Shown: positions 1-64,000 of the stretch, in pieces
How positions within the stretch are numbered: the first letter of the stretch is position 1
Layout of the letters: the number at the start of each line of letters is the position of its first letter
Origin: Escherichia coli
GTDB taxonomy: Bacteria; Pseudomonadota; Gammaproteobacteria; Enterobacterales; Enterobacteriaceae
Strand: one strand, 5' to 3'
DNA: 64,000 nucleotides
Assembly (NCBI RefSeq): GCF_011045215.1
Contig: NZ_CP049201.1
Made by a program: the position numbers and the translations under genes
The notes under the pieces: generated by a model
Seen by the model: the letters and a program-made list of their open reading frames with translations, nothing else
What the model was told of the DNA's origin: nothing
The model's database searches: none

Positions 1-129
1 GCCGCAGATGATGAAAAACTGGCAGGCATTGGCTTTCATTGGGGATTTTCCGACCAGAGTCATTTTTCAACGGTATTTAAGCAACGCTTTGGGATGACGC
101 CAGGCGAGTATCGCCGTAAATTCCGCTAA
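1..129 (+). CDS. feaR: AraC-family transcriptional regulator, C-terminal end (5' partial), probably FeaR
   Basis: Frame-1 ORF open from the window edge to TAA at 127-129; C-terminal AraC-type HTH tail ...GFSDQSHFSTVFKQRFGMTPGEYRRKFR; position next to ydbL-ynbE-ydbH matches K-12 synteny. Confidence 0.7.
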   Translation, partial: AADDEKLAGIGFHWGFSDQSHFSTVFKQRFGMTPGEYRRKFR

Positions 130-130
130 C

Positions 131-163
131 TAATTCGCGTTGCATGTACTGCAACGCGAATTA
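131..163. terminator. Perfect 14-bp inverted repeat (TAATTCGCGTTGCA / TGCAACGCGAATTA) just after the feaR stop; likely transcript-end hairpin
   Basis: Hairpin read directly from sequence; no strong U-run, so terminator function is inferred. Confidence 0.4.
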
Positions 164-300
164 GTTAAAACAGATATTTGACTATGCATTTTTCAGGGCG
201 AAAGGCAATTTGACAGGAGTTTTTGAATATTCACCTTGTTTCAGGAAAATAGATCAATCGCTTTCTCCTGTAGCGTTATCCCGATATTGCGGTTTTGCTA

Positions 301-627
301 TTAAAATTTTCGCACCCATTTACCGTTTATCCCTTGTACATATTCCCCCGGTTTGGCCCGAGCGACGAGCTTTTGCCCGGCGAGTTTCGCGATATCATCT
401 ACAGACACATTATTTTGCTTTGCCAGTTGTTGGTAACTCGCTTTACGTTCGGCATTAATGTCGGTTACTAATTTCTCTGTTTCAGCATCCGTTTTCAGCG
501 CAACCAGATAACCATAAAATGTTTCACCTACCCGCCCCTGAGTTCTGGCTTCATCCAGAGTCAATGCCATTACATTGCTGCTTACCAGCCCAACAAGAAA
601 CGCACAAAGAAGTAATGTTTTCTTCAT
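301..627 (-). CDS. ydbL: YdbL, periplasmic DUF1318-family protein
   Basis: Track ORF 301..708; start moved to internal ATG (MKKTLLLCAFLVGL..., signal peptide) with GAGG upstream; last gene of the ydbH-ynbE-ydbL operon. Confidence 0.9.
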   Translation of the reverse strand: MKKTLLLCAFLVGLVSSNVMALTLDEARTQGRVGETFYGYLVALKTDAETEKLVTDINAERKASYQQLAKQNNVSVDDIAKLAGQKLVARAKPGEYVQGINGKWVRKF

Positions 628-634
628 CATCGCC

Positions 635-820
635 TCAGAAAAGATCGCTACGAGTTTCAAGCAGCTCTTCGACATCTTTGTCTGCCTTGATGATGATCTC
701 ATGCTCAATTTTAACGTTCATATTGATAGTGATCGGTTCCTTAGGTGCAGCGACTTCAATGCGAGGCGTACAGCCAACCAGCATAAAAGATGACGTCAAC
801 GCAGCCAGTAAAATTTTCAT
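635..820 (-). CDS. ynbE: YnbE lipoprotein (61 aa)
   Basis: 61-aa ORF MKILLAALTSSFMLVGC... with lipobox; 4-nt overlap with the ydbH stop. Confidence 0.9.
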   Translation of the reverse strand: MKILLAALTSSFMLVGCTPRIEVAAPKEPITINMNVKIEHEIIIKADKDVEELLETRSDLF

Positions 821-3456
821 TGTTTTTCCTCACACTCTTTTCCTTGCGGACAGTCATTTCCCGGCAGACGTGCGTTCTGCTCCAACCATGCCTGGAGATT
901 ATCGCCAAAGCGTAAACTGCGCCACAGCGTAAAAATATTCTCTTCATGATGGTAATTAAGGTTTACCGTACCGCTTTTACCATCGACGCGACTGGTGCCC
1001 GAAATGTTGGCCTGCATGGTTAACACACCGAGATTATCTAAATTAATCCTTGTTGATGAGCGACTGATTTCCATATAACGCAACCAGTTGATGGCAGTTC
1101 CAGCGGTCATATTGTCTTTGGCCACCGCATCTGCAGTGTCTTTATCCAGACGCAGCGTCATCGGCCCCGCGTTTGCCAACCAGCCATCTTTGACAATCCA
1201 TTTTTCATTGTTCAGCCATAGTGGCAACGCCCCACTAAATGCCCCAGACATAGCAAACTGTTTCGGATTAACCGCGCTAACCAGTTCGCTGGATGAGAGA
1301 TTATTCAGCCGCAACAGCGCCGGGTCATGTTGCGGCATACGTAATTGTTTCATCAGCACGTTACCGCCTAACACATCGACGCTAACATCAGTCAACAGCA
1401 ATGGTTCTTCTTCAGTCCACGGATAACGCCCTTGCAAATCAGCCGTAATATTTTTCGCTGTCACCAGATTAATCACTTCGGCAATTCGCAACGTAACGGG
1501 GCCGCGAGTCCCCAGATGCCAGGCTCCATCGGCAAAACGGAAAGGCAGGACAAAATCGACACCGTTAACCTGATTATCTGGCATCCAGGCACTACCGCCT
1601 TTCAACACGCCGTGCCCTCCCGCGCGGAATCCTTGTTCAGGCGCAGCAGAAAATGCAACCTGAGCATACAGTTCACCATCGCGTAAGTTCATCTTCCAGT
1701 CGGGTGGCACCAGCGGCTGGAATACAGTCAGTGATTGTTTAGGCCACCAGGCGTTACCGCGCAGACGAATACCGTCCCAGCGACCATTTACCCGAACCGG
1801 GCCAATCTCACCAGCATGTAAATCGCCTTTAAAGAGGAAATACGTCGGATCGCGCCCATCGACGCTAAATTTTAAGGTTGATGGCGGTAACACACTGCCG
1901 CCAGTGAACAGCGTTTGCCCGGCGTCCAGTGACAGCGCGCCGCTGAAGGAGGGATGCTGTGCGTCACGTACCCAGGCGACGGGCTTGTCGAGAATTAATC
2001 GCGGCTTTTCTACCGTCATCGTACCGTATTGTAACTGGTCGAAACCGGTGGAGAGATCGGTCAGCGTAATCGTGCTGTCATGCCACTCACCTTTTCCTGC
2101 GACATCCCAGGTGGCATTCATCGGTGTAAAGCTCCCTTTTCCCCAGTAGCGCCACTGCCAGCGGCCAGCGTCAGGGAGAAAATCATTCGCCAGCCCATCC
2201 ATATGCAGCACGAAATCGCCCAGTTCATTTTCATGCGCCTGCAAAATGGCCTGCAAACGTCCGTCAACACCACGTTGGGTGACTTTTACACCCGCTAAAG
2301 GCCAGCGGATTTCATCGATGTCCAGCGAATCGATGACTCTTCCCTTTGAACGAAGTAACGCGCCTGGCTCAAAGGTCAGCGTTGGGTCAGACAGACTTCC
2401 ACTTAGCTGCGCAGGTAAACGGGCATATAAAATGAGGTCCGCCTGTTTCGCTTCACCGGTCAGCTGCAGAGGCAGCTGGCTGTTATCCATGCTTAATTTT
2501 CCTGGGCCAAAATTAAGCACCGCGTTGCCCTTACCCGCTTGCCCCTGGGTCAGCACACTCAGTCGTCCGCTGACCAGAGCGTTCTCAAGCCCTGCCTGCC
2601 AGTTGTCGACTTTGACACCCAGTCGGCCACTCAAAGGAAAACCTGCATACGGCCAGCTCCAGCGACCATCGCTTACGGTCAATTGTTGACGAGTAATTCG
2701 CCACGGCAAATCGAGCAACGGATCGCCGTTATCCCGTGCCAGCACGATCAATTGCCCGCTATTTTCCTGCCAGTCCAGCTCGGCATCCACCAGTGACGGT
2801 TCCTGCGGCAAGTTTAACGTCGCAGTAGCATGCCCACTTACAGGAAGTCCATCCGGCACGAGCGGCATAGTAAATTCCCCCACCAGTTTAACCGGCGGCT
2901 GATTTTCAAACGCGACGACATCCAGTTCGCTGACTGTAAGTTGTTGCCCTTTCAGCTGGCCTTGAAATTTAACTTTTTCGCCCTGATAACGCAGTTGCTG
3001 GATATCAGAGGTTAATGCGAGAGAGAGTTTTCCCTGCCATTCCTGCCAGGGAGAAAAAATCAGTTTATCGATATTGATCCAGGTGTTAGGCAGCATGGAC
3101 TGCCACTGCGCGAGGGTTTTTGGAGCAGCTGGCGATTGCTCCGTCTGCGGCAATTTCGCCAGACAAGCAGAATCAAGTTCTACCATGCCGACGTTCAATA
3201 ACCAGCGGCTGGGATGTGAAAGGCTGGCGTTGGTGATATGCGCAAGCTGACAATCTCCCACCAGATAACGGAGATCGGGAATGATTAAACCTTTACGCGT
3301 AATGCGTGGGCTTTCATCTAATGCAATACGTGTCCCGAGCGGTAGCCAGATGCCCGCCAGCGTGGGAACCCACAGCCCGAGCGTCATCAGCAGCGTCAAC
3401 GGCACAAGAATAATCAGTAATAACAGCGCGAGAACGGCTTTATATTTACCCAGCAT
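817..3456 (-). CDS. ydbH: YdbH, AsmA-like large envelope protein (879 aa)
   Basis: 879-aa ORF with N-terminal TM segment; length and synteny match K-12 ydbH. Confidence 0.95.
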   Translation of the reverse strand: MLGKYKAVLALLLLIILVPLTLLMTLGLWVPTLAGIWLPLGTRIALDESPRITRKGLIIPDLRYLVGDCQLAHITNASLSHPSRWLLNVGMVELDSACLAKLPQTEQSPAAPKTLAQWQSMLPNTWINIDKLIFSPWQEWQGKLSLALTSDIQQLRYQGEKVKFQGQLKGQQLTVSELDVVAFENQPPVKLVGEFTMPLVPDGLPVSGHATATLNLPQEPSLVDAELDWQENSGQLIVLARDNGDPLLDLPWRITRQQLTVSDGRWSWPYAGFPLSGRLGVKVDNWQAGLENALVSGRLSVLTQGQAGKGNAVLNFGPGKLSMDNSQLPLQLTGEAKQADLILYARLPAQLSGSLSDPTLTFEPGALLRSKGRVIDSLDIDEIRWPLAGVKVTQRGVDGRLQAILQAHENELGDFVLHMDGLANDFLPDAGRWQWRYWGKGSFTPMNATWDVAGKGEWHDSTITLTDLSTGFDQLQYGTMTVEKPRLILDKPVAWVRDAQHPSFSGALSLDAGQTLFTGGSVLPPSTLKFSVDGRDPTYFLFKGDLHAGEIGPVRVNGRWDGIRLRGNAWWPKQSLTVFQPLVPPDWKMNLRDGELYAQVAFSAAPEQGFRAGGHGVLKGGSAWMPDNQVNGVDFVLPFRFADGAWHLGTRGPVTLRIAEVINLVTAKNITADLQGRYPWTEEEPLLLTDVSVDVLGGNVLMKQLRMPQHDPALLRLNNLSSSELVSAVNPKQFAMSGAFSGALPLWLNNEKWIVKDGWLANAGPMTLRLDKDTADAVAKDNMTAGTAINWLRYMEISRSSTRINLDNLGVLTMQANISGTSRVDGKSGTVNLNYHHEENIFTLWRSLRFGDNLQAWLEQNARLPGNDCPQGKECEEKQ

Positions 3457-3663
3457 GGGTAGTTAATATCGTGATTTAGCGAAAAATTAAGCATTCAATA
3501 CGGGTATTGTGGCATGTTTAACCGTTCAGTTGAAGGTTGCGCCTACACTAAGCATAGTTGTTGATGAATTTTTCAATATCGCCATAGCTTTCAATTAAAT
3601 TTGAAATTTTGTAAAATATTTTTAGTAGCTTAAATGTGATTCAACATCACTGGAGAAAGTCTT

Positions 3664-4653
3664 ATGAAACTCGCCGTTTATAGCACAAAACAGTACGACA
3701 AGAAGTACCTGCAACAGGTGAACGAGTCCTTTGGCTTTGAGCTGGAATTTTTTGACTTTCTGCTGACGGAAAAAACCGCTAAAACTGCCAATGGCTGCGA
3801 AGCGGTATGTATTTTCGTAAACGATGACGGCAGCCGCCCGGTGCTGGAAGAGCTGAAAAAGCACGGCGTTAAATATATCGCCCTGCGCTGTGCCGGTTTC
3901 AATAACGTCGACCTTGACGCGGCAAAAGAACTGGGGCTGAAAGTAGTCCGTGTTCCAGCCTATGATCCAGAGGCCGTTGCTGAACACGCCATCGGTATGA
4001 TGATGACGCTGAACCGCCGTATTCACCGCGCGTATCAGCGTACCCGTGACGCTAACTTCTCTCTGGAAGGTCTGACCGGCTTTACTATGTATGGCAAAAC
4101 GGCAGGCGTTATCGGTACCGGTAAAATCGGTGTGGCGATGCTGCGCATTCTGAAAGGTTTTGGTATGCGTCTGCTGGCGTTCGATCCGTATCCAAGTGCA
4201 GCGGCGCTGGAACTCGGTGTGGAGTATGTCGATCTGCCAACCCTGTTCTCTGAATCAGACGTTATCTCTCTGCACTGCCCGCTGACACCGGAAAACTACC
4301 ATCTGTTGAACGAAGCCGCCTTCGATCAGATGAAAAATGGCGTGATGATCGTCAATACCAGTCGCGGTGCATTGATTGATTCACAGGCAGCAATTGAAGC
4401 GCTGAAAAATCAGAAAATTGGTTCGTTGGGTATGGACGTGTATGAGAACGAACGCGATCTGTTCTTTGAAGATAAATCCAACGACGTGATCCAGGATGAC
4501 GTATTCCGTCGCCTGTCTGCCTGCCACAACGTGCTGTTTACCGGGCACCAGGCATTCCTGACAGCAGAAGCTCTGACCAGTATTTCTCAGACTACGCTGC
4601 AAAACTTAAGCAATCTGGAAAAAGGTGAAACCTGCCCGAACGAACTGGTTTAA
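3664..4653 (+). CDS. ldhA: Fermentative D-lactate dehydrogenase (NAD-dependent)
   Basis: 329-aa ORF MKLAVYSTKQYDKKYLQQVNESFGFELEFFDF..., NAD-binding GxGxxG (GVIGTGKIG); matches E. coli LdhA. Confidence 0.97.
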   Translation: MKLAVYSTKQYDKKYLQQVNESFGFELEFFDFLLTEKTAKTANGCEAVCIFVNDDGSRPVLEELKKHGVKYIALRCAGFNNVDLDAAKELGLKVVRVPAYDPEAVAEHAIGMMMTLNRRIHRAYQRTRDANFSLEGLTGFTMYGKTAGVIGTGKIGVAMLRILKGFGMRLLAFDPYPSAAALELGVEYVDLPTLFSESDVISLHCPLTPENYHLLNEAAFDQMKNGVMIVNTSRGALIDSQAAIEALKNQKIGSLGMDVYENERDLFFEDKSNDVIQDDVFRRLSACHNVLFTGHQAFLTAEALTSISQTTLQNLSNLEKGETCPNELV

Positions 4654-4763
4654 TCTTGCCGCTCCCCTGCAATCCAGGGGAGCTGATTCAGATAATCCCC
4701 AATGACCTTTCATTCTCTATTCTTAAAATAGTCCTGAGTCAGAAACTGTAATTGAGAACCACA

Positions 4764-5186
4764 ATGAAGAAAGTAGCCGCGTTTGTTGCGCTAAGCCTGC
4801 TGATGGCGGGATGTGTAAGTAATGACAAAATTGCTGTTACGCCAGAACAGCTACAGCATCATCGCTTTGTGCTGGAAAGCGTAAACGGTAAGCCCGTGAC
4901 CAGCGATAAAAATCCGCCAGAAATCAGCTTTGGTGAAAAAATGATGATTTCCGGCAGCATGTGTAACCGCTTTAGCGGTGAAGGCAAACTGTCTAATGGT
5001 GAACTGACAGCCAAAGGGCTGGCAATGACCCGTATGATGTGCGCTAACCCGCAGCTTAATGAACTCGATAACACCATTAGCGAAATGCTGAAAGAAGGTG
5101 CACAAGTGGATCTGACCGCGAACCAGTTAACGCTGGCGACCGCGAAACAGACATTAACTTATAAGCTGGCGGATTTAATGAATTAA
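4764..5186 (+). CDS. hslJ: Heat-shock lipoprotein HslJ (META domain)
   Basis: Track ORF begins at TTG 4752; ATG at 4764 gives MKKVAAFVALSLLMAGC... (140 aa, lipobox). Confidence 0.9.
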   Translation: MKKVAAFVALSLLMAGCVSNDKIAVTPEQLQHHRFVLESVNGKPVTSDKNPPEISFGEKMMISGSMCNRFSGEGKLSNGELTAKGLAMTRMMCANPQLNELDNTISEMLKEGAQVDLTANQLTLATAKQTLTYKLADLMN

Positions 5187-5449
5187 TAGCTGCCACAGCT
5201 CCCGGCGGCAAGTGACTGTTCGCTACAGCGTTTGCCGTTGGGTAATGCACACATCCCAATCGCCGTACCATCCAGTTGACGGGCAACAGAAAGCGAACCG
5301 CCGATCATTGCACAATTTGCTTCTCCACTACTCGACATTGACGCTTTTAAACCTGGCGCTACGTGCGCCGCAGTCGCCTGCTGAACAGGCTCACTACTAC
5401 ACGCCGACAACAATAAAGCGGCACACCCTACCCAAAACGCTGCTCGCAT
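5183..5449 (-). CDS. ydbJ: YdbJ, DUF333 lipoprotein (88 aa)
   Basis: 88-aa ORF with signal peptide and lipobox (LLLSACSS); convergent with hslJ. Confidence 0.85.
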   Translation of the reverse strand: MRAAFWVGCAALLLSACSSEPVQQATAAHVAPGLKASMSSSGEANCAMIGGSLSVARQLDGTAIGMCALPNGKRCSEQSLAAGSCGSY

Positions 5450-5722
5450 CTTTTCTTCCTCTGATCTTCAAGCCAAACGACACCGCCATAAATAATAGGC
5501 AGCACAGAGGGCGGCGTCGAGAGCTGTCCTGCGCGTTGCCCCGCATTTTTACTTTTTTATGGCTATTTTTTTGCCCTCTGTTTGATCAAAACATTCATTA
5601 CGCTGATGTGGGGGACACAAAAGCGAAAATGCAGAAGAAAGCCATTTGCTAAAATTGAAAGATTACTACTGGGCGCGCAGCAATTTCGTGCGCCCCTCAT
5701 TTGCGCAATGTAAGGGTGTCAT

Positions 5723-8700
5723 ATGATTACTATTGACGGTAATGGCGCGGTTGCTTCGGTCGCATTTCGCACCAGTGAAGTTATCGCCATCTACCCTATT
5801 ACCCCCAGTTCCACGATGGCAGAACAGGCTGATGCCTGGGCCGGAAACGGCTTAAAGAACGTTTGGGGAGACACACCACGCGTGGTTGAAATGCAGTCGG
5901 AAGCGGGTGCTATCGCTACCGTGCATGGCGCTTTGCAGACGGGTGCCCTTTCAACATCGTTTACATCATCGCAGGGTTTGCTGCTGATGATCCCGACGCT
6001 GTACAAACTGGCAGGCGAACTAACACCGTTTGTCCTGCATGTAGCGGCACGTACCGTTGCCACACATGCACTCTCTATTTTTGGCGATCATTCCGACGTC
6101 ATGGCGGTGCGCCAGACGGGTTGCGCGATGTTGTGTGCGGCAAACGTCCAGGAAGCGCAAGACTTTGCTCTCATTTCGCACATCGCGACGCTGAAAAGCC
6201 GCGTGCCATTTATTCATTTCTTTGATGGTTTCCGCACGTCCCACGAAATCAATAAAATTGTCCCGCTGGCCGATGACACGATTCTTGATCTCATGCCGCA
6301 GGCCGAAATTGATGCTCATCGCGCCCGGGCGCTCAACCCGGAACATCCGGTGATCCGCGGTACGTCCGCCAATCCTGACACTTATTTCCAGTCTCGCGAA
6401 GCCACCAACCCTTGGTACAACGCGGTCTATGACCATGTTGAACAGGCGATGAATGATTTCGCTGCTGCGACAGGTCGTCAGTATCAGCCGTTTGAGTATT
6501 ACGGGCATCCGCAAGCGGAACGGGTGATTATCCTGATGGGCTCTGCCATTGGCACCTGTGAAGAAGTGGTTGATGAATTGCTAACCCGTGGCGAAAAAGT
6601 CGGCGTGCTGAAAGTTCGCCTGTACCGCCCCTTCTCCGCTAAACATTTACTGCAAGCTCTGCCGGGATCCGTACGCAGCGTGGCGGTACTGGACAGAACC
6701 AAAGAAGCCGGTGCCCAGGCAGAACCGCTCTATCTGGATGTGATGACCGCACTGGCAGAAGCCTTTAATAATGGCGAGCGTGAAACCCTGCCCCGTGTCA
6801 TTGGTGGGCGCTATGGTCTTTCATCCAAAGAATTTGGTCCGGACTGTGTACTGGCGGTATTTGCCGAGCTCAACGCGGCTAAACCGAAAGCGCGCTTTAC
6901 GGTTGGTATTTACGATGATGTGACTAATCTGTCACTGCCGTTGCCGGAAAACACCCTGCCAAACTCGGCGAAACTGGAAGCCTTGTTTTATGGCCTTGGT
7001 AGTGATGGCAGCGTTTCCGCGACCAAAAACAATATCAAGATTATCGGTAATTCCACGCCGTGGTACGCACAGGGCTATTTTGTTTACGACTCCAAAAAGG
7101 CGGGCGGCCTGACGGTTTCTCACCTTCGAGTGAGCGAACAGCCGATTCGTTCCGCTTATCTCATTTCCCAGGCTGATTTTGTTGGCTGCCACCAGTTGCA
7201 GTTTATCGATAAATATCAGATGGCTGAGCGTTTAAAACCTGGCGGCATTTTCCTGCTCAACACACCGTACAGCGCAGATGAAGTGTGGTCGCGCTTGCCG
7301 CAAGAAGTTCAGGCCGTGTTAAACCAGAAAAAAGCGCGCTTCTATGTGATTAACGCGGCGAAAATCGCCCGCGAATGTGGCCTGGCGGCCCGTATTAATA
7401 CCGTCATGCAGATGGCTTTTTTCCATCTGACGCAAATTCTGCCTGGCGATAGCGCCCTCGCAGAATTGCAGGGTGCGATTGCCAAAAGTTACAGTAGCAA
7501 AGGCCAGGATCTGGTGGAACGCAACTGGCAGGCTCTGGCGCTGGCGCGTGAATCCGTAGAAGAAGTTCCGTTGCAACCGGTAAATCCGCACAGCGCCAAT
7601 CGACCGCCAGTGGTTTCCGATGCCGCCCCTGATTTCGTGAAAACCGTAACCGCTGCGATGCTCGCCGGGCTTGGTGATGCCCTCCCCGTTTCGGCGCTGC
7701 CGCCAGACGGCACCTGGCCGATGGGCACTACGCGCTGGGAAAAACGCAATATCGCCGAAGAGATCCCCATCTGGAAAGAGGAACTCTGTACCCAATGTAA
7801 CCACTGTGTTGCCGCTTGCCCACACTCAGCTATTCGCGCAAAAGTGGTACCGCCTGAAGCGATGGAAAACGCCCCTGCCAGCCTGCATTCGCTGGATGTG
7901 AAATCGCGTGATATGCGCGGGCAGAAATATGTCTTGCAGGTGGCTCCGGAAGATTGCACCGGTTGTAACCTGTGCGTCGAAGTTTGCCCGGCGAAAGACC
8001 GTCAGAATCCAGAGATTAAAGCCATCAATATGATGTCGCGCCTGGAACATGTCGAAGAAGAGAAAATCAATTACGATTTCTTCCTCAACCTCCCAGAAAT
8101 CGACCGTAGTAAACTCGAACGTATTGATATTCGTACATCACAGCTGATTACACCGCTGTTTGAATATTCAGGTGCTTGCTCCGGTTGTGGCGAGACGCCG
8201 TATATTAAATTGCTGACTCAGCTCTATGGTGACCGGATGTTGATCGCTAACGCCACCGGCTGTTCTTCAATTTATGGCGGTAACCTGCCCTCTACACCGT
8301 ATACTACCGATGCCAACGGTCGTGGTCCGGCCTGGGCGAACTCTCTGTTTGAAGATAATGCCGAATTTGGCCTGGGTTTCCGCCTGACGGTCGATCAACA
8401 CCGTGTACGCGTGCTGCGTCTGCTGGATCAATTTGCCGATAAAATCCCGGCGGAATTACTGACTGCGTTGAAATCAGACGCCACGCCAGAGGTTCGTCGT
8501 GAACAGGTTGCAGCTTTACGCCAGCAACTCAACGATGTTGCCGAAGCACATGAACTGCTGCGTGATGCAGATGCGCTGGTAGAAAAATCAATCTGGCTGA
8601 TTGGTGGCGACGGCTGGGCTTACGATATCGGCTTTGGCGGTCTGGATCATGTATTGAGTTTGACAGAAAACGTCAACATTCTGGTGCTGGATACGCAATG

Positions 8701-9247
8701 CTATTCCAACACCGGTGGTCAGGCGTCGAAAGCGACACCGCTGGGTGCAGTAACTAAATTTGGCGAGCACGGCAAACGTAAAGCGCGTAAAGATCTTGGC
8801 GTCAGTATGATGATGTACGGTCATGTTTATGTGGCGCAGATTTCTCTCGGCGCGCAACTGAACCAGACGGTGAAAGCGATTCAGGAAGCGGAAGCGTATC
8901 CGGGACCATCGCTGATCATTGCTTATAGCCCGTGTGAAGAGCATGGTTACGATCTGGCACTCAGCCATGACCAGATGCGCCAACTCACAGCTACCGGCTT
9001 CTGGCCGCTATATCGCTTCGATCCGCGTCGTGCCGATGAAGGCAAACTGCCGCTGGCGCTGGATTCACGCCCGCCGTCAGAAGCACTGGAAGAAACGTTA
9101 CTTCACGAGCAACGTTTCCGTCGTCTGAATTCGCAGCAGCCAGAAGTGGCAGAACAGTTATGGAAAGATGCTGCAGCTGATTTGCAAAAACGCTATGACT
9201 TCCTGGCACAAATGGCCGGAAAAGCGGAAAAAAGCAACACCGATTAA
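5723..9247 (+). CDS. ydbK: Pyruvate:flavodoxin/ferredoxin oxidoreductase (PFOR)
   Basis: 1174-aa ORF; two 4Fe-4S ferredoxin motifs (CTQCNHCVAACP, CTGCNLCVEVCP) and TPP-binding region (GGDGWAYDIGFGG). Confidence 0.97.
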   Translation: MITIDGNGAVASVAFRTSEVIAIYPITPSSTMAEQADAWAGNGLKNVWGDTPRVVEMQSEAGAIATVHGALQTGALSTSFTSSQGLLLMIPTLYKLAGELTPFVLHVAARTVATHALSIFGDHSDVMAVRQTGCAMLCAANVQEAQDFALISHIATLKSRVPFIHFFDGFRTSHEINKIVPLADDTILDLMPQAEIDAHRARALNPEHPVIRGTSANPDTYFQSREATNPWYNAVYDHVEQAMNDFAAATGRQYQPFEYYGHPQAERVIILMGSAIGTCEEVVDELLTRGEKVGVLKVRLYRPFSAKHLLQALPGSVRSVAVLDRTKEAGAQAEPLYLDVMTALAEAFNNGERETLPRVIGGRYGLSSKEFGPDCVLAVFAELNAAKPKARFTVGIYDDVTNLSLPLPENTLPNSAKLEALFYGLGSDGSVSATKNNIKIIGNSTPWYAQGYFVYDSKKAGGLTVSHLRVSEQPIRSAYLISQADFVGCHQLQFIDKYQMAERLKPGGIFLLNTPYSADEVWSRLPQEVQAVLNQKKARFYVINAAKIARECGLAARINTVMQMAFFHLTQILPGDSALAELQGAIAKSYSSKGQDLVERNWQALALARESVEEVPLQPVNPHSANRPPVVSDAAPDFVKTVTAAMLAGLGDALPVSALPPDGTWPMGTTRWEKRNIAEEIPIWKEELCTQCNHCVAACPHSAIRAKVVPPEAMENAPASLHSLDVKSRDMRGQKYVLQVAPEDCTGCNLCVEVCPAKDRQNPEIKAINMMSRLEHVEEEKINYDFFLNLPEIDRSKLERIDIRTSQLITPLFEYSGACSGCGETPYIKLLTQLYGDRMLIANATGCSSIYGGNLPSTPYTTDANGRGPAWANSLFEDNAEFGLGFRLTVDQHRVRVLRLLDQFADKIPAELLTALKSDATPEVRREQVAALRQQLNDVAEAHELLRDADALVEKSIWLIGGDGWAYDIGFGGLDHVLSLTENVNILVLDTQCYSNTGGQASKATPLGAVTKFGEHGKRKARKDLGVSMMMYGHVYVAQISLGAQLNQTVKAIQEAEAYPGPSLIIAYSPCEEHGYDLALSHDQMRQLTATGFWPLYRFDPRRADEGKLPLALDSRPPSEALEETLLHEQRFRRLNSQQPEVAEQLWKDAAADLQKRYDFLAQMAGKAEKSNTD

Positions 9248-9275
9248 ATGCTCTGTATAAGGATTATCCAATTCT

Positions 9276-9312
9276 AAAAAAAAGCCCGGACGACTGTTCG
9301 GGCTTGTCTTTT
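9276..9312. terminator. Bidirectional rho-independent terminator shared by ydbK (+) and micC (-)
   Basis: A8 run, hairpin GCCCGG-ACGACTGT-TCGGGC, then T-rich tract; read directly. Confidence 0.8.
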
Positions 9313-9385
9313 TATATGTTGGAAAATCAGTGGCAATGCAATGGCCCAACAGAAAATAAAATCTGTGACAATAAAGGCATATAAC
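9277..9385 (-). ncRNA. micC: MicC small regulatory RNA (Hfq-dependent, represses ompC)
   Basis: Minus strand reads GTTATATGCCTTTATTGTCACAGATTTTATTTTCTGTTGGGCC...CCGGGCTTTTTTT, matching the known MicC sequence; lies between ydbK and ompN as in K-12. Confidence 0.9.
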
Positions 9386-9612
9386 CCGCGCAGAATAACG
9401 TATAGAAAATTAAAAGTATAATTTTTATTTTGTATGTATTATCTTCGATACATTCACCAGACTTATTATCATTTCAGAGGAATTATTTGATTAAGGTTTT
9501 ACTTAAGGCGTAACAAATGATATTTATCGGCTAACTGAACTTCTCCTTTAGGATGTTTTCACTCCCCGAAATGGGGATCAAAGGCAAATAAAATAACTAA
9601 AGGATTTATTCA

Positions 9613-10746
9613 ATGAAAAGCAAAGTACTGGCACTTTTAATTCCTGCCCTGCTCGCCGCAGGTGCTGCACATGCAGCCGAAGTTTATAATAAAGACGGCA
9701 ACAAATTAGATCTGTATGGCAAAGTTGATGGCCTGCATTATTTTTCTGATAATTCAGCGAAAGATGGCGACCAGAGCTATGCGCGTCTGGGTTTTAAAGG
9801 CGAAACCCAAATTAACGATCAACTTACTGGCTACGGTCAATGGGAATACAATATTCAGGCAAACAACACTGAATCTTCAAAAAACCAGTCATGGACCCGT
9901 CTGGCATTTGCCGGACTGAAATTTGCAGATTACGGTTCTTTCGATTACGGACGTAATTATGGCGTAATGTACGACATCGAAGGCTGGACCGATATGCTGC
10001 CTGAATTTGGCGGTGACTCTTATACCAATGCAGACAACTTTATGACTGGTCGTGCCAATGGCGTCGCGACTTATCGTAATACTGATTTCTTCGGTCTGGT
10101 AAATGGTCTGAACTTCGCGGTGCAGTATCAAGGTAACAACGAAGGTGCCAGTAATGGTCAGGAAGGCACCAACAACGGACGTGATGTTCGCCATGAAAAC
10201 GGTGACGGCTGGGGTCTTTCCACAACATATGATTTAGGCATGGGCTTTAGCGCTGGTGCGGCATACACCTCTTCTGACCGCACCAATGACCAGGTTAACC
10301 ATACTGCGGCGGGTGGTGATAAAGCAGACGCGTGGACTGCTGGGCTAAAATACGATGCTAACAATATTTACCTGGCAACCATGTATTCAGAAACGCGTAA
10401 TATGACCCCGTTTGGCGACAGCGATTATGCAGTTGCGAACAAAACCCAGAACTTTGAAGTCACTGCACAGTACCAGTTTGATTTTGGTCTGCGTCCGGCA
10501 GTCTCTTTCCTGATGTCTAAAGGCCGTGACCTGCACGCTGCCGGTGGTGCAGACAACCCGGCAGGTGTTGATGATAAAGATCTGGTTAAATACGCCGATG
10601 TTGGCGCGACTTACTATTTCAATAAAAACATGTCCACCTATGTTGACTATAAAATCAACCTGTTGGATGAAGATGACAGTTTCTACGCTGCCAACGGCAT
10701 CTCTACCGATGATATTGTCGCTTTAGGTCTGGTTTATCAGTTCTAA
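9613..10746 (+). CDS. ompN: Outer membrane porin OmpN
   Basis: 377-aa ORF, signal peptide [21 protein letters not shown], porin C-terminal ...LGLVYQF; synteny. Confidence 0.95.
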
Positions 10747-10754
10747 ATCCTCCT

Positions 10755-10778
10755 GCCCGCTGTTATGGCGGGCTTTTT
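10755..10778 (+). terminator. Rho-independent terminator of ompN
   Basis: GCCCGC-TGTTATG-GCGGGC followed by TTTTT. Confidence 0.8.
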
Positions 10779-10805
10779 CTGCTTATTCTTCCTCCTTTGA
10801 TCTAA

Positions 10806-11321
<516 letters not shown>

Positions 11322-11328
11322 CACTAAC

Positions 11329-11353
11329 GCCCGCACATTGCTGCGGGCTTTTT
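11329..11353 (+). terminator. Rho-independent terminator of uspF
   Basis: GCCCGCA-loop-TGCGGGC followed by TTTTT. Confidence 0.8.
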
Positions 11354-11496
11354 GATTCATTTCGCAAATGTGCTGACATTTTCCCCTCTAATCCGTACCA
11401 TACACGCCACAGTTTTTATATCAGATTTCTTATGCTGGGCGTTCCGGCATGACGCATACTCTTCTGATGCCATATAACGAATTGAGTCGCTTTTAA

Positions 11497-11550
11497 ATGT
11501 CGCAAAATCAAGAAATTAGCAAGAAAGAACAATACAATCTGAACAAGTAA
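11497..11550 (+). pseudogene. ttcC: Remnant of the original ttcA 5' end (ttcC-like), displaced by prophage integration
   Basis: ATG...TAA encodes MSQNQEISKKEQYNLNK*, paralogous to the intact ttcA N-terminus [17 protein letters not shown] at 60641; stop lies immediately after the att core. Confidence 0.7.
11532..11546. repeat. attL core (15-bp direct repeat ATACAATCTGAACAA)
   Basis: Identical 15-mer at 60676..60690 inside ttcA; flanking bases show extended imperfect identity. Confidence 0.8.
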
Positions 11551-11643
11551 GGGCAAAAATCACAACCATCTGATGCATAATAGTTTTATTTATTTTTCAA
11601 TGCGTTAATCATTATCAGCAACAACAATAAGCTACGATAATCC

Positions 11644-11697
11644 ACTCTTTTGTTGCCCCATTTTTGCCCCTTTTACAGCATTTTGCCCCATTTTTGC
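11644..11697. promoter_or_regulatory. Repeated TTGCCCCATTTTTGCC motifs; candidate integrase arm-type binding sites
   Basis: Two copies of TGCCCCATTTTTGCC ~100 bp inside attL; a related TTTGCCCCATTT motif sits between int and attR (60601-60620). Confidence 0.4.
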
Positions 11698-11785
11698 CAC
11701 CGAAAAAATTCCAAAACTTCTCAACCTCAGCACGTTCTTGAATATGGCATATGACAATTTCCTTTACGATTTATATGCTGTTATA

Positions 11786-11815
11786 AAAATCCCCAGTTGT
11801 CAGCAACAACTGGGG
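11786..11815 (-). terminator. Rho-independent terminator after the HTH-peptidase gene
   Basis: CCCCAGTTGT-CAGC-AACAACTGGGG hairpin followed by a U-rich tract on the minus strand. Confidence 0.7.
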
Positions 11816-11873
11816 ATTTACTTTTCAGGCCCAAAAGACGTTCACTACGACTCTAGATGTGAGCATTTACGGG

Positions 11874-12980
11874 TCATACTAGTCGGAGCGAAGCCCTTGA
11901 TGGTGTTCTTTTGTTATTTCCGCCACTAATTGCCGCAACTCCATAAAGCAAACTACTCAATTCATCGAGAGGTACGTTAAGCTCATTACTCAAGTGAGCC
12001 AGATAAATGCCGTCTCCAGCCAGAGCAGTCATCATTTTTTCTATAACGAGTGATCTTTCGCGCTCAATTCCCCCCGGCTCACCGGTTCGATACCCCTTTG
12101 CCGTCGCATCACGCATCAAACTATTATACTGCCATTCCGTCAGCATATTTAGATTGCGCATTCTGACAATCAGGGCCATAGCCGAAACTTTCCAGAGTGA
12201 TTTCAATTGCACAATTTTATCAAACGTCGGGACCACCATCTTAACGGCCATCACGTTTTCCTGAGGCATTAGAAATGCAGAAGCAAAAGCATCCGCTTCA
12301 CGCTCAGCATCCTGCCCTTTGACTTCCCCTTGACGATGAAGTACTAGGTGAGCCAATTCATGTGCGGCATCAAAACGGCTGCGTTCACCTGACTTGCGTG
12401 TGTTAAGAAAGATATAAGGAACATCATCTTTCCAGAACGAAAAAGCATCAATACTCGCTGTTTCCTCTGAAAGCCAGAACACCTTAACTCCAAATTTCTC
12501 AAGTAGATGAACAACATTGGTGATACTCTTCTTACCAATCCCCCAAGCCTCGCGTATCGCTTGGGCAGCGACCTCAGGCTCACTTCCACGGAGATTCGGC
12601 AATTGAGGCGAAGGAAGAGTAAAGCGAGCATTAAAATAATCGCTAAGCATAACCCCTAAAGCACCTGCACCAATTGCCGCATGCTGGTCAGCAGCTTTTG
12701 TTGTGCGTAATGAACGAAATGAAACAGTCAATGGATCAATTGTTTCAACATCATCGCCAAAGAAAAAAGCCTCTGGATAATTTAAAGCACTAGCGTATGC
12801 GCGTACCGTCTCTGCCGTGGGTGCATAAAGACAATAATCTTTTTCGTATTCAATTACGATACGACTAGATAACCCGGTTCGCCTCGCCAGTTCTGCCAAG
12901 GTCAGTTTGCGTCTGATCCGCGCTAGCTTTAGTCGAGACGGATTAAAAAGACGTTTGACATCATCAACAGTGTTACTCAT
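11874..12980 (-). CDS. Fused XRE-family HTH / ImmA-IrrE (COG2856-type) zinc metallopeptidase protein; candidate antitoxin or regulator
   Basis: N-terminal HTH (LKLARIRRKLTLAELARRTGLS) and HEXXH motif (HELAHLVLH); ATGA start/stop overlap with upstream gene. Confidence 0.75.
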   Translation of the reverse strand: MSNTVDDVKRLFNPSRLKLARIRRKLTLAELARRTGLSSRIVIEYEKDYCLYAPTAETVRAYASALNYPEAFFFGDDVETIDPLTVSFRSLRTTKAADQHAAIGAGALGVMLSDYFNARFTLPSPQLPNLRGSEPEVAAQAIREAWGIGKKSITNVVHLLEKFGVKVFWLSEETASIDAFSFWKDDVPYIFLNTRKSGERSRFDAAHELAHLVLHRQGEVKGQDAEREADAFASAFLMPQENVMAVKMVVPTFDKIVQLKSLWKVSAMALIVRMRNLNMLTEWQYNSLMRDATAKGYRTGEPGGIERERSLVIEKMMTALAGDGIYLAHLSNELNVPLDELSSLLYGVAAISGGNNKRTPSRASLRLV

Positions 12981-13648
12981 TTGCTTTCAACTGAAATTGA
13001 TATGTCATCATCAAAATCCTGTTCAGGGAAAATATCCGCACCTTCAAATTGCAGAGGAGCTAAAATAATTCGCTCACTCCACGCGCTTACTCTGGCAAAT
13101 CCGTCCTGATTCACCATCCCTACCGGATACGACACCTCACAGCGAATTTCTTTATTTGCCGCATCATAATAATACAGAACGATATAAGTTCGGGTGCTAT
13201 CTATCGGCGTGATCTCAGCTTTGCCTGAATGTAAGGTATCTGCTTGGAACATATCGAATGTACCCGGATTGTTGTGAACAATCGAGCGAGTTGCCTCTCC
13301 CTTTGCATTTTTGGTTTTAGGCAATCCATCAGGACGCCCGGTATGTCCGTCACCTGAGGTAATAATCAGATTAACCCCTTTGCTTGAATTAACGACCATT
13401 TCCATGCGATTGACTACTTCAGAAGACCAGCCGTTACCCTTACCAATCAGAATACGGCGAAGCGCGGCAACCATCTCACTCCAAAAGCGGAATCCAGCAT
13501 CCACTTTAGGGTGGAGCTTACTGGATTTGCGTCGCTCGTATAAAGCAGACATTAACGCATCGCGAATATCATTTTCTGTAAAGCCCAGTTTACTAAGTAC
13601 AAAATCCGAATCAATTCCTGTATGCAGAACACAATGAGGCATATTCAT
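12977..13648 (-). CDS. Hypothetical protein, partner of the HTH-peptidase gene (candidate toxin/effector)
   Basis: Track ORF 12977..13666; ATG at 13648 with GGGAGA upstream; no recognisable motif; translationally coupled to downstream gene. Confidence 0.55.
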   Translation of the reverse strand: MNMPHCVLHTGIDSDFVLSKLGFTENDIRDALMSALYERRKSSKLHPKVDAGFRFWSEMVAALRRILIGKGNGWSSEVVNRMEMVVNSSKGVNLIITSGDGHTGRPDGLPKTKNAKGEATRSIVHNNPGTFDMFQADTLHSGKAEITPIDSTRTYIVLYYYDAANKEIRCEVSYPVGMVNQDGFARVSAWSERIILAPLQFEGADIFPEQDFDDDISISVESK

Positions 13649-13884
13649 GAAAGTTTCTCCCATCACTTTTACTTCATGATTTTATCATAAAATTTATGCA
13701 AAAATCAAGAAGTGACACCCTGCAAGCGATTGTAGACTTTCTCTTGTTTTCTTACGTTCCTGCTCTCCAATTGCGCAATTGATTTCTTCAACAATATGAG
13801 AGTACACATCATAAACCTCCGACTGCAGCCAGCAACCGGAGCCTCATTCTTCAGATACCAGAACAACTCACTGCGACCTATTCG

Positions 13885-14448
13885 TTACTCAACATTAAAT
13901 GCTCGTATCGCATCTAAATCCTCCAGACTACTCAACTCCTCCTTCATCTCCCGCTGACGCTGATAAATCTCGTCATTGCGATCGACCTGCGCCTGAACCA
14001 TTGCAGTAAGTAGCTCATCCAGTTGTTGCATTGACAACTTTACCTGCTGATTTTCCGCATCACCCCATACCATGTTTTTCCGTGCCGTGACTGATTTTGC
14101 TGATATCACCACCGGGTAAAGACGGGCCATCGAATCCGGTCCCCCGTTCCAGCTATGACCGTTCCATTCAAAAATGAATGGCTGCGCCTCCTGCTCTGTA
14201 CGCCATGCTTCAATTTCCCGGCGTTTGGCTGCTTTTGCTGCTTCCAGCATCTCTGGCGTGACGGTGAACGGCGTTATTTCTCCCCACTTGCCGCTTTGCA
14301 GTTCCTGCCAGACTCGCTGCCCTGTCTCTGCTGTATCCGTGGCAGTTGCCGTATACGGAACCGGTTCATCCATGCCATCAAACAACACCCCGCAGTCAAT
14401 CGCGCCATTTTCAAGATAACGCGCATTTTCGATGCGTTTTATTTCCAT
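13885..14448 (-). CDS. Tail fibre assembly protein (Tfa-like chaperone)
   Basis: Begins MEIKRIENARYLENG...; directly downstream of the Stf-like fibre gene. Confidence 0.75.
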   Translation of the reverse strand: MEIKRIENARYLENGAIDCGVLFDGMDEPVPYTATATDTAETGQRVWQELQSGKWGEITPFTVTPEMLEAAKAAKRREIEAWRTEQEAQPFIFEWNGHSWNGGPDSMARLYPVVISAKSVTARKNMVWGDAENQQVKLSMQQLDELLTAMVQAQVDRNDEIYQRQREMKEELSSLEDLDAIRAFNVE

Positions 14449-14455
14449 AAAACAC

Positions 14456-15880
14456 CTACGCAATACGTATGAACAAACCAATCATGACACTGGCTGACCC
14501 GGCAGACCCGAGTTCATCGCCTGACAGTGCACGATATGACCCCGGCATACCACCACCAGAACCCCGCACATATACGGAAACGCTGCCGTTATATCCAACC
14601 CCGCTACCGGTCGTGCCGTGACACATAAATTCAACCGCGCTCAGACGTGACCCCGGATAGCTGTACCCGCGTTTTATCCGGCGGTCGGTGTCTGCGTCTC
14701 CCTCACCGTTACAGGCCGCCAGTACAAGACTGCCTGTACCGTACCAGCCGTCCGTGGTACCGGGAGCAATACCGGACAGAAGAGAGATAATGTCCTGTGA
14801 GGTCATCTTCAGATTTTCCCAGCCAGTCAGATAACCATTACCTGTTGTCCAGTAGCGGCTGTAATAAACATCGCCATTAATACCGTAGAAAATAATGGCC
14901 TTTGCTGTATATCGCGGCTCCGGTGGATTATTGCGTGCCTCAACCCACCGGATTCTGACCACCCCGTTAAACAACACACCTCCGGATATGATTTTACTGC
15001 CACCCTCAACAAAATATTCACCCGGCGTCGCATTCCTTACCCATGCCAGAAAATCATCCTCTGTGTTAAAACGGATACGCTCTGCGGGCAAAAAAATATG
15101 CCCAAAACCAAATGCGCCAGGTGTCGCCAGACGACCTTCAGTCCGGTCACGAATGTCGCTCTGTGGCATCATTGTGGCAGCGCTTTTCAGTCCAAGATTA
15201 TCACGGGATTCCTGCTGAGCCTCTTCACCTTCATCAGCCAGCTCTGACAGGCGATTCGCCGTTTTCAGTGTCGCAGATAACGCAGTATCAATATCTGCTC
15301 TGGCCTGCTCTGCACCGGATGCGGCCTGTTTAGCAGCTTCAGCGTCCTTTTTTACCTCTGCGGCGGCATTCTCAACCTGCGAGGCCAGATTTTCGGCCTG
15401 TTGTTTACCCTCCGCAACAGCGTCGGCGTTCTGCTGAACACCTTCCGCCAGTTTTTTTACCTCTTCTTTTGCCCGGGCGGCAGCATCTGCATGTTGCCCT
15501 GCCTGTCGTTCGCTTTCTGTTGCGGTTTCGGCACCCTGCTGCGCCTGCGCCACCATTTCCTCAAATCGTTTCACCACGTCGGGTTTGAGGTCGCCTTCAT
15601 CCAGGGCAGTCAGAAAATCGTTCAGCGTGCCGGGCTTTGAGTCGTCGTATACAGCAATATCGCCAACACAGTACTCGTCGCGCCAGCCCTGTTTCAGATA
15701 TACGCAATATTTTCCGGTCTGCGCCTCAAAACAGTACTCGCCACAGTTTCCTGTCACCACGTCGGCAACTGTGCGCATCACCACCTCTGAGGTGTTTACC
15801 CGGGATTTCAGAATAATGTGGCATCCGGACATGGAGATACCTGCGCCATCAATCAGCGCACCTGATATCACTACAGACAT
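14456..15880 (-). CDS. Side tail fibre protein, lambda Stf-like
   Basis: N-terminus ISGALIDGAGISMSGCHIILKSRVNTSEVV...YDDSKPGTLNDFL resembles lambda Stf; Ala/Glu-rich coiled-coil centre. Confidence 0.8.
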   Translation of the reverse strand: MSVVISGALIDGAGISMSGCHIILKSRVNTSEVVMRTVADVVTGNCGEYCFEAQTGKYCVYLKQGWRDEYCVGDIAVYDDSKPGTLNDFLTALDEGDLKPDVVKRFEEMVAQAQQGAETATESERQAGQHADAAARAKEEVKKLAEGVQQNADAVAEGKQQAENLASQVENAAAEVKKDAEAAKQAASGAEQARADIDTALSATLKTANRLSELADEGEEAQQESRDNLGLKSAATMMPQSDIRDRTEGRLATPGAFGFGHIFLPAERIRFNTEDDFLAWVRNATPGEYFVEGGSKIISGGVLFNGVVRIRWVEARNNPPEPRYTAKAIIFYGINGDVYYSRYWTTGNGYLTGWENLKMTSQDIISLLSGIAPGTTDGWYGTGSLVLAACNGEGDADTDRRIKRGYSYPGSRLSAVEFMCHGTTGSGVGYNGSVSVYVRGSGGGMPGSYRALSGDELGSAGSASVMIGLFIRIA

Positions 15881-15903
15881 AGTTTTTCTCGCGATAAATT
15901 AAA

Positions 15904-16449
15904 TCAGGAAGAGGCTTCCGGAGAGACGGGCCATTCAATGGCGTTATATGAGGCTTTATCAGTGACGGTGCTGAAATCCATCGCCTGCAGCGATTTCGCG
16001 TAAATGCGGTACGCTTTCAGCTTTTCCCTGTCTTCGTCGCTGATTAATCCCAGCAGCAGGTCTTTTTCCCATTCGCTGGTCATGATGCTGGCCTGTTGTA
16101 ACAGGGCATCGCGTTCATCTTCTGCTTTAAGTTTGTAGTCGAAAACAAATTCATCATTGCGGTAAAACCAGTAACCAGGCACGGTAATACGGCGATTAGC
16201 GGTAATATCAGGAACTTCAATAACACTGGCGTTACGGGGTTCAATACCTGTCACATCCTTACCGACCCACACCACGCGTCCGTCTCCGGTGTAAACCATT
16301 TTTATGGTGTCACTGGCAAAGTTCTTCTGTTCTTCATACCAGTTTTTGCCGTCTTCCGAAAAAAGCCAGGTGACATCATACTGTTTTGTCAGCTGATATT
16401 GTTCCGCGGTTTTCGGATTACCCGCAGTAATATTTTTTAAATGCAACAT
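15904..16449 (-). CDS. Tail fibre assembly protein (second chaperone)
   Basis: 181-aa ORF directly downstream of a fibre gene; Tfa-like size and position. Confidence 0.65.
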   Translation of the reverse strand: MLHLKNITAGNPKTAEQYQLTKQYDVTWLFSEDGKNWYEEQKNFASDTIKMVYTGDGRVVWVGKDVTGIEPRNASVIEVPDITANRRITVPGYWFYRNDEFVFDYKLKAEDERDALLQQASIMTSEWEKDLLLGLISDEDREKLKAYRIYAKSLQAMDFSTVTDKASYNAIEWPVSPEASS

Positions 16450-16451
16450 TG

Positions 16452-18005
16452 TTAAACACTCGCCACGTTATACCAGGTGCCGTTAATCAGTTTCTGAAGC
16501 GGTCGGTAATACACGCCGCCGATGTTATCTGCTGAATTTTTTCCGGTATCCTGCACATTAATACCGGATAATCCGTGGCCTGAAGGTGAGCGAAATGTCC
16601 AGGATTTTTCGTTACCTCCCGGGTTATAAAACATTTCGGAGCCATAACGCACATCCTGCACGCCGCCATTTCGCTGCTGGTAACGGGCATCGAAATTTCC
16701 ATAGTTTGATGGAACCATCTGTCCGTTTACAGCGAATGTGATACTGCCATCGGTATTTCTCTGGCTGTAGAAATGCCAGCCGGAATCATCACCAAGCTCT
16801 GCAACTACAGGTCGGGATGAATTACCCCATAAATTAAACGTTGCATTTTTCGTGGAGTTGTTGGCGCTGGATAACGTGAATTTTTTAGCATTTCCGGCCT
16901 GAATATTTTTTAACGCTATCGCCACACCATTCTGGAAACGAAATACATGCTGTCCATTCGCATAAACATCCAGAATGCCGTCGCCGTTTTGTTTTATACC
17001 TGTATCGTTATCCCCGAAAGCAATTGAGTTTCCGCCCAGCGCGTTCTGAACGCCGATACCCAGCGCACCATTGACCTGCGAACCACCGCCAACAGACACT
17101 TTATGCGACATGGATATTTCACCAGTCCGCAGATTAATAGTGAACGGGCGAAGTGGACCAATATCGCCATTCTCGCCCTGACCTTCACTGGTAGGGATAA
17201 GGTGCAGGCACTCTTCCGAACGACGAAAAATAAGGCCAAAAGCGTCGTTGAAAATCCTCAGCGCATTAACACCACGGATTTTCAGCTCCCCGGTCATCAA
17301 ATCACCAGATTTTTTTACATATCGCAGATCAAAATCTGAATAGATATTGCTGGGGTTTATCACGCTGAAATAGCTTTTCTCGCTATCAAGAAGGCAAATC
17401 AAAGGAATACCCTTAATGATATCATTCGCTACCAGCTCGGACTTGTTCCCCTTATAAAGTGGGAACGTACCAAGAACCTTTCCGCCTAGTGTTAGTTGAA
17501 GTGTCGCCGCGTTGGTATTGTTCTGAACGGGGAAGACGATAATCGGGGTTCGTAGCGTCCAATCTGTACCCTCATTAACAAAAAACGTCGAGGGAAGTTC
17601 CAGCGCCAGTGTGTTTGCAGTGCCACCAGCAACACCCGCAATATAATGACCGCTCTGAAGCTGCGCTATCTGTACGAAATAGTTTTCCGATCCACGCGTG
17701 GCAAAGTTAGCCACTACGTCATTAAGGGACCAACCTTTCGCGGTTGTTCCTTCCTGCCCACGAATGACTTTCAGCACGTCACCGTTTACCGATACCAGGT
17801 GACAAATCTCAAATGCAGACTCTTTATTATCGGTAAGCGTAATTTTTGCATAGACGCGTTGCCCGTTCGATTTATTTTCAAAATCGGCAGAAAGCAATTT
17901 TGCAAATTTAGCTCCCGTGCCCGGCATCACCGGAATATCAGTCTGAATCGTCGTAATATCACCAGCCAGTGCTGAAACAACGTTATTGCCGAATCCAAGA
18001 ATCAT
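16452..18005 (-). CDS. Tail fibre protein (baseplate-proximal)
   Basis: 517-aa Gly/Asn/Ser-rich ORF following the baseplate genes; typical fibre position. Confidence 0.7.
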   Translation of the reverse strand: MILGFGNNVVSALAGDITTIQTDIPVMPGTGAKFAKLLSADFENKSNGQRVYAKITLTDNKESAFEICHLVSVNGDVLKVIRGQEGTTAKGWSLNDVVANFATRGSENYFVQIAQLQSGHYIAGVAGGTANTLALELPSTFFVNEGTDWTLRTPIIVFPVQNNTNAATLQLTLGGKVLGTFPLYKGNKSELVANDIIKGIPLICLLDSEKSYFSVINPSNIYSDFDLRYVKKSGDLMTGELKIRGVNALRIFNDAFGLIFRRSEECLHLIPTSEGQGENGDIGPLRPFTINLRTGEISMSHKVSVGGGSQVNGALGIGVQNALGGNSIAFGDNDTGIKQNGDGILDVYANGQHVFRFQNGVAIALKNIQAGNAKKFTLSSANNSTKNATFNLWGNSSRPVVAELGDDSGWHFYSQRNTDGSITFAVNGQMVPSNYGNFDARYQQRNGGVQDVRYGSEMFYNPGGNEKSWTFRSPSGHGLSGINVQDTGKNSADNIGGVYYRPLQKLINGTWYNVASV

Positions 18006-18628
18006 TTTTGAATCACCGTTGTTGCATAGGAATAAATAAAAGGGAGTTTTACATATTTCTGGTCAATGGCATCTTTCAGAAAATAGCCTATACCATCACC
18101 ATATTCTGGTATCTGAATAGAAAAAACACTGTCCGATACAGTCACGCTCACATCAAAAGTGTGCTGCAACGGCGGGTCTATTCCGTTTTTTCCATGAATA
18201 AAGCGCGCCACACGGCGCTTTAACCAGTCAATGCAGAAATGCGAACCGTCAGCCTTGTAAAAATTCCACGTTAATATTCGTTTGAAATAATCATCCGGAA
18301 CATACGATGCCTGCCCCGGAACATAATTCCGCATTGCCGCATAAGGGATTGTATTGTATTCAATGGTATCGTATGCGCCGCGTGCAATAGCCTCCTCGGA
18401 AACCTGTAGTAAAGGCCTTTCAACGCCATAAATCCCGAGAGCAATCCAGTCCAGCAATTGCCCGGTTATTGATTCCGATGTCCAGCATGGCAATGCCAGA
18501 TTGTTGAGTGAATCGAGGTATTCCTGAGCAATTTCATTGTATGCATCAAAGAACGCAACAACATTCGGATCATCTCTGTACTGCACAAACGGATAAGCAG
18601 GGAGAATTTTTTCAGTCAGATATTGCAT
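18002..18628 (-). CDS. Tail/baseplate protein (Mu gp48-like position)
   Basis: Track ORF 18002..18736; internal ATG at 18628 (MQYLTEKILPAY...); sits between the J-like gene and the tail fibre. Confidence 0.5.
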   Translation of the reverse strand: MQYLTEKILPAYPFVQYRDDPNVVAFFDAYNEIAQEYLDSLNNLALPCWTSESITGQLLDWIALGIYGVERPLLQVSEEAIARGAYDTIEYNTIPYAAMRNYVPGQASYVPDDYFKRILTWNFYKADGSHFCIDWLKRRVARFIHGKNGIDPPLQHTFDVSVTVSDSVFSIQIPEYGDGIGYFLKDAIDQKYVKLPFIYSYATTVIQK

Positions 18629-19838
18629 ACTTGTTAACTTGAACCTGTGATGCCACCGTCGAAAAATAGGAATAGGTATCGCCATAAACCAGGCTTGTGT
18701 CTTTTGCCGGAGGAACAATATGGCCATTAATGCCAATGCTCACACTGATTGTTGAGATCAACGTCGCATCAACCAACAATCTGACGGAACTGGTAAAAAT
18801 ATCCTGGATTCGCAGCAGATTTATCGGGTGTCCGACTTCAATAGAATTGATGTAATCAGCAACGTTTTGCTGCACAGCCATAGCAATACCCGCCGGATCA
18901 ACATAATCATCAGATACAGTGTTCCAGGTGATTAGCACCATGACGTTTTGTGATGACGGGATAACGAACGGCACCTGATAAACATCTGGCGAAACGGTTA
19001 TTGAAACCGTGCGTTTTTCCACTGCCGCACCAGATGGATTGCTAACATCGTTGGTCAGTTTCGAAATATCCGGTACAGATTTGTAAATAGCATAAGCCAC
19101 ATCATACGGATCACCGCCACCAACAACCGCAACCCATTTCCCCAGCGACGACTGCCGGAAAGAAATCAGGTTTTCTCGCACACCGCTTACTGATTTGAGC
19201 ATCGCTTTAAAGCAATCCGGTGTTCCCTGCACACCAAACATGCCGGACTCCATGACTTCGGCGCGGTAAGATGCCCACGTTTGCGCCTCCTGACCTGGCA
19301 TCCCTGCGGTAAGGTTCGTGCATTTTACAGGCTGATCTTTGGGTACCGATGTAATGACCTGCGTTACGGTTCCTTCCGGTACAGCCCATGAGCCTGACGT
19401 TGTGGCCACACAGTAGACTGGCTCAGTCTGCCCGCTTTCCGGCACCACCGTATCGCGGGAAACTGCATACTGGTAGTTGCCGTCACCGACAACAAATCCT
19501 TTAGGGATACCAAACCCCGGCAACGCCTCAAACACCACGTATACCGCCGTATTTGTACTTAATCCCTTCTGTGCTCCATAAATGTTTCCGAGTTGCATCA
19601 ATAACGGAATATTTGCGCCGTATGGGCTTACGGAGTTAATAAGGTCCACCCGCGCCTGGTCTATTAATGCCAGCGCCCCGACTGCCGTGCTGGCAAGGTC
19701 AGTAATAAGCCCCGCCGGAAGGTTGGCTGTATATCCAGGTACTTTTTCAGCAACTCTGATGATAAGATCTGCAAGCAAATCATTGGGTGGCGTAGGCTGC
19801 GCCCCCGCACTGGTCATAGTAATTGGTATTTCTGACAT
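18612..19838 (-). CDS. Baseplate J-like protein
   Basis: 408-aa ORF in baseplate context; assignment by position and size only. Confidence 0.5.
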   Translation of the reverse strand: MSEIPITMTSAGAQPTPPNDLLADLIIRVAEKVPGYTANLPAGLITDLASTAVGALALIDQARVDLINSVSPYGANIPLLMQLGNIYGAQKGLSTNTAVYVVFEALPGFGIPKGFVVGDGNYQYAVSRDTVVPESGQTEPVYCVATTSGSWAVPEGTVTQVITSVPKDQPVKCTNLTAGMPGQEAQTWASYRAEVMESGMFGVQGTPDCFKAMLKSVSGVRENLISFRQSSLGKWVAVVGGGDPYDVAYAIYKSVPDISKLTNDVSNPSGAAVEKRTVSITVSPDVYQVPFVIPSSQNVMVLITWNTVSDDYVDPAGIAMAVQQNVADYINSIEVGHPINLLRIQDIFTSSVRLLVDATLISTISVSIGINGHIVPPAKDTSLVYGDTYSYFSTVASQVQVNKYAISD

Positions 19839-19850
19839 ATTTACTCCATT

Positions 19851-19876
19851 AAAAAACCCGCTTTCGCGGGTTTTTT
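19851..19876 (-). terminator. Hairpin terminator (bidirectional form) right after the cargo nuclease gene, inside the tail operon
   Basis: AAAAAA-CCCGC-TTTC-GCGGG-TTTTTT. Confidence 0.75.
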
Positions 19877-19878
19877 AC

Positions 19879-21039
19879 TTATTCAACCTCTTCTAAACTG
19901 CTCACTCTGGACCCTCGGCGGAAATTATCATCATTTTTAACATACTCGTATGAATCCAGAATCAAACCAGATATGCGAAGTATATCTTCCGGATTAGTTA
20001 TATGTATCCTTTTACCATCCGTATCAAGTCGAGCTCGTCTTATTTCATTCAACTGAACTTCACTAAGCGAAATAGGTAAAGTTATAAATGAAGATTTTTT
20101 ATCATAAAATCTTAACAGCCATCTATTTGTTTTACCATTCAATAGTACACCGAAATATGACTCAGTATCTTTATATTCTATATTATCTTCTGTTTGTATG
20201 ATTTGTTTTACCCTTTCAAATAGCTCCAATTCTTTGGCTGTGGTTATTATGTTGGGGTTTTCTTCATCAACAATGGCGTTATTAACTTGTGTATCCGTTG
20301 CATCATTTTCTTTAGTTTGCTCTACCGGTTGTGTAGATAGCCCGGAAACCACCATTGCGCTAACAGCGCGCTCAACGGCCTGTTTAACTAATGGAGTCAC
20401 GAACTCAAGAAATCTCTGATTAAGTTGTCTCTCAATATTTGAACGACTAGCAACATATCGAACAAACTCCAGATCAACTTCACGAAGACTAGAACTGATT
20501 GTTTTAGTAAATGAATTCAAATAAACACTTTCTTCAGCCAGTGTCCGTAAAGCCTCTGGTTTGAATTTATCATAACGAAAACGAAATAATTGTGTAATAT
20601 CGGAGTGAGTTAGAGAATCCATTCTTAATTTTAAAAACGGCGTTGAATCCATTATGTTTTTTTGTTTCAAATCCGTAAAAAAACGCCATTCAACACCATT
20701 TGTAATGGCTGATATAGTAACTTCCGGTGTTGAATTAAAATATCTTGATAGCTGTGGGCAGTGATTATCAATTTGTTCTGAAAACGATTTCGCCTCAATG
20801 AACATCACAGGAACATCATGACAAAATAAAGCGTAATCAACCCGTTCATTAGCCTTAACCCCGGGGAAGTCAGCACTATACTCAGCTTTGACTTTTCTTG
20901 GATCATACGGAGTAAAACCAAGAATATCTAGTAATGGCATAATGAGTGCTTGTTTTGTCGTTTCTTCAGTTGTACAAAACACCCCCATTTTTGCAACATG
21001 CTCTGTGTGTATTTTTAACTTATTTGCAAAATTTTCCAT
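19879..21039 (-). CDS. PD-(D/E)xK nuclease-fold protein (HsdR-N/Mrr-like N-terminal domain) with unknown C-terminal domain; cargo gene
   Basis: Track ORF 19879..21054; ATG at 21039 with GGAGGAGA upstream; motif ...VDYALFCHDVPVMFIEAK... (D...E-x-K); own AT-rich upstream region and own terminator. Confidence 0.7.
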   Translation of the reverse strand: MENFANKLKIHTEHVAKMGVFCTTEETTKQALIMPLLDILGFTPYDPRKVKAEYSADFPGVKANERVDYALFCHDVPVMFIEAKSFSEQIDNHCPQLSRYFNSTPEVTISAITNGVEWRFFTDLKQKNIMDSTPFLKLRMDSLTHSDITQLFRFRYDKFKPEALRTLAEESVYLNSFTKTISSSLREVDLEFVRYVASRSNIERQLNQRFLEFVTPLVKQAVERAVSAMVVSGLSTQPVEQTKENDATDTQVNNAIVDEENPNIITTAKELELFERVKQIIQTEDNIEYKDTESYFGVLLNGKTNRWLLRFYDKKSSFITLPISLSEVQLNEIRRARLDTDGKRIHITNPEDILRISGLILDSYEYVKNDDNFRRGSRVSSLEEVE

Positions 21040-21188
21040 GCTTGTCTCCTCCATGGTAACAATATGTATTTTGCAAATCCGAAATAATATATGTCAATAT
21101 GCTCCAGCTTAGAAAATTACTCGCCCCCCTAAAATATCTCTCTACAGCACTCCAAACCAAGGTAAAAGTTTTATCATAAAACTGTGAT

Positions 21189-21536
21189 TCATACCGGCAC
21201 CTGCGTCCGGTAACTGGTCCCATTAAAAAACACAACATCGATGTTATAGGTGGGGTTATCTGCTCCATCTACCTTTGAAATTGCCAGTGATGCAAAATAC
21301 CCAGCAAACTGTTGCTGAACCATGTTCACATAGTAGTCTGGGTAAATCTGCTGCACGATGCACTGCTGCGCAGGAATACCGTAATTCGCGTAAAACGGCG
21401 ACTCCCCCAATCCCAGCTTTAACGTCTGAATGAGCGTCGTCAGCCAGCCGTAGGAGAAATCACCGTTGGCGTCAGATTCTACTGCAACCCATTTTTTGTT
21501 GCCGTTCGCGTCGGTGACGCGGCCCCATGTTCTCAT
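21189..21536 (-). CDS. Baseplate/tail protein (gp25/W-like position)
   Basis: 115-aa ORF between the spike gene and the J-like gene; positional call. Confidence 0.4.
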   Translation of the reverse strand: MRTWGRVTDANGNKKWVAVESDANGDFSYGWLTTLIQTLKLGLGESPFYANYGIPAQQCIVQQIYPDYYVNMVQQQFAGYFASLAISKVDGADNPTYNIDVVFFNGTSYRTQVPV

Positions 21537-21721
21537 CGTGCCCCCATCACTTTAACTAACTCTGTCAGTACTGGTGAAAAGGCAAATGCTAAAGCTACGA
21601 GTGCAGCGGTGTAATACATGCGTCGTAAGGTATTGCTTTTTGCCACTAATTTTAAGGCTTTCACAATCCAGTCTCCTCCGCTAAAATTAATCACGGAAGA
21701 CCTCCAAACATACGTAATCAT
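21533..21721 (-). CDS. Small hydrophobic protein
   Basis: Track ORF starts at TTG; internal ATG at 21721; one predicted TM helix. Confidence 0.3.
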   Translation of the reverse strand: MITYVWRSSVINFSGGDWIVKALKLVAKSNTLRRMYYTAALVALAFAFSPVLTELVKVMGAR

Positions 21722-21818
21722 CCCTTGCGTATTCAAGGTGAGAAACAGAAAACCCCGACTGGGCCAACAGTCGGGTTTTTCGTTTTATGGTCAGAATTTA
21801 AAGTGAAATGAACCGGTA

Positions 21819-22532
21819 TTAACCAGGATTTGGTTTCTTCGACGTAATCGTGCTGCTGCCGCTTTGAACACCAGTCACATCGTGGCTGTGGCCGCTGACG
21901 CTCACGCCGTTGATAACTGCATCCATCTCGACATTAAGAGGACCAATCAGCGAAGCGGTTGTATCCTTCATCTGGGCTTTGTCCTGGACGATCGGTCCGT
22001 TGAGGTGAATTTTCCCGTTCAGGAAAATATCTTCGGCCTCGAGGTAAACAGCTTTCGACTTTTGCCTGATTTCTTCCAGAGCCACCATTACCGAGCTACT
22101 GCCGTCCTCTGTTTTGAGGATCGCGCCATCCGGACCGTACAAAACGATTTTTTGCGGATCTTCGTCGGACCACTCCTTGTTTGCCAGTGGCACGAAAAAC
22201 AGGGGAGTGAGCGACATCGAGTAAGAAAGCGTTGCCATACCGGTTCCCAATCCGGACACACCGCGCAGTGATACATCAGCGGCAATTGTTACTCCTCGAT
22301 CGCCCGGCTGTATCGGGTAACGGATATACGGGAATGTGGCGACAGGGATTGTTATCTGCGGGAAGTTGATCCCCTCCGGCAACATATCAAACTGAACTGT
22401 CACTATTTGCCCGCAGATATCGACAACATGGCAGGGCAATTCGCGGCCTTTAAGCTCGGCTTGTTGGTTACCAGAACTGGTCATCATCTCCGACAGTGTT
22501 CGGAGAAACGGTAATTTTTGAGCGTTTGACAT
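21819..22532 (-). CDS. Baseplate spike / gpV-like protein
   Basis: 237-aa ORF with spike-like C-terminal region (GHSHDVTGVQSGSSTITS); baseplate context. Confidence 0.55.
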   Translation of the reverse strand: MSNAQKLPFLRTLSEMMTSSGNQQAELKGRELPCHVVDICGQIVTVQFDMLPEGINFPQITIPVATFPYIRYPIQPGDRGVTIAADVSLRGVSGLGTGMATLSYSMSLTPLFFVPLANKEWSDEDPQKIVLYGPDGAILKTEDGSSSVMVALEEIRQKSKAVYLEAEDIFLNGKIHLNGPIVQDKAQMKDTTASLIGPLNVEMDAVINGVSVSGHSHDVTGVQSGSSTITSKKPNPG

Positions 22533-23539
22533 TACACCCTCGCCCAGTTCTCAGCATATGCCTCAAATACCGTCACCCAGGCATCGCCATCGGCTGTCAG
22601 ATACGAACCAATGTGTCTGACTGATTTCACAAGAAATTTCCCGGTGAACGTGGTCGAATTTTTTGCGATAACGCTGGGTACCGTTGTATTAGCCATCACA
22701 ATCGACGCAGCGCCAGAATATAGCCCCTCCGGCAGTTTAACCACATCACCACATCTGATATCGCCTCTCATAGGGCATTTGAAACTGACGGTAAACGGCG
22801 CTATCCATGTCGGCTGCCCGACCAGTTCATGGGCATGAATTGTTTTTGGCTCACCCCACTTTGCCGATGCGTTATCGTAGATTCGTATTCTGTCGGAAAG
22901 AATACTGATGGCGATTCCGCTATACCTTTCATTACGCATCATCGCAATAGAGGCGTTTTTTACGACCATAGCCAGCGAACCAATCTCCGTATATTTGCCC
23001 GTCCACGGCTCTGGCAAAACCAGGTTGTCGCTGACTGTGCAATCAATAAGTTTATTGGGATATGCTTTTTGCAAAGCGCGGACTAAAACATCGCCCACCC
23101 TTTCCCCTGCTTCCCCCTGCCCCTCAATTGAAAAAGGTTTACCGTCATCGGTTTTGCGTATGCTTGGATTTATTACCAGGTTTAAAGTCTGGTTCGTGCC
23201 GATCCAGTTGGCATAGGCCAGATAAATTTCACCATAGATTACCTCCCCCTGTTGATCCTTATTTGCCAGTGGTAACCCCTGAACAAAGCCTGCTTTCATA
23301 CGTACCAGACAACCCTGCAAACTTACGCTTTGCTTCAGCATGTCAATTGGTAATCCATAGATCGTCAGCATCGTACCCGAACAGACTACATCCAGGCCGG
23401 TTACTTCAAAGTCAAATTCAACATGTAACCCACATCCTGGTGTTTCATTGGTATCAAAAGGTCCAATGGGTTTTCCATTGCTATCCACTGGCGGCTTGCC
23501 TGTTTTAGGATTAATAATTTCCAGTCGGTAATAACGCAT
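22532..23539 (-). CDS. Tail/baseplate hub protein
   Basis: 335-aa ORF between the tape measure and the spike; positional. Confidence 0.45.
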   Translation of the reverse strand: MRYYRLEIINPKTGKPPVDSNGKPIGPFDTNETPGCGLHVEFDFEVTGLDVVCSGTMLTIYGLPIDMLKQSVSLQGCLVRMKAGFVQGLPLANKDQQGEVIYGEIYLAYANWIGTNQTLNLVINPSIRKTDDGKPFSIEGQGEAGERVGDVLVRALQKAYPNKLIDCTVSDNLVLPEPWTGKYTEIGSLAMVVKNASIAMMRNERYSGIAISILSDRIRIYDNASAKWGEPKTIHAHELVGQPTWIAPFTVSFKCPMRGDIRCGDVVKLPEGLYSGAASIVMANTTVPSVIAKNSTTFTGKFLVKSVRHIGSYLTADGDAWVTVFEAYAENWARV

Positions 23540-23805
23540 TACGAAACCTCAAACTGATTCGTACTTTCGCGAAAAACAAGTTTCCCCGGTGAGCAAGGCA
23601 GCGCCAGATTGATGTCGTAACTGTCTGGTGACGCGATCAAAGGCATGTATACAATCACGTCGCCTGAACTGTCTTTCAGTTCCAGGTAGTAACGATTTGC
23701 ATACAGATTAAACGGAACGCGGGCGAATGTTTCATATTCTCCGATTCTGGCCGTGAACTGAAATGGTCCTCGCCCGTCAGGTTTGAAAGGAATTAACGTT
23801 GTCAT
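23539..23805 (-). CDS. Tail protein (small)
   Basis: 88-aa ORF with stop/start overlap to neighbours in the tail operon. Confidence 0.4.
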   Translation of the reverse strand: MTTLIPFKPDGRGPFQFTARIGEYETFARVPFNLYANRYYLELKDSSGDVIVYMPLIASPDSYDINLALPCSPGKLVFRESTNQFEVS

Positions 23806-24470
23806 AAGCCAAAACCAAACTCCTGCACGACCTGGTTCTTAATACCTGACCACGATAGCGCCCCGTCTGACGGCATCCCTTTATCAAATTTATCCAGAAC
23901 GCTCGCCAGCGTTTTTACCGTTTGTTCGACAGACGACAATGGTTGCTCAAACTCAATCTGCCAGGTGTGCTGAACCTGCTTGTTCTGCTCAGAGAAACCG
24001 GATGTATCGATAAACGACCGCATCAGACAGCGCGTGTAGATGAAAGATGGCGTCATTACGGTGTAACAACCGCCATACTGGTTATGCATATCGAGCGCCA
24101 TTTTCAGCGCCGTAAACGTCATCCCCTTAGTGGTGTAGCCACCGTCCTCCGTTGATACCGGACGGATCATCTGCATGACTACCCGGTTAGGCTTCCTGAC
24201 GGTCGCATTCGCTGCCGTTACCTGGTTATAGAAATTCAGGTTGCAAATATCCTGCTGGACCAGCGTTGTCCCGGCCATTGGCGTGAATGCCGCCATCGAG
24301 CGTGTATGAATCTCTCCATGCAGCAGACCGTTCGCGATACTTAGTCCTTCGGTCAGAACAGCAATCGGCATCACCCCGCCGGGAATTTTCGACGCTATGC
24401 CATCAACTAAAAGAATGGGCGAAACTTCAAACGCCAGTTTGAAAGCTTGTCCAAAGTAATTAAGTGACAT
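23802..24470 (-). CDS. Tail protein
   Basis: 222-aa ORF immediately downstream of the tape measure gene. Confidence 0.4.
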   Translation of the reverse strand: MSLNYFGQAFKLAFEVSPILLVDGIASKIPGGVMPIAVLTEGLSIANGLLHGEIHTRSMAAFTPMAGTTLVQQDICNLNFYNQVTAANATVRKPNRVVMQMIRPVSTEDGGYTTKGMTFTALKMALDMHNQYGGCYTVMTPSFIYTRCLMRSFIDTSGFSEQNKQVQHTWQIEFEQPLSSVEQTVKTLASVLDKFDKGMPSDGALSWSGIKNQVVQEFGFGL

Positions 24471-24473
24471 CTT

Positions 24474-26447
24474 TTACCCCGGTATTTGTTGCGTTCCGGC
24501 GAGTTGTGCCAGTATGTCGGAACCCGGCGATTGTCGCACCTGAAGCTCAATTATTGCGCGGGCATTTTTGCCAGCACCCTGAAGGTTATCTCTGGCATTT
24601 CTTAGCTGATTCATAATACCAGGGTGTTGATCCAAAGCTCCCTGTATCTGAGGCAATAATTTAATTAAATATTTTACAGTCTCCATTCTCAAACTTAGAT
24701 TTCCATCTCTATCAATACGACCTCCGTTATATGCCGTAAGCATTTTTGCCACATCGCCTTTATAACGCCGGTTCAGATCATTTAAAAAGCGGCCAGCCGC
24801 AAGAGTGGATTTATTTGGGTCATAAACATCATCACCCACCAGACCATACTGTTTTGCGGTGCTATCCCAGAATTGCCACAACCCCTTAGCGAATCTACCT
24901 TTTTCATCTGGAGTTCCTCTTGCCAGAGGATTCCACGAAGATTCAACCTCCGCGATAGCTGACATCATATTTTTAGGAAGTCGATAAGTATTATTGGCTT
25001 GCTCTACAAAGTTCTGAATATTTCTCTTTAAATCATTAGGCATACGGTAATTTTTATATACATCATCCTGTTTATAAAACTCACCCGTATACTGATTTGT
25101 CATCGGGTTTGCTCCCGGCAACGCACCACCGAGATATTTATTCCCAAATGCCGCAAGAACTGGATCTGCCTGTTCAGCACCAACTCCGGTTCCGGGGAGA
25201 TATTTATCTTCCCCACCGATCCATTTGATAGCTGACCATATTGCTTTTGCAATCCGGCTCACCGCCAGAGAAAAATCGTCAAGATCATTTTTAAATTGTT
25301 CGCTATTCAGCCACTTACCAAGTTTCTCCAGCCCTTCGCCAGCCTCAGTGAGAATTTTCTGAAAATTTCCACCATTCAGAAAACCTTCAATATTGGATGT
25401 CAGCCCATCAGATGCACCTGTGATTAGTGGGTTATATCTGGCGAGAGCTGCATACCAGGAATTTGATATTCTGTTTCCATTTACCATCAGGTTACTCACC
25501 GTATCCTGATAACCTGACTGCATAGCTGGCGTGAGGTAAGCACCGAGCAACCTGGTATTTGATGCAAATTTCTCGTTCAGTTGGGGGATCTTGTCCAGAT
25601 TCGCTTCCACCTGGTTAGTTGTCGCGACATCAACAAATCCAAGCCCTTGTCCGTTGAGAATCCCCTGAGTAAGTCCTGAACCTTTATATTGCTTAACGAG
25701 AGATGCAAGCGCGCTCATAAGTTTGGGCAGATTCTTTGCTGCACCATCTCGAGGATCAATTCCAAGACTGACCAGACCAGCATAGTTTGGATCATTCGGA
25801 TTTTTCTGTGCGTTCGCCAGATGCTGAACCAGTTCTTCTGTGCCAGAAAAATATGGCGAATAGGTGGCACGTGCGGCCTGCATCTGTGCGGTTTCCATAC
25901 CCAGCCCCTGAGCCACGCTGTATTGCGCTGCAACCTTGCTCGCCATATATCCGTACCCGAAAGCACCGACCGAACCAAGCGCCGCAATTTTGCTCCCCCA
26001 GGATACAGTCGTTTTAAACAGCGTTTTCAGTCGTGAATTGGTCGTTTTAAGCGTTGAATTGATCTGCTTGTAAGTTTTCAGCGTCCCCTGAGCGTTTTTA
26101 CCCAGACTACTGAGATACTTATCAAACATCGTTTCGCCGCGACCTTTATAGTTGCTCACCAGCGAATCAGGTGTTTTTCCGCTACCGACAAAGCTCCCTT
26201 TTTCATCCCTTAAACGTCCATCGGTGGGCGCAGGTGAAGATGGTTTCCTGGGAGCCTGATTGGCTTCTCCGCCCGAGGTTGCCTGCTGCGTGCCACCTCC
26301 TAGACCTGTATTTGAAGGTATTTTAAGCGGCGTCCCCGCAGGGCCAATCATCAGCCCATTGCGATACTTTTCAAATATCGCCTCAAGTCGCTTAAGGTGT
26401 TCTTCATTAACGTCCAGTGTCAGAACTGGCATCTGATTACCTGACAT
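24474..26447 (-). CDS. Tail tape measure protein with lytic transglycosylase (SLT) domain
   Basis: 657 aa; SLT-like motif ...SAIAEVESSWNPLARG...GLWQF; follows the frameshifted chaperone pair. Confidence 0.7.
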   Translation of the reverse strand: MSGNQMPVLTLDVNEEHLKRLEAIFEKYRNGLMIGPAGTPLKIPSNTGLGGGTQQATSGGEANQAPRKPSSPAPTDGRLRDEKGSFVGSGKTPDSLVSNYKGRGETMFDKYLSSLGKNAQGTLKTYKQINSTLKTTNSRLKTLFKTTVSWGSKIAALGSVGAFGYGYMASKVAAQYSVAQGLGMETAQMQAARATYSPYFSGTEELVQHLANAQKNPNDPNYAGLVSLGIDPRDGAAKNLPKLMSALASLVKQYKGSGLTQGILNGQGLGFVDVATTNQVEANLDKIPQLNEKFASNTRLLGAYLTPAMQSGYQDTVSNLMVNGNRISNSWYAALARYNPLITGASDGLTSNIEGFLNGGNFQKILTEAGEGLEKLGKWLNSEQFKNDLDDFSLAVSRIAKAIWSAIKWIGGEDKYLPGTGVGAEQADPVLAAFGNKYLGGALPGANPMTNQYTGEFYKQDDVYKNYRMPNDLKRNIQNFVEQANNTYRLPKNMMSAIAEVESSWNPLARGTPDEKGRFAKGLWQFWDSTAKQYGLVGDDVYDPNKSTLAAGRFLNDLNRRYKGDVAKMLTAYNGGRIDRDGNLSLRMETVKYLIKLLPQIQGALDQHPGIMNQLRNARDNLQGAGKNARAIIELQVRQSPGSDILAQLAGTQQIPG

Positions 26448-26739
26448 TCAATACCCCTCCCGGCGTCGTGCATTTACGCAGCTCACGAAACTGAGCTGCT
26501 GTTTTTACATTCAGACCGGAATTTGCCCAGATGTCGCTGAATCCGTCTCCGGCTGAGTAGTCGAGGATGTCGCTGATAACGTGCTCGCCGTCGCGCCAGA
26601 ACTGGCGACAGGCTTCAATGTCGGCAATGAAGCAATCCATTCCGTAAGACTCAAGGATGAAGTGCGACTGTTCCACATTCCACTGACTACCAGCATCATC
26701 TGTTCCGTCTGCTCCGGTGTGTTTATCGACGAGACGCAT
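26437..26739 (-). CDS. -1 frame C-terminal extension of the tail assembly chaperone (GT-like fusion segment)
   Basis: ORF in -1 frame relative to 26511..27128; -1 frame is closed by a stop just upstream of the U8 run (plus 26742-26749); ends 10 nt before the tape measure start. Confidence 0.55.
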   Translation of the reverse strand: MRLVDKHTGADGTDDAGSQWNVEQSHFILESYGMDCFIADIEACRQFWRDGEHVISDILDYSAGDGFSDIWANSGLNVKTAAQFRELRKCTTPGGVLNVR

Positions 26740-27128
26740 GTAAAAAAAACGAGTTCACCTGCCACATCATCAAATTCAACGATGCCGCGCTCTAGCGCCA
26801 TATCAAGCGGGATCGTGTCGTAGCCTTTCCCTTCGACTGGGTAAACCAGATTCGCAAGACGAATGATTTCATTCACGAGCGTATTGCGAACGCCCTTTTC
26901 GCCATCCCAGATATTCATATCTGAGGAGATCCGTTCCAGCATAAGGCAGGCGATACGCGGCCCCGAAACGACGCCAAGACCTTCTGAAAAAATGGCAGAA
27001 AAGGTTTTACTCAGAATAAAGAAATGCTCTTTAAACACCTCTTTGCTGATCGGCGTGGCATGGATCCAGCCGTTCCCCTTTTCTGTCCGGACAGGAATAA
27101 TCAGATTCAAATTTCGCGCGATTTTCAT
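26511..27128 (-). CDS. Tail assembly chaperone (G-like, zero-frame product)
   Basis: Track ORF 26511..27140 (GTG); ATG at 27128 overlaps tube stop (ATGA); contains the slippery run. Confidence 0.6.
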   Translation of the reverse strand: MKIARNLNLIIPVRTEKGNGWIHATPISKEVFKEHFFILSKTFSAIFSEGLGVVSGPRIACLMLERISSDMNIWDGEKGVRNTLVNEIIRLANLVYPVEGKGYDTIPLDMALERGIVEFDDVAGELVFFTCVSSINTPEQTEQMMLVVSGMWNSRTSSLSLTEWIASLPTLKPVASSGATASTLSATSSTTQPETDSATSGQIPV

Positions 27129-27568
27129 ACCAGATCCCACATTTCAGAGTTGATGTAATACGTACCGGTAATGGTGATGGCTACACCAGGCTCGCCCCCG
27201 GCGAAGGTCATATCCTGCACGTTGGTGATCGCCGTGTTATAGATATCGAAGTCACCGAATACCGTGCTGTCGCTATACACTTTTGCGTCGCCGATCGTGG
27301 CGTTCTTTTCCCATTGAGCCTTGAATTGTTTCCCCAGCGCCTGGCTACGCAGCAGATGAACACGCGCCTGTAAAATCATGTATGGCTGCGGCGACTGCAC
27401 GGCTCCCGTCATGGCGGGTAAAAACTCCGTGATATTGCCCTGAAAGGACAATTCGACGCCTTCTTTTGCCAGAAATGAGGCGGACACATTCAGTTCGGAA
27501 TGAGAGGTGAATTTAACGCTGGCGCGAACCCGGTTAAGGGTGCCAACGGGGATCATTGGATTAGGCAC
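27125..27568 (-). CDS. Tail tube protein
   Basis: 147-aa ORF between sheath and chaperone; GTG start with GAGGGA upstream. Confidence 0.55.
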   Translation of the reverse strand: MPNPMIPVGTLNRVRASVKFTSHSELNVSASFLAKEGVELSFQGNITEFLPAMTGAVQSPQPYMILQARVHLLRSQALGKQFKAQWEKNATIGDAKVYSDSTVFGDFDIYNTAITNVQDMTFAGGEPGVAITITGTYYINSEMWDLV

Positions 27569-27579
27569 GGTTCAGTCCC

Positions 27580-28917
27580 TCACGAAAGCTGCATTGTCAC
27601 ATTGATGTTAAAAATGATTTCGACAAATCCGCGCATCGGCGTATAGGAGGCCGAAAGGCCCGCATAACGCCCGATACCGTAATCATTCGGATTCGTGTTG
27701 ATATACTGGCGGAAAGGCACTGCATCTACGACAGGCTGGCCGTTGACCAGGCCGTAAGATACGCCCGTATTGAACACCGCCTGTGCGACCTGCTGCAGAC
27801 GGTCGATCCCGTCCTGGTTGTAGTAAAGCGGGTTAATTGGGTTATTGCAGCCGTTGATCACCGCGTTGGCGAGCTGCATATCGACGTTAATCTGCACCCA
27901 ATCCACGGAATACCAGTACGTCATATCGTTACCGTCACTGGTAACGCCTTTCACCAGGATCGTGTTGGAGATTCCACCCTCAGCACCCGTTTCGATGTAG
28001 TTAATATTCTGCTTCGTCATCGTGGCCAGAATGGAATTTTTGCCCTTGTGGGCGTTTACCGCCTGTAAATAGCGAAATGCCATCGGCGGCACCTTGTTGA
28101 TTTCTGAAGGTGATGCGGAAACATAGTTCCACATTACGGCTGCTGCCGCGTTTGTCGCCGGGTACGTATCATCCGCCGTTGCAATAACCGACTTAATACC
28201 GGCATAAGGCGAAACGTAATTCGTGTCGTCCGGCGTTTTCGTCAGCACGAAGAAATACTGCATCGCTTCGTTGGCGGTGTGGAGTTTTGCCAGACTGATA
28301 AACTCTGCGTCACCATCCCACGGCTGCGGCACCAGATACGCATAAAAACGCAGGAGCGGATCTTCCATATAAGCTTTCAGTGCAGCGATTTCCTTACTGA
28401 CTCCGCCTTTCTGTACTCCCAACTCCAGCAGGTAAATCCCCACTGAATTTCCCTGGGCAAAAAACGTGTTTACTGCCGTCACCAGATTTTCACTGCCAGC
28501 AATGGAAAACTGACCCAGTGTCACTGGCGAACCGGAAAGCTGAGAATCAGCTATTGTCCAGGTCAGTGTTTTTTCATCCGCGACGGTAGCAGTATATTCG
28601 CCGTTCCACGCGTCGGGAGAGCAACCGGAAACGACAATCTTTACCTCAGAACTGTTTTCGCGCCGGATATTACTCCCTTCCGGAAGCGTCATCGTAACAG
28701 TGACGTTTGTCGCAGATTTTCCTGCGGCTGCTGCCGACAGTGCTGCAATCGGATTTTTAACCAGATCGTTGATATCCTGATTACGGGTGAGTAATACGGG
28801 TTTCCCAGGCTCATGAGTCGTGGAGCCAAACGAGAGAACCGCGGACATCTGCTGCAAATTCGAGGGAATGGCCCCGATGGTCTGGGACACATTCACCGTG
28901 ACGATATTAAATCCCAT
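27580..28917 (-). CDS. Tail sheath protein
   Basis: 445-aa ORF directly upstream of the tube gene; contractile-tail gene order. Confidence 0.6.
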   Translation of the reverse strand: MGFNIVTVNVSQTIGAIPSNLQQMSAVLSFGSTTHEPGKPVLLTRNQDINDLVKNPIAALSAAAAGKSATNVTVTMTLPEGSNIRRENSSEVKIVVSGCSPDAWNGEYTATVADEKTLTWTIADSQLSGSPVTLGQFSIAGSENLVTAVNTFFAQGNSVGIYLLELGVQKGGVSKEIAALKAYMEDPLLRFYAYLVPQPWDGDAEFISLAKLHTANEAMQYFFVLTKTPDDTNYVSPYAGIKSVIATADDTYPATNAAAAVMWNYVSASPSEINKVPPMAFRYLQAVNAHKGKNSILATMTKQNINYIETGAEGGISNTILVKGVTSDGNDMTYWYSVDWVQINVDMQLANAVINGCNNPINPLYYNQDGIDRLQQVAQAVFNTGVSYGLVNGQPVVDAVPFRQYINTNPNDYGIGRYAGLSASYTPMRGFVEIIFNINVTMQLS

Positions 28918-29861
28918 TATTTAACCTCATATTTACAAATAACTTTTTCAATCAACTGCCGGGATATTTTCCGGGCGGTGCTCTGGTAGTAATTCACGTC
29001 AAAATCGACAATCTTTTTCTTCGCCAGAGCGTTGATTTCAACCTGTCCCGACTTTGCGTCCTGAACCACCGGAATATTGGTTACACCAAACTTTTCCTCC
29101 TCCAGCGCCCTGTTCACCACCGAGTCGACAAGATCCAGCGCCATTTTGTTGCTGAATCCGTAAAGCGTCAGGCGAACCGAATCCTGGACTAGCTGGAACC
29201 GCTCACCGCCGAAAACAACGGGAGCCACCTGCAACGGAATACTGTTGCGAACATCCACCGCGATATACGGAGGGCGAAGGTTCTGCGGTACCAGGTAAGA
29301 CGGATACACGGTCGCGGCATCTTTCATTTGCAGCCAGATCGGGATGCTGTTGGAGATGATCTGCTCGTCGCTGATATCCTCCTCGCAGTCGATAATCTGA
29401 GAACGCATGGTTGGTAAAATCGCCATGCCGCGATAATGAAAAATACCAGACTGCTGATAACGGCTCTCCATTCGTGAAAAAGCGAACTGGACGCCTCCGT
29501 ACTCACCGAGATAGATCGCATCGGGATTTTCCACATTAAAATCATCAACCTGCTGAACAGGCGTGAAAATAATGTTGTTCACATCCTTCGAGACAGACTC
29601 GTCCTGAATCGCAATAACCTGACGATGCAGGCTGCCTTTGATTTTCAGACGAGTTGGTGACTCAATATTCAGGCGACACAGTTCATCGCAACTGATGATT
29701 TCCGCATTAACCCAATAGACAAAGCCATCCAGCGGCAGAACCTGCCGGACATAGAGCCTGAACGTGATTTCCTGGTCTGACGAGATGGTTTCAACTGCGG
29801 ATTTAAGAACGGACGAGAGCTGCGAACTGTGCTGTTCGGCTAATTCCTCAAGACTCGGCAT
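28917..29861 (-). CDS. Virion structural protein (head-tail joining region)
   Basis: 314-aa ORF between head and sheath genes. Confidence 0.4.
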   Translation of the reverse strand: MPSLEELAEQHSSQLSSVLKSAVETISSDQEITFRLYVRQVLPLDGFVYWVNAEIISCDELCRLNIESPTRLKIKGSLHRQVIAIQDESVSKDVNNIIFTPVQQVDDFNVENPDAIYLGEYGGVQFAFSRMESRYQQSGIFHYRGMAILPTMRSQIIDCEEDISDEQIISNSIPIWLQMKDAATVYPSYLVPQNLRPPYIAVDVRNSIPLQVAPVVFGGERFQLVQDSVRLTLYGFSNKMALDLVDSVVNRALEEEKFGVTNIPVVQDAKSGQVEINALAKKKIVDFDVNYYQSTARKISRQLIEKVICKYEVK

Positions 29862-30303
29862 TATTATCTATCCACGCTATAAAGCTGCCCTTAAACAGGC
29901 CGCCGTCTATGAATGACGGACGCCGCTCTCCGGTATACTTGTCCTTAAGCCTGGAGTTAACGCCCAGTAGCGCGGCCTGAGTTGGCACAGGGTTTCCGTT
30001 AATCGTCATCCCGGCCATTTCTTCAGTTTCAAGAAAAATATGGAAAATCTTCCCGGTCCCTTCCAGAAAATGCTCGCCAGGTAGCGGAGCCTTATACTTG
30101 AAGTGATTGACCAACTGGTACGCCAGTTCAGTACCTGCCTCCTGGATAATCTCGTCCTTATGCATTTCCCAGAAGTGCGTAAAAATTTCGTATCGCTCCT
30201 CGAGGTCACAGGCTACGTCAAACGTGGTTTTTCCCGGTTCGTCGCCGTAGTCATACGGCTGGTCGATAACCCCAAAACAAAGTTTCATGGCGTGTAACCC
30301 CAT
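29848..30303 (-). CDS. Virion protein (head completion/connector region)
   Basis: 151-aa ORF, overlapping neighbours. Confidence 0.4.
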   Translation of the reverse strand: MGLHAMKLCFGVIDQPYDYGDEPGKTTFDVACDLEERYEIFTHFWEMHKDEIIQEAGTELAYQLVNHFKYKAPLPGEHFLEGTGKIFHIFLETEEMAGMTINGNPVPTQAALLGVNSRLKDKYTGERRPSFIDGGLFKGSFIAWIDNNAES

Positions 30304-30725
30304 ACCGTGCCCATCTGCATCAGCACCGCAACAACCTGTCGCCCATACGGATCCTGTAACATCTGCAAATCCAGCAAAGACAGATTACTCAGCGCGTCGC
30401 TGATGGTGATCGAACCCGATGTCCCCTGGTCTGCTGCCGCGCTGACAAGCCCGGTAGCCAGTTTCCCCAGGTTGAGTTTTTTTCTCAGGTCGGCAAACCA
30501 CGAGCCGGGAGCGAAATTCAGGAGAAATGAGGCAGCAGCGTTATAAACCGTTCGCACATAGATGATGGATAAACGCTCCAGCCCCTGATCGTGAGGGATT
30601 AGCTCCATCGCAGACTGAAAGCAACATTCCAGCGTCGGATCATCGTCAGCAATAGCGTGAACCGGTACTTTCATGTCTTCACGAACGAAGCGAATAAACC
30701 CCTCCAGTGACGGACGCAGGGTCAT
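30285..30725 (-). CDS. Virion protein (head completion/connector region)
   Basis: 146-aa ORF. Confidence 0.4.
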   Translation of the reverse strand: MTLRPSLEGFIRFVREDMKVPVHAIADDDPTLECCFQSAMELIPHDQGLERLSIIYVRTVYNAAASFLLNFAPGSWFADLRKKLNLGKLATGLVSAAADQGTSGSITISDALSNLSLLDLQMLQDPYGRQVVAVLMQMGTVWGYTP

Positions 30726-31222
30726 TATTTTTTAACCTTAATATTTCGCTTTGTGCTGGGCGGATTTTCCTGTTCGGTGTTAACCGCTTCCCCGGTGATT
30801 TCCATCTCAATACCGCCCGGTTGAGGTTTTTCGCCACTCTGAATCACCGCCTGATCCACTGCGTTATTCAGCGATACAGCGCTGGCTGCGAGAATTTCTT
30901 CTGACAGGGATTCCAGATTTTCCGTTTTCTGCTCCGCGCAATCCTCAATGCGACCGACGCTCACAGGTTTATCGATGGAATAGCAGATACCGGAAAAATT
31001 CTTGTCCACCTTGTCACAACGCTGGAATCCGTAAGGCTCATGCTGTCGGATGATGTGGTCGATAATATCGGACTGATTTTCGATCATATGCTGACGTCCG
31101 GACGGAATTGTCACACCGAACGACTGCGTTTTTTCGGGGAGTTTGTAGTTGAACGTGTGCGGCTGACGTGAGCAGTTAGCGATGTAGAGCTTCATAAATT
31201 TTCCCACAAAAAAGGGGAGCAT
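30725..31222 (-). CDS. Hypothetical head-associated protein
   Basis: 165-aa ORF with GGGGAG RBS; directly downstream of the major capsid gene. Confidence 0.4.
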   Translation of the reverse strand: MLPFFVGKFMKLYIANCSRQPHTFNYKLPEKTQSFGVTIPSGRQHMIENQSDIIDHIIRQHEPYGFQRCDKVDKNFSGICYSIDKPVSVGRIEDCAEQKTENLESLSEEILAASAVSLNNAVDQAVIQSGEKPQPGGIEMEITGEAVNTEQENPPSTKRNIKVKK

Positions 31223-31251
31223 TTAGCTCCCCGCATTATCAGATTGAACGT

Positions 31252-32280
31252 TTATGCGTATTTGGCAGACAACAGAGTGATCCCCTCAGGGCGGAAGTTC
31301 CAGCCCGGCGTCGCGCGCATGGTATACAACGTGGTCAGGCCGCCATCCGGCATAGGGGACGGAATTTCCGTCGGCGCTGCCATATCACAGAACATCACGT
31401 TGACGGCCTGCTGGTTAGGGACCAGCGTGGAGAAAATATTGGTGTTAATGTTGTGACGCGCTTCCGGAACCTCAATCGTCGGGTTCGTAACGATGATCAG
31501 GTCATTACCACCAGCGCCTTTACCGATCAGCGTGTCGTCCTGGCAGAAAATGATGTCGTCGCCTGCCGCCTTATCGGCGACGTCTTTAACCATCGTTCCC
31601 ACCGTTCCGGTACCACCACCAGGACGCTGGTAACTGGTCAGCTCAACAATTCCTGTCCACTCCAGCGCCTTCATGAATCGCTGTGGGCTCAGAATAACAG
31701 TCGTTAATGGCTGCCCCAGCAGCAACATGCGGGTTTTCTGGTCAGCAATCAGGCCAAGCATAAATTTAGCCATCTCGCCGGAATCCCAGGTGGTATATGA
31801 ATCATTCCCTTTGCTGTCGTTGCCCAGATTCAGCGTCACTGCGTTCGGGGAGTTGGTGATCCCCTCGTTATTAGCTGCATTCACGCCATACAGCAGCATA
31901 TTACGCAACATTTGAGCGTGTCCCTGACGGTTAGCCAGGCGCAAGCCTTCAATCAGAGAATAGCCCCAGCGATCTGCTGCATCAGTATCGAGATAGCTGT
32001 ATTGCGAGCGGGAAGAAATTCGGTAAGTCATCATCCCGTCATAGCCGCCAGAGATACTGGAAGACGGTAACTGGCCCGGCAGAGACTGGCCGACCTGCGC
32101 CTGCGAGGTCATGCGCAGATATTTCTGATAGACCATCAAATCACTGGAACTGATTTTTACCGCTGGAGCACCACCAGCCAGGACTTCAAACGCCCCGGAA
32201 GCCATGCTCTGTTGCACGATCATTTCCGGCAGCACCATTGACGGCGACACAATAGTAGTCGCAGGAGTAAATGCGCTCAT
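31252..32280 (-). CDS. Major capsid protein
   Basis: 342-aa ORF after the scaffold gene; size and position typical of a major head subunit. Confidence 0.6.
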   Translation of the reverse strand: MSAFTPATTIVSPSMVLPEMIVQQSMASGAFEVLAGGAPAVKISSSDLMVYQKYLRMTSQAQVGQSLPGQLPSSSISGGYDGMMTYRISSRSQYSYLDTDAADRWGYSLIEGLRLANRQGHAQMLRNMLLYGVNAANNEGITNSPNAVTLNLGNDSKGNDSYTTWDSGEMAKFMLGLIADQKTRMLLLGQPLTTVILSPQRFMKALEWTGIVELTSYQRPGGGTGTVGTMVKDVADKAAGDDIIFCQDDTLIGKGAGGNDLIIVTNPTIEVPEARHNINTNIFSTLVPNQQAVNVMFCDMAAPTEIPSPMPDGGLTTLYTMRATPGWNFRPEGITLLSAKYA

Positions 32281-32294
32281 TAATTAATATCCCC

Positions 32295-32912
32295 TTAAAT
32301 TAAAAACAGGCCGCACGGTTTGCCGATTTCCCAGACAACGTTACCGCCATCCTCTTTTTTCACCGTCAGGTTTCCGTCAACTGAAACCATCAGCAGCTTA
32401 ATATCCACTTTCGGATTAGCGCCGGGTGATCCCGAATAAACATCAACCATGTTTTTCGTCAGATCCCACACAAAACCACTGGCAGCAACGGTGTTATTGC
32501 CATCAGCCAGCGCAACAACTTCTGCACTGACAGGGAGAGGAATGCGGGCACCTGAGCCAACGCGGTAATAGTGAACAAAGCCACCCGCAAGATATAACGG
32601 CACCGGATTATCCGGCGTGGTAATGCCATGAAATGCCTGATTAAAGACCGTAAAGGCGTTACATGCGTTTTGTGTAGCCTGCTTAATTACCGCGCCGTTA
32701 ACGCTGTCTTTCGCGGGAGCAATGCACTCCATAATGCCAACGCCACCCCATACCGGTTCAGTGATTTTGCTGTCCAGTCGACCGGAGCAAAGTTGCAGAC
32801 GAATTGCCGGATCATCCTGCGCATCCCCCTGCATCAGCCCACGGGATTCGACGTTAAAAAGGCCAACAAATGCTCCACGGTTTTTAAACGGATGAAAATT
32901 AATATCAGCCAT
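32295..32912 (-). CDS. Head protein (decoration/scaffold-associated)
   Basis: 205-aa ORF between scaffold and capsid genes. Confidence 0.4.
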   Translation of the reverse strand: MADINFHPFKNRGAFVGLFNVESRGLMQGDAQDDPAIRLQLCSGRLDSKITEPVWGGVGIMECIAPAKDSVNGAVIKQATQNACNAFTVFNQAFHGITTPDNPVPLYLAGGFVHYYRVGSGARIPLPVSAEVVALADGNNTVAASGFVWDLTKNMVDVYSGSPGANPKVDIKLLMVSVDGNLTVKKEDGGNVVWEIGKPCGLFLI

Positions 32913-34227
32913 TGTTCAGGCTCCCTTGAGTGTTAATTTTTGCCAGACGACGCCCCGGAATTTTGAAAGCACTCAGCCAGACGTTCGGATCGCCCTGATA
33001 TTCAGTAATGCGACGCCCGGCTTCATCGTTGCGGATACGTTTATGCAGTTGCCCCTGCCTACTCATCATTTCTTTTTCGATGGACTGACGGGCGGCACTG
33101 AAAATTGCGTCCTCAAGCACAGCCAGCGTTGCAGAATCCGCAATCGCGCGAATATTGACGTCCTTATGTGCCGGAGAGTGTTTCTGCATAGCGATTAGCG
33201 CACGCTTGCGGTAGTCCAGCGCATTTTCACCAGAAAACGGTGCTGGCGCGTTTTTACCGCAGGCACTGAATGCGGAGTCGGCTTTTGCCTGCGCTTCTGC
33301 CAGGGCAGAGTCATTGCGTTCTTTTTCTGCCTCCTCGTCAGCCTTACGCTGTTCTTCCGCTTCGGAATCAGCCTTTGCTTTCTCCTCAGCGTCTTTGGCT
33401 GCCGCCTCGTCAGCTTTGGCTTTTTCTTCCGCCTCCTTTGCCGCAGCTTCATCAGCTTTACGCTGTTCCTCTGCTGCTTCATCGGCTTTGGCCTTTTCTT
33501 CGGCCTCTTTTTTCGCCAGCTCTTCAGCATCCGCCCGCGCTTTGTCCCGCTGTTCCAGTGAGTCCATGCGCGTGACGACTCCATCGATTTTCTGATTAAT
33601 GCCGCTCAGGGCATCATTCACCACCCCCTGTAACAGGGCCTGGAGTTCTTCTTTTTCCATCTCAATTTCACCTGTATTTGTCACTTCAACCCCTGCGGGG
33701 ATCCGGTCTTTATCCCACACGCCCAACGAGCCGTGGTCTTTCGTCACCAGGGCGATGTGATCAACAAGGAAAGGAACGCCTTCGATTAAAAAATTGGTGT
33801 CACCTTCCTGTACTTCCACATTTCCTGATGTGCTGTTGAACACCACCGACGGGCTTGTCGAAACATCCCCCTCAGTGATTTCTTCAACAATGCTCTGGAG
33901 GTAAACGCGGCACACCGCCCATACCTCATCACCCCGGATATACGGCAGCATGACGCTACCAACGATCCGCGATTTAAAATCCTCCTCCGTCAGAACTGCG
34001 TCGTCAGGATGGTTTGCGATAACCGGAAGGCCATTGCATCGCCTTAAAAACTCCTCGTTCAGATAGAGCTTTGGATCACGCCAGACGTGCTCTTTCAGCC
34101 CGGCGCGATAGGCAAGCCCGGTTCCGGTTATGCGCAAATTCACCAGCCACATGTTGGAGAATTTCACCGGAGACGGTACGGTTCCGTCCCTGATGCGTTC
34201 TGCCACTTCAAGCTCGGTTAAACTCAC
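32905..34227 (-). CDS. Head scaffold / prohead protease-like protein with Ala-Glu-Lys repeat
   Basis: 440 aa; central repeat EEKAKADEAA(A/E)... encoded by tandem DNA repeats ~33270-33560. Confidence 0.5.
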   Translation of the reverse strand: MSLTELEVAERIRDGTVPSPVKFSNMWLVNLRITGTGLAYRAGLKEHVWRDPKLYLNEEFLRRCNGLPVIANHPDDAVLTEEDFKSRIVGSVMLPYIRGDEVWAVCRVYLQSIVEEITEGDVSTSPSVVFNSTSGNVEVQEGDTNFLIEGVPFLVDHIALVTKDHGSLGVWDKDRIPAGVEVTNTGEIEMEKEELQALLQGVVNDALSGINQKIDGVVTRMDSLEQRDKARADAEELAKKEAEEKAKADEAAEEQRKADEAAAKEAEEKAKADEAAAKDAEEKAKADSEAEEQRKADEEAEKERNDSALAEAQAKADSAFSACGKNAPAPFSGENALDYRKRALIAMQKHSPAHKDVNIRAIADSATLAVLEDAIFSAARQSIEKEMMSRQGQLHKRIRNDEAGRRITEYQGDPNVWLSAFKIPGRRLAKINTQGSLNNG

Positions 34228-35041
34228 GTTTGCCCTTCTCCGTTAAAAATTCGTCGGGTAGTTTCTGAGGGGCGTAGATCGGCAGTGCATCGCAACTGCA
34301 ATAAACCTCCTCCCCGGCAGCAGTGATTTCGTCATAAAAACCATATACGGGCTTAATCAGCCCCTGCTCCAGCGCCCACGAATCGCGGAGGAGATAAATT
34401 TTCTCGTCGCGCTCTTTGTGGTCCTGTCGGTATTTGTAGCCCGGACGCCGCCAATTCGAATGCCAGCGCAGAGCAATCGCTCCACTCTGAACAGCCAGCA
34501 GATACTTAACGTTGCTTGCCAGCTTATGCCCCTGGTCAATTGCCACCCGACGACTGATAAAATCCATATCCTTCACGGATTTCTGAAACCCGGCCTTCAC
34601 TTCCCGGCGATCAATTTCGCTCACCCCGTCAGGCGGAATGGACGTAACCCAACCCTGAAAACGCTGTATGGTTTTCTCGATGGCCTGTTCTCGGTTGAGT
34701 TTTATCAGGTTGGCACTGGCGAAAATTCGCCTGTCGAGTTCCTTGCGAAACTCAGGTTTCAGTTTTTCAACAGTGATTTTTTTAGGGCCGTCAGGAGGCT
34801 GATCCCGTAATGCCCCGCCGTCGATGACAAGACGGCTGTAGATAGCGGTGAGGTGTTTTCTGGCTACGGTATCATCAGGGGTTTCTCGCTGAGCGGCTAC
34901 ACGGAGTTTCCGGCACCATTCGAGCAATGATTTTTCGCTATCCCACCCGTGATTTACGTAGTAGTTAACGGCATCCGTCAGAACCTCATACAGCGTCCTG
35001 ATCCGTTTCTTCTTCCTCACCGCCCGGCTGGAAATTGCCAT
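34208..35041 (-). CDS. Head morphogenesis protein (Mu F-like / SPP1 gp7 family)
   Basis: Track ORF 34208..35179 overlaps portal; internal ATG at 35041; follows the portal as in Mu-like head modules. Confidence 0.5.
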   Translation of the reverse strand: MAISSRAVRKKKRIRTLYEVLTDAVNYYVNHGWDSEKSLLEWCRKLRVAAQRETPDDTVARKHLTAIYSRLVIDGGALRDQPPDGPKKITVEKLKPEFRKELDRRIFASANLIKLNREQAIEKTIQRFQGWVTSIPPDGVSEIDRREVKAGFQKSVKDMDFISRRVAIDQGHKLASNVKYLLAVQSGAIALRWHSNWRRPGYKYRQDHKERDEKIYLLRDSWALEQGLIKPVYGFYDEITAAGEEVYCSCDALPIYAPQKLPDEFLTEKGKREFNRA

Positions 35042-36425
35042 CAGGCGTCTCCTGCTTCGGTGGTTCATAATTCGCCAGCGCGTCCACATCAATGATGAGT
35101 GGAGCTTCGCCATAGGTTTGCGTGGCATTAACAAGGCTTGCCAGCCATTCAGTGACGGCGGCACGGTTTTCAGGATCAACCTGTGGCGACACGGCAGAGA
35201 AAAGTGCTATCGCCTGTTGAATCACTTTACTGTCGCTTTCCCGGCGTTTGTCCGGCGACTCCTCCACCAGCTCCTGCCATGTCGCGGTAAATTCACGTCG
35301 CCACTGGTAAAACGTGGTTTTATAGTCATCAGTTATGATGTCCGGGTAATCATTTTTCAGCGACTGATAAAATTCCTCGTTCCAGGCGATGTACTGCACC
35401 AGGCGTTCGAAATAATCCATCACGGGTTCAATCTGCTGGCGTACACCATCGATATACTGGCTGATGGCTTTCGAATCTTCGGTCCCCTCACCGAAACCAT
35501 TCGAAAAGGCTTCCTCTTTGATGAGGATCGCCGGAACGTCACTCCCTGACGCAATATCGGAAATAATATTGTCGCGTGCAGCGTTTAGCGCACCATCGAT
35601 GTTTTGTAGATTTAGCGAGGTAACGTCCTCATCCTTCCCGATACTAAGCACACCTTTATTTTTTGCCTCTTTGACGTTTTCCCTTTTTCGTCCCGTGGCG
35701 GCAGCCATGATCCCGTCAAGTTTCGAACCGTACTGCACAACTTTAGCTACCAGTACGCCCGCCTTCTGGCTGACGAGATCATTCGCCTCCATCGTGTTGA
35801 TATAGGATTTCAGGGAATAAAGAACGCGCTGAAACACACTTCGTCCGGTGAATCCGAACGATGAACTCTGAAACTCCAGATAAATCGGTGTGCCGTTGAA
35901 GATTTTCAGTGTGCGTGACGGATGCCAGTCTTTCCCACCAATCTTCAGTTTTTTATTGGCTTCCTGGAAAAACGGGCTGTTGGGGTTCTGGTCAGTCACC
36001 ATCGAACCGGAAGCGTTCAACGGGTCCCACGCGTTGATATACACGTCATCTTCTGTCAGTCCGAACGTCGGAAGCGGTTCACGACATGGAACGCTGTCGG
36101 TGCCCACGCCGATCGCTGCAGCACCGTAGCAACGAGACAGAAAAAACAGATTTTTAATCTTCTCGTTGACCTTCATGCGTTCCCATACCTCCTGAAAACG
36201 CCTCACAACCCTCTCGTCAGGGTCTGTCTCCACGTTATACTGGCGCGGCTTACACATCGCCATCAGTATGGGTTTTTCGACAAGTTTTCCGCCCAGAGGA
36301 TGGAATTGCCACAGCTGCTTACACAATTCATAGCCAATGTCGGTTCCCGGCTGAATTTCTTCAGCCTCAAGAATACGCATCAGTGCCGAACCGAGGCCGC
36401 CAGTAATCTCGATCTCTGCCATCAA
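34986..36425 (-). CDS. Portal protein
   Basis: 479-aa ORF immediately downstream of the large terminase. Confidence 0.7.
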   Translation of the reverse strand: MMAEIEITGGLGSALMRILEAEEIQPGTDIGYELCKQLWQFHPLGGKLVEKPILMAMCKPRQYNVETDPDERVVRRFQEVWERMKVNEKIKNLFFLSRCYGAAAIGVGTDSVPCREPLPTFGLTEDDVYINAWDPLNASGSMVTDQNPNSPFFQEANKKLKIGGKDWHPSRTLKIFNGTPIYLEFQSSSFGFTGRSVFQRVLYSLKSYINTMEANDLVSQKAGVLVAKVVQYGSKLDGIMAAATGRKRENVKEAKNKGVLSIGKDEDVTSLNLQNIDGALNAARDNIISDIASGSDVPAILIKEEAFSNGFGEGTEDSKAISQYIDGVRQQIEPVMDYFERLVQYIAWNEEFYQSLKNDYPDIITDDYKTTFYQWRREFTATWQELVEESPDKRRESDSKVIQQAIALFSAVSPQVDPENRAAVTEWLASLVNATQTYGEAPLIIDVDALANYEPPKQETPDGNFQPGGEEEETDQDAV

Positions 36426-36439
36426 AAATATCCTGATTT

Positions 36440-37768
36440 TTACAACTCCGCGTAATTACCGTGCGCGATGATCAATCCATAGGTGTAACAATCGAAAAGG
36501 TCATCAGCACGTTTATGCGCGTCTTTGTCTGCCAGGTGGAACCCGGCGATTTGTTTGATGAGGTGGTTTGCGGTTGTGCGCTTGAATGAAACGGTTTTGT
36601 CGTAAGCCTCGCGGGTAATTTTGCATTTACCCTGGTAATGGTGGCTGGAAGCCAGCACCGCGCGCTCGTCTTTCCCTTTGCTGGTTAACGCTGATTTAAT
36701 CGGCGTCATATCCCAGCCTTCGGTTTCCGCTTTCTGGTTGAGGATTGCGCCCATTGCGGCATCCTCCATGAATACCCCCTGACTCCCCAGGCGCGGGCGG
36801 CAGAGTTGCGCCAGCCGCTCGAGGTTGTCATAAACACCGGGGATATACTCAGGAAGCAGCGACGCTTTAATTTGCGTCACATCCCAGTCGATAACGGTCA
36901 GTTTCGGCTCATCGGAATACGTGGACTCATACGCGAAGTAAACCACGCCTGTCCCGTCGTTCTCCGTCCCGCCTTTCAGCGCCGTATCCATTACCGCAAA
37001 AATCATGTCGCAGTGTCGCGGCATCTCAACCGGCTGGCCATCCACCAGCAGCTTATCGACATCGAGTAACGCGTCTTTGGACCAGTCTACGAACTCTGCA
37101 AGATATTCCTGCTGCCAGACGCGCGGATCGGATTTCTTCTCCGTTTCCTCCAGTTCTTCTTTCGGAATATACGGATTCGATGAAGTTGGCGCATGGTGCA
37201 TAACAAATCCCAGGGATTCATCGTGGCATATCGCGTAGAAAAAATTGCTCTCGTCGATACCGTTTGGTGTGGAAAATACCCACGCACAGCCGCGGTAATC
37301 GACAAGCGTCGGGCGTATCGCTCGGGGCCAGATTTCCTCGAGCATTTCCGGCGATTTAGTGAATGCGGCCTCATCAATCAGCACAGCGTGATATTTACGC
37401 CCACGCCCGGCCAGTTTGTTATTGTCCGTTACCCAAAAGTCGATGCGCCCCCCATTACGGAGAATGATGCGCTTTTCATTTTTTGACTGACTGAGGATCA
37501 GCGGTTGCAGAACGGCGCTAATTTCATCCCAGATTTCCTGGTACTGGCGGTATTGCGCGGTAAAAATCCCCACCCTACCCGCGATAAGTTGCCCGGTGGT
37601 AGGAACGGCAAATTTCCGCGTAGCGAAACTGGTAGCGATGTTCACCAGCATCACCGTTTTACCCCAGCGACGACCACAGCATACCGCGTGGAAGCGTTCC
37701 TCTATTGCCGCCGTCCATGCAGCTATTTGCCCCTCATGAGGTTTTGGGAGGTAGATTTCAATCGACAT
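36440..37768 (-). CDS. Terminase large subunit
   Basis: 442 aa; Walker A (CGRRWGKT) near N-terminus; C-terminal nuclease-like region. Confidence 0.85.
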   Translation of the reverse strand: MSIEIYLPKPHEGQIAAWTAAIEERFHAVCCGRRWGKTVMLVNIATSFATRKFAVPTTGQLIAGRVGIFTAQYRQYQEIWDEISAVLQPLILSQSKNEKRIILRNGGRIDFWVTDNNKLAGRGRKYHAVLIDEAAFTKSPEMLEEIWPRAIRPTLVDYRGCAWVFSTPNGIDESNFFYAICHDESLGFVMHHAPTSSNPYIPKEELEETEKKSDPRVWQQEYLAEFVDWSKDALLDVDKLLVDGQPVEMPRHCDMIFAVMDTALKGGTENDGTGVVYFAYESTYSDEPKLTVIDWDVTQIKASLLPEYIPGVYDNLERLAQLCRPRLGSQGVFMEDAAMGAILNQKAETEGWDMTPIKSALTSKGKDERAVLASSHHYQGKCKITREAYDKTVSFKRTTANHLIKQIAGFHLADKDAHKRADDLFDCYTYGLIIAHGNYAEL

Positions 37769-38849
37769 TATCCACTCCCGGCATCGGCAGAGAGTTGTGG
37801 ATAATTATTTCGTTATTCTCACCACCCACGCCTTTTTTGAGGTTTTCAATCTCAGTGCGCAGCTTTTCGTTGCGAAGCCTCAGTCCTTCAAGCTCCAGAT
37901 CATTGCGACTGTCAGTTGCACCACCAGCAGAACTTCCTTTCGTCGCCATTATCAGCTTGATAAGTTCGCGCCGGGCGGCAGCCTTATCCTCCAGCAGGAT
38001 CTCAACACCAAATTTCCCGAGCTTTGCCCCTGCATATAATTGTCGCGCATCCCCATCAAGCAGAGTGGTATCAGCCATATAAAGCTGTCCCGTTCCCTCA
38101 CCGCAGCACTTCGGACAATCCGGATTGGGTATGGCGTTATCAACAAAGCCGAGGCCTCCATATTCCGGCTCGGGTTTGCCATCTCTGGAGGCCTGTGCCG
38201 CTGCCTTATCGAATTCTGCAATATCACGCCACTGGTAGAGGTGATTCTCGCCCCAGCAATAACGGCAGTTAACACGGCGAAATTGTGCCAACTGATTGGG
38301 GTCGGCCTGGACAATGGCCATCAACTGACTCACCAGTAAATCCAGGTCTGCGGTATAGCGTTTCTGATACTGATTGCGGAAGTAGCTGATAGCACGATAA
38401 ACCCTGGCATTTCTAAGCATACGGCTGGCGTTGCTGTTAGCTGTCGCACCTTGCCCCTCATAACCAGCCAGTCGGTATGCCTCTGTCGGCTTTTTCCCCT
38501 GAGCAACAAGCATCGCAAACTTAGCCTGCTGGTCAGAAATGCCGAATTCATCGGGGCAGAACGAAAATTCCTCCGCGTCGCCCTCATTCAGGCACGCATC
38601 GGATACTGGCTTTTTTTTCTGAGATTTTCCGTTCCGCTTTTGCGCAGTCTGCGCAGATTTTTTCTGCGCACTTTGTTGCGCAGTTTTGCGCATTTCTGTC
38701 TGCGCATTTTTCGGAGGTTTTTTGATGTAACGACGGGCTGTTGCGTAATTCAGTCCCCTTGCCTCACACCATGCCACCGGGGATACACCGGAGCGGGTGT
38801 ATTCAGCAATATATTCCTGCTGCAACGCCCCCCAGTCCGGTCTGCTCAT
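37758..38849 (-). CDS. Terminase small subunit (HTH N-terminus)
   Basis: 363-aa ORF overlapping the TerL start; N-terminal HTH, basic linker, coiled-coil C-terminus. Confidence 0.6.
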   Translation of the reverse strand: MSRPDWGALQQEYIAEYTRSGVSPVAWCEARGLNYATARRYIKKPPKNAQTEMRKTAQQSAQKKSAQTAQKRNGKSQKKKPVSDACLNEGDAEEFSFCPDEFGISDQQAKFAMLVAQGKKPTEAYRLAGYEGQGATANSNASRMLRNARVYRAISYFRNQYQKRYTADLDLLVSQLMAIVQADPNQLAQFRRVNCRYCWGENHLYQWRDIAEFDKAAAQASRDGKPEPEYGGLGFVDNAIPNPDCPKCCGEGTGQLYMADTTLLDGDARQLYAGAKLGKFGVEILLEDKAAARRELIKLIMATKGSSAGGATDSRNDLELEGLRLRNEKLRTEIENLKKGVGGENNEIIIHNSLPMPGVDNVD

Positions 38850-38852
38850 TAG

Positions 38853-39104
38853 TTAGTCCTGATTTTTATCCACCCTGAGTAGTTCACGCAGGGCAAAGGC
38901 ATCCCCTTTTCTGGCAAGCTTAAACAATGCCGCCCGTAGTTCGGCTTCACCTTTCGCTCTGCCCTTACGGATGGATGCGTAAAAATCTGTCATTGCTTCC
39001 CGATTTTCTTTCAGTCGGTTCAGATCAACATCCAGAACGTCAGCGATTTGTTGTGCAGTCATCCGGCACGCTGCCAGAGACTCGACTTTCGAATACGGAA
39101 TCAT
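38853..39104 (-). CDS. Hypothetical small protein
   Basis: 83-aa ORF just upstream of TerS. Confidence 0.35.
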   Translation of the reverse strand: MIPYSKVESLAACRMTAQQIADVLDVDLNRLKENREAMTDFYASIRKGRAKGEAELRAALFKLARKGDAFALRELLRVDKNQD

Positions 39105-39990
39105 TTGTCACCCCCATTGATATGCAGGGTGTCTTCTTCCTGTATTTTTCGTGAAGGATTTTTACTGCAGCGTTGTTCCAGGTGACCTGATGGTGAATGC
39201 GTTTATGGCTGGCCCCCATCAGTGAGATTTTTACGCACGAGGGCGCATACATGACGGAGTAAAAACTTTTAACGTAGGTTCCGGAATCCAGATACAGCTC
39301 GGTCATTCCGCCGCTGTTTTTCTGCGTCTGTTTCTGCCCTAACTGGACAGCACCGATCGTCATAAACAATTCACCACAGCGACCGAGATTCGTGTACGTA
39401 TTCACATCCTCGTTAATGCGCCCCATGAATGAGAACGGTCGATCAACCGAACAGATAAAGCTGTTCATTGCCTTGCGTTTCACCCACGAAGCATGGCCGC
39501 CATTGTCACCAAGAAAATCCCCGCCCTGCGACATAGCGATGGAAAGCGCAGGTATTGATTCGTAGTACGCCAGCATTTCAGAAAGGATCGCATCCAGTTT
39601 TCTTATCGGGAAATAGGCCTGGTCATAGTTGCGATCCACCCGAAACTGAAACTCGTGATAATCATCATCGAGCTGAATGAAGTATTTACACCCGACCAGT
39701 TTTGCCAGGTCGAAACAGGCATTACGGGCGTAAAAAATTGAGCGGCGATCACCGAAATTATCGGCTTCGTCAAAACGACTGGCTATATCGGCTTTGGAAA
39801 ACACCAGCACCTGTTCACCAAATTCAGCTATGTACTGATGCCGTGTCTTATCTTCATCATCAACAACGATAAAAATTTTCCCGGTATAGCCAGCACGACG
39901 CAACGTCCGGTAAGTCAGAACTTTGTCCGGTCGCCCGTGAGTCAGAATAAAGGCGCAAAAATCATCACGCATATTCCTCCTCCCCGCCAT
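39040..39990 (-). CDS. Hypothetical protein with glycosyltransferase-like (GT-A-like) motifs
   Basis: N-terminal FILTHGRPD and later DDD motif (IQLDDDY) suggest a nucleotide-sugar transferase fold; alternative ATG at 39972. Confidence 0.4.
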   Translation of the reverse strand: MAGRRNMRDDFCAFILTHGRPDKVLTYRTLRRAGYTGKIFIVVDDEDKTRHQYIAEFGEQVLVFSKADIASRFDEADNFGDRRSIFYARNACFDLAKLVGCKYFIQLDDDYHEFQFRVDRNYDQAYFPIRKLDAILSEMLAYYESIPALSIAMSQGGDFLGDNGGHASWVKRKAMNSFICSVDRPFSFMGRINEDVNTYTNLGRCGELFMTIGAVQLGQKQTQKNSGGMTELYLDSGTYVKSFYSVMYAPSCVKISLMGASHKRIHHQVTWNNAAVKILHEKYRKKTPCISMGVTNDSVFESRVSGSVPDDCTTNR

Positions 39991-40753
39991 GCATGATCTC
40001 CACCATACGCTGCGTCATCCGGACAAAACCATTTTCGATGGCTTGCTGATAATCAATGATCACCAGTGCCGACTCCTCAAAAAGGCCCTGAATTTCAGCG
40101 GGGGCGTGAGCGTAATAGTCTGCAATTCTGCTGAAATTAAACACCGTGTGGCGTTCTGCCGCGCACAGGAGGAATTTTTCGATATCAGGCTCAAGGGACG
40201 CCGTACGTATCCGGCTGACCAGCTCCTGAGTTTTCGTATCGTCGTACAGTTCACTGATATCCGGTTCATCCCCTGACGGCTCATAAACAGGCGTATCAAT
40301 TTTCGTCGTGTACGGCTCATCCTCATTCGCTGTACCTGGCAAAACATCCGTTAATAGTTCGTCAATTTCTGTCGGGCAGAATCCTGTCAGGGAGATATCA
40401 AAATCAGCATTGATTAGGTCCGACAGCTCCATCCGTAACAGATCTTCATCCCAGCCAGCACTCATCGGCAGGCGATTATCAGCCAGGCGGTACGCCTTTT
40501 TCTGATCATCCGTCAGACCAGACAGAACAATGACCGGAACCGAATCCATTTTGAGCGCCTCAGCCGCCATAACACGCCCGTGCCCCGCAATAATTTCACC
40601 CTTTTCATCAATCAGCACCGGATTTGTCCAGCCGAATTGCTTAATGCTTTCAACCAGCTGTGTCACCTGTTCAGGAGAGTGTGTCCTTGCATTGTGCACA
40701 TACGGAGACAACTCTTGTAACAGTCGATAGACAATATTCAATTTTTCGCTCAT
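39965..40753 (-). CDS. ParB-like nuclease domain protein
   Basis: Track ORF 39965..40840; ATG at 40753 with GAGG upstream; ParB/Srx-type N-terminal motif ...TNPVLIDEKGEIIAGHGRVMAA... Confidence 0.75.
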   Translation of the reverse strand: MSEKLNIVYRLLQELSPYVHNARTHSPEQVTQLVESIKQFGWTNPVLIDEKGEIIAGHGRVMAAEALKMDSVPVIVLSGLTDDQKKAYRLADNRLPMSAGWDEDLLRMELSDLINADFDISLTGFCPTEIDELLTDVLPGTANEDEPYTTKIDTPVYEPSGDEPDISELYDDTKTQELVSRIRTASLEPDIEKFLLCAAERHTVFNFSRIADYYAHAPAEIQGLFEESALVIIDYQQAIENGFVRMTQRMVEIMHGGEEEYA

Positions 40754-41113
40754 ACAACCTCGCTTTATGAATAAAAAACTAACAGCAGCCAGTGGAGAGC
40801 ATTTATCATTAACATTTACAGATAAGATGACGTACATCATTGAAACGCCATTAAGCTATATACCTGCAGCATTTGTAGTTGCACTCCGCAACTCTGCGAC
40901 TACGGTTATAAAAGCATTGGCAACTTTTGCCACCGGCAAATCTTCCATGGATTTCCTCTGCCGGTTTTTTATTTTCGTCGATGCATAACATTGCATTTAC
41001 ATCAATACCGTCTATTGTCATAAGTATGTTGTACCGATGCTCGGGTGATATTGGCGGTCTTCGCCAGCCGGTTCTGTGTAGTTGCTCCCTGTGACCGGTT
41101 TTTTATTTCTCAC

Positions 41114-41148
41114 ATTACAGCAGCCCCTCACCAAAGGGCTGCTGTAAT
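41114..41148. other. Perfect 13-bp inverted repeat (ATTACAGCAGCCC / GGGCTGCTGTAAT), 9-nt loop
   Basis: Read directly; no U-run on either strand, so not a canonical terminator. Confidence 0.5.
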
Positions 41149-41226
41149 GCCTGCTGTTACTCACAAATCAGACCATCATGATCACCGCTCATCCCTGGAC
41201 TGTTCCCGCAGTCGGAGTTTTGTTTT

Positions 41227-41586
41227 TCATTTACTGGTATGAGTTCTGCATCGGGCTATTTCATTCCGGGCCTTACTGTCACCGCGACAGATACAACGCA
41301 CCGTGTCTCCGGTCAGCGTGGTAATGTAAGCCTCATCCTCTTTTTCTACCGAAATACATGGAATATCCCAGCCCCGGCAATACTCAATTTTTGCTGCCAA
41401 GTGAGTGTCACGCGGATAGAACTCCAGACGATACATATCCCCCAGGACATGCACTTCCTCAACCTGACGGCCATCTTTAGTTACCGTTATTTTTTTCAGT
41501 GCGTACATACGTACCTCCGTTCTTTCGTTTTTTGAGTAATAAAAAAGGCCGCCACAGCGACCTTTGCCAGTACGTTTACAAACCAA
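41227..41586 (-). CDS. Hypothetical Cys-containing protein downstream of endolysin
   Basis: 119-aa track ORF (internal start MYALKKITV... possible); no Rz-like features. Confidence 0.35.
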   Translation of the reverse strand: MVCKRTGKGRCGGLFYYSKNERTEVRMYALKKITVTKDGRQVEEVHVLGDMYRLEFYPRDTHLAAKIEYCRGWDIPCISVEKEDEAYITTLTGDTVRCICRGDSKARNEIARCRTHTSK

Positions 41587-42121
41587 CGCGCGCTTTCATC
41601 CAGCCATAGACAAACGACTCATTGGCCTCGCGTTTCTCTGCCAGCTCCAGATAACGCTCGCCCTGCGTACAGTTCAGGGCTTTCACCAGTACCAGTTCAC
41701 CATCCCTGCTGCGATTTTTCAGATATGCCCGTAACGCATTAAGAGTACGCGGCCCGATGCGTCCATCTGCATCCATATCCGGATAGAGTTTCCCGCGCAG
41801 GTTGAAAACGTTCAGCCAGCGTTGAAGCATTCTGGACGCCACAGTTGGCCCCATGTTCACGCCCGTATCGCACAACTCTGAGGCAATATCCGGAGACAGG
41901 TTCGCAACCAGGTCGAATCGTGGTCCGTACCAGTAGTCCGCCTCGAGTATTTCCAGCGCCTGCTCACGCGTCAGGTCACGCATATCGCCATGATAACCGT
42001 GTGCGCGGGCAACTTTTTCAGTAATGCCCCATCTGGTCGGTCCACCTTTATCATCCGGATGATTGATGTAACCGCCCTCTTTTCCCAGAATTTCGTCAAA
42101 AATTTCATCTTTCGACTTCAT
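41576..42121 (-). CDS. Endolysin, GH108-type muramidase with peptidoglycan-binding domain
   Basis: Track ORF starts at TTG; ATG at 42121 gives MKSKDEIFDEILGKEGGYINHPDDKGGPTRWGIT..., characteristic GH108 N-terminus. Confidence 0.85.
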   Translation of the reverse strand: MKSKDEIFDEILGKEGGYINHPDDKGGPTRWGITEKVARAHGYHGDMRDLTREQALEILEADYWYGPRFDLVANLSPDIASELCDTGVNMGPTVASRMLQRWLNVFNLRGKLYPDMDADGRIGPRTLNALRAYLKNRSRDGELVLVKALNCTQGERYLELAEKREANESFVYGWMKARVGL

Positions 42122-42122
42122 A

Positions 42123-42413
42123 TCAGCGCCTTCGTAATACAAGGATTTTTGATACGTTCCCGCGTGCTCGTATCACCAGCACGCAGAACACCAGGTTAAT
42201 CAGGACGACCAGCCAGTTACCGGGTGGAAAGCGACCACACAGATAACAAAGCGGCGCAAAGGCATAAAGCAGCATCAGCAGCCAGGCCAGCCACGACATC
42301 AGCGGTTTATGTCTCGACTCACCACGACGATAAAAAAAGAGCGTCAGCACGATAACCGTGCTTAACACCACATTCAGTAATCCGGGAAGGTTACTTAACA
42401 TTACCGCCTCCAC
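42123..42413 (-). CDS. Putative lysis membrane protein (second holin/antiholin-like)
   Basis: 96-aa hydrophobic ORF between holin and endolysin. Confidence 0.4.
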   Translation of the reverse strand: MEAVMLSNLPGLLNVVLSTVIVLTLFFYRRGESRHKPLMSWLAWLLMLLYAFAPLCYLCGRFPPGNWLVVLINLVFCVLVIRARGNVSKILVLRRR

Positions 42414-42780
42414 CCCGCAGACGGGAGAACAGCCCGGATACCAGCGATGCGATATCCTGCTGGTGGATGAATGAGAGAATCTTCACTGACACCACCGATA
42501 CCAGTACCGCACAAAGCGCGTCGAGAGATGTGCTGTGGAGATTCAGTTTTTCAACCAGGTAAGACGCCATCACATCCGCCCCCAGCACGCCAACAATGAA
42601 CGACACCAGAAAATGCGCTGCCACACGCCAGACAGAAATCTTCTGTGGTATCGTGGCCACAAACAGCGCCCCTGCGAATGCACCAAACACAATCCCGAAA
42701 TCCGTTCCGGTAAACAGCCCGAATACCGTCGCCCCGCCGAGCGCCGCAGCCGTGCCGGAACCGGATAAGGGTTCAGACAT
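42391..42780 (-). CDS. Holin
   Basis: Track ORF 42391..42906; ATG at 42780 with GGAGA upstream gives MSEPLSGSGTAAALGG... with ~3 TM segments; first gene of lysis cassette. Confidence 0.6.
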   Translation of the reverse strand: MSEPLSGSGTAAALGGATVFGLFTGTDFGIVFGAFAGALFVATIPQKISVWRVAAHFLVSFIVGVLGADVMASYLVEKLNLHSTSLDALCAVLVSVVSVKILSFIHQQDIASLVSGLFSRLRGGGGNVK

Positions 42781-42796
42781 ACTTTTTCTCCTGTCA

Positions 42797-42820
42797 ATAA
42801 AAAAGGGCCTCTGTCGGCCC
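42797..42820 (-). terminator. Rho-independent terminator ~15 nt upstream of the holin RBS
   Basis: Minus strand: GGGCC-GACAGA-GGCCC followed by UUUUAUU. Confidence 0.6.
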
Positions 42821-43277
42821 GTAAAAAAACACCCCGTCAAAGGCACCCGCAGATACCTTTTGTGTGGTGTTATCTGGTGTTTTCTGGTGTGGTGTGTGCA
42901 GGACACAGATGTGAAAAAGGTCCGCTGGTACGAACCCTGTATATGGATAAAAAAATGCCCGTCAGGAGACGGGCCAGAGCATTCATCGTGTAGTAATAGA
43001 ATTATATTTATATATGGTCGCCACCAGAATGAGTCGTCAACCTACAAAGCCATCCTGGCTTACTGTACGTGTGCGCATGGAACAGGTAACGACTCATTCT
43101 GCTAACGACGTTTACAAGTAATAATCACATACCATTATGTAATACAAAAAAAAGCAGCACTGAAACTGTAACCGTTCAGATATTACAGCATGAAGAAAAA
43201 CAATAGTACCTACAAAGCTGTTCTCCGCGAAAATTCGCCAGTGCTGATAAAGCTATGCCTCGTTTGTTTTACAGGAG

Positions 43278-43349
<72 letters not shown>

Positions 43350-43352
43350 ATA

Positions 43353-43428
<76 letters not shown>

Positions 43429-43430
43429 GT

Positions 43431-43490
43431 TGGTTCCTCGGGAGTGAGATGAGATGCCCCGATACATAATGTATCATTCCCTCGGAACCA
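43431..43490 (-). other. Structured ~60-nt element (compound hairpin) just upstream of tRNA-Thr
   Basis: Outer stem GGTTCC...GGAACC plus inner hairpin GATACAT-A-ATGTATC; not a complete cloverleaf. Confidence 0.35.
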
Positions 43491-44038
43491 CAAAAATAAT
43501 ACTAATAAATAATCAGGATGCAATATTTACCAACTATGTAATTGTAAATTTGTTTGAATAAAAAAATTACTAAACACGCCATACCCCCCTAAAAAGGGGG
43601 TCGTAATAATATAAGTGATACTAAACATCACATTACTAAATACATTGTATTAAGCTGGCGACCCGATGCGTAATCCCTTGATATTAAAAACTCCAAACAA
43701 AATCAGAATGCCATCTAAATACACAAAAAGCTGGCTTCACACCACCCTGTATGTGAACGCAGAACTCATCACCCCACGCGCTTTCGCAGCCAGTACACAA
43801 CCTGTGTCAAACGCTGGCAGATGAACAATGAAACTGCCAGCACGGTCACCTATCTTAGTTCGCGTCTCGCATTCTGCTTGATAATAAGTTTCCCGTTCTT
43901 CTCTTATTGTGCATTTCTCAGTTTATCTGTCAGTAGCATTTTGACATACCAATAATTCCTGTCGAGAAAATCAGTGAGCTAAAAAACCGTATTCACAGCC
44001 TCGGGCACGTTTAACGTACCGCACCACTTTTCGGGCGT

Positions 44039-44064
44039 AAAAAAACCCGCATTAAGCGGGTTTT
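44039..44064 (-). terminator. Rho-independent terminator ~80 nt downstream of Q (candidate tR-prime)
   Basis: Minus strand: CCCGC-UUAAU-GCGGG followed by U7. Confidence 0.65.
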
Positions 44065-44144
44065 CAGGTGTCCATGTCTGCTATACGCCTCGTGATACAG
44101 CTTTACGAAGCGTACCAAAATTGAAGCAGTTTGTACGTAAAAAA

Positions 44145-44600
44145 TCAAGCCATTTTTTGAGCAAATGATTCTCGCATGGGAATGTATAGCGCATACTCAG
44201 CAACAGCCAACCAATTAGCAATTCGCTTTTCGCATGTGCTAAAACACCACTCTGGGTGTGCATCATTTAGCAATTCAGCCATTTTTCGCTTAGTCATCCC
44301 CCGCCCCTCATAGCGTTGCCGGAGAATACAAATCAATCCCGGATGATCCGCCATAACTTCGCCAATAACTCTGTCGATTATTAATGCCTCTGAATCGGCA
44401 CAATGTGCCAGCCAGCTCTTTTGCTTGCCGTTAATCATATCCCGCAAAAAAGCCTCAAGTTCAGGCTTGTCCAGACCTGCTTTTTTCATCCTCCGGAGCG
44501 CCTCGTTAATTGCCGTTTTTGTCAGCTTTTTAGAGGTCAACATCTGGTTAAACATATTCCCTGTCTTACCGCCACCAATATACGACCAGCGCCCCCACAT
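44145..44600 (-). CDS. Putative late-gene antiterminator Q
   Basis: Track ORF 44145..44807; ATG at 44600 avoids overlap with upstream gene; call rests on position (after nin-type genes, before terminator/tRNAs/lysis) and weak family resemblance. Confidence 0.45.
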   Translation of the reverse strand: MWGRWSYIGGGKTGNMFNQMLTSKKLTKTAINEALRRMKKAGLDKPELEAFLRDMINGKQKSWLAHCADSEALIIDRVIGEVMADHPGLICILRQRYEGRGMTKRKMAELLNDAHPEWCFSTCEKRIANWLAVAEYALYIPMRESFAQKMA

Positions 44601-44683
44601 ACGCAGTTTTCCCTGAATCCAGACACTTTCCAGCGTAGTGAGACGAAGGTGTTCTCCGCTTTTTCCTGTATTCGTTGGGTAAA

Positions 44684-44974
44684 TCACAAATATCCCTCCT
44701 TTCTCCAGATTTCTTGTGTGCGAAAAACACCTTCTGCATGCATCAGGCGCAATTCTTCTTTGGTGTAATCGATGGTTTTTACTCTCCCGTCGATTAAATC
44801 GTGGCACGAGCTACAGGCAATCGCCGCCTGCATATCGTGTGGTTTTGTCGCTGTTCCACACGTCCCCGCCAGCCTGTAATGTGCCAGCACAGACGTTCCG
44901 GGATTGTGATTGCAGTAGCCAGGAATTCTGACCTGGCACATCTGGCCCCGCGCCGCTTTACGCAAATTCACCAT
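44684..44974 (-). CDS. YbcO-like (DUF1364) Cys-rich nin-region protein
   Basis: 96-aa ORF with Cys/His pattern (CNHNPG...CSSCHDLIDG) as in DLP12 ybcO-type proteins. Confidence 0.5.
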   Translation of the reverse strand: MVNLRKAARGQMCQVRIPGYCNHNPGTSVLAHYRLAGTCGTATKPHDMQAAIACSSCHDLIDGRVKTIDYTKEELRLMHAEGVFRTQEIWRKEGYL

Positions 44975-45585
44975 TACGCAAACTCCAGCAGCTGCGCGGC
45001 CACATTTTCGACTTGTTCCGGAGAGGAAAATTTACGGAACAGGATCCAGTTCCACAGCACATTCAGTACAGATTTATAAACCTGCTGAAACTCGGTTTCG
45101 TCCATATTCGCAAACGCGATTGATTTCGCCCTGCGCCCACGGCTACCATCCGGATAAAAATGCTCGGTGTAAAATCCGGCCTGAATGATTACCCACTCGC
45201 GGAAAGCGTCAAATGACTTAAGCAATGCCGTATCCCGGGTTCTGCGTGTCGCAACTGTATTCAGATATTGCTCTGCGGCTTCGCTCAGAGCTGGCGTATG
45301 TTCCCGGCCTACTGATTCACACAGGTAATCAACGAATCCTGATACCATTTCTCGTTCTCGAGGTGTGATCGCCCCACCGATCGGAGTCCAGTAATCGAAT
45401 CCCAGTTGCAGGAGTTTGAAAAAACGCTTGTGGAATGCGTAGTTACGCACACGCTTAAAGTCTGCGTGTATCCACTCACCTATTTTGATTTGATACAGAA
45501 AATCGCAACTCTCCGGCGTCGCCGGGAGAAGTAATCCGGAAGAGGTTTGTTTGACCAGTTGTATATGCGCCATTGCTTTCTCCAA
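44974..45585 (-). CDS. Hypothetical nin-region protein
   Basis: 203-aa ORF, stop/start overlap with the ybcO-like gene. Confidence 0.45.
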   Translation of the reverse strand: MEKAMAHIQLVKQTSSGLLLPATPESCDFLYQIKIGEWIHADFKRVRNYAFHKRFFKLLQLGFDYWTPIGGAITPREREMVSGFVDYLCESVGREHTPALSEAAEQYLNTVATRRTRDTALLKSFDAFREWVIIQAGFYTEHFYPDGSRGRRAKSIAFANMDETEFQQVYKSVLNVLWNWILFRKFSSPEQVENVAAQLLEFA

Positions 45586-45632
45586 TAGCGCTGTAGGTTG
45601 CCAGGTGTTCAGGCTGGCTTACGAATTATAAC

Positions 45633-45875
45633 TCATTCCCAAACTACCTTGAAACCGAGCCTTTCCAGGTATTCAATGAATGCCTCGATAGATAAAATTA
45701 CATGATCATCAGGAATTAACGTTGCGTAGATAACTTCCCCATTCTCAACGCGCACAGCATAGAGGCCATTTTCACTAAAAATTTCACGCAATTCTTCGAT
45801 TTTCATCAGCAGAATCCTTCTGGATAAATAACTTTCCCCTGTTTGGGGGCCATCCCTCTTCTCCCTGCGCGCCAA
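45633..45875 (-). CDS. Hypothetical small protein
   Basis: 80-aa track ORF (internal start MKIEELREIF... possible). Confidence 0.3.
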   Translation of the reverse strand: MARREKRDGPQTGESYLSRRILLMKIEELREIFSENGLYAVRVENGEVIYATLIPDDHVILSIEAFIEYLERLGFKVVWE

Positions 45876-45965
45876 TCAAGTAATGAGATTCTATTTCCCC
45901 CGTAATTAGCCTCAAGAACAACAAATCACAAAAACACAAAAAGCCTGTTTGATTAAAAATAATCG

Positions 45966-45996
45966 TAACAAAAAACCCGTCGAAGCGGGTTAAGTA
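45966..45996 (-). terminator. Rho-independent terminator downstream of the hok-like gene
   Basis: Minus strand: AACCCGC-UUCGA-CGGGUU followed by UUUUUUGUU. Confidence 0.6.
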
Positions 45997-46059
45997 CGGG
46001 GGCGTTGAAGATGCCTGACACATCAGAGGTGGCGGGAGATTTCTCTCCCGCCAGGTCTC

Positions 46060-46197
46060 TTACTCCTCAGGTTCGTAAGCTGTAAAGACAGCGACCTCCG
46101 TCTGACCGATTCGGATTTGTACCTCACAGAGGTCTTTCCTCGTTACCAGTGTCGTCACTATGACGGTTAAACAGATGACGATCAGGACGATTAACAT
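46060..46197 (-). CDS. Hok/Gef-family type I toxin (HokD/RelF-like)
   Basis: Not in ORF track (<60 aa). Minus strand encodes MLIVLIVICLTVIVTTLVTRKDLCEVQIRIGQTEVAVFTAYEPEE*, closely matching HokD/RelF; in-frame GTG just upstream; 3' palindrome GGCGGGAGA...TCTCCCGCC after the stop. Confidence 0.75.
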   Translation of the reverse strand: MLIVLIVICLTVIVTTLVTRKDLCEVQIRIGQTEVAVFTAYEPEE

Positions 46198-46283
46198 CAC
46201 CTTTTGCTACTTTATAGCCTGCTATGCCTTTCATGCATTCTTGGCTATACTAACCTTATACCTACAACACGAGAGACGCAGAA

Positions 46284-46454
46284 ATGACCGTTCATGGCAT
46301 ATCAACAGGCAGTATCGTTCACTTACGTGAAAAAGATGGAGAATGGCTCGTAGTGCACATTCTTAATGACGACATTGTATATGTCCTCAAAAATGCAGAT
46401 TCAGGTGAAGAAATAAAAGTCACTCTTCAAGACATCAATACACCCAATAAATAA
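46284..46454 (+). CDS. Hypothetical small protein (56 aa)
   Basis: ATG...TAA ORF MTVHGISTGSIVHLREKDGEWLVVHILNDDIVYVLKNADSGEEIKVTLQDINTPNK; below track cutoff; weak RBS. Confidence 0.3.
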   Translation: MTVHGISTGSIVHLREKDGEWLVVHILNDDIVYVLKNADSGEEIKVTLQDINTPNK

Positions 46455-46654
46455 TCCCTCCACAATCCCACGGGGGGTATTGTTCTTCTTATCATCACAA
46501 CCGCATCACACCACCAATTGCTCATTGCAGACAACACCCCAGCCATGCTACTCCTAAACGGTTTTATAGTGCTATAGCCCCGGATGTCTGTTGTCGTCAA
46601 CAGACATAACAAGCTAAAATAACAACACTCCCCAACAACGAAGGACTTAATACC

Positions 46655-46942
46655 ATGGCTCAGGTCTATTTTGATACTCTGAAATTCGTTGAAACCCTAG
46701 AAGCCGCCGGAATGCCTGCAGCACAAGCTCGCGCCATATCTGCTGCAGTAAAGGATTCTCACGAAGCGGCAGAAGTCGCTACAAAGCGCGACCTGAACGA
46801 TGTTAAAACTGAACTAAAAAATGACATTGCTGCCATTGATGCAAAAATTGATAAACTCACCCTGCAACTGACTGTCAGATTTGGCGGGATGCTCGTCGTT
46901 GCTGTTGGCGCACTGGCAGCCATCATGAAGCTACCTCTTTAA
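46655..46942 (+). CDS. DUF1640-like coiled-coil protein with C-terminal membrane anchor
   Basis: 95-aa ORF followed by terminator CCAGCCC-TAAT-GGGCTGG-TTTTG at 46950-46972. Confidence 0.5.
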   Translation: MAQVYFDTLKFVETLEAAGMPAAQARAISAAVKDSHEAAEVATKRDLNDVKTELKNDIAAIDAKIDKLTLQLTVRFGGMLVVAVGALAAIMKLPL

Positions 46943-47050
46943 AAAACCAGCCCTAATGGGCTGGCTTTTGTTATCCCCAGCAGAAAATCGAATACACCAC
47001 CAGCGCCACCGCCATCGCAATTCCTGCCGTTGTGAATGCTTCAGGCCAGG

Positions 47051-47413
47051 TCATCGTAAAACATCCTCCACGCTTGTCAGTCCGTTTCGCTCCAGGTAGT
47101 CCATCGCCTTATCCGGCAATTTGCAGTCCGGCTTCGCTTTCCTCAGTTGCCAGGCTAACTGCTTTACCTGCATAGTTAACTCGTCGACCAGACGCTGATA
47201 CCCCACTGGTTTGTATTCATAAAATTTACCAACTGGCGCTGCTGCCAGCGATTGCAGTGCAATTTCCAGAACAGCAATATCCATCTTATATGCGCGAATG
47301 AGGTCATGGTCGATTGTGCCTGGTATGCACAGTCTCTGTGATTCAATAGCCTCCTCTGCGTGGGCTATTAACTGCTCTTTGGTAAACCGTTCTTCTTTGG
47401 TCAAAGTCGCCAT
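47051..47413 (-). CDS. Hypothetical nin-region protein
   Basis: 120-aa ORF, start abuts stop of upstream gene. Confidence 0.4.
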
Positions 47414-47668
47414 TTACTCTTCCACTTCGTCTTTTATTTCGTAAATTGAGTAATTGCAGTGATTAAAGAAAACATCAATTGCCTCGTTTTCTATTTCCTC
47501 AGGAGTCGCATCATCATCCACTTCAAATACATCTTCACGCACGTTACCAACAATCCTCGTTTCGATAACTATTTTGAATTTTCGCATTGTCTTACCGCCC
47601 TTTCGGGCGGCCTCCTGATGTTTTGAGGGTGCAGAAATCCCTCCGGTTAAGGATTTAATAAAAATCAC
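47414..47668 (-). CDS. Hypothetical protein
   Basis: 84-aa track ORF; internal start MRKFKIVIET... likely. Confidence 0.35.
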   Translation of the reverse strand: MIFIKSLTGGISAPSKHQEAARKGGKTMRKFKIVIETRIVGNVREDVFEVDDDATPEEIENEAIDVFFNHCNYSIYEIKDEVEE

Positions 47669-47713
47669 TTCTGATTTAAATTTCAGTGTCTTATTGTCAG
47701 TTTGTTTATCGCT

Positions 47714-48052
47714 TTATGCCTGAACCTTATTTCTCATCCATACACAAACCGGGCCGTCTTCCGTGTCATGAATGGAGCCAATAAACCACCCATCACCCTC
47801 TGGTCGTTCCGGCTCCCATGCGGAAATATCAGGACCATCCGCATCCGGATTAAAATCATCTTCATCCATTGCGCGAATGGTCCACTGAAGATTATTCGCC
47901 TTCATCCAGGCATTAAATTCTTCCGTCGAAATATACTCCCGGCCATCACAAAATTTTTCATATTCAGGATGTATCCAGCAGCCATATGCATCACGTTCTA
48001 CCGGCATTTCTTTGATTTCGTTCATAACATTAACTCCATTAAAATAATGCAA
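47714..48052 (-). CDS. Hypothetical acidic protein
   Basis: 112-aa ORF. Confidence 0.4.
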   Translation of the reverse strand: MHYFNGVNVMNEIKEMPVERDAYGCWIHPEYEKFCDGREYISTEEFNAWMKANNLQWTIRAMDEDDFNPDADGPDISAWEPERPEGDGWFIGSIHDTEDGPVCVWMRNKVQA

Positions 48053-48221
48053 AACAAATTAACCACACCACTACAACCGATGCTATTAACACCCTGATTG
48101 CAAACAGTGGACTGATATGTCGAAAAGGATTTTCCCAGATAATAAAAGCCGCTGCCAGAAATGCACTGATCAGGAAAACAATAACAAACAGCTCAATTTT
48201 GATTATCCAGAACATATTCAC
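48039..48221 (-). CDS. Small membrane protein
   Basis: 60-aa hydrophobic ORF overlapping neighbours. Confidence 0.3.
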   Translation of the reverse strand: MNMFWIIKIELFVIVFLISAFLAAAFIIWENPFRHISPLFAIRVLIASVVVVWLICFALF

Positions 48222-48508
48222 TGCATCGCCTTCTGTAAAATAACCGCATGCCCCAGCTTCTCCGCCAGTGCCAGTTCTGCCCTAGCACCTGCCGACCGCT
48301 GCCAGTCTTTCAGCATGTAAATCGCATCCACGCAGCGAATCATTGCCATGCAAATATCCATGTAGTGCGGCTGCGTCAGTCCGTCCGGAAGTACTGCCGG
48401 ATTTAAGACTGTGTGCCCATCCCGTTTCAGTTCCTCTTCCGCCTTGTGGAACGCCTCACGGTTGAAATTTTCATAGCCCGTCATTGGACCGGCGATATAA
48501 ACCCTCAC
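48218..48508 (-). CDS. Nucleoside 2-deoxyribosyltransferase-like protein (DUF4406-type)
   Basis: 96 aa beginning [27 protein letters not shown]... (Rossmann-like YIAGPMTG). Confidence 0.5.
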   Translation of the reverse strand: MRVYIAGPMTGYENFNREAFHKAEEELKRDGHTVLNPAVLPDGLTQPHYMDICMAMIRCVDAIYMLKDWQRSAGARAELALAEKLGHAVILQKAMQ

Positions 48509-48909
48509 TCCAGAACCCTCCTGTTGAAATAAACGTAGTTATTCACTGTGCGCAACGGCATTCCGAATTTTCTGGCAATTTCTCTCCTGGACACGCCACG
48601 CTGATGCAACTGTCGCACCAGCTCAATATCGCTCTGCGGATATTTTGTTGACTGGTGATAATCACCACGCAACATCATGCCGATACCCAGTTCCCGTGCT
48701 TTCGCCCTGACCGCCGGCTCACTACGACCAATCAGACTGCCGATGCTGTCGACTGTCATCGTTCCCGCACACTGCCGGAGCACCATGATTTCAGCCCTGC
48801 ACCACTTCTTCCAGCCACTCACCGCTACCGTTCTCCGGTGGCGATAATCTGTCTGACAATATCCTTGTGCCTGTACAGTTCCCGCAGCGCCGCGCAGACT
48901 CGCTCCCAC
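48505..48909 (-). CDS. Hypothetical HTH DNA-binding protein
   Basis: C-terminal HTH-like segment ([22 protein letters not shown]); true start probably internal. Confidence 0.4.
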
Positions 48910-49571
48910 TTCCGGACATGATTTTTCGCCCGACGCAGTTCGCGGTTTGCCATATGCAGTGATGGTAAAACCAGGTCATCAGCTCGCGTTTCAGTAAACG
49001 ATGGCAGCGAATGCACAATGTCCGCCACAGTTTCTGTTTTAATATCTTCCTGTGTTGCAGCCTCCTGTACTGGTAACGCAACACATGCAGGTTGAGGAAA
49101 GGCTTTACCATCAGTTTCCGCTACCGATGCAGCTTTCGGCTCTGCTGGTAAATTATCGCCCGGCATGCAGTAACGAAATTTACCGTTCTGATTAACGCGA
49201 ATCAGACGACCTTTACTGATTGCCATTGCCAGCGTTGAAGCCACTTTGCGTGATGTGGTGCCGAAAAACGTAGCCAGTTCATCCGCCGTTTGTGGGCCAC
49301 GTTGTTCAATCGTCGCAGTTAAATCGCACTCCGAAATTTTCGCGACTGTTGCCGTGGCGGTTTCTTCCGGCAGTTCTGCCTGCTCTGGCTGTTCCTGCTG
49401 AACGTTGTTATCAGCCACACGCCAGGTGTATACGCTTTTATCAACGAAACCAGCCTTTTTCAGTTCCCACAGCTCGTTCAGTACCTCTTCACGACTGATA
49501 TCAAGTCGCGCAGCCAGTTCTACCGACGTGGCTTTTCCCATTGCTTTCAGTGCGTCAAAAACAGTCTCCAT
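48825..49571 (-). CDS. Hypothetical replication-region protein
   Basis: Track ORF 48825..49604; ATG at 49571 with GGGAGG upstream; directly downstream of the DnaC-like gene. Confidence 0.45.
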
Positions 49572-49593
49572 TAAAATTTCCTCCCGGTAAAAA

Positions 49594-50340
49594 TCACTTC
49601 GCAATTCCTAGCTGGACGACATTCGGACGCCAGCTCTCCCAGTTAAAATTCACCCATCGCCCGCCGTTCATGGTCATGCGATCCATAATCCTCTCGCCGA
49701 GCAATGTTTTCATGGCCTCATAGTTCAGGTTTGTCAGCATCCCCACGCTGCGCATCGACGCTGTCCGGCGATCAACAATCTGGTGCAGCACCACCAGCTC
49801 GTTTTTTGTCTCGCGCTGAATGCCAATTTCATCAAGAACCAGCAGATCCACTTCGCACAGTTCCCGCAAAAATTTTTCGCCTGATTTCCCGTCGTCATAG
49901 CTGGCGTGTAGAGCACTCATGACATCAGCCACGGTAACCACAATCACTGTCTGGCCATCTTTCAGCAGGCGATTCCCGATTGCCGCCGCCAGATGGTTTT
50001 TTCCGGTACCAGGTTTTCCGCTGAACGCAAAATTTGTACACCCGGTCATCAGTTCATCAGCGATAGATTTCGCCTGGCTCAACGCGTATCGCTGGCCGTC
50101 GTTCTGCACCAGGTAATTCGCAAACGAGCATTTGCGGTGCAACAGCTGGATGCCGGAGCGATTCAGGATTTTTTCCACCCGCAACTGACGATTCTGACGG
50201 TTGATCTCCTCACAACGTTTCTGGCCTTCTACAAGTTGCCACTCGCGCCACTCCGCCACCGTCCTGAATGGCGCGGTTACATGTGACGGGGCCAGTCTGC
50301 GGATACGTTCCAGAACGCCGCCTGTCGCAATATTTTTCAT
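49594..50340 (-). CDS. DnaC-like helicase loader / replication protein (AAA+), Rac YdaV-like
   Basis: 248 aa; Walker [16 protein letters not shown], Walker B LLVLDEIG. Confidence 0.85.
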
Positions 50341-50346
50341 GGTCAG

Positions 50347-51153
50347 TTACCCCCTGAAGCCTGGCGGGATCGCACTGTCCGGCAACGAGACGGTGTTAAC
50401 CTGTCGAGGCAGCATCTCCGGTCGAACGCCTTTCGGTGCGAACAAACCCTGGTATTCATTGGCGATGCTGTGTCGAATCACCTGCTCAGGGGTAAAACCC
50501 TGCTGGCGGAATTTTTCCAGTTCCCGTATCGCCCCGTTAGCGCCCTGCTCTGTTCGAATCGGTTTTCGCAATGCCTGGCGAAATTCAACCCACTCACGCC
50601 AAAGCGAGACAGAAATCCAGTTCGGCAAAGCAATATCCAGAGGGTCAAACTTTTTGACACCTCGATTCCCCCGGGGGGGATTTAGGGGGGGATCTGTTTT
50701 TAGATCTTTATCTGTATCTTTATTAGTTGCCTTTGTGTTGGCATCATGTTCAAACACTGCTCCAACTTCTGTTTGAACACCTGTTAAATTTCTCTCTTGT
50801 TTTGTTTGAACATCTGCTTCCTTTCTGCTTCTTCTGGCCTGAACAGATGCTTTTCCGGCGGCTGATTTTTTGGTTAATTTTTCCCTGACTGAAGCCAGAT
50901 CTTCCTCAATCCGAAGATGCACCCATTCGTCGCCGTTATCGCAAAAAAACTCCCGCAAGGATGGTTCAACATCAGCCCATCGCTCGTTAGTCAGACGAGC
51001 AATTTTTGCCAGCCTGTTTTTGGGTATTGGCTTTCCTGTTTGCCAGTAATTGAACATCAGCAACAAATACGCACCGTGCTCCTCTGCTGACAAATGCATG
51101 GTGTCAGCCAAGTAATCAGCTATGTACAGTTGCATATATGGTAATGCGGCCAT
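50347..51153 (-). CDS. Replication initiation protein (DUF1376 / Rac YdaU-like)
   Basis: Track ORF starts at TTG 51207; ATG at 51153 with GAGG upstream (MAALPYMQLYIADYL...). Confidence 0.6.
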   Translation of the reverse strand: MAALPYMQLYIADYLADTMHLSAEEHGAYLLLMFNYWQTGKPIPKNRLAKIARLTNERWADVEPSLREFFCDNGDEWVHLRIEEDLASVREKLTKKSAAGKASVQARRSRKEADVQTKQERNLTGVQTEVGAVFEHDANTKATNKDTDKDLKTDPPLNPPRGNRGVKKFDPLDIALPNWISVSLWREWVEFRQALRKPIRTEQGANGAIRELEKFRQQGFTPEQVIRHSIANEYQGLFAPKGVRPEMLPRQVNTVSLPDSAIPPGFRG

Positions 51154-51232
51154 AACTGCCTCATCTGGTGCCGAACCTTCCTCCGGATATAATCTGTGAT
51201 TCCCCAATCAACAGAACCAAAGGAGGTTCGAC

Positions 51233-51484
51233 ATGTCTTTTACATTTGATAAGTCTGCTCCATTCCCCCAAAAATTTTGGGTGGACAGTATTACTGGAAC
51301 CGAGTCAAAAATTTTTAGCACCTCAGGAATGCTCAATCGCGGAGGAGTAAAAATACTTGCCCAGGAATTCCATACACAGGAACTAAATTACGGGGCTTAT
51401 CACAAACTGGAGTTGATAATGGATGCAACCCAAATTGATGAACTGATCGTTGCCCTACAAAAGCTAAAAGAAAAGATGTCATAA
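51233..51484 (+). CDS. Hypothetical protein (83 aa), opposite-strand moron in the replication module
   Basis: ATG preceded by AAGGAGG at 7 nt; stop abuts the stop of a convergent gene. Confidence 0.5.
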   Translation: MSFTFDKSAPFPQKFWVDSITGTESKIFSTSGMLNRGGVKILAQEFHTQELNYGAYHKLELIMDATQIDELIVALQKLKEKMS

Positions 51485-51781
51485 TCACCCCCTAAAAATT
51501 ACGTGGCGCAGCGGTTGAGCTTTGCTGTAGTCGATCTCATCGCCATACTCAATATCAAGAGCTTGTCCCTGCGCCAGTTCCATCCACCGAATGTGATCTG
51601 CGGCTTTTTCTTTATCTTTGATATTGATGAACAACAGCGTTGACGAGGGATACCCGTTAACAAGATGGCGATGCAGAGAGAGTCGTATCGCATACCAGGC
51701 AACATTTCGGGCTATACGCTGAAGCAATGTTTCGGCTTCCAGTGTTTTAAGTCGGTATTTTTTCAGTTCATATTTTTCCAT
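51485..51781 (-). CDS. Hypothetical protein (98 aa), convergent with the 83-aa gene
   Basis: Track ORF starts at GTG 51787; ATG at 51781 with AAGGTG upstream. Confidence 0.45.
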   Translation of the reverse strand: MEKYELKKYRLKTLEAETLLQRIARNVAWYAIRLSLHRHLVNGYPSSTLLFINIKDKEKAADHIRWMELAQGQALDIEYGDEIDYSKAQPLRHVIFRG

Positions 51782-51793
51782 CACCACATCACC

Positions 51794-52216
51794 TTAATGA
51801 ACAACAACAGAATCGCCGGACGAACCGCCGCCGCTGAAATGCGCTTTACGGTAAACGGCCTGGACTGCGTCATCATGCGCATCAATTGCCGTACTCAGTG
51901 CGTCCTGTGCCGCAAGTAATGCCCGTCGTTCCAGGGTATCGAAGATGCTGAGTCGGTGGCGCAGCTCGCGCGGAAGGATTGCCAGAATTGCTGGGATCAG
52001 CTTCTGAATTTTTTCTCTTTGCGTTTTCGTTTCACCTTTCAACCAACGGTGATAGATATTCTGCTGATTGTTCCAGTCCTTGCCTGGTACCAGGGGCAAT
52101 TCGCCGCCCCCCTGGCGCAGATATTCTTCAGTAATTGCATTGGCTACCCATGCCTGCCCTTTTTCGGCTGCCAGGGCTAACAGCACTGATTCGATGTGCT
52201 CATGCCTGATTTTCAT
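51794..52216 (-). CDS. Rac YdaT-like protein (140 aa)
   Basis: 140-aa ORF directly downstream of the Cro-like ydaS homologue, same size and position as Rac ydaT. Confidence 0.5.
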   Translation of the reverse strand: MKIRHEHIESVLLALAAEKGQAWVANAITEEYLRQGGGELPLVPGKDWNNQQNIYHRWLKGETKTQREKIQKLIPAILAILPRELRHRLSIFDTLERRALLAAQDALSTAIDAHDDAVQAVYRKAHFSGGGSSGDSVVVH

Positions 52217-52475
52217 GAATCAACTCCTGTGCATTTTGTGTGTTAGTCTTACATCCAACAGGTAAACCATCGGTCGGATTCGGGTAGATATCAGGCCGAA
52301 GTTCATGAGGTGTAACCTCGAAATTCGTAGCCTCAGCGATACGCAATACCTTTTCGGGGCTTAACTGACTACGGCCAGTAGCTACGAGGCTAATCATTGA
52401 TTGCGAACAACCAGCGAGCGCGGCCAAACAAGACTGTCGTACACGATTTTTTTTCAAATATTCATCTAATGTCAT
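52200..52475 (-). CDS. Cro-like HTH regulator (Rac YdaS-like)
   Basis: Track ORF starts at TTG 52502; ATG at 52475 with AAGGTG upstream; HTH SCLAALAGCSQSMISLVATG; divergent from repressor. Confidence 0.6.
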   Translation of the reverse strand: MTLDEYLKKNRVRQSCLAALAGCSQSMISLVATGRSQLSPEKVLRIAEATNFEVTPHELRPDIYPNPTDGLPVGCKTNTQNAQELIHENQA

Positions 52476-52579
52476 AAGGGTCACCTTAGTAATGCCTGTC
52501 AAAATATTAACTATATTAATTTATATGATCAATACCCATATCAGTTTGAGATTATGAGTTGTGTTCATAAAATGGTGGT
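52476..52579. promoter_or_regulatory. Divergent promoter/operator region of the immunity switch
   Basis: AT-rich ~100-bp spacer between divergent repressor and cro-like genes; operator repeats not resolved by eye. Confidence 0.45.
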
Positions 52580-53044
52580 ATGAGAAGAAAACGCGAAGAA
52601 ATCGCATCGCCAGAAGCTACGCAGCGTCTGCGCGCAGTCTGGGATGCAAAAAAAAGAGAGCTCAAACTGACTCAGGAGCTTGCTGCTGAGCTGATGGGCT
52701 TTGAGACTCAATCCACAGTTAGCCACTATCTCAACGGAAAGGCTCCACTAAACACTGATGCAGCATTAAAATTCGCTGTATTACTAAGAGTTAAGCCTGA
52801 AGAGTTGAGGCCTGATTTAGCTGATCTGATGAATTACGTCCGTTCTTCAGGAACTTATGACGAAAGTTTCGAAGGCGAAGGTTGGCGGATGGTTAACAAG
52901 CAACAAGCTGATTTACTGGATCTTTTTGAAATCCTACCCGAATCAGAAAAAGCAAAACTAATCGAAAGGCTTAAAGGTCAGAATGAACTCTACAAAGAAG
53001 CGTTTGAAAAGATGCTGGCAGCTCAGAAACGCATGAAGAAATAG
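52580..53044 (+). CDS. Prophage repressor, RacR-like (XRE-family HTH)
   Basis: 154-aa ORF, N-terminal HTH (LTQELAAELMGFETQSTVSHYLNGK); divergent from cro-like gene. Confidence 0.65.
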   Translation: MRRKREEIASPEATQRLRAVWDAKKRELKLTQELAAELMGFETQSTVSHYLNGKAPLNTDAALKFAVLLRVKPEELRPDLADLMNYVRSSGTYDESFEGEGWRMVNKQQADLLDLFEILPESEKAKLIERLKGQNELYKEAFEKMLAAQKRMKK

Positions 53045-53279
53045 CTCCCGCAACCTCGTAACTAAACCGCCATTTTTGGCGGTTTTTTTGTCCCCTCTGC
53101 CCCCTCACCTTACTTTTTTATCAAAAAAAACACTAAAAATTTCATTACGATAGTGCATTTTTATCAACAAAATGCATATTTATGTTGATCACTCATATGA
53201 ATATAACTAATATTATTGCAGAAGTAGCACGGCGCTGTAGGTTTTAGTTCCGCCACCCGGCGTTAAGGGGAGAGATAAG

Positions 53280-53585
53280 ATGACATTTACTCAGGGTATT
53301 GACCCGCTAGAAACGAATAATGCTGTATTTTGTCTGGCGTATGAATTGTCTGTACAGGCATCAACAATGGCAAAGGAAAGAGAGCTAACTCCAGGGCAGG
53401 CACGTCTCGCACTGGAACTCGCCAGCCGGGTATCAGTAGCAAAAAAAATCGCACCAGCCGTAATGGCACGAAACCTGGCTGATGCAATTACAGATCTCAG
53501 GTCACTACAACCATACAATTATCATGTCGAAGAGGTATTAGAAAAATTAATCGCTGCTGCCGACGCCATCATTGATGAACTGTAA
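53280..53585 (+). CDS. Hypothetical early protein
   Basis: 101-aa ORF with AAGGGGAGAG RBS. Confidence 0.4.
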   Translation: MTFTQGIDPLETNNAVFCLAYELSVQASTMAKERELTPGQARLALELASRVSVAKKIAPAVMARNLADAITDLRSLQPYNYHVEEVLEKLIAAADAIIDEL

Positions 53586-53853
53586 TAATTGATATGCGGG
53601 AATTTCTATTCCTGAGAGATGCATTTTTCACGCCCGGACAACGCCCGGCAATTGCCAGATTCAGTTTTTCACGCTGCTCTGGCGTAAGAAGTTTAACAAG
53701 TTCTTCAAGAACAAGCGCGGTAGCCTCTAATCTGGCGGAAAGATAATCAATATTTTTGTGTTGAGATTGAATAGGCATAAGCAATTCCTTACTGGTTGTG
53801 TGAGAGCGCCAGTATACCACCGAGCCTGAAGTGGTAAAAAAAGACAAGCACAC
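53569..53853 (-). CDS. Hypothetical protein
   Basis: 94-aa track ORF opposite to early-left transcription; weak. Confidence 0.25.
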   Translation of the reverse strand: MCLSFFTTSGSVVYWRSHTTSKELLMPIQSQHKNIDYLSARLEATALVLEELVKLLTPEQREKLNLAIAGRCPGVKNASLRNRNSRISIITVHQ

Positions 53854-54198
53854 AACACGAAAGCGTACGGAGGAGGTGTTTTTCCCTTAGAAGGCTTGTC
53901 GTTAAATTTCTTCGACCGTGCGCTTCCGGTTGTGAATAACAACATTGCTGTGTGTAGTCTTGGCGGCATCAGTTTTTTCTTGAAGTTCGGCTGATGTCCG
54001 CCCTTTTTAAAGTGAATTTTGTGATGCGGTGAATGCGGCTCAGCGCACGCGGAACAGTTAAAAGGCCAGTTGACCTCCGTATTGGTTCTTATGGGTGGGT
54101 TCTCTGTATCCGGCGTTAATTGTTAACTGGTTAACGTCACCTGGAGGCACCAGGCACCGCATCGACAAAATTCATTTGTGAAAATGGAGATAATTATG

Positions 54199-54417
54199 AT
54201 TGCTCATCACTTCGGAACTGATGAAATACCACGTCAGTGTGTGACTCCTGGCGATTATGTTCTTCATGAAGGTCGGACATATATCGCCTCAGCAAACAAT
54301 ATTAAAAAGCGAAAACTTTATATTCGTAGCCTGACTACAAAAACATGCATTTCTGACTGCATGATTAAAGTCTTCCTCGGTCGTGATGGTTTACCTGTAA
54401 AGGCGGAGTCATGGTGA
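54199..54417 (+). CDS. Hypothetical early protein
   Basis: Track ORF starts at GTG 54178; ATG at 54199 with GGAGA upstream. Confidence 0.35.
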
Positions 54418-54587
54418 TGACTAAGAAAATAAAATGTGCTTACCACCTTTGCAATAAAGGAATTGAAGAAAGCAAAAGCATTAAAAGACCACTTCATTTC
54501 ATGCGTGGAGTTATCCCAACGACGGAAATGAAAAAATATTGTAGTGAAAATTGTGCCGAAAAAGACCAGATGGCACACGAACTCTAA
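54417..54587 (+). CDS. Small Cys4 zinc-ribbon protein (56 aa)
   Basis: Not in track. ATG overlaps upstream stop (TGATGA); encodes [56 protein letters not shown]. Confidence 0.45.
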   Translation: MTKKIKCAYHLCNKGIEESKSIKRPLHFMRGVIPTTEMKKYCSENCAEKDQMAHEL

Positions 54588-54661
54588 TTAACTGACTATT
54601 CGAAACTGAATTTATGCCAGCAATGGCAGGGATTCTTTCAACCTTAAAAAAGGAAACAGCA

Positions 54662-54961
54662 ATGCACAAGCATATTAAATGTGAAATTGAACTTGATGTT
54701 ATTAACGATTCTCTCGCCGAATTTAAATGCGGGAATACATTACATGGTTTTATTCAGATTTCCCAAAAAGAAAACATTACGGTAATTATTGATGGTGGTT
54801 ACGTTCTGGGAACATTTGATTGTGATGCATGTGCCCTTAAAGAAGTCGCATTACTCGCAGCTCGTATTGAAGAGGCTGACAAGAAATACGGTATCAGTTA
54901 TCAACGACTGAAAGAACTCTCTTATATCGCATCATCAGTTCATTTCTTTTATGCAATCTGA
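54662..54961 (+). CDS. Hypothetical early protein
   Basis: Track ORF 54614..54961; internal ATG at 54662 with AAGGAAA upstream. Confidence 0.35.
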   Translation: MHKHIKCEIELDVINDSLAEFKCGNTLHGFIQISQKENITVIIDGGYVLGTFDCDACALKEVALLAARIEEADKKYGISYQRLKELSYIASSVHFFYAI

Positions 54962-54985
54962 ATCTGAGTTGAGGTTAAAAAAATA

Positions 54986-56887
54986 ATGAGCATAAAACAA
55001 CACTTCCTGTTACGGAAAGCGAAAAAATCATCCGGTGAACCTGACGCAGTTCTGTGGGCAAGCGACGATCTCGAATCGACCAGTGCCACTCTGGACTACC
55101 TGATTGTTAAGTCAGGTAAAAAACTGAGCAACTATTTTAAAGCTGTTGCTACGAATTTTCCTGTCGTTAACGACCTGCCCCCAGAAGGGGAGATCGATTT
55201 TACGTGGTGTGAACGCTATCAACTCGGCAAGGACTCCATCACCTGGGAACTAAAACCAGGTGCAGCACCAGACGACGTTCACCATCAGGAGAATATCCCG
55301 GAAACTGAAGAACTGGCTGGAGACCAGGAAGAAAACGCGCAGGCGGACGCTCACGGGGATTGCCAGGATTGCGAAGTTCCTGTAGCCACACTCAGTCTTA
55401 CTCATCGTTTCCTTCATCTCTTCTTTTTCGGTCAGATGGAAGGTGGAAAATACAGTAGTCACGCCACGCCGGAACAGCGCAATACCGTCATCCGGATGGA
55501 GCTGGATACGGAGGACAGCTACCTCCAGAGTCTGCTTACAGCAGTACGCTCTCATCCTGAACTGGATAAGCTGACAAACCACCATCTTGGCAGACTGGCG
55601 GAGTCTGTATCCAGAGTGTTTACCCACACAGAAACCCGTTGCATCAGCCCCGCTGAATTCGACAAATTCATTTCCACCTGGATGAAAACTGATTATCTGG
55701 ATCAGGGATTACTGACAAAAGAATGGGCGAAGGGAAACTGCGTATCTGAAATCAATCGCACCCCGTCGGGCGCTAATGCCGGTGGCGGTATCCTTACCGA
55801 CCGTGGAGAAGGTTTTGTCCATGATGATGCATCAGTAGCGCGTGACGTAGCCGCTGGCGTACTGGCACGTTCAATGGATATCGATATTTACAATCCACAT
55901 CCAGCACACGCTAAACGTATTGGGGAAATTGTCGCTGAAAATAAACCGCCATTTTCTGTTTTTTTCAGCAAATTCATCACCATGCCTGGCCACAAGGATT
56001 TCTCCCGCGCCATCGTGGTTGCGTCCGTGAAAGAAGCGCCAGTCGGTATAGAGGCTACCCCACACCATGTCACTGAATATCTGAACAGGGTGCTGACTGA
56101 AACCGATCATGCCAACCCTGATCCGGAAATCGTGGATATTGCCTGCGGTCGCTCCTCTGCCCCGATGCCACAGCGTGTAACAGAAGAAGAAAAACCGCAA
56201 CCATCTTGCGCAATGGCAGATGAACAGGCAACGGCTGAAACAGTGGAACCGGATACAAGTGAACATCATCAGGACACGCAGCCGCTGGATGCCAAGTCAC
56301 AGGCCGATGCGAAATATCAGAAACTGCGGGAAGAACTCCATGAAGCCCGGAAAAACATTCCGCCCAAAAATCCTGTCGATACAGACAAAATGCTGGCAGT
56401 CCATCGCGGTGAGTTCGTTGAAGGAATTAGCGACCCGAATGATCCGAAATGGGTGAAGGGAATTGAAACCCGCGATTCTGTGAACCAGAACCTGCCAGAA
56501 ACGGAAAAAACCAGTCAGGATGTGAAACAACCTGAGCCAGTAGTGCAACGGGAACCGGAAATAGTCTGCACCGCCTGCGGTCAGAGCGGTGGCGGCAACT
56601 GCCCTGATTGTGGCGCGGTGATGGGCGACGCAACATATCAGGAAACATTCGATGAAGAGAATCAGGCTGAAACTCAGGAAAATGATCCGGAGGAAATGGA
56701 AGGCACTGAACCATCATTAGAAAAACTCGACTGGAAAAGACAAGTGGTGATTGCGGCTGTTTATGGTTTGTGTGCGAATCCTGCAGGTATAGCCTCAGCG
56801 CCATTAATTCCGGGTATTGCAATGATGATTGCCAACAAGCTTGAAAATTTTGGGGTGACGGATGATGAGCACATACCCGATTTTTGA
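54986..56887 (+). CDS. Large hypothetical early-left protein (633 aa), acidic, C-terminal CxxC...CxxC and hydrophobic tail
   Basis: Long ORF between immunity region and gam; motif [16 protein letters not shown] then hydrophobic [30 protein letters not shown]; no family recognised. Confidence 0.6.
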
Positions 56888-57161
56888 TCGCATTGAAGAG
56901 CTGGCATGGTCACGCCACTACCAGCAGATCGTTCGCGAAGAAAAAGAAACGGAGCTGGCAGACGACCTGGAAAAAGGTCTACCCCAGCACCTGTTTGAAT
57001 CGCTCTGCATCGACCATTTGCAACGCCACGGTGCCAGCAAACAGGCAATCAGTCGCGCATTTGATGACGATGTTGAATTTCAGGAACGCGTGGCGGAACA
57101 CATCCGGTACATGGTTGAAACCATTGCTCGTCACCAGGTTGATATTGATTTGAAGGTATAA
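56862..57161 (+). CDS. gam: Gam, RecBCD inhibitor (lambda Gam-like)
   Basis: 99 aa; ...[42 protein letters not shown]... closely matches lambda Gam; precedes bet. Confidence 0.85.
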
Positions 57162-57166
57162 AACAA

Positions 57167-57952
57167 ATGAGTACAGCACTTGCAACACTGGCCGGGAAGC
57201 TGGCTGAACGTGTCGGCATGGATTCTGTCGACCCACAGGAACTGATCACCACTCTTCGCCAGACAGCATTTAAAGGCGATGCCAGCGATGCGCAGTTCAT
57301 CGCATTGCTGATCGTCGCCAACCAATACGGCCTTAATCCGTGGACGAAAGAAATTTACGCCTTCCCTGATAAGCAGAACGGCATCGTTCCGGTGGTGGGC
57401 GTTGATGGCTGGTCCCGCATCATCAATGAAAACCAGCAGTTTGATGGCATGGACTTTGAGCAGGACAATGAATCCTGTACATGCCGGATTTACCGCAAGG
57501 ACCGTAATCATCCGATCTGCGTTACCGAATGGATGGATGAATGCCGCCGCGAACCATTCAAAACCCGCGAAGGCAGAGAAATCACCGGACCGTGGCAGTC
57601 GCATCCCAAACGAATGTTGCGGCATAAAGCCATGATTCAGTGTGCCCGTCTGGCCTTCGGATTTGCTGGTATCTATGACAAGGATGAAGCCGAGCGCATT
57701 GTCGAAAATACCGCATACACTGCAGAACGTCAGCCAGAACGCGACATCACTCCGGTTAACGATGAAACCATGCAGGAGATTAACACTCTGCTGATCGCCC
57801 TGGATAAAACATGGGATGACGACTTATTGCCGCTCTGTTCCCAGATATTTCGCCGCGACATTCGCGCATCGTCAGAACTGACACAGGCCGAAGCAGTGAA
57901 AGCTCTTGGATTCCTGAAACAGAAAGCCACTGAGCAGAAGGTGGCAGCATGA
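57167..57952 (+). CDS. bet: Bet (Red-beta) single-strand annealing protein
   Basis: 261 aa, [35 protein letters not shown]..., essentially lambda Bet. Confidence 0.95.
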
Positions 57953-58629
57953 CACCGGACATTATCCTGCAGCGTACAGGGATCGACGTGAGAGCTGTCG
58001 AACAGGGGGATGATGCATGGCACAAATTACGGCTCGGCGTCATCACCGCTTCAGAAGTTCACAACGTGATAGCAAAGCCCCGCTCAGGAAAGAAGTGGCC
58101 TGACATGAAAATGTCCTACTTCCACACCCTGCTGGCTGAGGTTTGCACCGGTGTGGCTCCGGAAGTTAATGCTAAGGCGCTGGCCTGGGGAAAACAGTAC
58201 GAGAACGACGCCAGAACCCTGTTTGAATTCACTTCCGGCGTGAATGTTACTGAATCCCCGATCATCTATCGCGACGAAAGTATGCGCACCGCCTGCTCTC
58301 CCGATGGTTTATGCAGTGACGGCAACGGCCTTGAACTGAAATGCCCGTTTACCTCCCGGGATTTCATGAAATTCCGGCTCGGTGGTTTCGAGGCAATAAA
58401 ATCGGCTTACATGGCCCAGGTGCAGTACAGCATGTGGGTGACGCGAAAAGATGCCTGGTACTTTGCCAACTATGACCCGCGTATGAAGCGTGAAGGCCTG
58501 CATTATGTCGTGGTTGAGCGGGATGAAAAGTACATGGCGAGTTTTGACGAGATGGTGCCGGAGTTCATCGAAAAAATGGACGAGGCACTGGCTGAAATTG
58601 GTTTTGTATTTGGGGAGCAATGGAAATGA
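57949..58629 (+). CDS. exo: Exo (Red-alpha) 5'-3' exonuclease
   Basis: 226 aa, [40 protein letters not shown]..., essentially lambda Exo. Confidence 0.95.
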
Positions 58630-58856
58630 GCGCAGCCACAAAGCTCACAGGAGAAAAACCAGTGCGATACACAAAAATTAAACCATGTCCATTTTGTGGT
58701 TGTCCATCAGTAACGGTGAAAGCCATTTCAGGATATTACCGAGCGAAGTGTAACGGATGCGAATCCCGAACCGGTTATGGTGGAAGTGAAAAGGAAGCAC
58801 TCGAAAGATGGAATAAACGAACCACTGGAAATAATAATGGAGGTGTTCATGTATAA
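58620..58856 (+). CDS. Lar-family restriction alleviation protein (RalR-like)
   Basis: 78 aa with zinc-ribbon motif KPCPFCGC...CNGCE typical of Lar. Confidence 0.6.
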
Positions 58857-59037
58857 AATTACCGCCACTATTGAAAAGGAAGGTGGCACTCCTACTAACT
58901 GGACAAGATATTCAAAATCTAAACTAACGAAATCAGAATGCGAAAAAATGCTCTCAGGTAAAAAAGAAGCGGGCGTTTCCAGAGAGCAGAAAGTAAAACT
59001 GATAAATTTTAATTGCGAGAAACTTCAGTCCTGGTGA
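58849..59037 (+). CDS. Hypothetical small protein
   Basis: Track ORF 58777..59037; internal start [10 protein letters not shown]... assumed. Confidence 0.35.
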   Translation: MYKITATIEKEGGTPTNWTRYSKSKLTKSECEKMLSGKKEAGVSREQKVKLINFNCEKLQSW

Positions 59038-59136
59038 ATTGCATTGTATTCAAATTAAAACTTCATAGCTGATTATTAATAATCAACATCGGGCGTCAAT
59101 TTCAGTCTAACATTGGCGCCTGCCAGAGGTGATGCG

Positions 59137-59352
59137 ATGGCACAAGTAATCTTTAATGAAGAGTGGATGGTTGAATACGGCCTGATGCTTCGCACTGGTC
59201 TGGGGGCCAGACAAATTGAAGCATACCGCCAGAACTGTTGGGTGGAAGGCTTCCACTTCAAACGAGTATCTCCTTTAGGGAAGCCAGACAGTAAGCGAGG
59301 GATTATCTGGTACAACTATCCAAAGATAAATCAGTTTATCAAAGACTCATGA
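59137..59352 (+). CDS. Excisionase (Xis, Rac XisR-like)
   Basis: Track ORF starts at TTG 59113; ATG at 59137 with GAGGTGA upstream; [22 protein letters not shown]...; immediately upstream of int. Confidence 0.6.
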
Positions 59353-59353
59353 T

Positions 59354-60589
59354 ATGTCTAAATTACCAACAGGTGTCGAGATTCGAGGTAAATACATTCG
59401 CATCTGGTTCATGTTTCGAGGAAAACGATGCCGGGAAACATTGAAAGGCTGGGAGGTTACTAACAGTAACATTAAAAAAGCCGGGAATTTAAGAGCGTTG
59501 ATAGTTCATGAAATCAATTCCGGTGAATTTGAGTATTTAAGACGTTTCCCCCAGTCCGGCACTGGGGCAAAAATGGTGACAACTAGGGTCATAAAAACGT
59601 TCGGGGAGCTTTGTGATATCTGGACAAAAATTAAAGAGACAGAGTTAACAACAAACACAATGAAGAAAACGAAATCACAATTAAAAACACTCAAGATAAT
59701 AATTTGTGAGAGTACCCCGATATCGCATATTCGTTATAGCGATATCTTAAACTACCGGAATGAACTGCTGCATGGAGAAACGCTTTACCTGGATAATCCA
59801 AGATCCAACAAAAAAGGAAGAACCGTGCGCACAGTTGATAACTATATCGCCCTACTCTGTTCGCTGTTACGTTTTGCGTATCAGTCGGGATTTATATCAA
59901 CCAAACCATTTGAAGGAGTAAAAAAATTACAGCGAAACAGAATAAAGCCTGACCCGTTATCTAAAACAGAATTCAATGCATTAATGGAAAGTGAAAAAGG
60001 ACAGAGCCAGAACTTATGGAAATTTGCCGTTTACTCAGGACTTCGTCACGGGGAACTGGCAGCTCTGGCGTGGGAGGATGTGGATCTCGAGAAGGGAATT
60101 GTGAATGTCAGAAGAAACCTGACGATACTTGATATGTTCGGTCCCCCAAAAACAAATGCCGGGATCCGGACAGTAACACTACTGCAGCCTGCTCTTGAAG
60201 CACTGAAGGAGCAATACAAACTGACCGGACATCATCGCAAAAGCGAAATCACCTTTTATCATAGGGAGTACGGCAGAACCGAAAAGCAAAAACTGCATTT
60301 TGTTTTCATGCCCAGGATGTGTAACGGAAAACAGAAACCTTATTACTCGGTAAGCAGTTTGGGTGCGAGATGGAATGCAGCAGTAAAACGTGCTGGTATT
60401 CGCCGCCGTAATCCGTACCATACGCGGCATACTTTTGCCTGCTGGCTGTTGACGGCAGGAGCGAACCCGGCGTTTATAGCCAGCCAGATGGGGCATGAAA
60501 CTGCGCAGATGGTGTATGAAATTTACGGTATGTGGATTGATGACATGAACGACGAACAGGTAGCCATGTTGAATGCGCGGTTATCGTAA
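59354..60589 (+). CDS. Site-specific tyrosine integrase
   Basis: 411 aa; C-terminal catalytic region HTRHTFACWLLTAGANPAFIASQMGHETAQMVYEIYG (R...HxxR...Y); next to attR. Confidence 0.9.
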   Translation: MSKLPTGVEIRGKYIRIWFMFRGKRCRETLKGWEVTNSNIKKAGNLRALIVHEINSGEFEYLRRFPQSGTGAKMVTTRVIKTFGELCDIWTKIKETELTTNTMKKTKSQLKTLKIIICESTPISHIRYSDILNYRNELLHGETLYLDNPRSNKKGRTVRTVDNYIALLCSLLRFAYQSGFISTKPFEGVKKLQRNRIKPDPLSKTEFNALMESEKGQSQNLWKFAVYSGLRHGELAALAWEDVDLEKGIVNVRRNLTILDMFGPPKTNAGIRTVTLLQPALEALKEQYKLTGHHRKSEITFYHREYGRTEKQKLHFVFMPRMCNGKQKPYYSVSSLGARWNAAVKRAGIRRRNPYHTRHTFACWLLTAGANPAFIASQMGHETAQMVYEIYGMWIDDMNDEQVAMLNARLS

Positions 60590-60640
60590 TTGCAAAGTTT
60601 GCCCCCAATTTGCCCCATTTAGTACCAGAGAACTGAAATA

Positions 60641-61576
60641 ATGCAAGAAAATCAAAAGAATACGAAGAAAGAGATATACAATCTGAACAAATTACAAAAA
60701 CGCCTGCGTCGTAACGTGGGCGAAGCCATTGCTGACTTCAATATGATTGAAGAAGGCGATCGCATCATGGTTTGCCTCTCCGGGGGTAAAGACAGCTATA
60801 CCATGCTGGAGATTCTGCGCAATTTGCAGCAAAGCGCGCCAATCAATTTTTCGCTGGTGGCTGTTAACCTCGATCAAAAGCAACCGGGCTTCCCGGAACA
60901 CGTTCTGCCCGAGTATCTTGAAAAGCTGGGCGTTGAGTACAAGATTGTTGAAGAGAACACTTACGGTATCGTGAAAGAGAAGATTCCAGAGGGCAAAACC
61001 ACTTGCTCACTGTGTTCTCGGCTACGTCGCGGTATCCTTTATCGCACCGCAACGGAACTGGGGGCGACGAAGATCGCGTTGGGCCACCATCGTGACGATA
61101 TCCTGCAAACGTTGTTCTTAAATATGTTCTACGGCGGTAAGATGAAAGGTATGCCTCCGAAACTGATGAGCGATGATGGCAAACATATCGTTATTCGTCC
61201 GCTGGCCTACTGCCGCGAGAAAGATATTCAGCGATTTGCCGATGCAAAAGCGTTCCCGATTATTCCGTGCAACCTGTGCGGTTCACAGCCTAACCTGCAA
61301 CGTCAGGTGATTGCTGACATGTTGCGTGACTGGGATAAACGTTATCCAGGGCGTATCGAGACGATGTTCAGCGCGATGCAGAATGTGGTGCCGTCGCATC
61401 TGTGCGATACCAACCTGTTCGATTTCAAAGGCATCACCCACGGTTCTGAAGTGGTTAACGGGGGTGATCTTGCGTTTGATCGCGAAGAGATCCCACTACA
61501 ACCGGCGGGCTGGCAGCCAGAAGAAGATGAAAATCAGTTGGATGAGTTACGGCTGAATGTGGTTGAAGTGAAATAA
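60641..61576 (+). CDS. ttcA: tRNA 2-thiocytidine(32) synthetase TtcA (5' end and promoter supplied by prophage DNA)
   Basis: 311 aa; PP-loop SGGKDS, CxxC clusters; N-terminal 11 codons differ from the ttcC remnant. Confidence 0.95.
60676..60690. repeat. attR core (15-bp direct repeat ATACAATCTGAACAA) inside ttcA codons 12-17
   Basis: Identical to 11532..11546. Confidence 0.8.
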
Positions 61577-61583
61577 CCCGGAT

Positions 61584-61660
61584 AGCGCCCGATGCGCAAG
61601 CGTATCGGGCTACTCTAATGGAGGCCGGATAAGACGCGGCCAGCGTCGCATCCGGCAATC
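61584..61660. repeat. REP/BIME-like palindromic units between convergent ttcA and dbpA
   Basis: GCCGGATAAGACGCGGCCAGCGTCGCATCCGGC (61624-61656) is REP-type; second imperfect palindrome GCCCGAT...ATCGGGC upstream. Confidence 0.55.
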
Positions 61661-61704
61661 CCGAATAAGATGTTTACTCTTGCACCCGGCAATTCAACAT
61701 TTCA

Positions 61705-63078
61705 TTATTTTAATAACCGCACCCGGCACGTTTTTCCTTTAATCTTCCCGCCCTGTAACTGTTTCCATGCTTTATGAGCAACAGCCTGACGGACCGCGAC
61801 ATAGACATGCGCCGGATGCACGGCGATTTTGCCAATATCTGCGCCATCAAGCCCGATATCTCCTGTCAGTGCACCTAATACATCACCCGGGCGCATTTTG
61901 GCTTTTTTCCCGCCATCGATACACAACGTTGCCATTTCTGCTTCCAGCGTCGCAATGGAACTATTAGCTGGCGGCGTTTGCCAGTTAAGTTTTATCTGCA
62001 ACATGTCAGAAATGATATTGGCCCGCTGTGCTTCTTCCGGAGCACAGAAACTGATCGCCAGACCGCTATTTCCTGCACGAGCTGTACGACCGATGCGATG
62101 TACATGAACTTCAGGGTCCCACGCCAGCTCAAAGTTCACCACCAGCTCAAGCGATTTAATATCCAGACCACGCGCAGCAACATCAGTCGCGACCAGTACA
62201 CGGGCGCTACCGTTAGCAAAACGTACCAGGGTCTGATCGCGATCGCGTTGCTCCAAATCGCCGTGTAATGACAATGCACTTTGCCCTACTTCATTCAGCG
62301 CGTCGCAGACAGCCTGGCAATCTTTTTTGGTATTGCAAAACACCACGCAAGAGGATGGCTGATGCAAGCTTAATAACCGTTGCAACAGAGGAATTTTGCC
62401 TTTGCTGGATGTCTCATAAAATTGTTGTTCAATGGGTGGCAAAGCATCTGTTGAGTCAATTTCAATCGCCAAAGGATCGCGTTGCACTCGTCCGCTGATT
62501 GCAGCGATGGCTTCCGGCCAGGTTGCCGAAAACAGAAGCGTCTGTCGAGATGCTGGCGCAAAACGGATGACATCATCAATGGCATCGCTAAATCCCATAT
62601 CCAGCATGCGGTCGGCCTCATCCATCACCAGCGTATTCAACGCATCCAGTGATACCGTGCCTTTTTGCAGGTGATCCAGCAAACGCCCCGGCGTTGCCAC
62701 GATAATATGCGGCGCATGTTGCAACGAATCACGCTGCATACCGAACGGTTGACCACCGCACAACGTCAAAATTTTGGTATTTGGCAGAAAACGCGCCAGC
62801 CGACGCAATTCACCTGCCACCTGATCCGCCAGTTCACGCGTAGGACACAGCACTAAAGCCTGGGTTTGAAATAGCGACGCATCAATTTGCTGTAACAAGC
62901 CGAGGCCAAAAGCCGCCGTTTTGCCGCTGCCGGTTTTCGCCTGCACGCGAACATCTTTTCCGGCAAGGATCGCCGGAAGCGCGGCGGCCTGCACCGGCGT
63001 CATGGTTAAATAACCCAACTCATTAAGGTTCGTGAGTTGGGCGGGAGGCAAAACATTCAGGGTAGAAAAAGCGGTCAC
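61705..63078 (-). CDS. dbpA: ATP-dependent RNA helicase DbpA (DEAD-box)
   Basis: 457 aa; Walker A AKTGSGKT, DEAD box VMDEAD, SAT, HRIGRTAR motifs. Confidence 0.95.
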   Translation of the reverse strand: MTAFSTLNVLPPAQLTNLNELGYLTMTPVQAAALPAILAGKDVRVQAKTGSGKTAAFGLGLLQQIDASLFQTQALVLCPTRELADQVAGELRRLARFLPNTKILTLCGGQPFGMQRDSLQHAPHIIVATPGRLLDHLQKGTVSLDALNTLVMDEADRMLDMGFSDAIDDVIRFAPASRQTLLFSATWPEAIAAISGRVQRDPLAIEIDSTDALPPIEQQFYETSSKGKIPLLQRLLSLHQPSSCVVFCNTKKDCQAVCDALNEVGQSALSLHGDLEQRDRDQTLVRFANGSARVLVATDVAARGLDIKSLELVVNFELAWDPEVHVHRIGRTARAGNSGLAISFCAPEEAQRANIISDMLQIKLNWQTPPANSSIATLEAEMATLCIDGGKKAKMRPGDVLGALTGDIGLDGADIGKIAVHPAHVYVAVRQAVAHKAWKQLQGGKIKGKTCRVRLLK

Positions 63079-63338
63079 AATCTATTCTCGTGGTCATCGA
63101 CGCAAAGTTAGCAGGCGCGTATCCTCGCAGATCTACGCTCACGATGCGACAATTTAATCGGTTCTTCATCGGGTGGTGGGTCAGGCATGGGTTGCGGGCG
63201 AGGGATCGGATCGGGCACTGGAACAGGATCGCCAGGAATCGGTTCAGGGACAGGAATTTGCAAATAAATAAGTGTCGTCATATTTCCCTCTGGTCATTGG
63301 GTGGACTCTTAAAGGGTAGACGCTGATAAATAACAGGC

Positions 63339-63366
63339 AAAAAAAAGCCGACTCATCAAAGTCGGC
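63339..63366 (-). terminator. Rho-independent terminator ~190 nt downstream of zntB
   Basis: Minus strand: GCCGAC-UUUGAUGAG-GUCGGC followed by U8. Confidence 0.6.
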
Positions 63367-63555
63367 GTCGTACGAATCAATTGTGCTATGCAGTAATTCA
63401 AAAAAGGAAGTAAGACAATATGGAGCGCAACGCCCATCGCTTGACGTTGCATTCACCTGCAAGAGAGATATTGCCCTGAATGGGTAGAGAGTTTATTGAC
63501 TTCGCTCAAACTTTGCGGCGTTTTTGTATACAGACAGCCGGAAAAATTGCTTTTG

Positions 63556-64000
<445 letters not shown>

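Follow-up and report, generated by a model that had tools for sequence, protein, structure and literature searches.

Phage morons, as Hendrix and colleagues called them, are genes that carry their own promoter and terminator, deviate in composition and are present in only some of a set of related phages. Exclusion genes of prophages can also be linked to the repressor, as in the case of lambda rexAB behind cI and of BstA in BTP1-like phages, and RexAB represents a classic repressor-linked abortive system. Modified DNA is recognized by several reader folds, among them the SRA, the EVE/PUA, the Mrr-N winged-helix and the sulphur-binding domain. A further reader domain, iEndoIII, is described for the END nuclease END-PaCF1 (bioRxiv 10.1101/2025.03.31.646159). 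Here we report on a stand-alone nuclease gene that is surrounded by baseplate genes of an Escherichia coli prophage and is located in the window, i.e., the 64,000-nucleotide stretch of DNA that was analysed.

The structural features of the locus are compiled in Table 1. The variable cassette has a size of 1,331 bp and its coding content is a single gene. Its borders are evident from the comparison with Rac-SA53 / pPE4-type prophages, in which the homology breaks off after position 19846 and returns from position 21178. The GC content of the cassette amounts to 35.8% versus 49.5% in the tail module, and the GC3 value of the nuclease gene to 25.8% versus 41-60% in the neighbouring genes. The ATG at position 21039 is the likely start of the gene, because it is preceded by an AGGAG motif at a distance of 6 nt, corresponds to the PGAP call WP_000426902.1 and agrees with the N-termini of the homologues. 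The non-coding stretch 5' of the gene (21040-21188, 149 nt, GC content 35.6%) contains a sigma-70-like site that may work as a promoter, judging from its match to the consensus. The arms of the terminator hairpin (19850-19861 and 19866-19877) are 100% complementary, and with a dG of -17.4 kcal/mol (z -4.8) its stability was reached by 0 of 200 shuffled sequences; a simple terminator scan did not pick it up. Given the A/T tracts on either side, the terminator is possibly bidirectional. The gene has the same orientation as the late tail operon, whose baseplate and hub genes continue upstream beyond the conserved 115-aa gene. A sequence-only reading had proposed a self-contained ORF of 386-391 aa with an AT-rich upstream region and its own hairpin terminator, all three of which are real, and the comparison with the tail genes that it had suggested yielded the compositional differences given above.

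Table 1. Coordinates of the cassette, its signals, the encoded domains and the flanking genes in the window.
Feature	Position	Strand	Basis
Variable cargo cassette ("moron"): promoter, one gene, terminator	19847..21177	-	flanking homology break, GC
ORF, 391 aa	19879-21054	-	ORF reading
CDS, 386 aa + stop, stand-alone HsdR-N-type nuclease, WP_000426902.1 family, PHROG 4225	19879..21039	-	
Sigma-70-like promoter (putative): TTGACA (21097-21092), 18-nt spacer, CAAAAT (21073-21068)	21068..21097	-	consensus 10/12
Shine-Dalgarno AGGAG, 6 nt 5' of ATG 21039	21046..21050	-	sequence inspection
PD-(D/E)xK nuclease domain, HsdR / Type IIG kind, residues 1-155	20575..21039	-	
Catalytic residues (predicted): D68, E82, K84; plus Q96xxxY100	20836-20838 (D68), 20794-20796 (E82), 20788-20790 (K84)	-	
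Three-helix connector, residues 156-235	20335..20574	-	AlphaFold2 model, mean pLDDT 92.3
Low-confidence linker, residues 236-255	20275-20334	-	AlphaFold2; residues 241-252 pLDDT <50
C-terminal alpha/beta domain, YdhG (DUF1801) / YjbR (DUF419) / T4 MotA-CTD-like fold, residues 256-375	19915..20274	-	
Intrinsic terminator, 12-nt arms, GAAA loop, T-run	19850..19877	-	folding + sequence
Downstream flank, baseplate J / wedge gene, outside the cassette	18612..19838	-	phrog_6 E 1e-37; PGAP "baseplate J/gp47 family"
Upstream flank, conserved 115-aa tail-module gene, phrog_7986	21189..21536	-	PHROG, PGAP

The insertion site shows a presence/absence polymorphism among related prophages. About 90 E. coli genomes harbor the slot with ~95%-identical flanks, 24 of them with the nuclease cassette, and among the matches listed the slot is elsewhere occupied by ant-type (antirepressor) cargo on the opposite strand. 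The replacement of the gene by this cargo rules out that the nuclease is a baseplate or tail component, and its PHROG category is "DNA, RNA and nucleotide metabolism". The comparison with prophages without the insert, which had been recommended in the sequence-only reading, thereby dismissed the baseplate explanation and, together with the autonomous transcription signals, substantiated the notion of single-gene cargo. With its own signals, its foreign composition and its restriction to some relatives the cassette classifies as a phage moron. RosmerTA, a defence pair that is already known, occupies a different moron site of the same prophage. Any homologue of the nuclease is found in only 32 of 5,426 E. 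coli genomes; the exact 386-aa protein is present on ~700 contigs, and at least 1,000 contigs harbor a near-identical variant of it.

The family as a whole comprises 289 clusters of 50% identity at E<1e-30 and 3,348 at E<1e-3, and the architecture of ~350-400 aa is kept at full length across hundreds of these clusters. The gene is subject to purifying selection, as indicated by pN values of 0.09-0.26 versus saturated pS values of 0.70-0.84. Homology among the copies is confined to the CDS and does not extend into the flanks. The usual place of the nuclease in temperate phages, whether of Proteobacteria, Firmicutes, Actinobacteria or Fusobacteria, is directly downstream of the immunity repressor. 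In our IMG/VR scan, which was based on a 10-sequence alignment, the next gene upstream was of the RacR, CI/LexA, short-HTH or Arc type in 50 of the 52 loci outside the tail slot, counts that are drawn from related prophages rather than from independent events. Co-oriented, repressor-adjacent copies are present in Rac-like prophages of Citrobacter/Kluyvera, Klebsiella phage KpF5, a Salmonella Mu-like prophage, Enterobacter, E. coli PCN061 and STEC384, Fusobacterium FNU_1P (with the order CI, nuclease, integrase), Corynebacterium Juicebox, Enterococcus EG-TP1 and S. pneumoniae IPP25. Within the lysogeny module the nuclease is often found beside ImmA-type metalloproteases. Lone chromosomal copies amid housekeeping genes occur in Gilliamella and Edwardsiella. 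The window copy is a family member away from the usual repressor-adjacent site, equipped with its own promoter-like site and terminator. Apart from the repressors, no conserved partner gene was found across the chromosomal, prophage and phage contexts examined; hsdM and hsdS do not adjoin the nuclease in the cassette or in any of the loci examined, and the nearest HsdM is encoded ~8 kb away in Edwardsiella. A PHROG scan of ORFs of at least 100 aa, covering 39-60.6 kb of the prophage, detected no complete DNA methyltransferase, and for this scanned part the idea that the nuclease teams up with a prophage methylase as a Type II R-M system was rejected.

The N-terminal domain of the 386-aa protein matches HSDR_N (E 4e-8) and HSDR_N_2 (E 1e-7) in Pfam. 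None of 94 homologues deviates at D68 or K84, and 99% of them retain E82; the E82-x-K84 and Q96xxxY100 motifs are conserved alongside D68. Based on fold and motifs, we infer a catalytically intact nuclease of the HsdR / Type IIG type that would cut DNA. The PD-(D/E)xK motif noticed at the outset is hence real, and of the proposed HsdR-N/Mrr likeness the HsdR-N part holds, being supported as an HsdR-N / Type IIG fold by Pfam and fold comparison. The Mrr part does not: Mrr_cat (PF04471) was detected in 0 of the 94 members at E≤0.001 and in one of 94 at E≤0.1, and the Mrr family was rejected. HSDR_N and HSDR_N_2 are the only Pfam matches, with no sign of an SF2 ATP-dependent translocase (ResIII / Helicase_C), and neither Pfam nor the structural model revealed a fused methyltransferase or target-recognition domain in the 386-aa protein.

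The C-terminal ~230 aa have no Pfam match. The corresponding statement that ~250 aa are unrecognised is thus correct with respect to Pfam and has to be revised with respect to structure, because the AlphaFold2 model, which also provided the nuclease fold of HsdR-N type in the structure prediction called for by the sequence-only reading, resolves a helical connector and a YdhG/YjbR/MotA-CTD-like domain. The pTM of the model is 0.63; the linker is disordered and the packing of the domains is predicted without confidence. The C-terminal fold resembles the "double-wing" DNA-binding domain of T4 MotA as well as YjbR/DUF419 and YdhG/DUF1801 at a sequence identity of 10-12%, and a kinship at the sequence level is absent, since PDB searches returned no match, whether they started from the protein itself, from the profile of the family or from that of the C-terminal domain. 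A likeness at low Z (~4) also exists to the small protein-binding / immunity-like proteins TriTu, PIM7, PsiB and DarA. Conservation within the domain is highest at acidic and polar residues (E270, D291, T266/T267), which fits awkwardly with a plain DNA-binding role. Its matches are restricted to the YdhG/YjbR/MotA-CTD-like folds and do not include a known reader of modified bases. The domain is a candidate for a target-recognition or sensor module. A word-indexed protein search for other architectures with this domain gave short proteins only, and the eight inspected ones belong to this same nuclease family, either as fragments or as forms shortened at the N-terminus. Among the 50 matches listed by Foldseek in AFDB50, one is labelled DUF5655, and the other 49 are members of the family, fragments or proteins without a name; domain shuffling could accordingly not be shown.

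A search with PADLOC v2 (PADLOC-DB v2.0.0, 5,027 defence-protein models) produced 0 matches at E≤1, in agreement with the initial impression that the protein belongs to no named defence family. The further suggestion that it may be undescribed is tenable insofar as no experimental or functional study of any family member was found in the literature, and it needs qualification because the family already exists as PHROG 4225 with the label "endonuclease". PGAP automatically named the protein "type I restriction endonuclease", which is wrong for a protein that lacks a motor, a methyltransferase and a conserved partner. One fragment of the family bears the label "predicted type IV restriction endonuclease" in a JGI record, which lends weak support to a defence reading. 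In the portion of DefensePredictor Table S6 that was examined the nuclease is not among the validated systems, and searching the table by term gave no entry named "type I restriction endonuclease". Weak support also comes from a gene encoding only HsdR-N, which has been reported from a phage-resistant C. jejuni strain, is absent from its sensitive sibling and has a role that the authors regard as unclear (PMC8713573). The HsdR-N/HsdM fusions described for Zymomonas are unrelated.

Our preferred explanation, to which we assign an even chance of being correct, is that the nuclease represents a lysogen-expressed, stand-alone restriction-type enzyme against incoming DNA. An autonomous transcription unit of foreign composition would have entered the baseplate operon at a variable slot, and its gene would be expressed in the lysogen. 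The HsdR / Type IIG-type domain would then cut foreign DNA that enters the cell, above all the DNA of superinfecting phages, which would carry a feature missing from host and prophage DNA, e.g., a base modification. Self/non-self discrimination must reside in the protein, since there is no translocase, methyltransferase or partner gene, and its most likely seat would be the C-terminal YdhG/YjbR/MotA-CTD-like domain, to which the helical connector leads. Such a mode of action would resemble that of Type IV enzymes or END nucleases and could benefit lysogen and prophage alike. The explanation draws on the moron anatomy, the accessory status, the functional constraint, the lack of a partner, the placement in lysogeny modules and the presence of RosmerTA. 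The adjacency of the family to repressors makes an anti-phage role considerably more plausible. An accessory gene directly behind and co-oriented with a repressor is expected to be made in the lysogen. The blank results of PADLOC v2 and of the examined portion of Table S6, the lack of a known reader fold in the C-terminal domain, the acidic or polar nature of its best-conserved residues, the relatedness of the prophages behind the repressor counts and the lone chromosomal copies count against it. A further counterargument is the co-orientation with the late tail operon, owing to which the window copy could be transcribed late, either additionally or exclusively.

Abortive infection is a rather unlikely alternative, according to which the C-terminal domain holds the nuclease off until a phage protein or small molecule binds, whereupon indiscriminate DNA degradation kills the infected cell. 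A constitutive nuclease without methylase requires a safety catch, and a C-terminal domain with acidic/polar rather than basic conserved residues and a low structural similarity to TriTu, PIM7, PsiB and DarA is compatible with such a function. Repressor-linked prophage genes moreover include classic abortive systems. Nuclease domains of the HsdR / Type IIG type are, however, known from direct restriction enzymes, and the AlphaFold2 model shows no confident inter-domain packing.

A role in the phage life cycle, i.e., in the induction or immunity circuit, recombination/repair, host DNA degradation or counter-defence, is improbable. It would account for the tight integration into the lysogeny module, where the gene is flanked by repressor and integrase and frequently has ImmA-type metalloproteases as neighbours, and for the co-orientation of the window copy with late genes. 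The gene is, however, sporadic, as documented by its rarity in E. coli and by close relatives of each phage that lack it or contain other cargo. Conserved lone copies reside outside prophages, and these phages already possess separate recombination nucleases such as RecE/RecT.

The position of a self-contained gene of foreign composition exactly between two conserved tail genes might also reflect a purely selfish gene such as a free-standing homing endonuclease, and a 12-nt direct repeat, CCATTAAAAAAC, is located at the left breakpoint and again 42 nt within the right flank. In AT-rich DNA this repeat is close to the chance expectation. None of the relatives examined has an empty slot and all those listed hold alternative cargo, which indicates replacement rather than insertion. 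Elsewhere the family adjoins highly variable repressor genes instead of conserved target genes, and its copies have only the CDS in common. We know of no homing-endonuclease class with HsdR-N-type domains, and this explanation is very unlikely. An HsdR pseudogene remnant, as suggested by the automatic product name and a weak match to the full-length HsdR model of NCBIfam (18.9 bits versus a cut-off of 729), has a negligible probability and is refuted as far as sequence analysis allows by the full-length architecture in hundreds of clusters, the strong purifying selection, a specific conserved C-terminal domain that is missing from HsdR and the absence of adjacent hsdM or hsdS genes in all loci examined.

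If the preferred explanation of a defence nuclease applies, a common single-gene system has been missed by PADLOC v2, a new sensing domain would be added to nuclease-based immunity, and the order of repressor, nuclease and integrase, which is strikingly conserved among temperate phages from at least four phyla, would be explained. We tentatively go one step further and propose, as a possibility on the weaker side, that this widespread prophage family of a "repressor-linked nuclease" forms an undescribed class of single-protein immunity, in which HsdR-type cleavage is steered by a YdhG/YjbR/MotA-CTD-like domain. This domain would sense either a phage factor or non-self DNA, following a principle new to restriction and Type IV enzymes, and the window copy, with its unusual location, may be the first member of the family to be noticed. 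Temperate phages across phyla would then routinely co-express a nuclease with their repressor as a general layer of superinfection immunity. Being compact (386 aa) and having a presumably separable recognition module, the nuclease might also serve as a reagent, if its specificity is modification- or structure-dependent.

The comparison with known systems places the protein between several of them. The cassette displays all four anatomical features of phage morons, a likeness that concerns anatomy and not function. With the Type I HsdR subunits (EcoR124I HsdR, PDB 2w00; HsdR fragment 3h1t) it shares the nuclease domain with the D/ExK/QxxxY motifs; it differs in having no SF2 translocase, no adjacent HsdM/HsdS and another C-terminal domain. 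The N-terminal cleavage domain is also similar to that of the Type IIG/IIL enzymes BpuSI (3s1s) and DrdV (7lo5), whereas the fused methyltransferase and target-recognition domain are present only in the latter. MmeI is a further enzyme of this type with such an N-terminal cleavage domain. DefenseFinder reportedly contains FS_HsdR_like, a single HsdR-like gene said to be borne on PICIs and attributed to Fillol-Salom and colleagues (Cell, 2022), whose name implies a validated anti-phage effect; the novelty of the nuclease falls if both belong to the same family, and no recognisable PICI was found among the nuclease loci examined. Type IV enzymes and END nucleases likewise combine a nuclease and a separate sensing domain in one polypeptide without a cognate methylase, but none of their known reader folds matches the C-terminal YdhG/YjbR/MotA-CTD-like domain. 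The window nuclease sits outside a repressor operon in the baseplate cluster, in contrast to lambda rexAB and BstA, whose proteins are unrelated to it and whose genomic logic is nevertheless the same as that of the family: an accessory gene behind a co-oriented immunity repressor.

The window is E. coli chromosome, in which the host genes ydbH-ldhA-hslJ-nifJ-ompN-uspF (~1-11.3 kb) are followed by a complete lambdoid prophage of the Rac-SA53 type (roughly 49 kb, ~11.9-60.6 kb). From its integrase end the order is recET-like, repressor/cro/cII, replication, NinB and Q, then lysis, terminase, head and tail, and the nuclease gene is located among the baseplate genes of the tail module. A baseplate J/wedge gene (phrog_6) flanks it on one side and a conserved gene of 115 aa (phrog_7986) on the other, with baseplate and hub genes beyond. 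The ORF of 386-391 aa described in the sequence-only reading is present, and its ATG at 21039 (386 aa) is the preferred start, because an AGGAG 6 nt upstream, the PGAP start and the start of the homologues agree. The gene also has the upstream region (a 149-nt spacer; ~135 bp had been estimated) and the hairpin terminator ascribed to it; the hairpin has a dG of -17.4 kcal/mol (z -4.8), and none of 200 shuffles folds equally well. The cassette of promoter-like site, gene and terminator has a GC content of 35.8% versus 49.5% in the remaining tail module, and codon usage deviates accordingly (GC3 of 25.8% for the nuclease gene versus 41-60% for its neighbours).

Features of the prophage (window positions) and of the nuclease protein (residues)
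Feature	Position	Strand	Remarks
ORF, 391 aa	19879-21054	-	longest reading of the nuclease gene
Intrinsic terminator hairpin	19850-19877		downstream of the nuclease gene; perfect 12-bp arms and T-run
Sigma-70-like promoter candidate	21097-21068		TTGACA-18 nt-CAAAAT, 10/12 match; in the upstream spacer
Integrase	59354-60589		one prophage end
RmrA match	11874-12980	-	PADLOC E 6e-143; opposite prophage end from the integrase
RmrT match	12977-13666	-	PADLOC E 1e-59; same end as the RmrA match
Nuclease domain	residues 1-155		AlphaFold2 model
Three-helix connector	residues ~160-235		AlphaFold2 model
Disordered linker	residues 241-252		AlphaFold2 model
C-terminal alpha/beta domain	residues 256-375		AlphaFold2 model

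Two short repeats were observed in and around the cassette. The arms of a perfect 11-nt inverted repeat (21022-21032 and 21068-21078; ATTTGCAAAAT / ATTTTGCAAAT) lie 35 nt apart; one falls within codons 3-6 of the gene, and the other overlaps the -10 element. The repeat could function as an operator or reflect chance in AT-rich sequence. An exact 12-nt direct repeat, CCATTAAAAAAC, begins exactly at the left breakpoint of the cassette (19846-19857) and recurs 42 nt into the conserved right flank (21220-21231); it is near chance expectation and could be a recombination scar.

A DNA comparison with Escherichia phage Rac-SA53, the record 'Actinobacillus phage vB_Apl-pPE4' and E. coli genomes showed flanks of ~95% identity up to 19846 and from 21178 on, with no match between them. 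These flanks occur in 90 of 5,426 complete E. coli genomes, only 24 of which harbor the nuclease gene (at >=99% identity). Among the matches listed, the same slot otherwise contains AntA/AntB or Ant antirepressors and hypothetical genes, one to three on the opposite strand in at least four arrangements, and no empty slot was seen in the relatives examined. The nuclease gene is therefore cargo, as had been suspected, and not a tail part. Morons are characterized by their own promoter and terminator, a deviating composition and presence in some relatives only; the cassette fits this definition because it combines all of these traits. A second non-homologous patch relative to the Rac-SA53/pPE4-type phages lies between the phrog_7986 gene and a baseplate gene (21550-21723), where the relatives carry a 138-bp hypothetical gene; its 67-aa ORF (21533-21736) has no PHROG match. 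The vB_Apl-pPE4 record (PP818812.1), labelled as an Actinobacillus pleuropneumoniae phage, is ~95% identical to the tail module of this prophage over several kb; its host label looks doubtful unless the phage left E. coli very recently.

Downstream of the tail-fibre genes the prophage harbors matches to RmrA and RmrT, which we take to be the RosmerTA defence pair, so that a second moron site of the same prophage holds a known defence system. Two further annotations deserve caution. The gene in portal position (34986-36425, minus strand), adjoining the large terminase, has a counterpart in strain C7 (36703-38139 of that locus) that PGAP names 'anti-CBASS protein Acb1 family protein'; for the copy in this prophage, a weak hit to the phage HI1409 family (25 bits versus a cut-off of 196) is the sole match, and no PADLOC model fits. 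A portal-like protein has probably been over-annotated as Acb1. A 316-aa gene directly upstream of the small terminase (39040-39990, minus strand; hypothetical according to PGAP) matches phrog_842, 'beta-glucosyl-HMC-alpha-glucosyltransferase' (E 5e-103), a label that may be unreliable because DNA glucosylation by a lambdoid prophage would be unusual.

The encoded protein belongs to a large family. At E<=1e-3, HMMER recovered 3,348 clusters from 1.84 billion representatives (289 at E<=1e-30); most comprise 340-400 aa and match over almost the entire length, and PHROGs lists the family as phrog_4225, 'endonuclease' (full-length match, E 1e-148). Pfam recognized only HSDR_N (E 4e-8) and HSDR_N_2 (E 1e-7) at residues ~25-133, with the same outcome in 92-93 of 94 homologues (E<=0.001); motor or methyltransferase domains were not found in the 386 aa. 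In the alignment of these 94 sequences (26-73% identity), E25, D68, K84, Y100 and G115 are invariant and E82 and Q96 are conserved at 99%, combining into D...ExK...QxxxY, the motif set of HsdR nucleases. The PD-(D/E)xK-type motif recognized by eye is hence substantiated by D68, E82 and K84, and the proposed resemblance to HsdR-N/Mrr domains holds for HsdR-N and fails for Mrr. The C-terminal part, previously called unrecognised, indeed escapes Pfam, but the AlphaFold2 model (mean pLDDT 92.3) folds into three parts and reveals an alpha/beta domain there. Its conserved positions are T266, T267, E270, D291, Y295 and R310, and conservation along the protein is lowest in the second half of this domain (17% identity to the query in distant homologues, versus 39% for the nuclease domain). 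Of the 50 listed AFDB50 matches to the domain, 49 are family members, fragments or unnamed proteins, and one is labelled DUF5655. Many database entries of ~230 aa (P0271, P0296, P0308, P0338; 223-234 aa) begin at a conserved 'MD.KPFLEF' motif corresponding to query residues ~130-136 and comprise connector and C-terminal domain only; such versions may truly lack the nuclease domain, or the entries may be fragments or have mis-called starts. Compared with seven enterobacterial homologues, the window copy shows a pN of 0.09-0.26 against a saturated pS of 0.70-0.84, indicative of strong purifying selection, in a family so sporadic that any detectable homologue is present in only 32 of 5,426 E. coli genomes.

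The most informative result is the repressor-linked position of the family. In Rac-like prophages of Citrobacter and Kluyvera the nuclease gene begins 22 nt past a CI/S24 repressor gene on the same strand, and the same arrangement was found in Klebsiella phage KpF5, a Salmonella Mu-like prophage, Enterobacter prophages, and E. coli PCN061 (behind racR) and STEC384. Comparable orders extend to Fusobacterium phage FNU_1P (CI, nuclease, integrase), Corynebacterium phage Juicebox (repressor, nuclease), Enterococcus phage EG-TP1 (repressor, ImmA-like protease, nuclease, integrase farther along) and S. pneumoniae phage IPP25 (repressor, one gene, nuclease, integrase); Lacticaseibacillus phage P7.1 has a similar-looking layout of unannotated genes. 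An IMG/VR scan returned 206 relatives, and 75 of the best 80 had sufficient upstream sequence. The baseplate cassette accounts for 23 of these loci; in the 52 others the adjacent co-oriented upstream gene encodes a repressor, either of the RacR type (27 loci; 63% identity to a PGAP-annotated RacR) or of the CI/LexA-type S24 kind (19 loci), a short HTH regulator (three) or an Arc-like protein (one), counts that do not represent independent events because the loci are related prophages. The upstream genes belong to at least five regulator families, and all 19 matching phage records seem to be temperate phages or prophages, as far as inspected.

Other settings occur as well. A 78%-identical homologue in E. 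coli SW070917 (8968-10125 of its locus) occupies, on the opposite strand, the interval from the Q antiterminator to the lysis genes of another lambdoid prophage; three E. coli genomes have the gene in this position, which is where Stx phages carry stx. In Porphyromonas phages the gene adjoins HicAB and an 'acr candidate', and in Edwardsiella and Gilliamella it is a lone chromosomal gene. No partner gene recurs across the loci examined. In the Salmonella Mu-like prophage (7230-8000 of its locus) the nuclease gene is followed after 63 nt by a convergently oriented gene for a Dam-type methyltransferase (MethyltransfD12), and DNA methylases are encoded within a few kb in KpF5, PCN061, STEC384 and two further loci (L007, L026), which may be no more than the methylase load usual in such prophages. 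Homology between the window copy and the others is confined to the CDS (21040 to 19912); promoter and terminator are features of the baseplate-slot version.

We conclude that this accessory, lysogeny-associated gene encodes an HsdR-type nuclease that stands alone and has a distinctive C-terminal domain. Co-transcription with the immunity repressor entails expression in the lysogen, as established for lambda rexAB. Given constant expression, an intact active site and no protecting methylase, host and prophage DNA must be spared by the specificity of the enzyme itself or by an inactive state, which leads us to propose a restriction-type nuclease that acts alone. In this model a feature of incoming DNA, with base modification as the obvious candidate, would be recognized by the C-terminal domain, and cleavage would fall to the HsdR-type domain, probably dimerized as in Type IIG and FokI-like enzymes. 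The leading alternative mechanism is abortive, with a C-terminal domain that detects a phage protein; it stays in contention because the conserved residues of this domain are acidic or polar and its fold weakly resembles immunity-like proteins. A non-defence role and homing are less likely. The window copy has moved out of the repressor operon and is equipped with its own promoter and an insulating terminator that would also keep lysogenic transcription out of baseplate J. Thus the sequence-only observation is confirmed and its interpretation partly supported: an anti-phage function is credible but unproven. We rate the kind of gene as methylase-free, nuclease-based innate restriction, already known in general, and consider it rather unlikely that it represents a repressor-linked class of immunity that spans phyla and recognizes its target by a new principle.

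Among known systems, identity with an HsdR subunit was rejected, since there is no motor and no adjacent hsdM or hsdS gene, and so were Mrr and Type IIG enzymes. Like Type IV enzymes, the nuclease has no methylase, but none of the recognised reader domains is present, and dependence on modification is a candidate feature only. JGI labels one family fragment 'predicted type IV restriction endonuclease', consistent with the proposed design; COG2810 bears the same label, and its link to the family consists of that one JGI name. In line with the earlier failure to assign a named defence family, PADLOC v2 has no model for the nuclease, and our literature searches found no experimental paper on the family. 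The main threat to its novelty is the DefenseFinder entry 'FS_HsdR_like', a PICI-borne single gene and a possible match, which reportedly originates from Fillol-Salom et al. 2022. One study notes such a gene in a C. jejuni strain resistant to phage and describes its role as unclear (PMC8713573). In its proposed design the nuclease parallels Type IV enzymes and the recently described END nucleases, which combine a nuclease with a sensing domain and likewise dispense with a methylase (bioRxiv 10.1101/2025.03.31.646159).

Follow-up and report, generated by a model that had tools for sequence, protein, structure and literature searches.

The stretch of DNA examined here raises the question of how many proteins are made from a prophage tail gene of Escherichia coli, the neighbour immediately 5' of the gene in the tape-measure position, and by what route the second of its two overlapping reading frames is entered. 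The window, by which is meant the whole 64,000-nucleotide stretch that was analysed, had been the subject of an earlier note made from the letters alone, in which a programmed -1 ribosomal frameshift of the G/GT chaperone type, at a run of eight U residues in the mRNA, was proposed to join the two frames. Here, the anatomy of the locus, the conservation of the run and of both frames among related loci, and the occurrence of stimulatory elements around the site were examined. On the strength of these comparisons it seems likely that programmed -1 slippage at the U8 run gives rise to a chaperone pair comprising a 205-aa protein and a 230-aa fusion.

Gene order and reading frames

The gene order at the locus is sheath, a 147-aa gene, the chaperone-position gene, a 657-aa gene containing an SLT domain, and a baseplate hub gene (phrog_196), and the same synteny is seen in the cultured phages Chronis and PdC23 (Table 1). 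The sheath gene gives in addition a weak Pfam DUF3383 match (1e-4), while the 657-aa gene has a Pfam SLT domain at residues 481-578 (E 4e-20), a match to phrog_7694 and a weaker match to the 'lytic tail protein' phrog_2013. The 147-aa gene matches phrog_6566, which is of unknown function; a Pfam search with this gene found nothing, and it carries no family annotation. From its position it would encode the tail tube, and position and size suggest the tube and tape-measure roles of the two genes that flank the chaperone-position gene, an arrangement that corresponds to the placement of G/GT genes in long-tailed phages. The zero-frame start (ATG, 27128-27126) shares an ATGA with the TGA that ends the 147-aa gene upstream, the 618-nt zero-frame ORF runs to a TGA (26513-26511), and the -1-frame stop (TAA, 26439-26437) overlaps the start of the 657-aa gene (ATG at 26447).

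Table 1. Features of the chaperone-position locus and its neighbours, in window coordinates
Feature	Coordinates	Strand	Remarks
Zero-frame chaperone ORF, 205 aa (putative G-like product)	26511..27128	-	Residues 1-129 common with the predicted fusion; 130-205 form the zero-frame-specific C-terminus
U_UUU_UUU slippery heptamer, zero-frame register	26742..26748	-	Together with 26749 makes the U8 run
-1-frame extension (putative T-like domain)	26437..26742	-	101 codons from UAC, then TAA
Dual-coding overlap	26514..26741	-	228 nt: 76 codons of the zero frame, read in the other frame as the beginning of the -1 domain
TGA closing the -1 frame	26755..26757	-	Two codons 5' of the heptamer
-1-frame AUG directly 3' of the run	26737..26739	-	No SD; possible but unlikely independent start
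Tape-measure-position gene, 657 aa	24474..26447	-	Begins, with its ATG, inside the -1 ORF (11-nt overlap)
Tail-tube-position gene, 143-147 aa	27125..27568	-	Role from position
Tail sheath gene, 445 aa	27580..28917	-	phrog_205 'tail sheath', E 2e-53

The coordinates and frames given in the earlier note for two ORFs overlapping in the 0 and -1 frames proved correct, and the phasing that it had claimed for the run was confirmed. The U8 run (26749-26742) is read in the zero frame as GUU (26750-26748), UUU (26747-26745) and UUU (26744-26742), followed by ACA, such that codons 127-129 form GUU_UUU_UUU and a U_UUU_UUU heptamer stands in the X_XXY_YYZ register within the overlap. The -1 frame is closed just 5' of the site, as had been stated, and is then open through UAC AUG and onwards for a length close to the ~100 codons noted previously; this second ORF lacks a translation start of its own that is conserved across the family. 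A -2/+1 shift, as in phage Mu, was ruled out, since the +1 frame closes 5 codons past the run. The existence of a second shift site further downstream was also considered, because the codon-position pattern turns from zero-frame-like to -1-like near gene nucleotide 510. GUU_UUU_UUU is the sole canonical heptamer between the opening of the -1 frame (26754) and the zero-frame stop, with no other occurring between the run and that stop, and the switch is better explained by dual coding in which constraint moves between frames.

Under the favoured reading, most ribosomes would stay in the zero frame and synthesise the 205-aa protein, with the P- and A-site tRNA-Phe occasionally re-pairing one base back on U_UUU_UUU at codons 127-129, after which the 101 codons of the -1 frame would be read. 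The predicted fusion (129 + 101 = 230 aa) has the junction GELVFF-YMRLVDK, and its predicted tryptic junction peptide is ...GIVEFDDVAGELVFFYMR. If lambda G/GT is taken as a guide, the tape-measure protein would be coated by the abundant short form, and the domain added in the rare fusion would recruit the tube protein.

Conservation of the run and of both downstream frames

Some 150 related loci, down to ~30% identity, keep a T7 or T8 run at the same codon boundary. Among close relatives in IMG/VR the run is T8 in 68 of 71, the exceptions being one T7C, which still forms U_UUU_UUC, and two T9. In a distant set of 64 unique sequences with 33-56% identity to the search query (P0129), T7 or T8 ends at the same codon boundary in 57, and the remaining 7 have weakened heptamers that keep a U_UUU tetramer and are accompanied by downstream hairpins. 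The residue preceding the two phenylalanines varies among the distant relatives (V, I, C, A or T), with T at its wobble base. TTT is used for the two phenylalanine codons of the run in 50/50 and 49/50 unique sequences, while the gene's four other conserved phenylalanine codons all mix TTT and TTC, and an invariant third base is seen in only 3 of 83 conserved-residue codons. As judged from these comparisons, the run is kept by selection at synonymous sites and the site is more than a chance occurrence; for reference, E. coli genes contain in-phase UUUUUUU far less often than expected (z = -15.6; PMC4066793 Table S3). The position of the closing TGA, on the other hand, differs among relatives, indicating that this codon is not itself a conserved element. 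In the rare T9 variants (L076 and L032; P0001-P0004 and P0124) one continuous ORF encodes the predicted fusion, again with FFY at the junction, and the alternative frame has remained intact.

Conservation extends to the proteins read in both frames downstream of the run. The zero-frame ORF matches phrog_11810 (E 5.8e-84) and the -1 extension matches phrog_14324 (E 4.4e-61). The -1 domain, of ~100 aa, is homologous across the family and extends beyond the end of the zero frame, its own stop codon overlapping the start of the tape-measure-position gene, and its motif YG.D.F.AD[IV][ED]..R.[FY]WRDG...LD[YW]...GF...[EQ][FY]R is kept down to ~30% identity. The -1-frame AUG that follows the run is invariant in 50 unique sequences of the enterobacterial subfamily, whereas distant relatives read FFY and then L, C, G, V, S or A, with Leu, Cys, Gly, Val, Ser or Ala codons in place of AUG; this lack of conservation speaks against independent initiation. 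Every lineage has both frames open, a state that synonymous shuffling of one frame preserves in the other only ~11% or ~4% of the time. Site diversity at the three codon positions changes from 0.116/0.084/0.425 in the N-terminal part to 0.120/0.203/0.196 in the overlap. The zero frame continues past the site for 76 codons in the window and for 53-68 codons in distant relatives, with W152, S167 and L168 conserved; this continuation is a feature that the earlier note does not mention. AlphaFold2 predicts the 205-aa form with a mean pLDDT of 89.1, ordered to about residue 170 and followed by a disordered Ser/Thr-rich tail, and predicts the fusion as one confident fold (pLDDT 90.4, pTM 0.86) in which a helix at residues 119-134 spans the junction. 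Since the zero-frame continuation is conserved and predicted to fold, these data point to two products with alternative C-terminal domains, which are predicted to share residues 1-129 and to differ in folded modules drawn from the same 228 nt.

Stimulatory elements and alternative routes to the predicted fusion

The elements flanking the site differ between the window and its distant relatives. In ~80% of the latter an SD-like GAGGU lies 15-16 nt upstream of the site; GAG is used in 45 of 46 cases at the Glu codon of this element, compared with 51% GAG elsewhere, and the mean energy of the anti-SD duplex is -8.3 kcal/mol against a background of -0.56 kcal/mol. Codon usage at this position thus indicates that the upstream GAGGU is kept by synonymous selection. 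In each of the 7 relatives whose heptamer is weakened, a strong hairpin follows the site at a distance of 0-8 nt (mean z -2.07, versus -0.55 in T7/T8 members), in keeping with the rule that tetramers need strong stimulators and with the second rank of U_UUY in E. coli (PMC4066793). Both the SD-like element and the compensating hairpins in relatives favour ribosomal slippage.

Neither element was found in the window. Upstream, the window and the enterobacterial subfamily have no SD, the corresponding position being occupied by GAUGUG (duplex -3.5 kcal/mol). The sequence AGGUGA, 5 nt upstream of the site (26759-26754), was considered as an SD and rejected: the wobble bases of its Gly-Glu codons vary among relatives (GGT/GGC/GGG/GGA/AGC), and the sequence is therefore not selected. 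The downstream stimulatory structure that the earlier note had suggested seeking is not present in the window or in the enterobacterial subfamily; in the window the minimum free energy of 121 nt is less stable than that of shuffled sequences (z +2.09; local z 0.03). A consensus fold of 17 relatives (alifold) gave -1.24 kcal/mol with almost no covariation, and no positional enrichment of stability was observed 3' of the site among 54 diverse relatives. In E. coli, frameshifting at U_UUU_UUU amounts to 0.33% when no stimulator is present and rises to 10.2% next to the IS3 pseudoknot (PMC4066793 Table S3), and from these reporter data the shift in the window is expected to be rare, at a few per thousand. 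With U8 as its only element, low ribosomal slippage is to be expected in the window, and slippage by RNA polymerase could feasibly contribute.

This raises the possibility that the same 230-aa fusion is made mainly by transcriptional slippage, with RNA polymerase adding a U on the T8/A8 tract so that a U9 mRNA reads GUU UUU UUU UAC AUG. The run is a homopolymer of eight, the T9 DNA variants show that the tract is slippage-prone for polymerases, and UUUUUUU is avoided in all three phases of E. coli genes, an avoidance linked by the authors concerned to slippage and indels (PMC4066793). Moreover, the window is without a ribosomal stimulator, and sequences that lack the SD are T8 in 17 of 17 cases and never T7, whereas those that bear it divide into 24 T8 and 24 T7; however, 13 of the 17 SD-less T8 sequences come from one subfamily, so that the association is weakly replicated. 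Efficient bacterial slippage, furthermore, is documented at 9 or more A or T (PMC5009743), a threshold below which fall both the 8 of the window and the 7, 6 or 4 of its relatives, and the -1 domain is kept in many T7 relatives, in the one close T7C and in five with only U4. The SD-like element and the compensating hairpins of relatives, for their part, make sense only for a ribosomal event. Transcriptional slippage as the principal route is accordingly regarded as unlikely, and ribosomal slippage is preferred.

Two further explanations dispense with recoding at the site, and are less probable again. In one, the -1 ORF would be a separate 100-aa gene read from the AUG at 26739, with the U-tract substituting for an SD as an A/U-rich enhancer of translation. 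The AUG stands directly after the run and is invariant in the subfamily despite occupying a four-fold degenerate zero-frame position, and gene callers have annotated the -1 ORF often enough to create phrog_14324, of 97 aa. The A of this AUG is, however, invariant because changes to it are non-synonymous in the -1 frame; there is no SD, and distant relatives have no alternative start codon ahead of the conserved domain. Nor does an independent gene explain selection for T at three consecutive wobble positions or an upstream SD at a distance of 15-16 nt, and AlphaFold2 packs the -1 domain on the N-terminal domain via a continuous helix, all of which makes this explanation decidedly improbable. 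In the other, the overlap would be an artefact of sequencing error in the run length, a concern raised in the earlier note, or the product of a recent frameshift mutation that split or fused a single ORF, with only one downstream frame functional. Homopolymers are indeed error-prone, rare T9 records exist (L032, L073 and L076), and a few single-ORF homologues of 226-233 aa are found in databases. Against this, 68 of 71 viral loci carry T8, as do the two annotated relatives that were read (E. coli C5 and phage Rac-SA53), the fused proteins are singletons while 205-aa clusters occur on hundreds of contigs, lineages with only 30-40% identity retain both downstream frames, open and conserved in protein sequence, and both alternative C-termini are predicted with high confidence. 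The comparative data effectively refute artefact or decay, which is scarcely credible.

A more elaborate form of the recoding model can also be envisaged, though it is speculative and unlikely to hold as a whole. The family would constitute a distinct variant of the chaperone frameshift, in which a mid-helix switch picks between two folded C-terminal modules across a dual-coding stretch of 53-76 codons, and lineages would tune the site by upstream SD, downstream hairpin or run length, with the eighth T compensating via RNA-polymerase slippage in the SD-less enterobacterial branch, to which the window belongs. If true, the balance between the short and the long chaperone would depend in part, or for the most part, on transcription, and recoding at this homologous site would have changed its mechanism in a lineage-specific way.

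Distribution of the family and comparison with known systems

Searches for known chaperone families gave no match in Pfam, even at E 10, and none in NCBIfam, and a PDB profile search returned nothing relevant. The best BFVD match, 'Tail assembly chaperone protein [Myoviridae sp.]' (E 0.05, TM 0.31/0.43), is a hint only; phrog_11810 and phrog_14324 are both of unknown function, and family members in AFDB50 are all labelled 'Uncharacterized protein'. In these searches no known chaperone family was matched significantly by sequence or by fold, and it is synteny that suggests the chaperone assignment. The family comprises 636 cluster representatives at 50% identity, homologous DNA is present in 92 of 5,426 complete E. 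coli genomes (counted by DNA homology as opposed to presence of the run), and members occur also in cultured Klebsiella, Pantoea and Shewanella phages. All annotated records examined are 'hypothetical' with no join annotated, including the 618-nt 'hypothetical protein' of E. coli C5 and phage Rac-SA53. No description of the chaperone-position gene was found in literature on Rac-SA53, Chronis, PdC23 and chaperone frameshifting at T runs, and the gene is absent from the five prophage clusters of PMC4066793 Table S4.

The chaperone frameshift is a well-known phage device, and most likely operates here in a large family that lacks annotation. Recognition of the frameshift would name two genes per tail module and correct the split calls phrog_11810 and phrog_14324, while leaving the general picture of tail assembly unchanged. 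The family presents a natural series in which heptamer strength, upstream SD and downstream hairpin trade off at one homologous site, as well as a clear example of a long stretch coding in two frames, with both products apparently folding, which should be useful for studies of recoding and of overlapping genes.

Among known systems, the sites of transcriptional slippage (Thermus dnaX T9, Shigella mxiE/spa and IS elements; PMC5009743) resemble the present one in having an A/T homopolymer at the frame junction and an identical protein outcome, and differ from it in run length, many relatives having 7 or fewer. The distant relatives share with E. coli dnaX tau/gamma and IS911/IS3 OrfAB a three-part layout of SD-like element upstream, heptamer and, sometimes, downstream hairpin, whereas the window has only the heptamer, with neither an SD-like element upstream nor a structure 5-9 nt downstream, and its heptamer is decoded by tRNA-Phe and not by tRNA-Lys, which is very shifty. 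In the relatives the SD-like element is spaced at 15-16 nt, as against ~10 nt in dnaX. A further parallel is provided by phage P2, for which Christie and colleagues reportedly described, in 2002, a myovirus tail chaperone frameshift (E / E+E') on a T-rich heptamer. Common to P2 and the present locus are the contractile tail, the position of the gene between the tube and tape-measure genes, and a U-rich site decoded by tRNA-Phe. The P2 proteins are much smaller and are not known to be related in sequence, and the P2 zero frame ends a few codons past the site.

The -1 frameshift of lambda gpG/gpGT (Levin, Hendrix & Casjens 1993; Xu, Hendrix & Duda 2004, 2013, 2014; summarised in PMC5009743) is the archetype with which the earlier note had matched this locus, and the match holds for the position directly upstream of the tape-measure gene, the in-phase slippery heptamer, and the conserved -1 ORF that adds a domain to a shared N-terminal chaperone part without a conserved start. 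As with lambda, the architecture is kept in relatives irrespective of sequence similarity. The present locus nonetheless has a different heptamer, U_UUU_UUU, no detectable homology to the lambda proteins, and a contractile tail. In lambda the G:GT ratio is 30:1, with frameshifting of the P2 type being 2-3 times as efficient, and the lambda site, G_GGA_AAG, lies close to where G terminates, GT being G plus T (PMC5009743). It is in this respect that the match fails, since the site here is at codon 129 of 205 and the zero frame does not end near it. Instead, unlike in lambda, the short form has a conserved C-terminus of its own, comprising ~40 residues predicted to fold and a disordered tail, which overlaps the -1 domain.

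Reading frames, slip site and gene neighbourhood

The window is an E. coli prophage with 98.7% identity to phage Rac-SA53 across this stretch, which was found in 92 of 5,426 complete E. coli genomes, E. coli W among them. The prophage segment is also present in two assemblies labelled E. coli DH5alpha (NZ_CP026085.1 and NZ_CM135829.1; matches H12 and H22) with the same values as E. coli W and its derivatives (97.9% identity, 2422 bits); this is unexpected for K-12 and may reflect strain mislabelling. A record named 'Actinobacillus phage vB_Apl-pPE4' (PP818812.1; H2 and H24) shares 92% nucleotide identity with the prophage over 1.4 kb, an unexpected finding for a host in the Pasteurellaceae, and the host may be mislabelled or a contaminant.

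Features of the tail chaperone candidate locus and its neighbours (window positions)
Feature	Position	Strand	Description
Sheath gene, 445 aa	upstream		phrog_205 'tail sheath', E 2e-53; weak DUF3383
Tube-position gene, 147 aa	upstream		without annotation
Zero-frame chaperone candidate ORF	ATG 27128 to TGA 26513-26511	minus	205 codons
Equivalent of distant relatives' SD-like element	~26769-26764		
-1-frame closing TGA	26757-26755	minus	
U8 run	26749-26742	minus	on mRNA
Slippery heptamer U_UUU_UUU	26748-26742	minus	final seven U's of run
-1-frame stop TAA	26439-26437	minus	8 nt into 657-aa ORF starting 26447
Tape-measure-position gene, 657 aa	24474-26447, downstream		SLT lytic transglycosylase domain, residues 481-578, E 4e-20
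Baseplate-hub homologue	further downstream		

Genes in this region run on the minus strand throughout, and the locus occupies the canonical position of a tail assembly chaperone, the putative tube and tape-measure roles of its neighbours being assigned by position. Public annotation holds only the zero-frame CDS of 618 nt, labelled 'hypothetical protein', whose ATG overlaps the stop of the preceding gene as ATGA. Since the zero-frame codons at the run are GUU UUU UUU ACA, the heptamer is phased for tandem -1 slippage. Past its closing TGA the -1 frame reads ACU CGU UUU UUU UAC AUG and encounters no stop for the 101 codons that follow the heptamer; the +1 frame meets a stop five codons past the run. 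The predicted fusion is 129 + 101 = 230 aa, with the junction ...GELVFF/YMRLVDK. An earlier note had described two overlapping zero- and -1-frame ORFs directly before the tape measure gene, an eight-U run with a correctly phased heptamer in their overlap, and a -1 frame closed just 5' of the site and open for some 100 codons beyond it; every one of these statements is correct. It had not remarked that the zero frame itself extends 76 codons past the slip site, so that the two frames overlap by 228 nt.

The ATG of the tape-measure-position gene (region 26437-26470) is equipped with a strong Shine-Dalgarno (SD) element (GGGAGGGG). This start and the end of the -1 ORF overlap by 11 nt, with the zero-frame stop 63 nt upstream, so that it is the -1 frame, not the zero frame, to which the downstream gene is physically coupled. 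Because of its SLT domain, public records call the product simply 'lytic transglycosylase'.

Conservation of the run and of both downstream frames

IMG/VR supplied 71 close relatives (67-100% protein identity). Of these, 68 carry T8, two carry T9 and one carries T7C, a variant that still gives the heptamer U_UUU_UUC. The two Phe codons of the run are TTT in 50/50 and 49/50 unique sequences; each of the gene's four other conserved Phe codons mixes TTT and TTC, and the third base is invariant in just 3 of 83 conserved-residue codons. Coding sequences of E. coli contain far fewer in-phase UUUUUUU runs than expected (z = -15.6; PMC4066793 Table S3). A distant set was drawn from 80 loci (64 unique sequences) with 33-56% identity to the query P0129, a protein 42% identical to that of the window. 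Here T7 or T8 finishes on the same codon boundary in 57 sequences, in which Val, Ile, Cys, Ala or Thr precedes Phe-Phe and the wobble base of that preceding codon is still T; two others have C/A_UUU_UUU, and five have UAU_UUU or UCU_UUU with the U_UUU tetramer kept. The cultured phages Chronis (T8) and PdC23 (T7) share the layout.

Rare T9 records (loci L032, L073 and L076; proteins P0001-P0004, P0124, P0126, P0130 and P0131) have the frames fused into single ORFs of 226-233 aa, and may have arisen through sequencing error or through genuine slippage mutation. Clustering tends to pick these long forms as representatives, which could mislead annotation. In L032, L076, P0001-P0004 and P0124 the product is exactly the predicted fusion, with an FFY junction and the other frame intact, which shows T8 to be the normal state and the fusion to be viable as a polypeptide.

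Diversity at codon positions 1/2/3 is 0.116/0.084/0.425 in the N-terminal part and 0.120/0.203/0.196 in the overlap, where zero-frame synonymous sites are suppressed and periodicity becomes -1-frame-like toward the 3' half. The -1 translation, which runs past the zero-frame stop up to the tape-measure start, retains the motif YG.D.F.AD[IV][ED]..R.[FY]WRDG...LD[YW]...GF...[EQ][FY]R, strongly conserved down to ~30% identity. The zero-frame tail is conserved too (46 representatives, mean identity 35%; pattern VFF[TI].. S.M...LW...SL..TE...SL.TS), with W152, S167 and L168 nearly invariant, and continues for 53-76 codons past the site in every case. When one frame was shuffled synonymously, the other stayed open with a geometric-mean probability of 0.11 (zero frame) or 0.04 (-1 frame); even so, neither frame is interrupted in any of the 26 diverse lineages tested. 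AlphaFold2 confidently models both predicted products: in the 230-aa fusion (pLDDT 90.4, pTM 0.86) a helix at residues 119-134 would span the junction and lead into a helical domain, and the 205-aa product (pLDDT 89.1, pTM 0.79) appears ordered to about residue 170, followed by a disordered Ser/Thr-rich tail. Together, these data point to two isoforms with a common N-domain and alternative C-termini.

Routes to the -1 domain

A ribosomal -1 shift is probably the main route to the -1 domain, judging from comparative sequence evidence, and there is scarcely any likelihood that the arrangement is an artefact or a product of decay. Initiation at AUG 26739, which is invariant within the enterobacterial subfamily, would deliver the domain separately; however, this codon has no SD, and in distant relatives its equivalent encodes Leu, Cys, Gly, Val, Ser or Ala, with the domain conserved and no other start before it. 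An independent start is therefore unlikely, and initiation at this AUG very much so. Two findings in relatives, an SD-like element and hairpins, favour ribosomal over transcriptional slippage. The sequence (G)GAGGU lies 15-16 nt before the heptamer in ~80% of distant members (L078-L157, L074 and L077 examined), where the Glu codon is GAG in 45/46 cases, versus 51% GAG elsewhere in those genes, and anti-SD duplexes average -8.3 versus a background of -0.56 kcal/mol. All seven relatives with weakened heptamers (UAU_UUU, UCU_UUU or C/A_UUU_UUU; L108, L118, L130, L133, L143, L083 and L114) have a strong hairpin beginning 0-8 nt downstream, ~385-460 nt into the gene, with stems of 10-14 bp and -12 to -23 kcal/mol. 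Mean local z is -2.07 in these seven and about -0.55 in T7/T8 members (best of nine offsets, hence slightly favourable). It looks as if slip-site strength is traded against stimulator strength. A run of four U's is not known to support polymerase slippage. The hairpins agree with experimental E. coli rules, by which U_UUY takes second place among tetramers, a class that requires a strong stimulator (PMC4066793).

Neither stimulator, upstream SD or downstream structure, is present in the window's own subfamily. The SD-equivalent position reads GAUGUG (duplex -3.5 kcal/mol); a nearby AGGUGA was rejected as an SD, as the wobble bases of its codons vary among relatives. The downstream structure that the earlier note had proposed seeking was not found in the window, where a 121-nt segment spanning the site and the sequence after it folds more poorly than shuffles (z +2.09), and 17 relatives yield a negligible consensus fold. 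In reporter data, U_UUU_UUU shifts at ~0.33% without a stimulator and at 10% with the IS3 pseudoknot (PMC4066793 Table S3), from which ~0.33% shifting is predicted for the bare heptamer of the window; the lambda G:GT ratio is 30:1 (PMC5009743). Family-wide, sequences with weak or absent SD are T8 in 17/17 cases (T7 in 0/17), and SD-bearing ones comprise 24 T8 and 24 T7, an association that is only suggestive because 13 of the 17 form one clade. The eighth T may make up for lack of an SD. Some RNA-polymerase slippage on the eight-base tract, which would give an identical protein, would also be compatible with this association, but the documented cases of efficient slippage have runs of nine (PMC5009743), and as the main route polymerase slippage is rather unlikely.

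Family identity and likeness to the G/GT-type frameshift

Searches of Pfam (even at E 10), NCBIfam and PDB profiles with the chaperone candidate returned no match. PHROGs splits the gene into two families of unknown function, phrog_11810 (zero frame) and phrog_14324 (-1 ORF); the top BFVD match is a 'tail assembly chaperone' at an E of only 0.05, and AFDB homologues are all uncharacterised. A sensitive search of 1.84 billion representatives gave 636 family members. Sharma et al. do not include the family in their list of prophage frameshift clusters, and a literature search found no paper on the gene.

The predicted frameshift is supported by strong comparative evidence. As to the earlier note's match with the G/GT-type chaperone frameshift, the likeness holds in putative function and in position, with four of five testable defining features present, but does not extend to any significant resemblance, in sequence or fold, to characterised chaperones in these databases. 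The locus is a new, unannotated case of a well-known kind of recoding, unusual here in its mid-gene switch and long dual-coding overlap.

Follow-up and report, generated by a model that had tools for sequence, protein, structure and literature searches.

Tandem repeats in an Escherichia coli prophage gene probably form the central linker of a capsid protease-scaffold protein

In phage lambda the head protease and the scaffold are encoded by nested genes (gpC/gpNu3; Shaw & Murialdo, 1980, cited in PMC8508860), and in P2 the two are fused in gpO (Chang et al., 2009, cited in PMC8508860); these phages provide the precedent for a scaffold that shares its C-terminus with the protease. For gp24 of Pseudomonas phage Pa193, a helical scaffold segment has been seen bound to the capsid interior, and the Pa193 paper treats gp24 as a scaffold only, with no mention of a protease (PMC11456595). 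The Pa193 homolog is named 'head maturation protease' in RefSeq. In T4 the protease and the scaffold are in separate genes, and gp21 cuts the gp22 core into peptides.

The gene described here belongs to this already known kind of phage head gene. It lies in a window of 64,000 nucleotides (the whole stretch of DNA analysed) from E. coli contig NZ_CP049201.1 (assembly GCF_011045215.1). Its centre is repetitive, and we consider it probable that the repeats encode the middle linker in a head-assembly gene with two functions (protease plus nested scaffold) in a Rac-like lambdoid prophage, with near-neutral length alleles. The head module around it is as follows.

34986..36425, minus strand: portal protein (Pfam Phage_portal_3, E 1.6e-12; phrog_146 portal, E 5.6e-75)
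34208..35179, minus strand: head-morphogenesis gene, MuF/SPP1 gp7-like (phrog_324, E 3.8e-37)
32905..34227, minus strand: protease-scaffold gene from the open reading frame list; GTG start, 440 aa, 48.5 kDa, pI 4.9
32295..32912, minus strand: 205-aa gene between scaffold and major capsid protein (MCP); phrog_6268, function unknown, slot conserved in synteny
31252..32280, minus strand: MCP, 342 aa (phrog_6671 and phrog_264 major head protein; homologs match Pfam Major_capside)

The order TerL, portal, MuF-like gene, protease-scaffold, 205-aa gene and MCP is kept in 11 distant phage loci. The MuF-like gene starts later in PGAP-annotated relatives, at the equivalent of 34208..35041 (an 834-nt CDS in RM9088). 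The slot of the 205-aa gene is that of the decoration protein in Pa193; no sequence similarity was detected between the 205-aa protein and that decoration protein, gp25. The MCP has no delta domain. The 440-aa reading frame of the preliminary description was found on the minus strand, and relatives carry the same 1323-nt CDS, which PGAP names 'DUF2213 domain-containing protein'. Its protein has more than 549 representative clusters of homologs at E <= 1e-30, and the gene is present in 86 of 5426 complete E. coli genomes (about 1.6%). The protein would have four parts: an N-terminal serine protease (T4 gp21/HK97/herpesvirus assemblin fold, DUF2213), an amphipathic segment, a linker of about 95 residues and a 120-residue C-domain.

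33673..34227, minus strand: N-terminal capsid-maturation protease domain, aa 1-185
34009..34011, minus strand: candidate catalytic His73, from conservation in relatives
33853..33855, minus strand: candidate catalytic Ser125, from conservation in relatives
33757..33759, minus strand: candidate catalytic His157, from conservation in relatives
33553..33651, minus strand: conserved amphipathic segment, aa 193-225, ELQALLQGVVNDALSGINQKIDGVVTRMDSLE, ending in R-M-D-S (33559..33570)
33268..33552, minus strand: charged linker, aa 226-320, defined by composition and predicted to be helical
33316..33525, minus strand: repeat array covering aa 235-304, with six units of 8, 10 or 14 aa arranged head to tail
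33274..33285, minus strand: K-A-D-S closing the linker, aa 315-318, inside the family motif A-x-A-Q-A-K-A-D-S
32908..33267, minus strand: C-terminal globular domain, aa 321-440, pLDDT 82-98

The head scaffold/protease identity put forward earlier is supported by Pfam, PHROG, a conserved His/Ser/His set and the gene order. PF09979 (DUF2213, now Pa193_gp24) matches aa 46-163 at 27.4 bits (gathering threshold 22) and also matches 33 of 40 relatives, while the PHROG 'head maturation protease' families give weak matches. Among 40 relatives with 35-51% identity, H73 and S125 (in T-S-P) show no variation, and D156-H157 is conserved to at least 90%. The order His-Ser-His of this putative triad, as read from the sequence, is that of the assemblin-fold serine proteases, and the N-domain is likely to be proteolytic. 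The beta-rich fold characteristic of assemblin-type proteases (T4 gp21/HK97 gp4/herpesvirus) is predicted in the N-domain, and the structural neighbours in BFVD of the AlphaFold model (pLDDT 82) carry the names prohead or capsid maturation protease. PDB sequences, searched with the protein itself as well as a profile of 40 sequences, gave only chance helical matches; neither Pa193 gp24 nor T4 gp21 was reached. Fold, synteny and conserved residues thus agree in supporting a head protease/scaffold. The pattern ..LD.I...L..R.D..E of the amphipathic segment is found again in relatives, with R220 at least 90% conserved. AlphaFold confidence over the segment is low; by analogy with the helix of Pa193 gp24 (PMC11456595), it may act in oligomerization or coat binding. 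The C-terminal domain is 115-123 aa long in 14 relatives, with G333, E334 and Y339 invariant, and is presumed to be a coat-binding or targeting domain.

The resemblance to the described systems is partial in each case. As in lambda, one frame lies between portal and MCP with the protease N-terminal, and a shorter scaffold with a common C-terminus would start at an internal in-frame ATG, an arrangement demonstrated in lambda and suggested here. Whereas lambda gpC is a ClpP/S49-type protease, the fold here is that of assemblin/gp21, and lambda has no comparable K-A-D tandem array. P2 gpO and Mu gpI/gpZ likewise join an N-terminal assemblin-fold serine protease and a C-terminal scaffolding domain in one gene, and Mu has the head module order portal, MuF, protease-scaffold, MCP; however, both lack a long charged linker built from repeats, the P2 scaffold arises by autoprocessing and not from an internal start, and no sequence similarity was detected between the 440-aa protein and the Pfam families of P2 gpO and Mu gpI/gpZ. 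Pa193 gp24 occupies the same gene slot, has a long low-complexity acidic middle and shares the PF09979 N-domain, at 24% identity (E 4e-4) and with His opposite both H73 and H157 in the alignment. Its linker, in contrast, is rich in Glu, Ser, Gly and Ala and has neither the (R/K)-x-D-(A/S) motif nor K-A-D repeats, and the C-terminal domains do not align. T4 gp21/gp22 differs in its separate genes, in sequence (9% identity) and in its Glu specificity.

The array falls within 33250..33600, where the preliminary description had placed repeats, and the centre of the protein is indeed made of Glu/Lys/Ala/Asp units of the type EEKAKADEAA. In order, these are EELAKKEA, EEKAKADEAA, EEQRKADEAAAKEA, EEKAKADEAAAKDA, EEKAKADSEA and EEQRKADEEAEKER. 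A unit size of about 27-30 bp had been given; the repeats do exist in the DNA, but most units span 30 or 42 nt, coding for 10 or 14 aa, and compound lags appear at 72 and 114 nt. Similarly, 'near-identical' suits the unit peptides (70-100% identical; 7-10 of 10 residues in most pairs, 6 of 10 in one pair) but not their DNA, which is only 57-83% identical: where two units agree in a residue, the codons differ in roughly half of the cases or more for most pairs of units, and the longest exact direct repeat is 11 nt. The DNA periodicity is weak because of this divergence. It nevertheless exceeds the maximum of the shuffles, with a best lag identity of 0.60 against 0.48 +/- 0.017 (maximum 0.565) in 500 codon shuffles, and Tandem Repeats Finder reports a single weak array (33367..33459, period 42, 2.2 copies, 74% matches, score 102). 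A stringent composition-preserving test for local tandem duplication gives p of only about 0.04 for the window's own linker, since low complexity inflates the shuffles. As had been argued, this is not a CRISPR array: the units are contiguous, without spacers, and lie inside a conserved reading frame. Over the array, purines make up 75% of the coding strand (GAA/GAG/AAA/GCN codons) and few stop codons occur in any frame, and the three alternate-frame reading frames noted earlier, present at exactly the coordinates then listed, are by-products of this purine-rich, stop-poor array.

33195..33584, minus strand: spurious alternate-frame reading frame, 129 aa, Lys/Arg-rich, lying entirely in the protease-scaffold gene and matching the low-complexity region in extent
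33270..33575, plus strand: spurious antisense reading frame, 101 aa, Leu/Pro-rich
33314..33595, plus strand: spurious antisense reading frame, 93 aa, Ser/Ala-rich

The 95 residues of the linker include 31 Ala, 23 Glu, 15 Lys and 10 Asp (net charge about -13) and only three hydrophobic ones (Leu/Ile/Val/Met/Phe). Opposite-charge pairs at i/i+3 and i/i+4 number 48, against 27 +/- 4 in shuffles (z about 5). The linker is predicted to form an alpha-helix some 14 nm long and mostly exposed to solvent; the model has helices at 222-282 and 290-322 and a break at 283-289, and AlphaFold confidence is low at 185-225 and 281-289, so the helix may not be continuous. A canonical coiled coil was rejected, given that the mixed 10- and 14-residue units break heptad phase and that three of 95 residues are hydrophobic. 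Like ER/K single alpha-helices and TolA domain II, the linker is a long Glu/Lys/Ala-rich predicted helix without a hydrophobic seam and enriched in i/i+4 opposite charges, yet 33% Ala, 10% Asp and an Asp-specific motif are atypical of ER/K helices, and the linker, broken in the model, is at most a candidate single alpha-helix. The 10- and 14-residue units each begin with Asp and acidic residues and end with basic ones. In the 143 linkers of relatives, (R/K)-x-D-(A/S) is enriched 11.6-fold over expectation and its Glu version occurs at half expectation. In the family motif around the closing K-A-D-S, Q313 and A316 are at least 90% conserved and D317 is invariant among 40 relatives. This Asp specificity shows that the linker is not a purely compositional spacer.

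We may wonder whether each (R/K)-x-D-(A/S) is instead a recognition site of the attached protease, the repeats forming a cassette for self-cleavage. The linker would then be cut after assembly into peptides of 10-14 residues that escape the shell (EEKAKADSEAEE being a putative substrate peptide), the number of repeats would set the number of cuts, and the protease domain and C-domain would be released or retained. A role in helix formation or charge only would not discriminate between Asp and Glu as observed, and the best-conserved borders of the linker, R-M-D-S (220-223) and K-A-D-S (315-318), are the same motif. Moreover, the 440-aa protein has eight loose copies, whereas ten neighbours among the head and tail proteins have none apart from a single one in TerL. 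The scaffold is the obvious substrate, because the MCP carries no delta domain. On the other hand, the known specificities of this fold are different, Glu for T4 gp21 and Ala-Ser for herpesvirus assemblins, and we know of no Asp specificity among capsid maturation proteases. A helix N-cap with a charge-dipole pattern would account for the motif equally well, a unit opening with D-(A/S)-E-E and closing with K-A-K-A; D317 lies inside a confident helix of the AlphaFold model, and Pa193 gp24, in the same Pfam family, lacks the motif, although the Pa193 paper suspects that gp24 is cleaved (PMC11456595). On balance, we regard a cleavage cassette as possible but tentative. Its fuller form, in which the linker would be the self-destruct cassette of an Asp-directed DUF2213 protease, tandem duplication multiplying the sites so that the scaffold is diced to exit the shell, is somewhat more doubtful; if true, repeat turnover around a fixed tetrapeptide would represent co-evolution of substrate and enzyme inside one polypeptide.

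The reading of the repeats as a linker common to a protease and a nested scaffold draws on a candidate internal start that had not been described before, a conserved ATG with a Shine-Dalgarno-like site.

33669..33673, minus strand: AGGTG resembling a Shine-Dalgarno site, 8 nt before the internal ATG
32905..33660, minus strand: candidate nested in-frame gene from Met190 (ATG at 33658..33660), 251 aa, 27.4 kDa, C-terminus common with the full-length protein

Among 144 representatives, 85% have their first Met past the GVWDK anchor at an offset of 15-29, and 60% within the narrower span of 20-24; the next residue after this conserved Met is usually T, A, S or P. In all 12 homolog DNAs compared, the corresponding ATG is preceded by purine motifs resembling Shine-Dalgarno sites; their mean duplex energy is -6.3 kcal/mol where the background gives -2.9 kcal/mol (P about 5e-5), although single sites rank just within the top 3-27% of the same-gene background. 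Glu-rich coding sequence commonly carries such motifs. The conserved ATG and its upstream site suggest a nested 251-aa scaffold in the manner of lambda C/Nu3; the conserved Met could instead be a processing site or a structural residue. Most likely, then, the gene would make two proteins, the full-length protease and the in-frame scaffold from Met190. As both would share the linker and the C-domain, the protease would enter the procapsid together with the scaffold during assembly. The linker may serve as a spacer of flexible length, its exact sequence and length weakly constrained except for (R/K)-x-D-(A/S), and recombination or slippage between diverged repeats would add or remove units, so that the length alleles would be neutral or close to it. 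We infer protease activity, dual translation, the role as spacer and neutrality from what is observed.

That the copy number might vary, as had been anticipated, is confirmed by comparing strains: the only differences among alleles of 440, 430, 416 and 415 aa are deletions within the array that keep both reading frame and repeat register. The deletions, of 30, 72 and 75 nt in the Rac-SA53-type, P13-6 and ETEC1738 alleles, have 9-14 nt of microhomology and represent three independent events. The 440-aa form predominates, in 40 of the 54 full-length matches listed and in all of the best 120 matches of a search of 5.8 billion proteins, so length may be under some constraint and not drift freely; those 120 matches are at least 98% identical and are uninformative on length variants or distant relatives. 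The linker, newly surveyed here, ranges over 94-324 aa across 143 relatives (114-153 aa in a smaller comparison set), and 22% of these linkers have tandem duplications of their own, with units of 5-18 aa.

Such lengths could be imagined to act as a molecular ruler, the number of repeats tuning how large the procapsid is or at what radius the protease sits, and the length alleles being adaptive. A rigid charged helix would gain or lose 1.5 nm per 10-aa unit, so the alleles would differ by 1.5-3.75 nm of helix, and the predominance of the 440-aa form fits this picture. Against it, the MCP stays at 339-343 aa and complete genomes measure 43.8-52.3 kb, and neither tracks the linker; Rac-SA53 combines the largest genome with one of the shortest linkers. 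A capsid-size ruler is rejected on these grounds and the wider ruler idea is improbable. The preliminary suggestion that copy number matters by altering scaffold length is likewise not supported, as linker length has no counterpart in the lengths of MCP and C-domain or in the size of the genome. Because capsid-protein length and genome size are independent of the linker in this way, changes of array copy number are probably near-neutral, ordinary and tolerated.

We give almost no credence to a TolA-like envelope protein or a NUDIX hydrolase with the repeats as a TolA domain II helix, a reading that follows GenBank 'TolA protein', UniRef and PGAP fragments labelled 'NUDIX hydrolase' and a TIGR02794 (tolA_full) match to aa 229-326: fold, synteny and conserved residues all favour a head protease and scaffold, the TIGR02794 match (29.2 bits, cut-off 59.45) is confined to the low-complexity region so that linker composition explains the mislabel, the 440-aa protein contains neither TolA domain I or III nor a match to PF00293, and the NUDIX label is inherited from relatives with an extra N-terminal NUDIX domain (PMC8770471), present in only 10 of 40.

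The main practical value of these results is in annotation. In public records the gene is labelled TolA, NUDIX hydrolase, glycosyltransferase or hypothetical, and the Aravind survey of NAD/ADPr systems mentions Rac-SA53 for its toxin only, not for this gene; it can be re-annotated as a capsid maturation protease/scaffold with a probable nested scaffold product. Spread over hundreds of phage lineages, it extends head assembly of the type known from lambda C/Nu3 and P2 gpO by a large uncharacterized family. The central linker of its scaffold tolerates large changes in length yet keeps one short Asp-centred motif, whose enrichment is a new observation and which offers a testable lead on cleavage specificity or helix design.

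The repeat region lies within an ORF of 440 aa with a GTG start, at 32905..34227 (-). The central Glu/Lys/Ala/Asp run of its translation can be parsed into EELAKKEA, EEKAKADEAA, EEQRKADEAAAKEA, EEKAKADEAAAKDA, EEKAKADSEA and EEQRKADEEAEKER, which delimits:

33316..33525, (-), repeat array, aa 235-304, from the unit parse of the translation

The tandem coding repeats of the preliminary description are thus real, with units of 10 or 14 residues (30 or 42 nt) instead of the ~27-30 nt first given. DNA self-identity within the array peaks at lags of 114, 72, 42 and 30 nt, and the top lag identity, 0.60, was reached in none of 500 codon shuffles, which averaged 0.48 and peaked at 0.565. Tandem Repeats Finder returned a single weak array (33367..33459, period 42, 2.2 copies, 74% matches), because the units are conserved as protein and not as DNA. 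The description of the units as near-identical therefore holds for the protein, where pairs of ten-residue cores mostly share 7-10 of 10 residues (6 of 10 in one pair), but not for the DNA, where just 17-25 of 30 nucleotides are in common. Most unit pairs use different codons for at least about half of their identical residues, and no exact direct repeat is longer than 11 nt. The coding strand of the array is 75% purine. The three alternate-frame ORFs were recovered exactly as first placed (33195..33584, 33270..33575 and 33314..33595); they span the same extent as the array, with low-complexity translations rich in Lys/Arg, Leu/Pro or Ser/Ala.

The suggestion that copy number could vary was borne out. 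Of 5426 complete E. coli genomes, 86 carry the gene, in every case on the chromosome. Among the 60 listed of these 86 genomes, 40 carry the 1323-nt form, 12 (strain SA53-3 included) a 1293-nt form and one each a form of 1251 nt (P13-6) or 1248 nt (ETEC1738); the separate record of phage Rac-SA53 also has the 1293-nt form. Aligned with the window gene, the shorter alleles are essentially in-frame losses of 10, 24 and 25 residues within the array. The three deletion junctions are distinct in DNA, each flanked by short homologies in register (AAAGCYGATGAAGC, GCGGAAGAA and GCTGACGAGG), so that units have been lost (or gained) independently at least three times among close relatives. The array is nevertheless fairly stable, in keeping with how little DNA identity its units share, and the best 120 matches in a collection of 5.8 billion proteins are 440 aa throughout. 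Repeats and polymorphism of this kind are ordinary for low-complexity linkers.

Sequence, a predicted structure and comparative evidence are the basis here for reading the function of the product. Pfam assigns residues 46-163 to PF09979 (DUF2213), a family called Pa193_gp24 in a newer release; in PHROGs the protein falls in the uncharacterised phrog_6216 and weakly matches two 'head maturation protease' families. By Pfam and PHROGs, it sits among genes for a portal (Phage_portal_3), a MuF/SPP1 gp7-like protein of head morphogenesis, a product of 205 aa and the major capsid protein (MCP, 342 aa). Seven metagenomic contigs share this head gene order, as do phages of Pantoea, Yersinia, Shewanella and Klebsiella. 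An AlphaFold model that draws on 40 relatives (mean pLDDT 82) predicts a confident β-rich N-domain (residues 1-165), a poorly defined stretch (185-225), long helices spanning 222-282 and 290-322, and, from about 320 to 430, a C-domain that is again confident. A Foldseek search with this model returned the same families, and its BFVD neighbours bear the names of prohead proteases or capsid maturation proteases. His73 and Ser125 (within T-S-P) never vary, and conservation of Asp156-His157 is 90% or higher; the candidate residues His73/Ser125/His157 follow the His-Ser-His order of the assemblin triad. Pa193 gp24, the family namesake, is a 'head maturation protease' in RefSeq; cryo-EM showed its residues 286-326 as a helix-turn-helix bound beneath the five-fold vertices of the capsid, read as scaffold in a paper that nowhere mentions a protease (PMC11456595). 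Together, family, gene order, model, conserved residues and Pa193 gp24 support well the initial label of a head scaffold/protease-like gene. The likeness to lambda C/Nu3, P2 gpO and Mu I/Z is in function and gene organisation, and that to T4 gp21 and HK97 gp4 is in fold. Pa193 gp24 belongs to the same family, yet its alignment is limited to the protease domain (24% identity) and its linker lacks the K-A-D motif.

A Met is conserved about 21 residues past GVWDK, the motif closing the protease domain; among 144 representatives its offset is 20-24 in 60% and 15-29 in 85%. The next residue is usually Thr, Ala, Ser or Pro, with acidic residues after it. All 12 available DNAs have a purine-rich SD-like motif 4-10 nt upstream, and the mean anti-SD duplex energy is -6.3 kcal/mol, compared with -2.9 ± 2.6 at the remaining codon positions of these genes (resampling P about 5e-5). 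The corresponding sites in the window are:

33658..33660, (-), internal ATG, equivalent of the conserved Met
33669..33673, (-), SD-like AGGTG upstream of the internal ATG

We infer a nested scaffold of 251 aa (27.4 kDa), and such a nested gene is probably conserved through a large family. The arrangement matches that of lambda C/Nu3, where one gene encodes protease and scaffold, as stated in a passage of PMC8508860 citing Shaw & Murialdo (1980).

Among 1.84 billion representatives searched, at least 549 homolog clusters matched at E<=1e-30, and 147 of the best 149 representatives have both terminal domains. The segment between them measures 94-324 aa (median 156), with 50-81% Glu/Lys/Ala/Asp/Arg/Gln. 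Its repeat units vary by lineage, for example four copies of KAKADADEEEKKKAD, or KAKADDDDDDKGKDS, and in 32 of 144 linkers a local tandem duplication (units of 5-18 aa) beats nearly all composition-matched shuffles. The 95-residue charged region of the window protein has 48 opposite-charge pairs at i/i+3 and i/i+4, against 27 ± 4 in shuffles. Having only three bulky hydrophobics and mixed 10-/14-residue units that hold no heptad register, it is unlikely to form a canonical coiled coil; the simplest reading is a helix about 14 nm long that is exposed to solvent and may be segmented. Such a linker would act as a spacer between coat-binding or oligomerising scaffold parts, namely an amphipathic segment (193-225) and the C-domain, and in the full-length form would tether the protease within the procapsid. 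A ruler, in which scaffold length set by repeat number would tune procapsid size or protease position, is disfavoured: across 14 loci with linkers of 114-153 aa, MCP (339-343 aa) and C-domain (115-123 aa) lengths are steady, and complete genome sizes (43.8-52.3 kb) do not track linker length. Linker length thus seems weakly constrained and, given this independence, allele differences of 1.5-3.75 nm are probably near-neutral.

The linkers are strongly enriched in a second conserved feature, the tetrapeptide (R/K)-(A/K/R/M)-D-(A/S): 143 linkers contain it 730 times, 11.6-fold the 63 copies expected when each sequence is shuffled; the Glu-for-Asp version reaches 0.49 of expectation. The window protein has eight loose copies, and R-M-D-S (220-223) and K-A-D-S (315-318), the two best-conserved sites on either side of the linker, are themselves instances. 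T4 gp21 dices gp22 after assembly, and by analogy the motifs may be putative cleavage sites at which the attached protease would dice the scaffold. A specific recognition role is favoured by the invariance of D317 in K-A-D-S and by confinement to one protein, ten neighbouring head and tail proteins having no motif except one in TerL; against it, the model is helical through D317. The other candidate is a dipole-optimised helix segment per unit, with Asp as N-cap, an acidic start and a basic end.

The gene has been deposited as 'TolA protein' (Rac-SA53, pPE4), 'NUDIX hydrolase', 'glycosyl transferase' and 'hypothetical'. The TolA model match, at 29 bits, falls below the cut-off of 59 and is confined to the charged region. 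The NUDIX label comes from relatives with an extra NUDIX domain (120-170 aa) at the N-terminus (PMC8770471), which is absent from the window protein by Pfam. Many homologs have this domain fused ahead of the protease domain, among them the genes of L007 (3625..5286), L008 (4662..6293), L009 (4500..6347) and L010 (4683..6272), as well as those of L012, L013 and L015-L017. In L005 (1399..4034; E. coli C7 and C3, two cattle strains), an IS3-family insertion splits the gene in the C-terminal domain, downstream of the array, and PGAP names the C-terminal remnant 'NUDIX hydrolase'. PGAP also names the homologs, in L003-L006, of the window portal gene (34986..36425 (-)) 'anti-CBASS protein Acb1 family protein', probably an annotation-propagation error, the window gene being a portal by Pfam (Phage_portal_3) and PHROGs (E 5.6e-75). 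The gene of L002 (PP818812.1, 'Actinobacillus phage vB_Apl-pPE4') is 97.7% identical to that of the window, with the head module in common; this likeness to an E. coli prophage raises doubt about the deposited host, Actinobacillus pleuropneumoniae. In Burkholderia cenocepacia BCAM1066, DUF2213 was called a 'putative essential domain' from Tn-seq/CRISPRi (PMC8770471); if this is a prophage head protease, polar or prophage-induction effects are a more likely source of the apparent essentiality than a cellular function.

Elsewhere in the window, a TET-associated glycosyltransferase (39040..39990 (-), Pfam TAGT, E 1e-34) and a ParB_N-domain protein (39965..40840 (-)) lie immediately upstream of terS. 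LT-IIa enterotoxin genes occupy the equivalent slot in Rac-SA53, and the pair is possibly a cargo module, for DNA modification or another function, in the 'moron' position. The terS ORF (37758..38849) contains a TGCGCA-rich 36-bp tandem repeat (38640..38712, two copies, 80% matches) that could be pac/cos-related or regulatory. Adjoining prophage-borne tRNA-Gly(TCC) and tRNA-Thr(TGT) genes lie at 43277..43428 (-).

The repeat observation has thus led to a corrected annotation of the gene and to a sharply defined linker motif that is a candidate protease site open to test. In the NUDIX-fused homologs, the NUDIX enzyme would be packaged in, or work inside, the procapsid.
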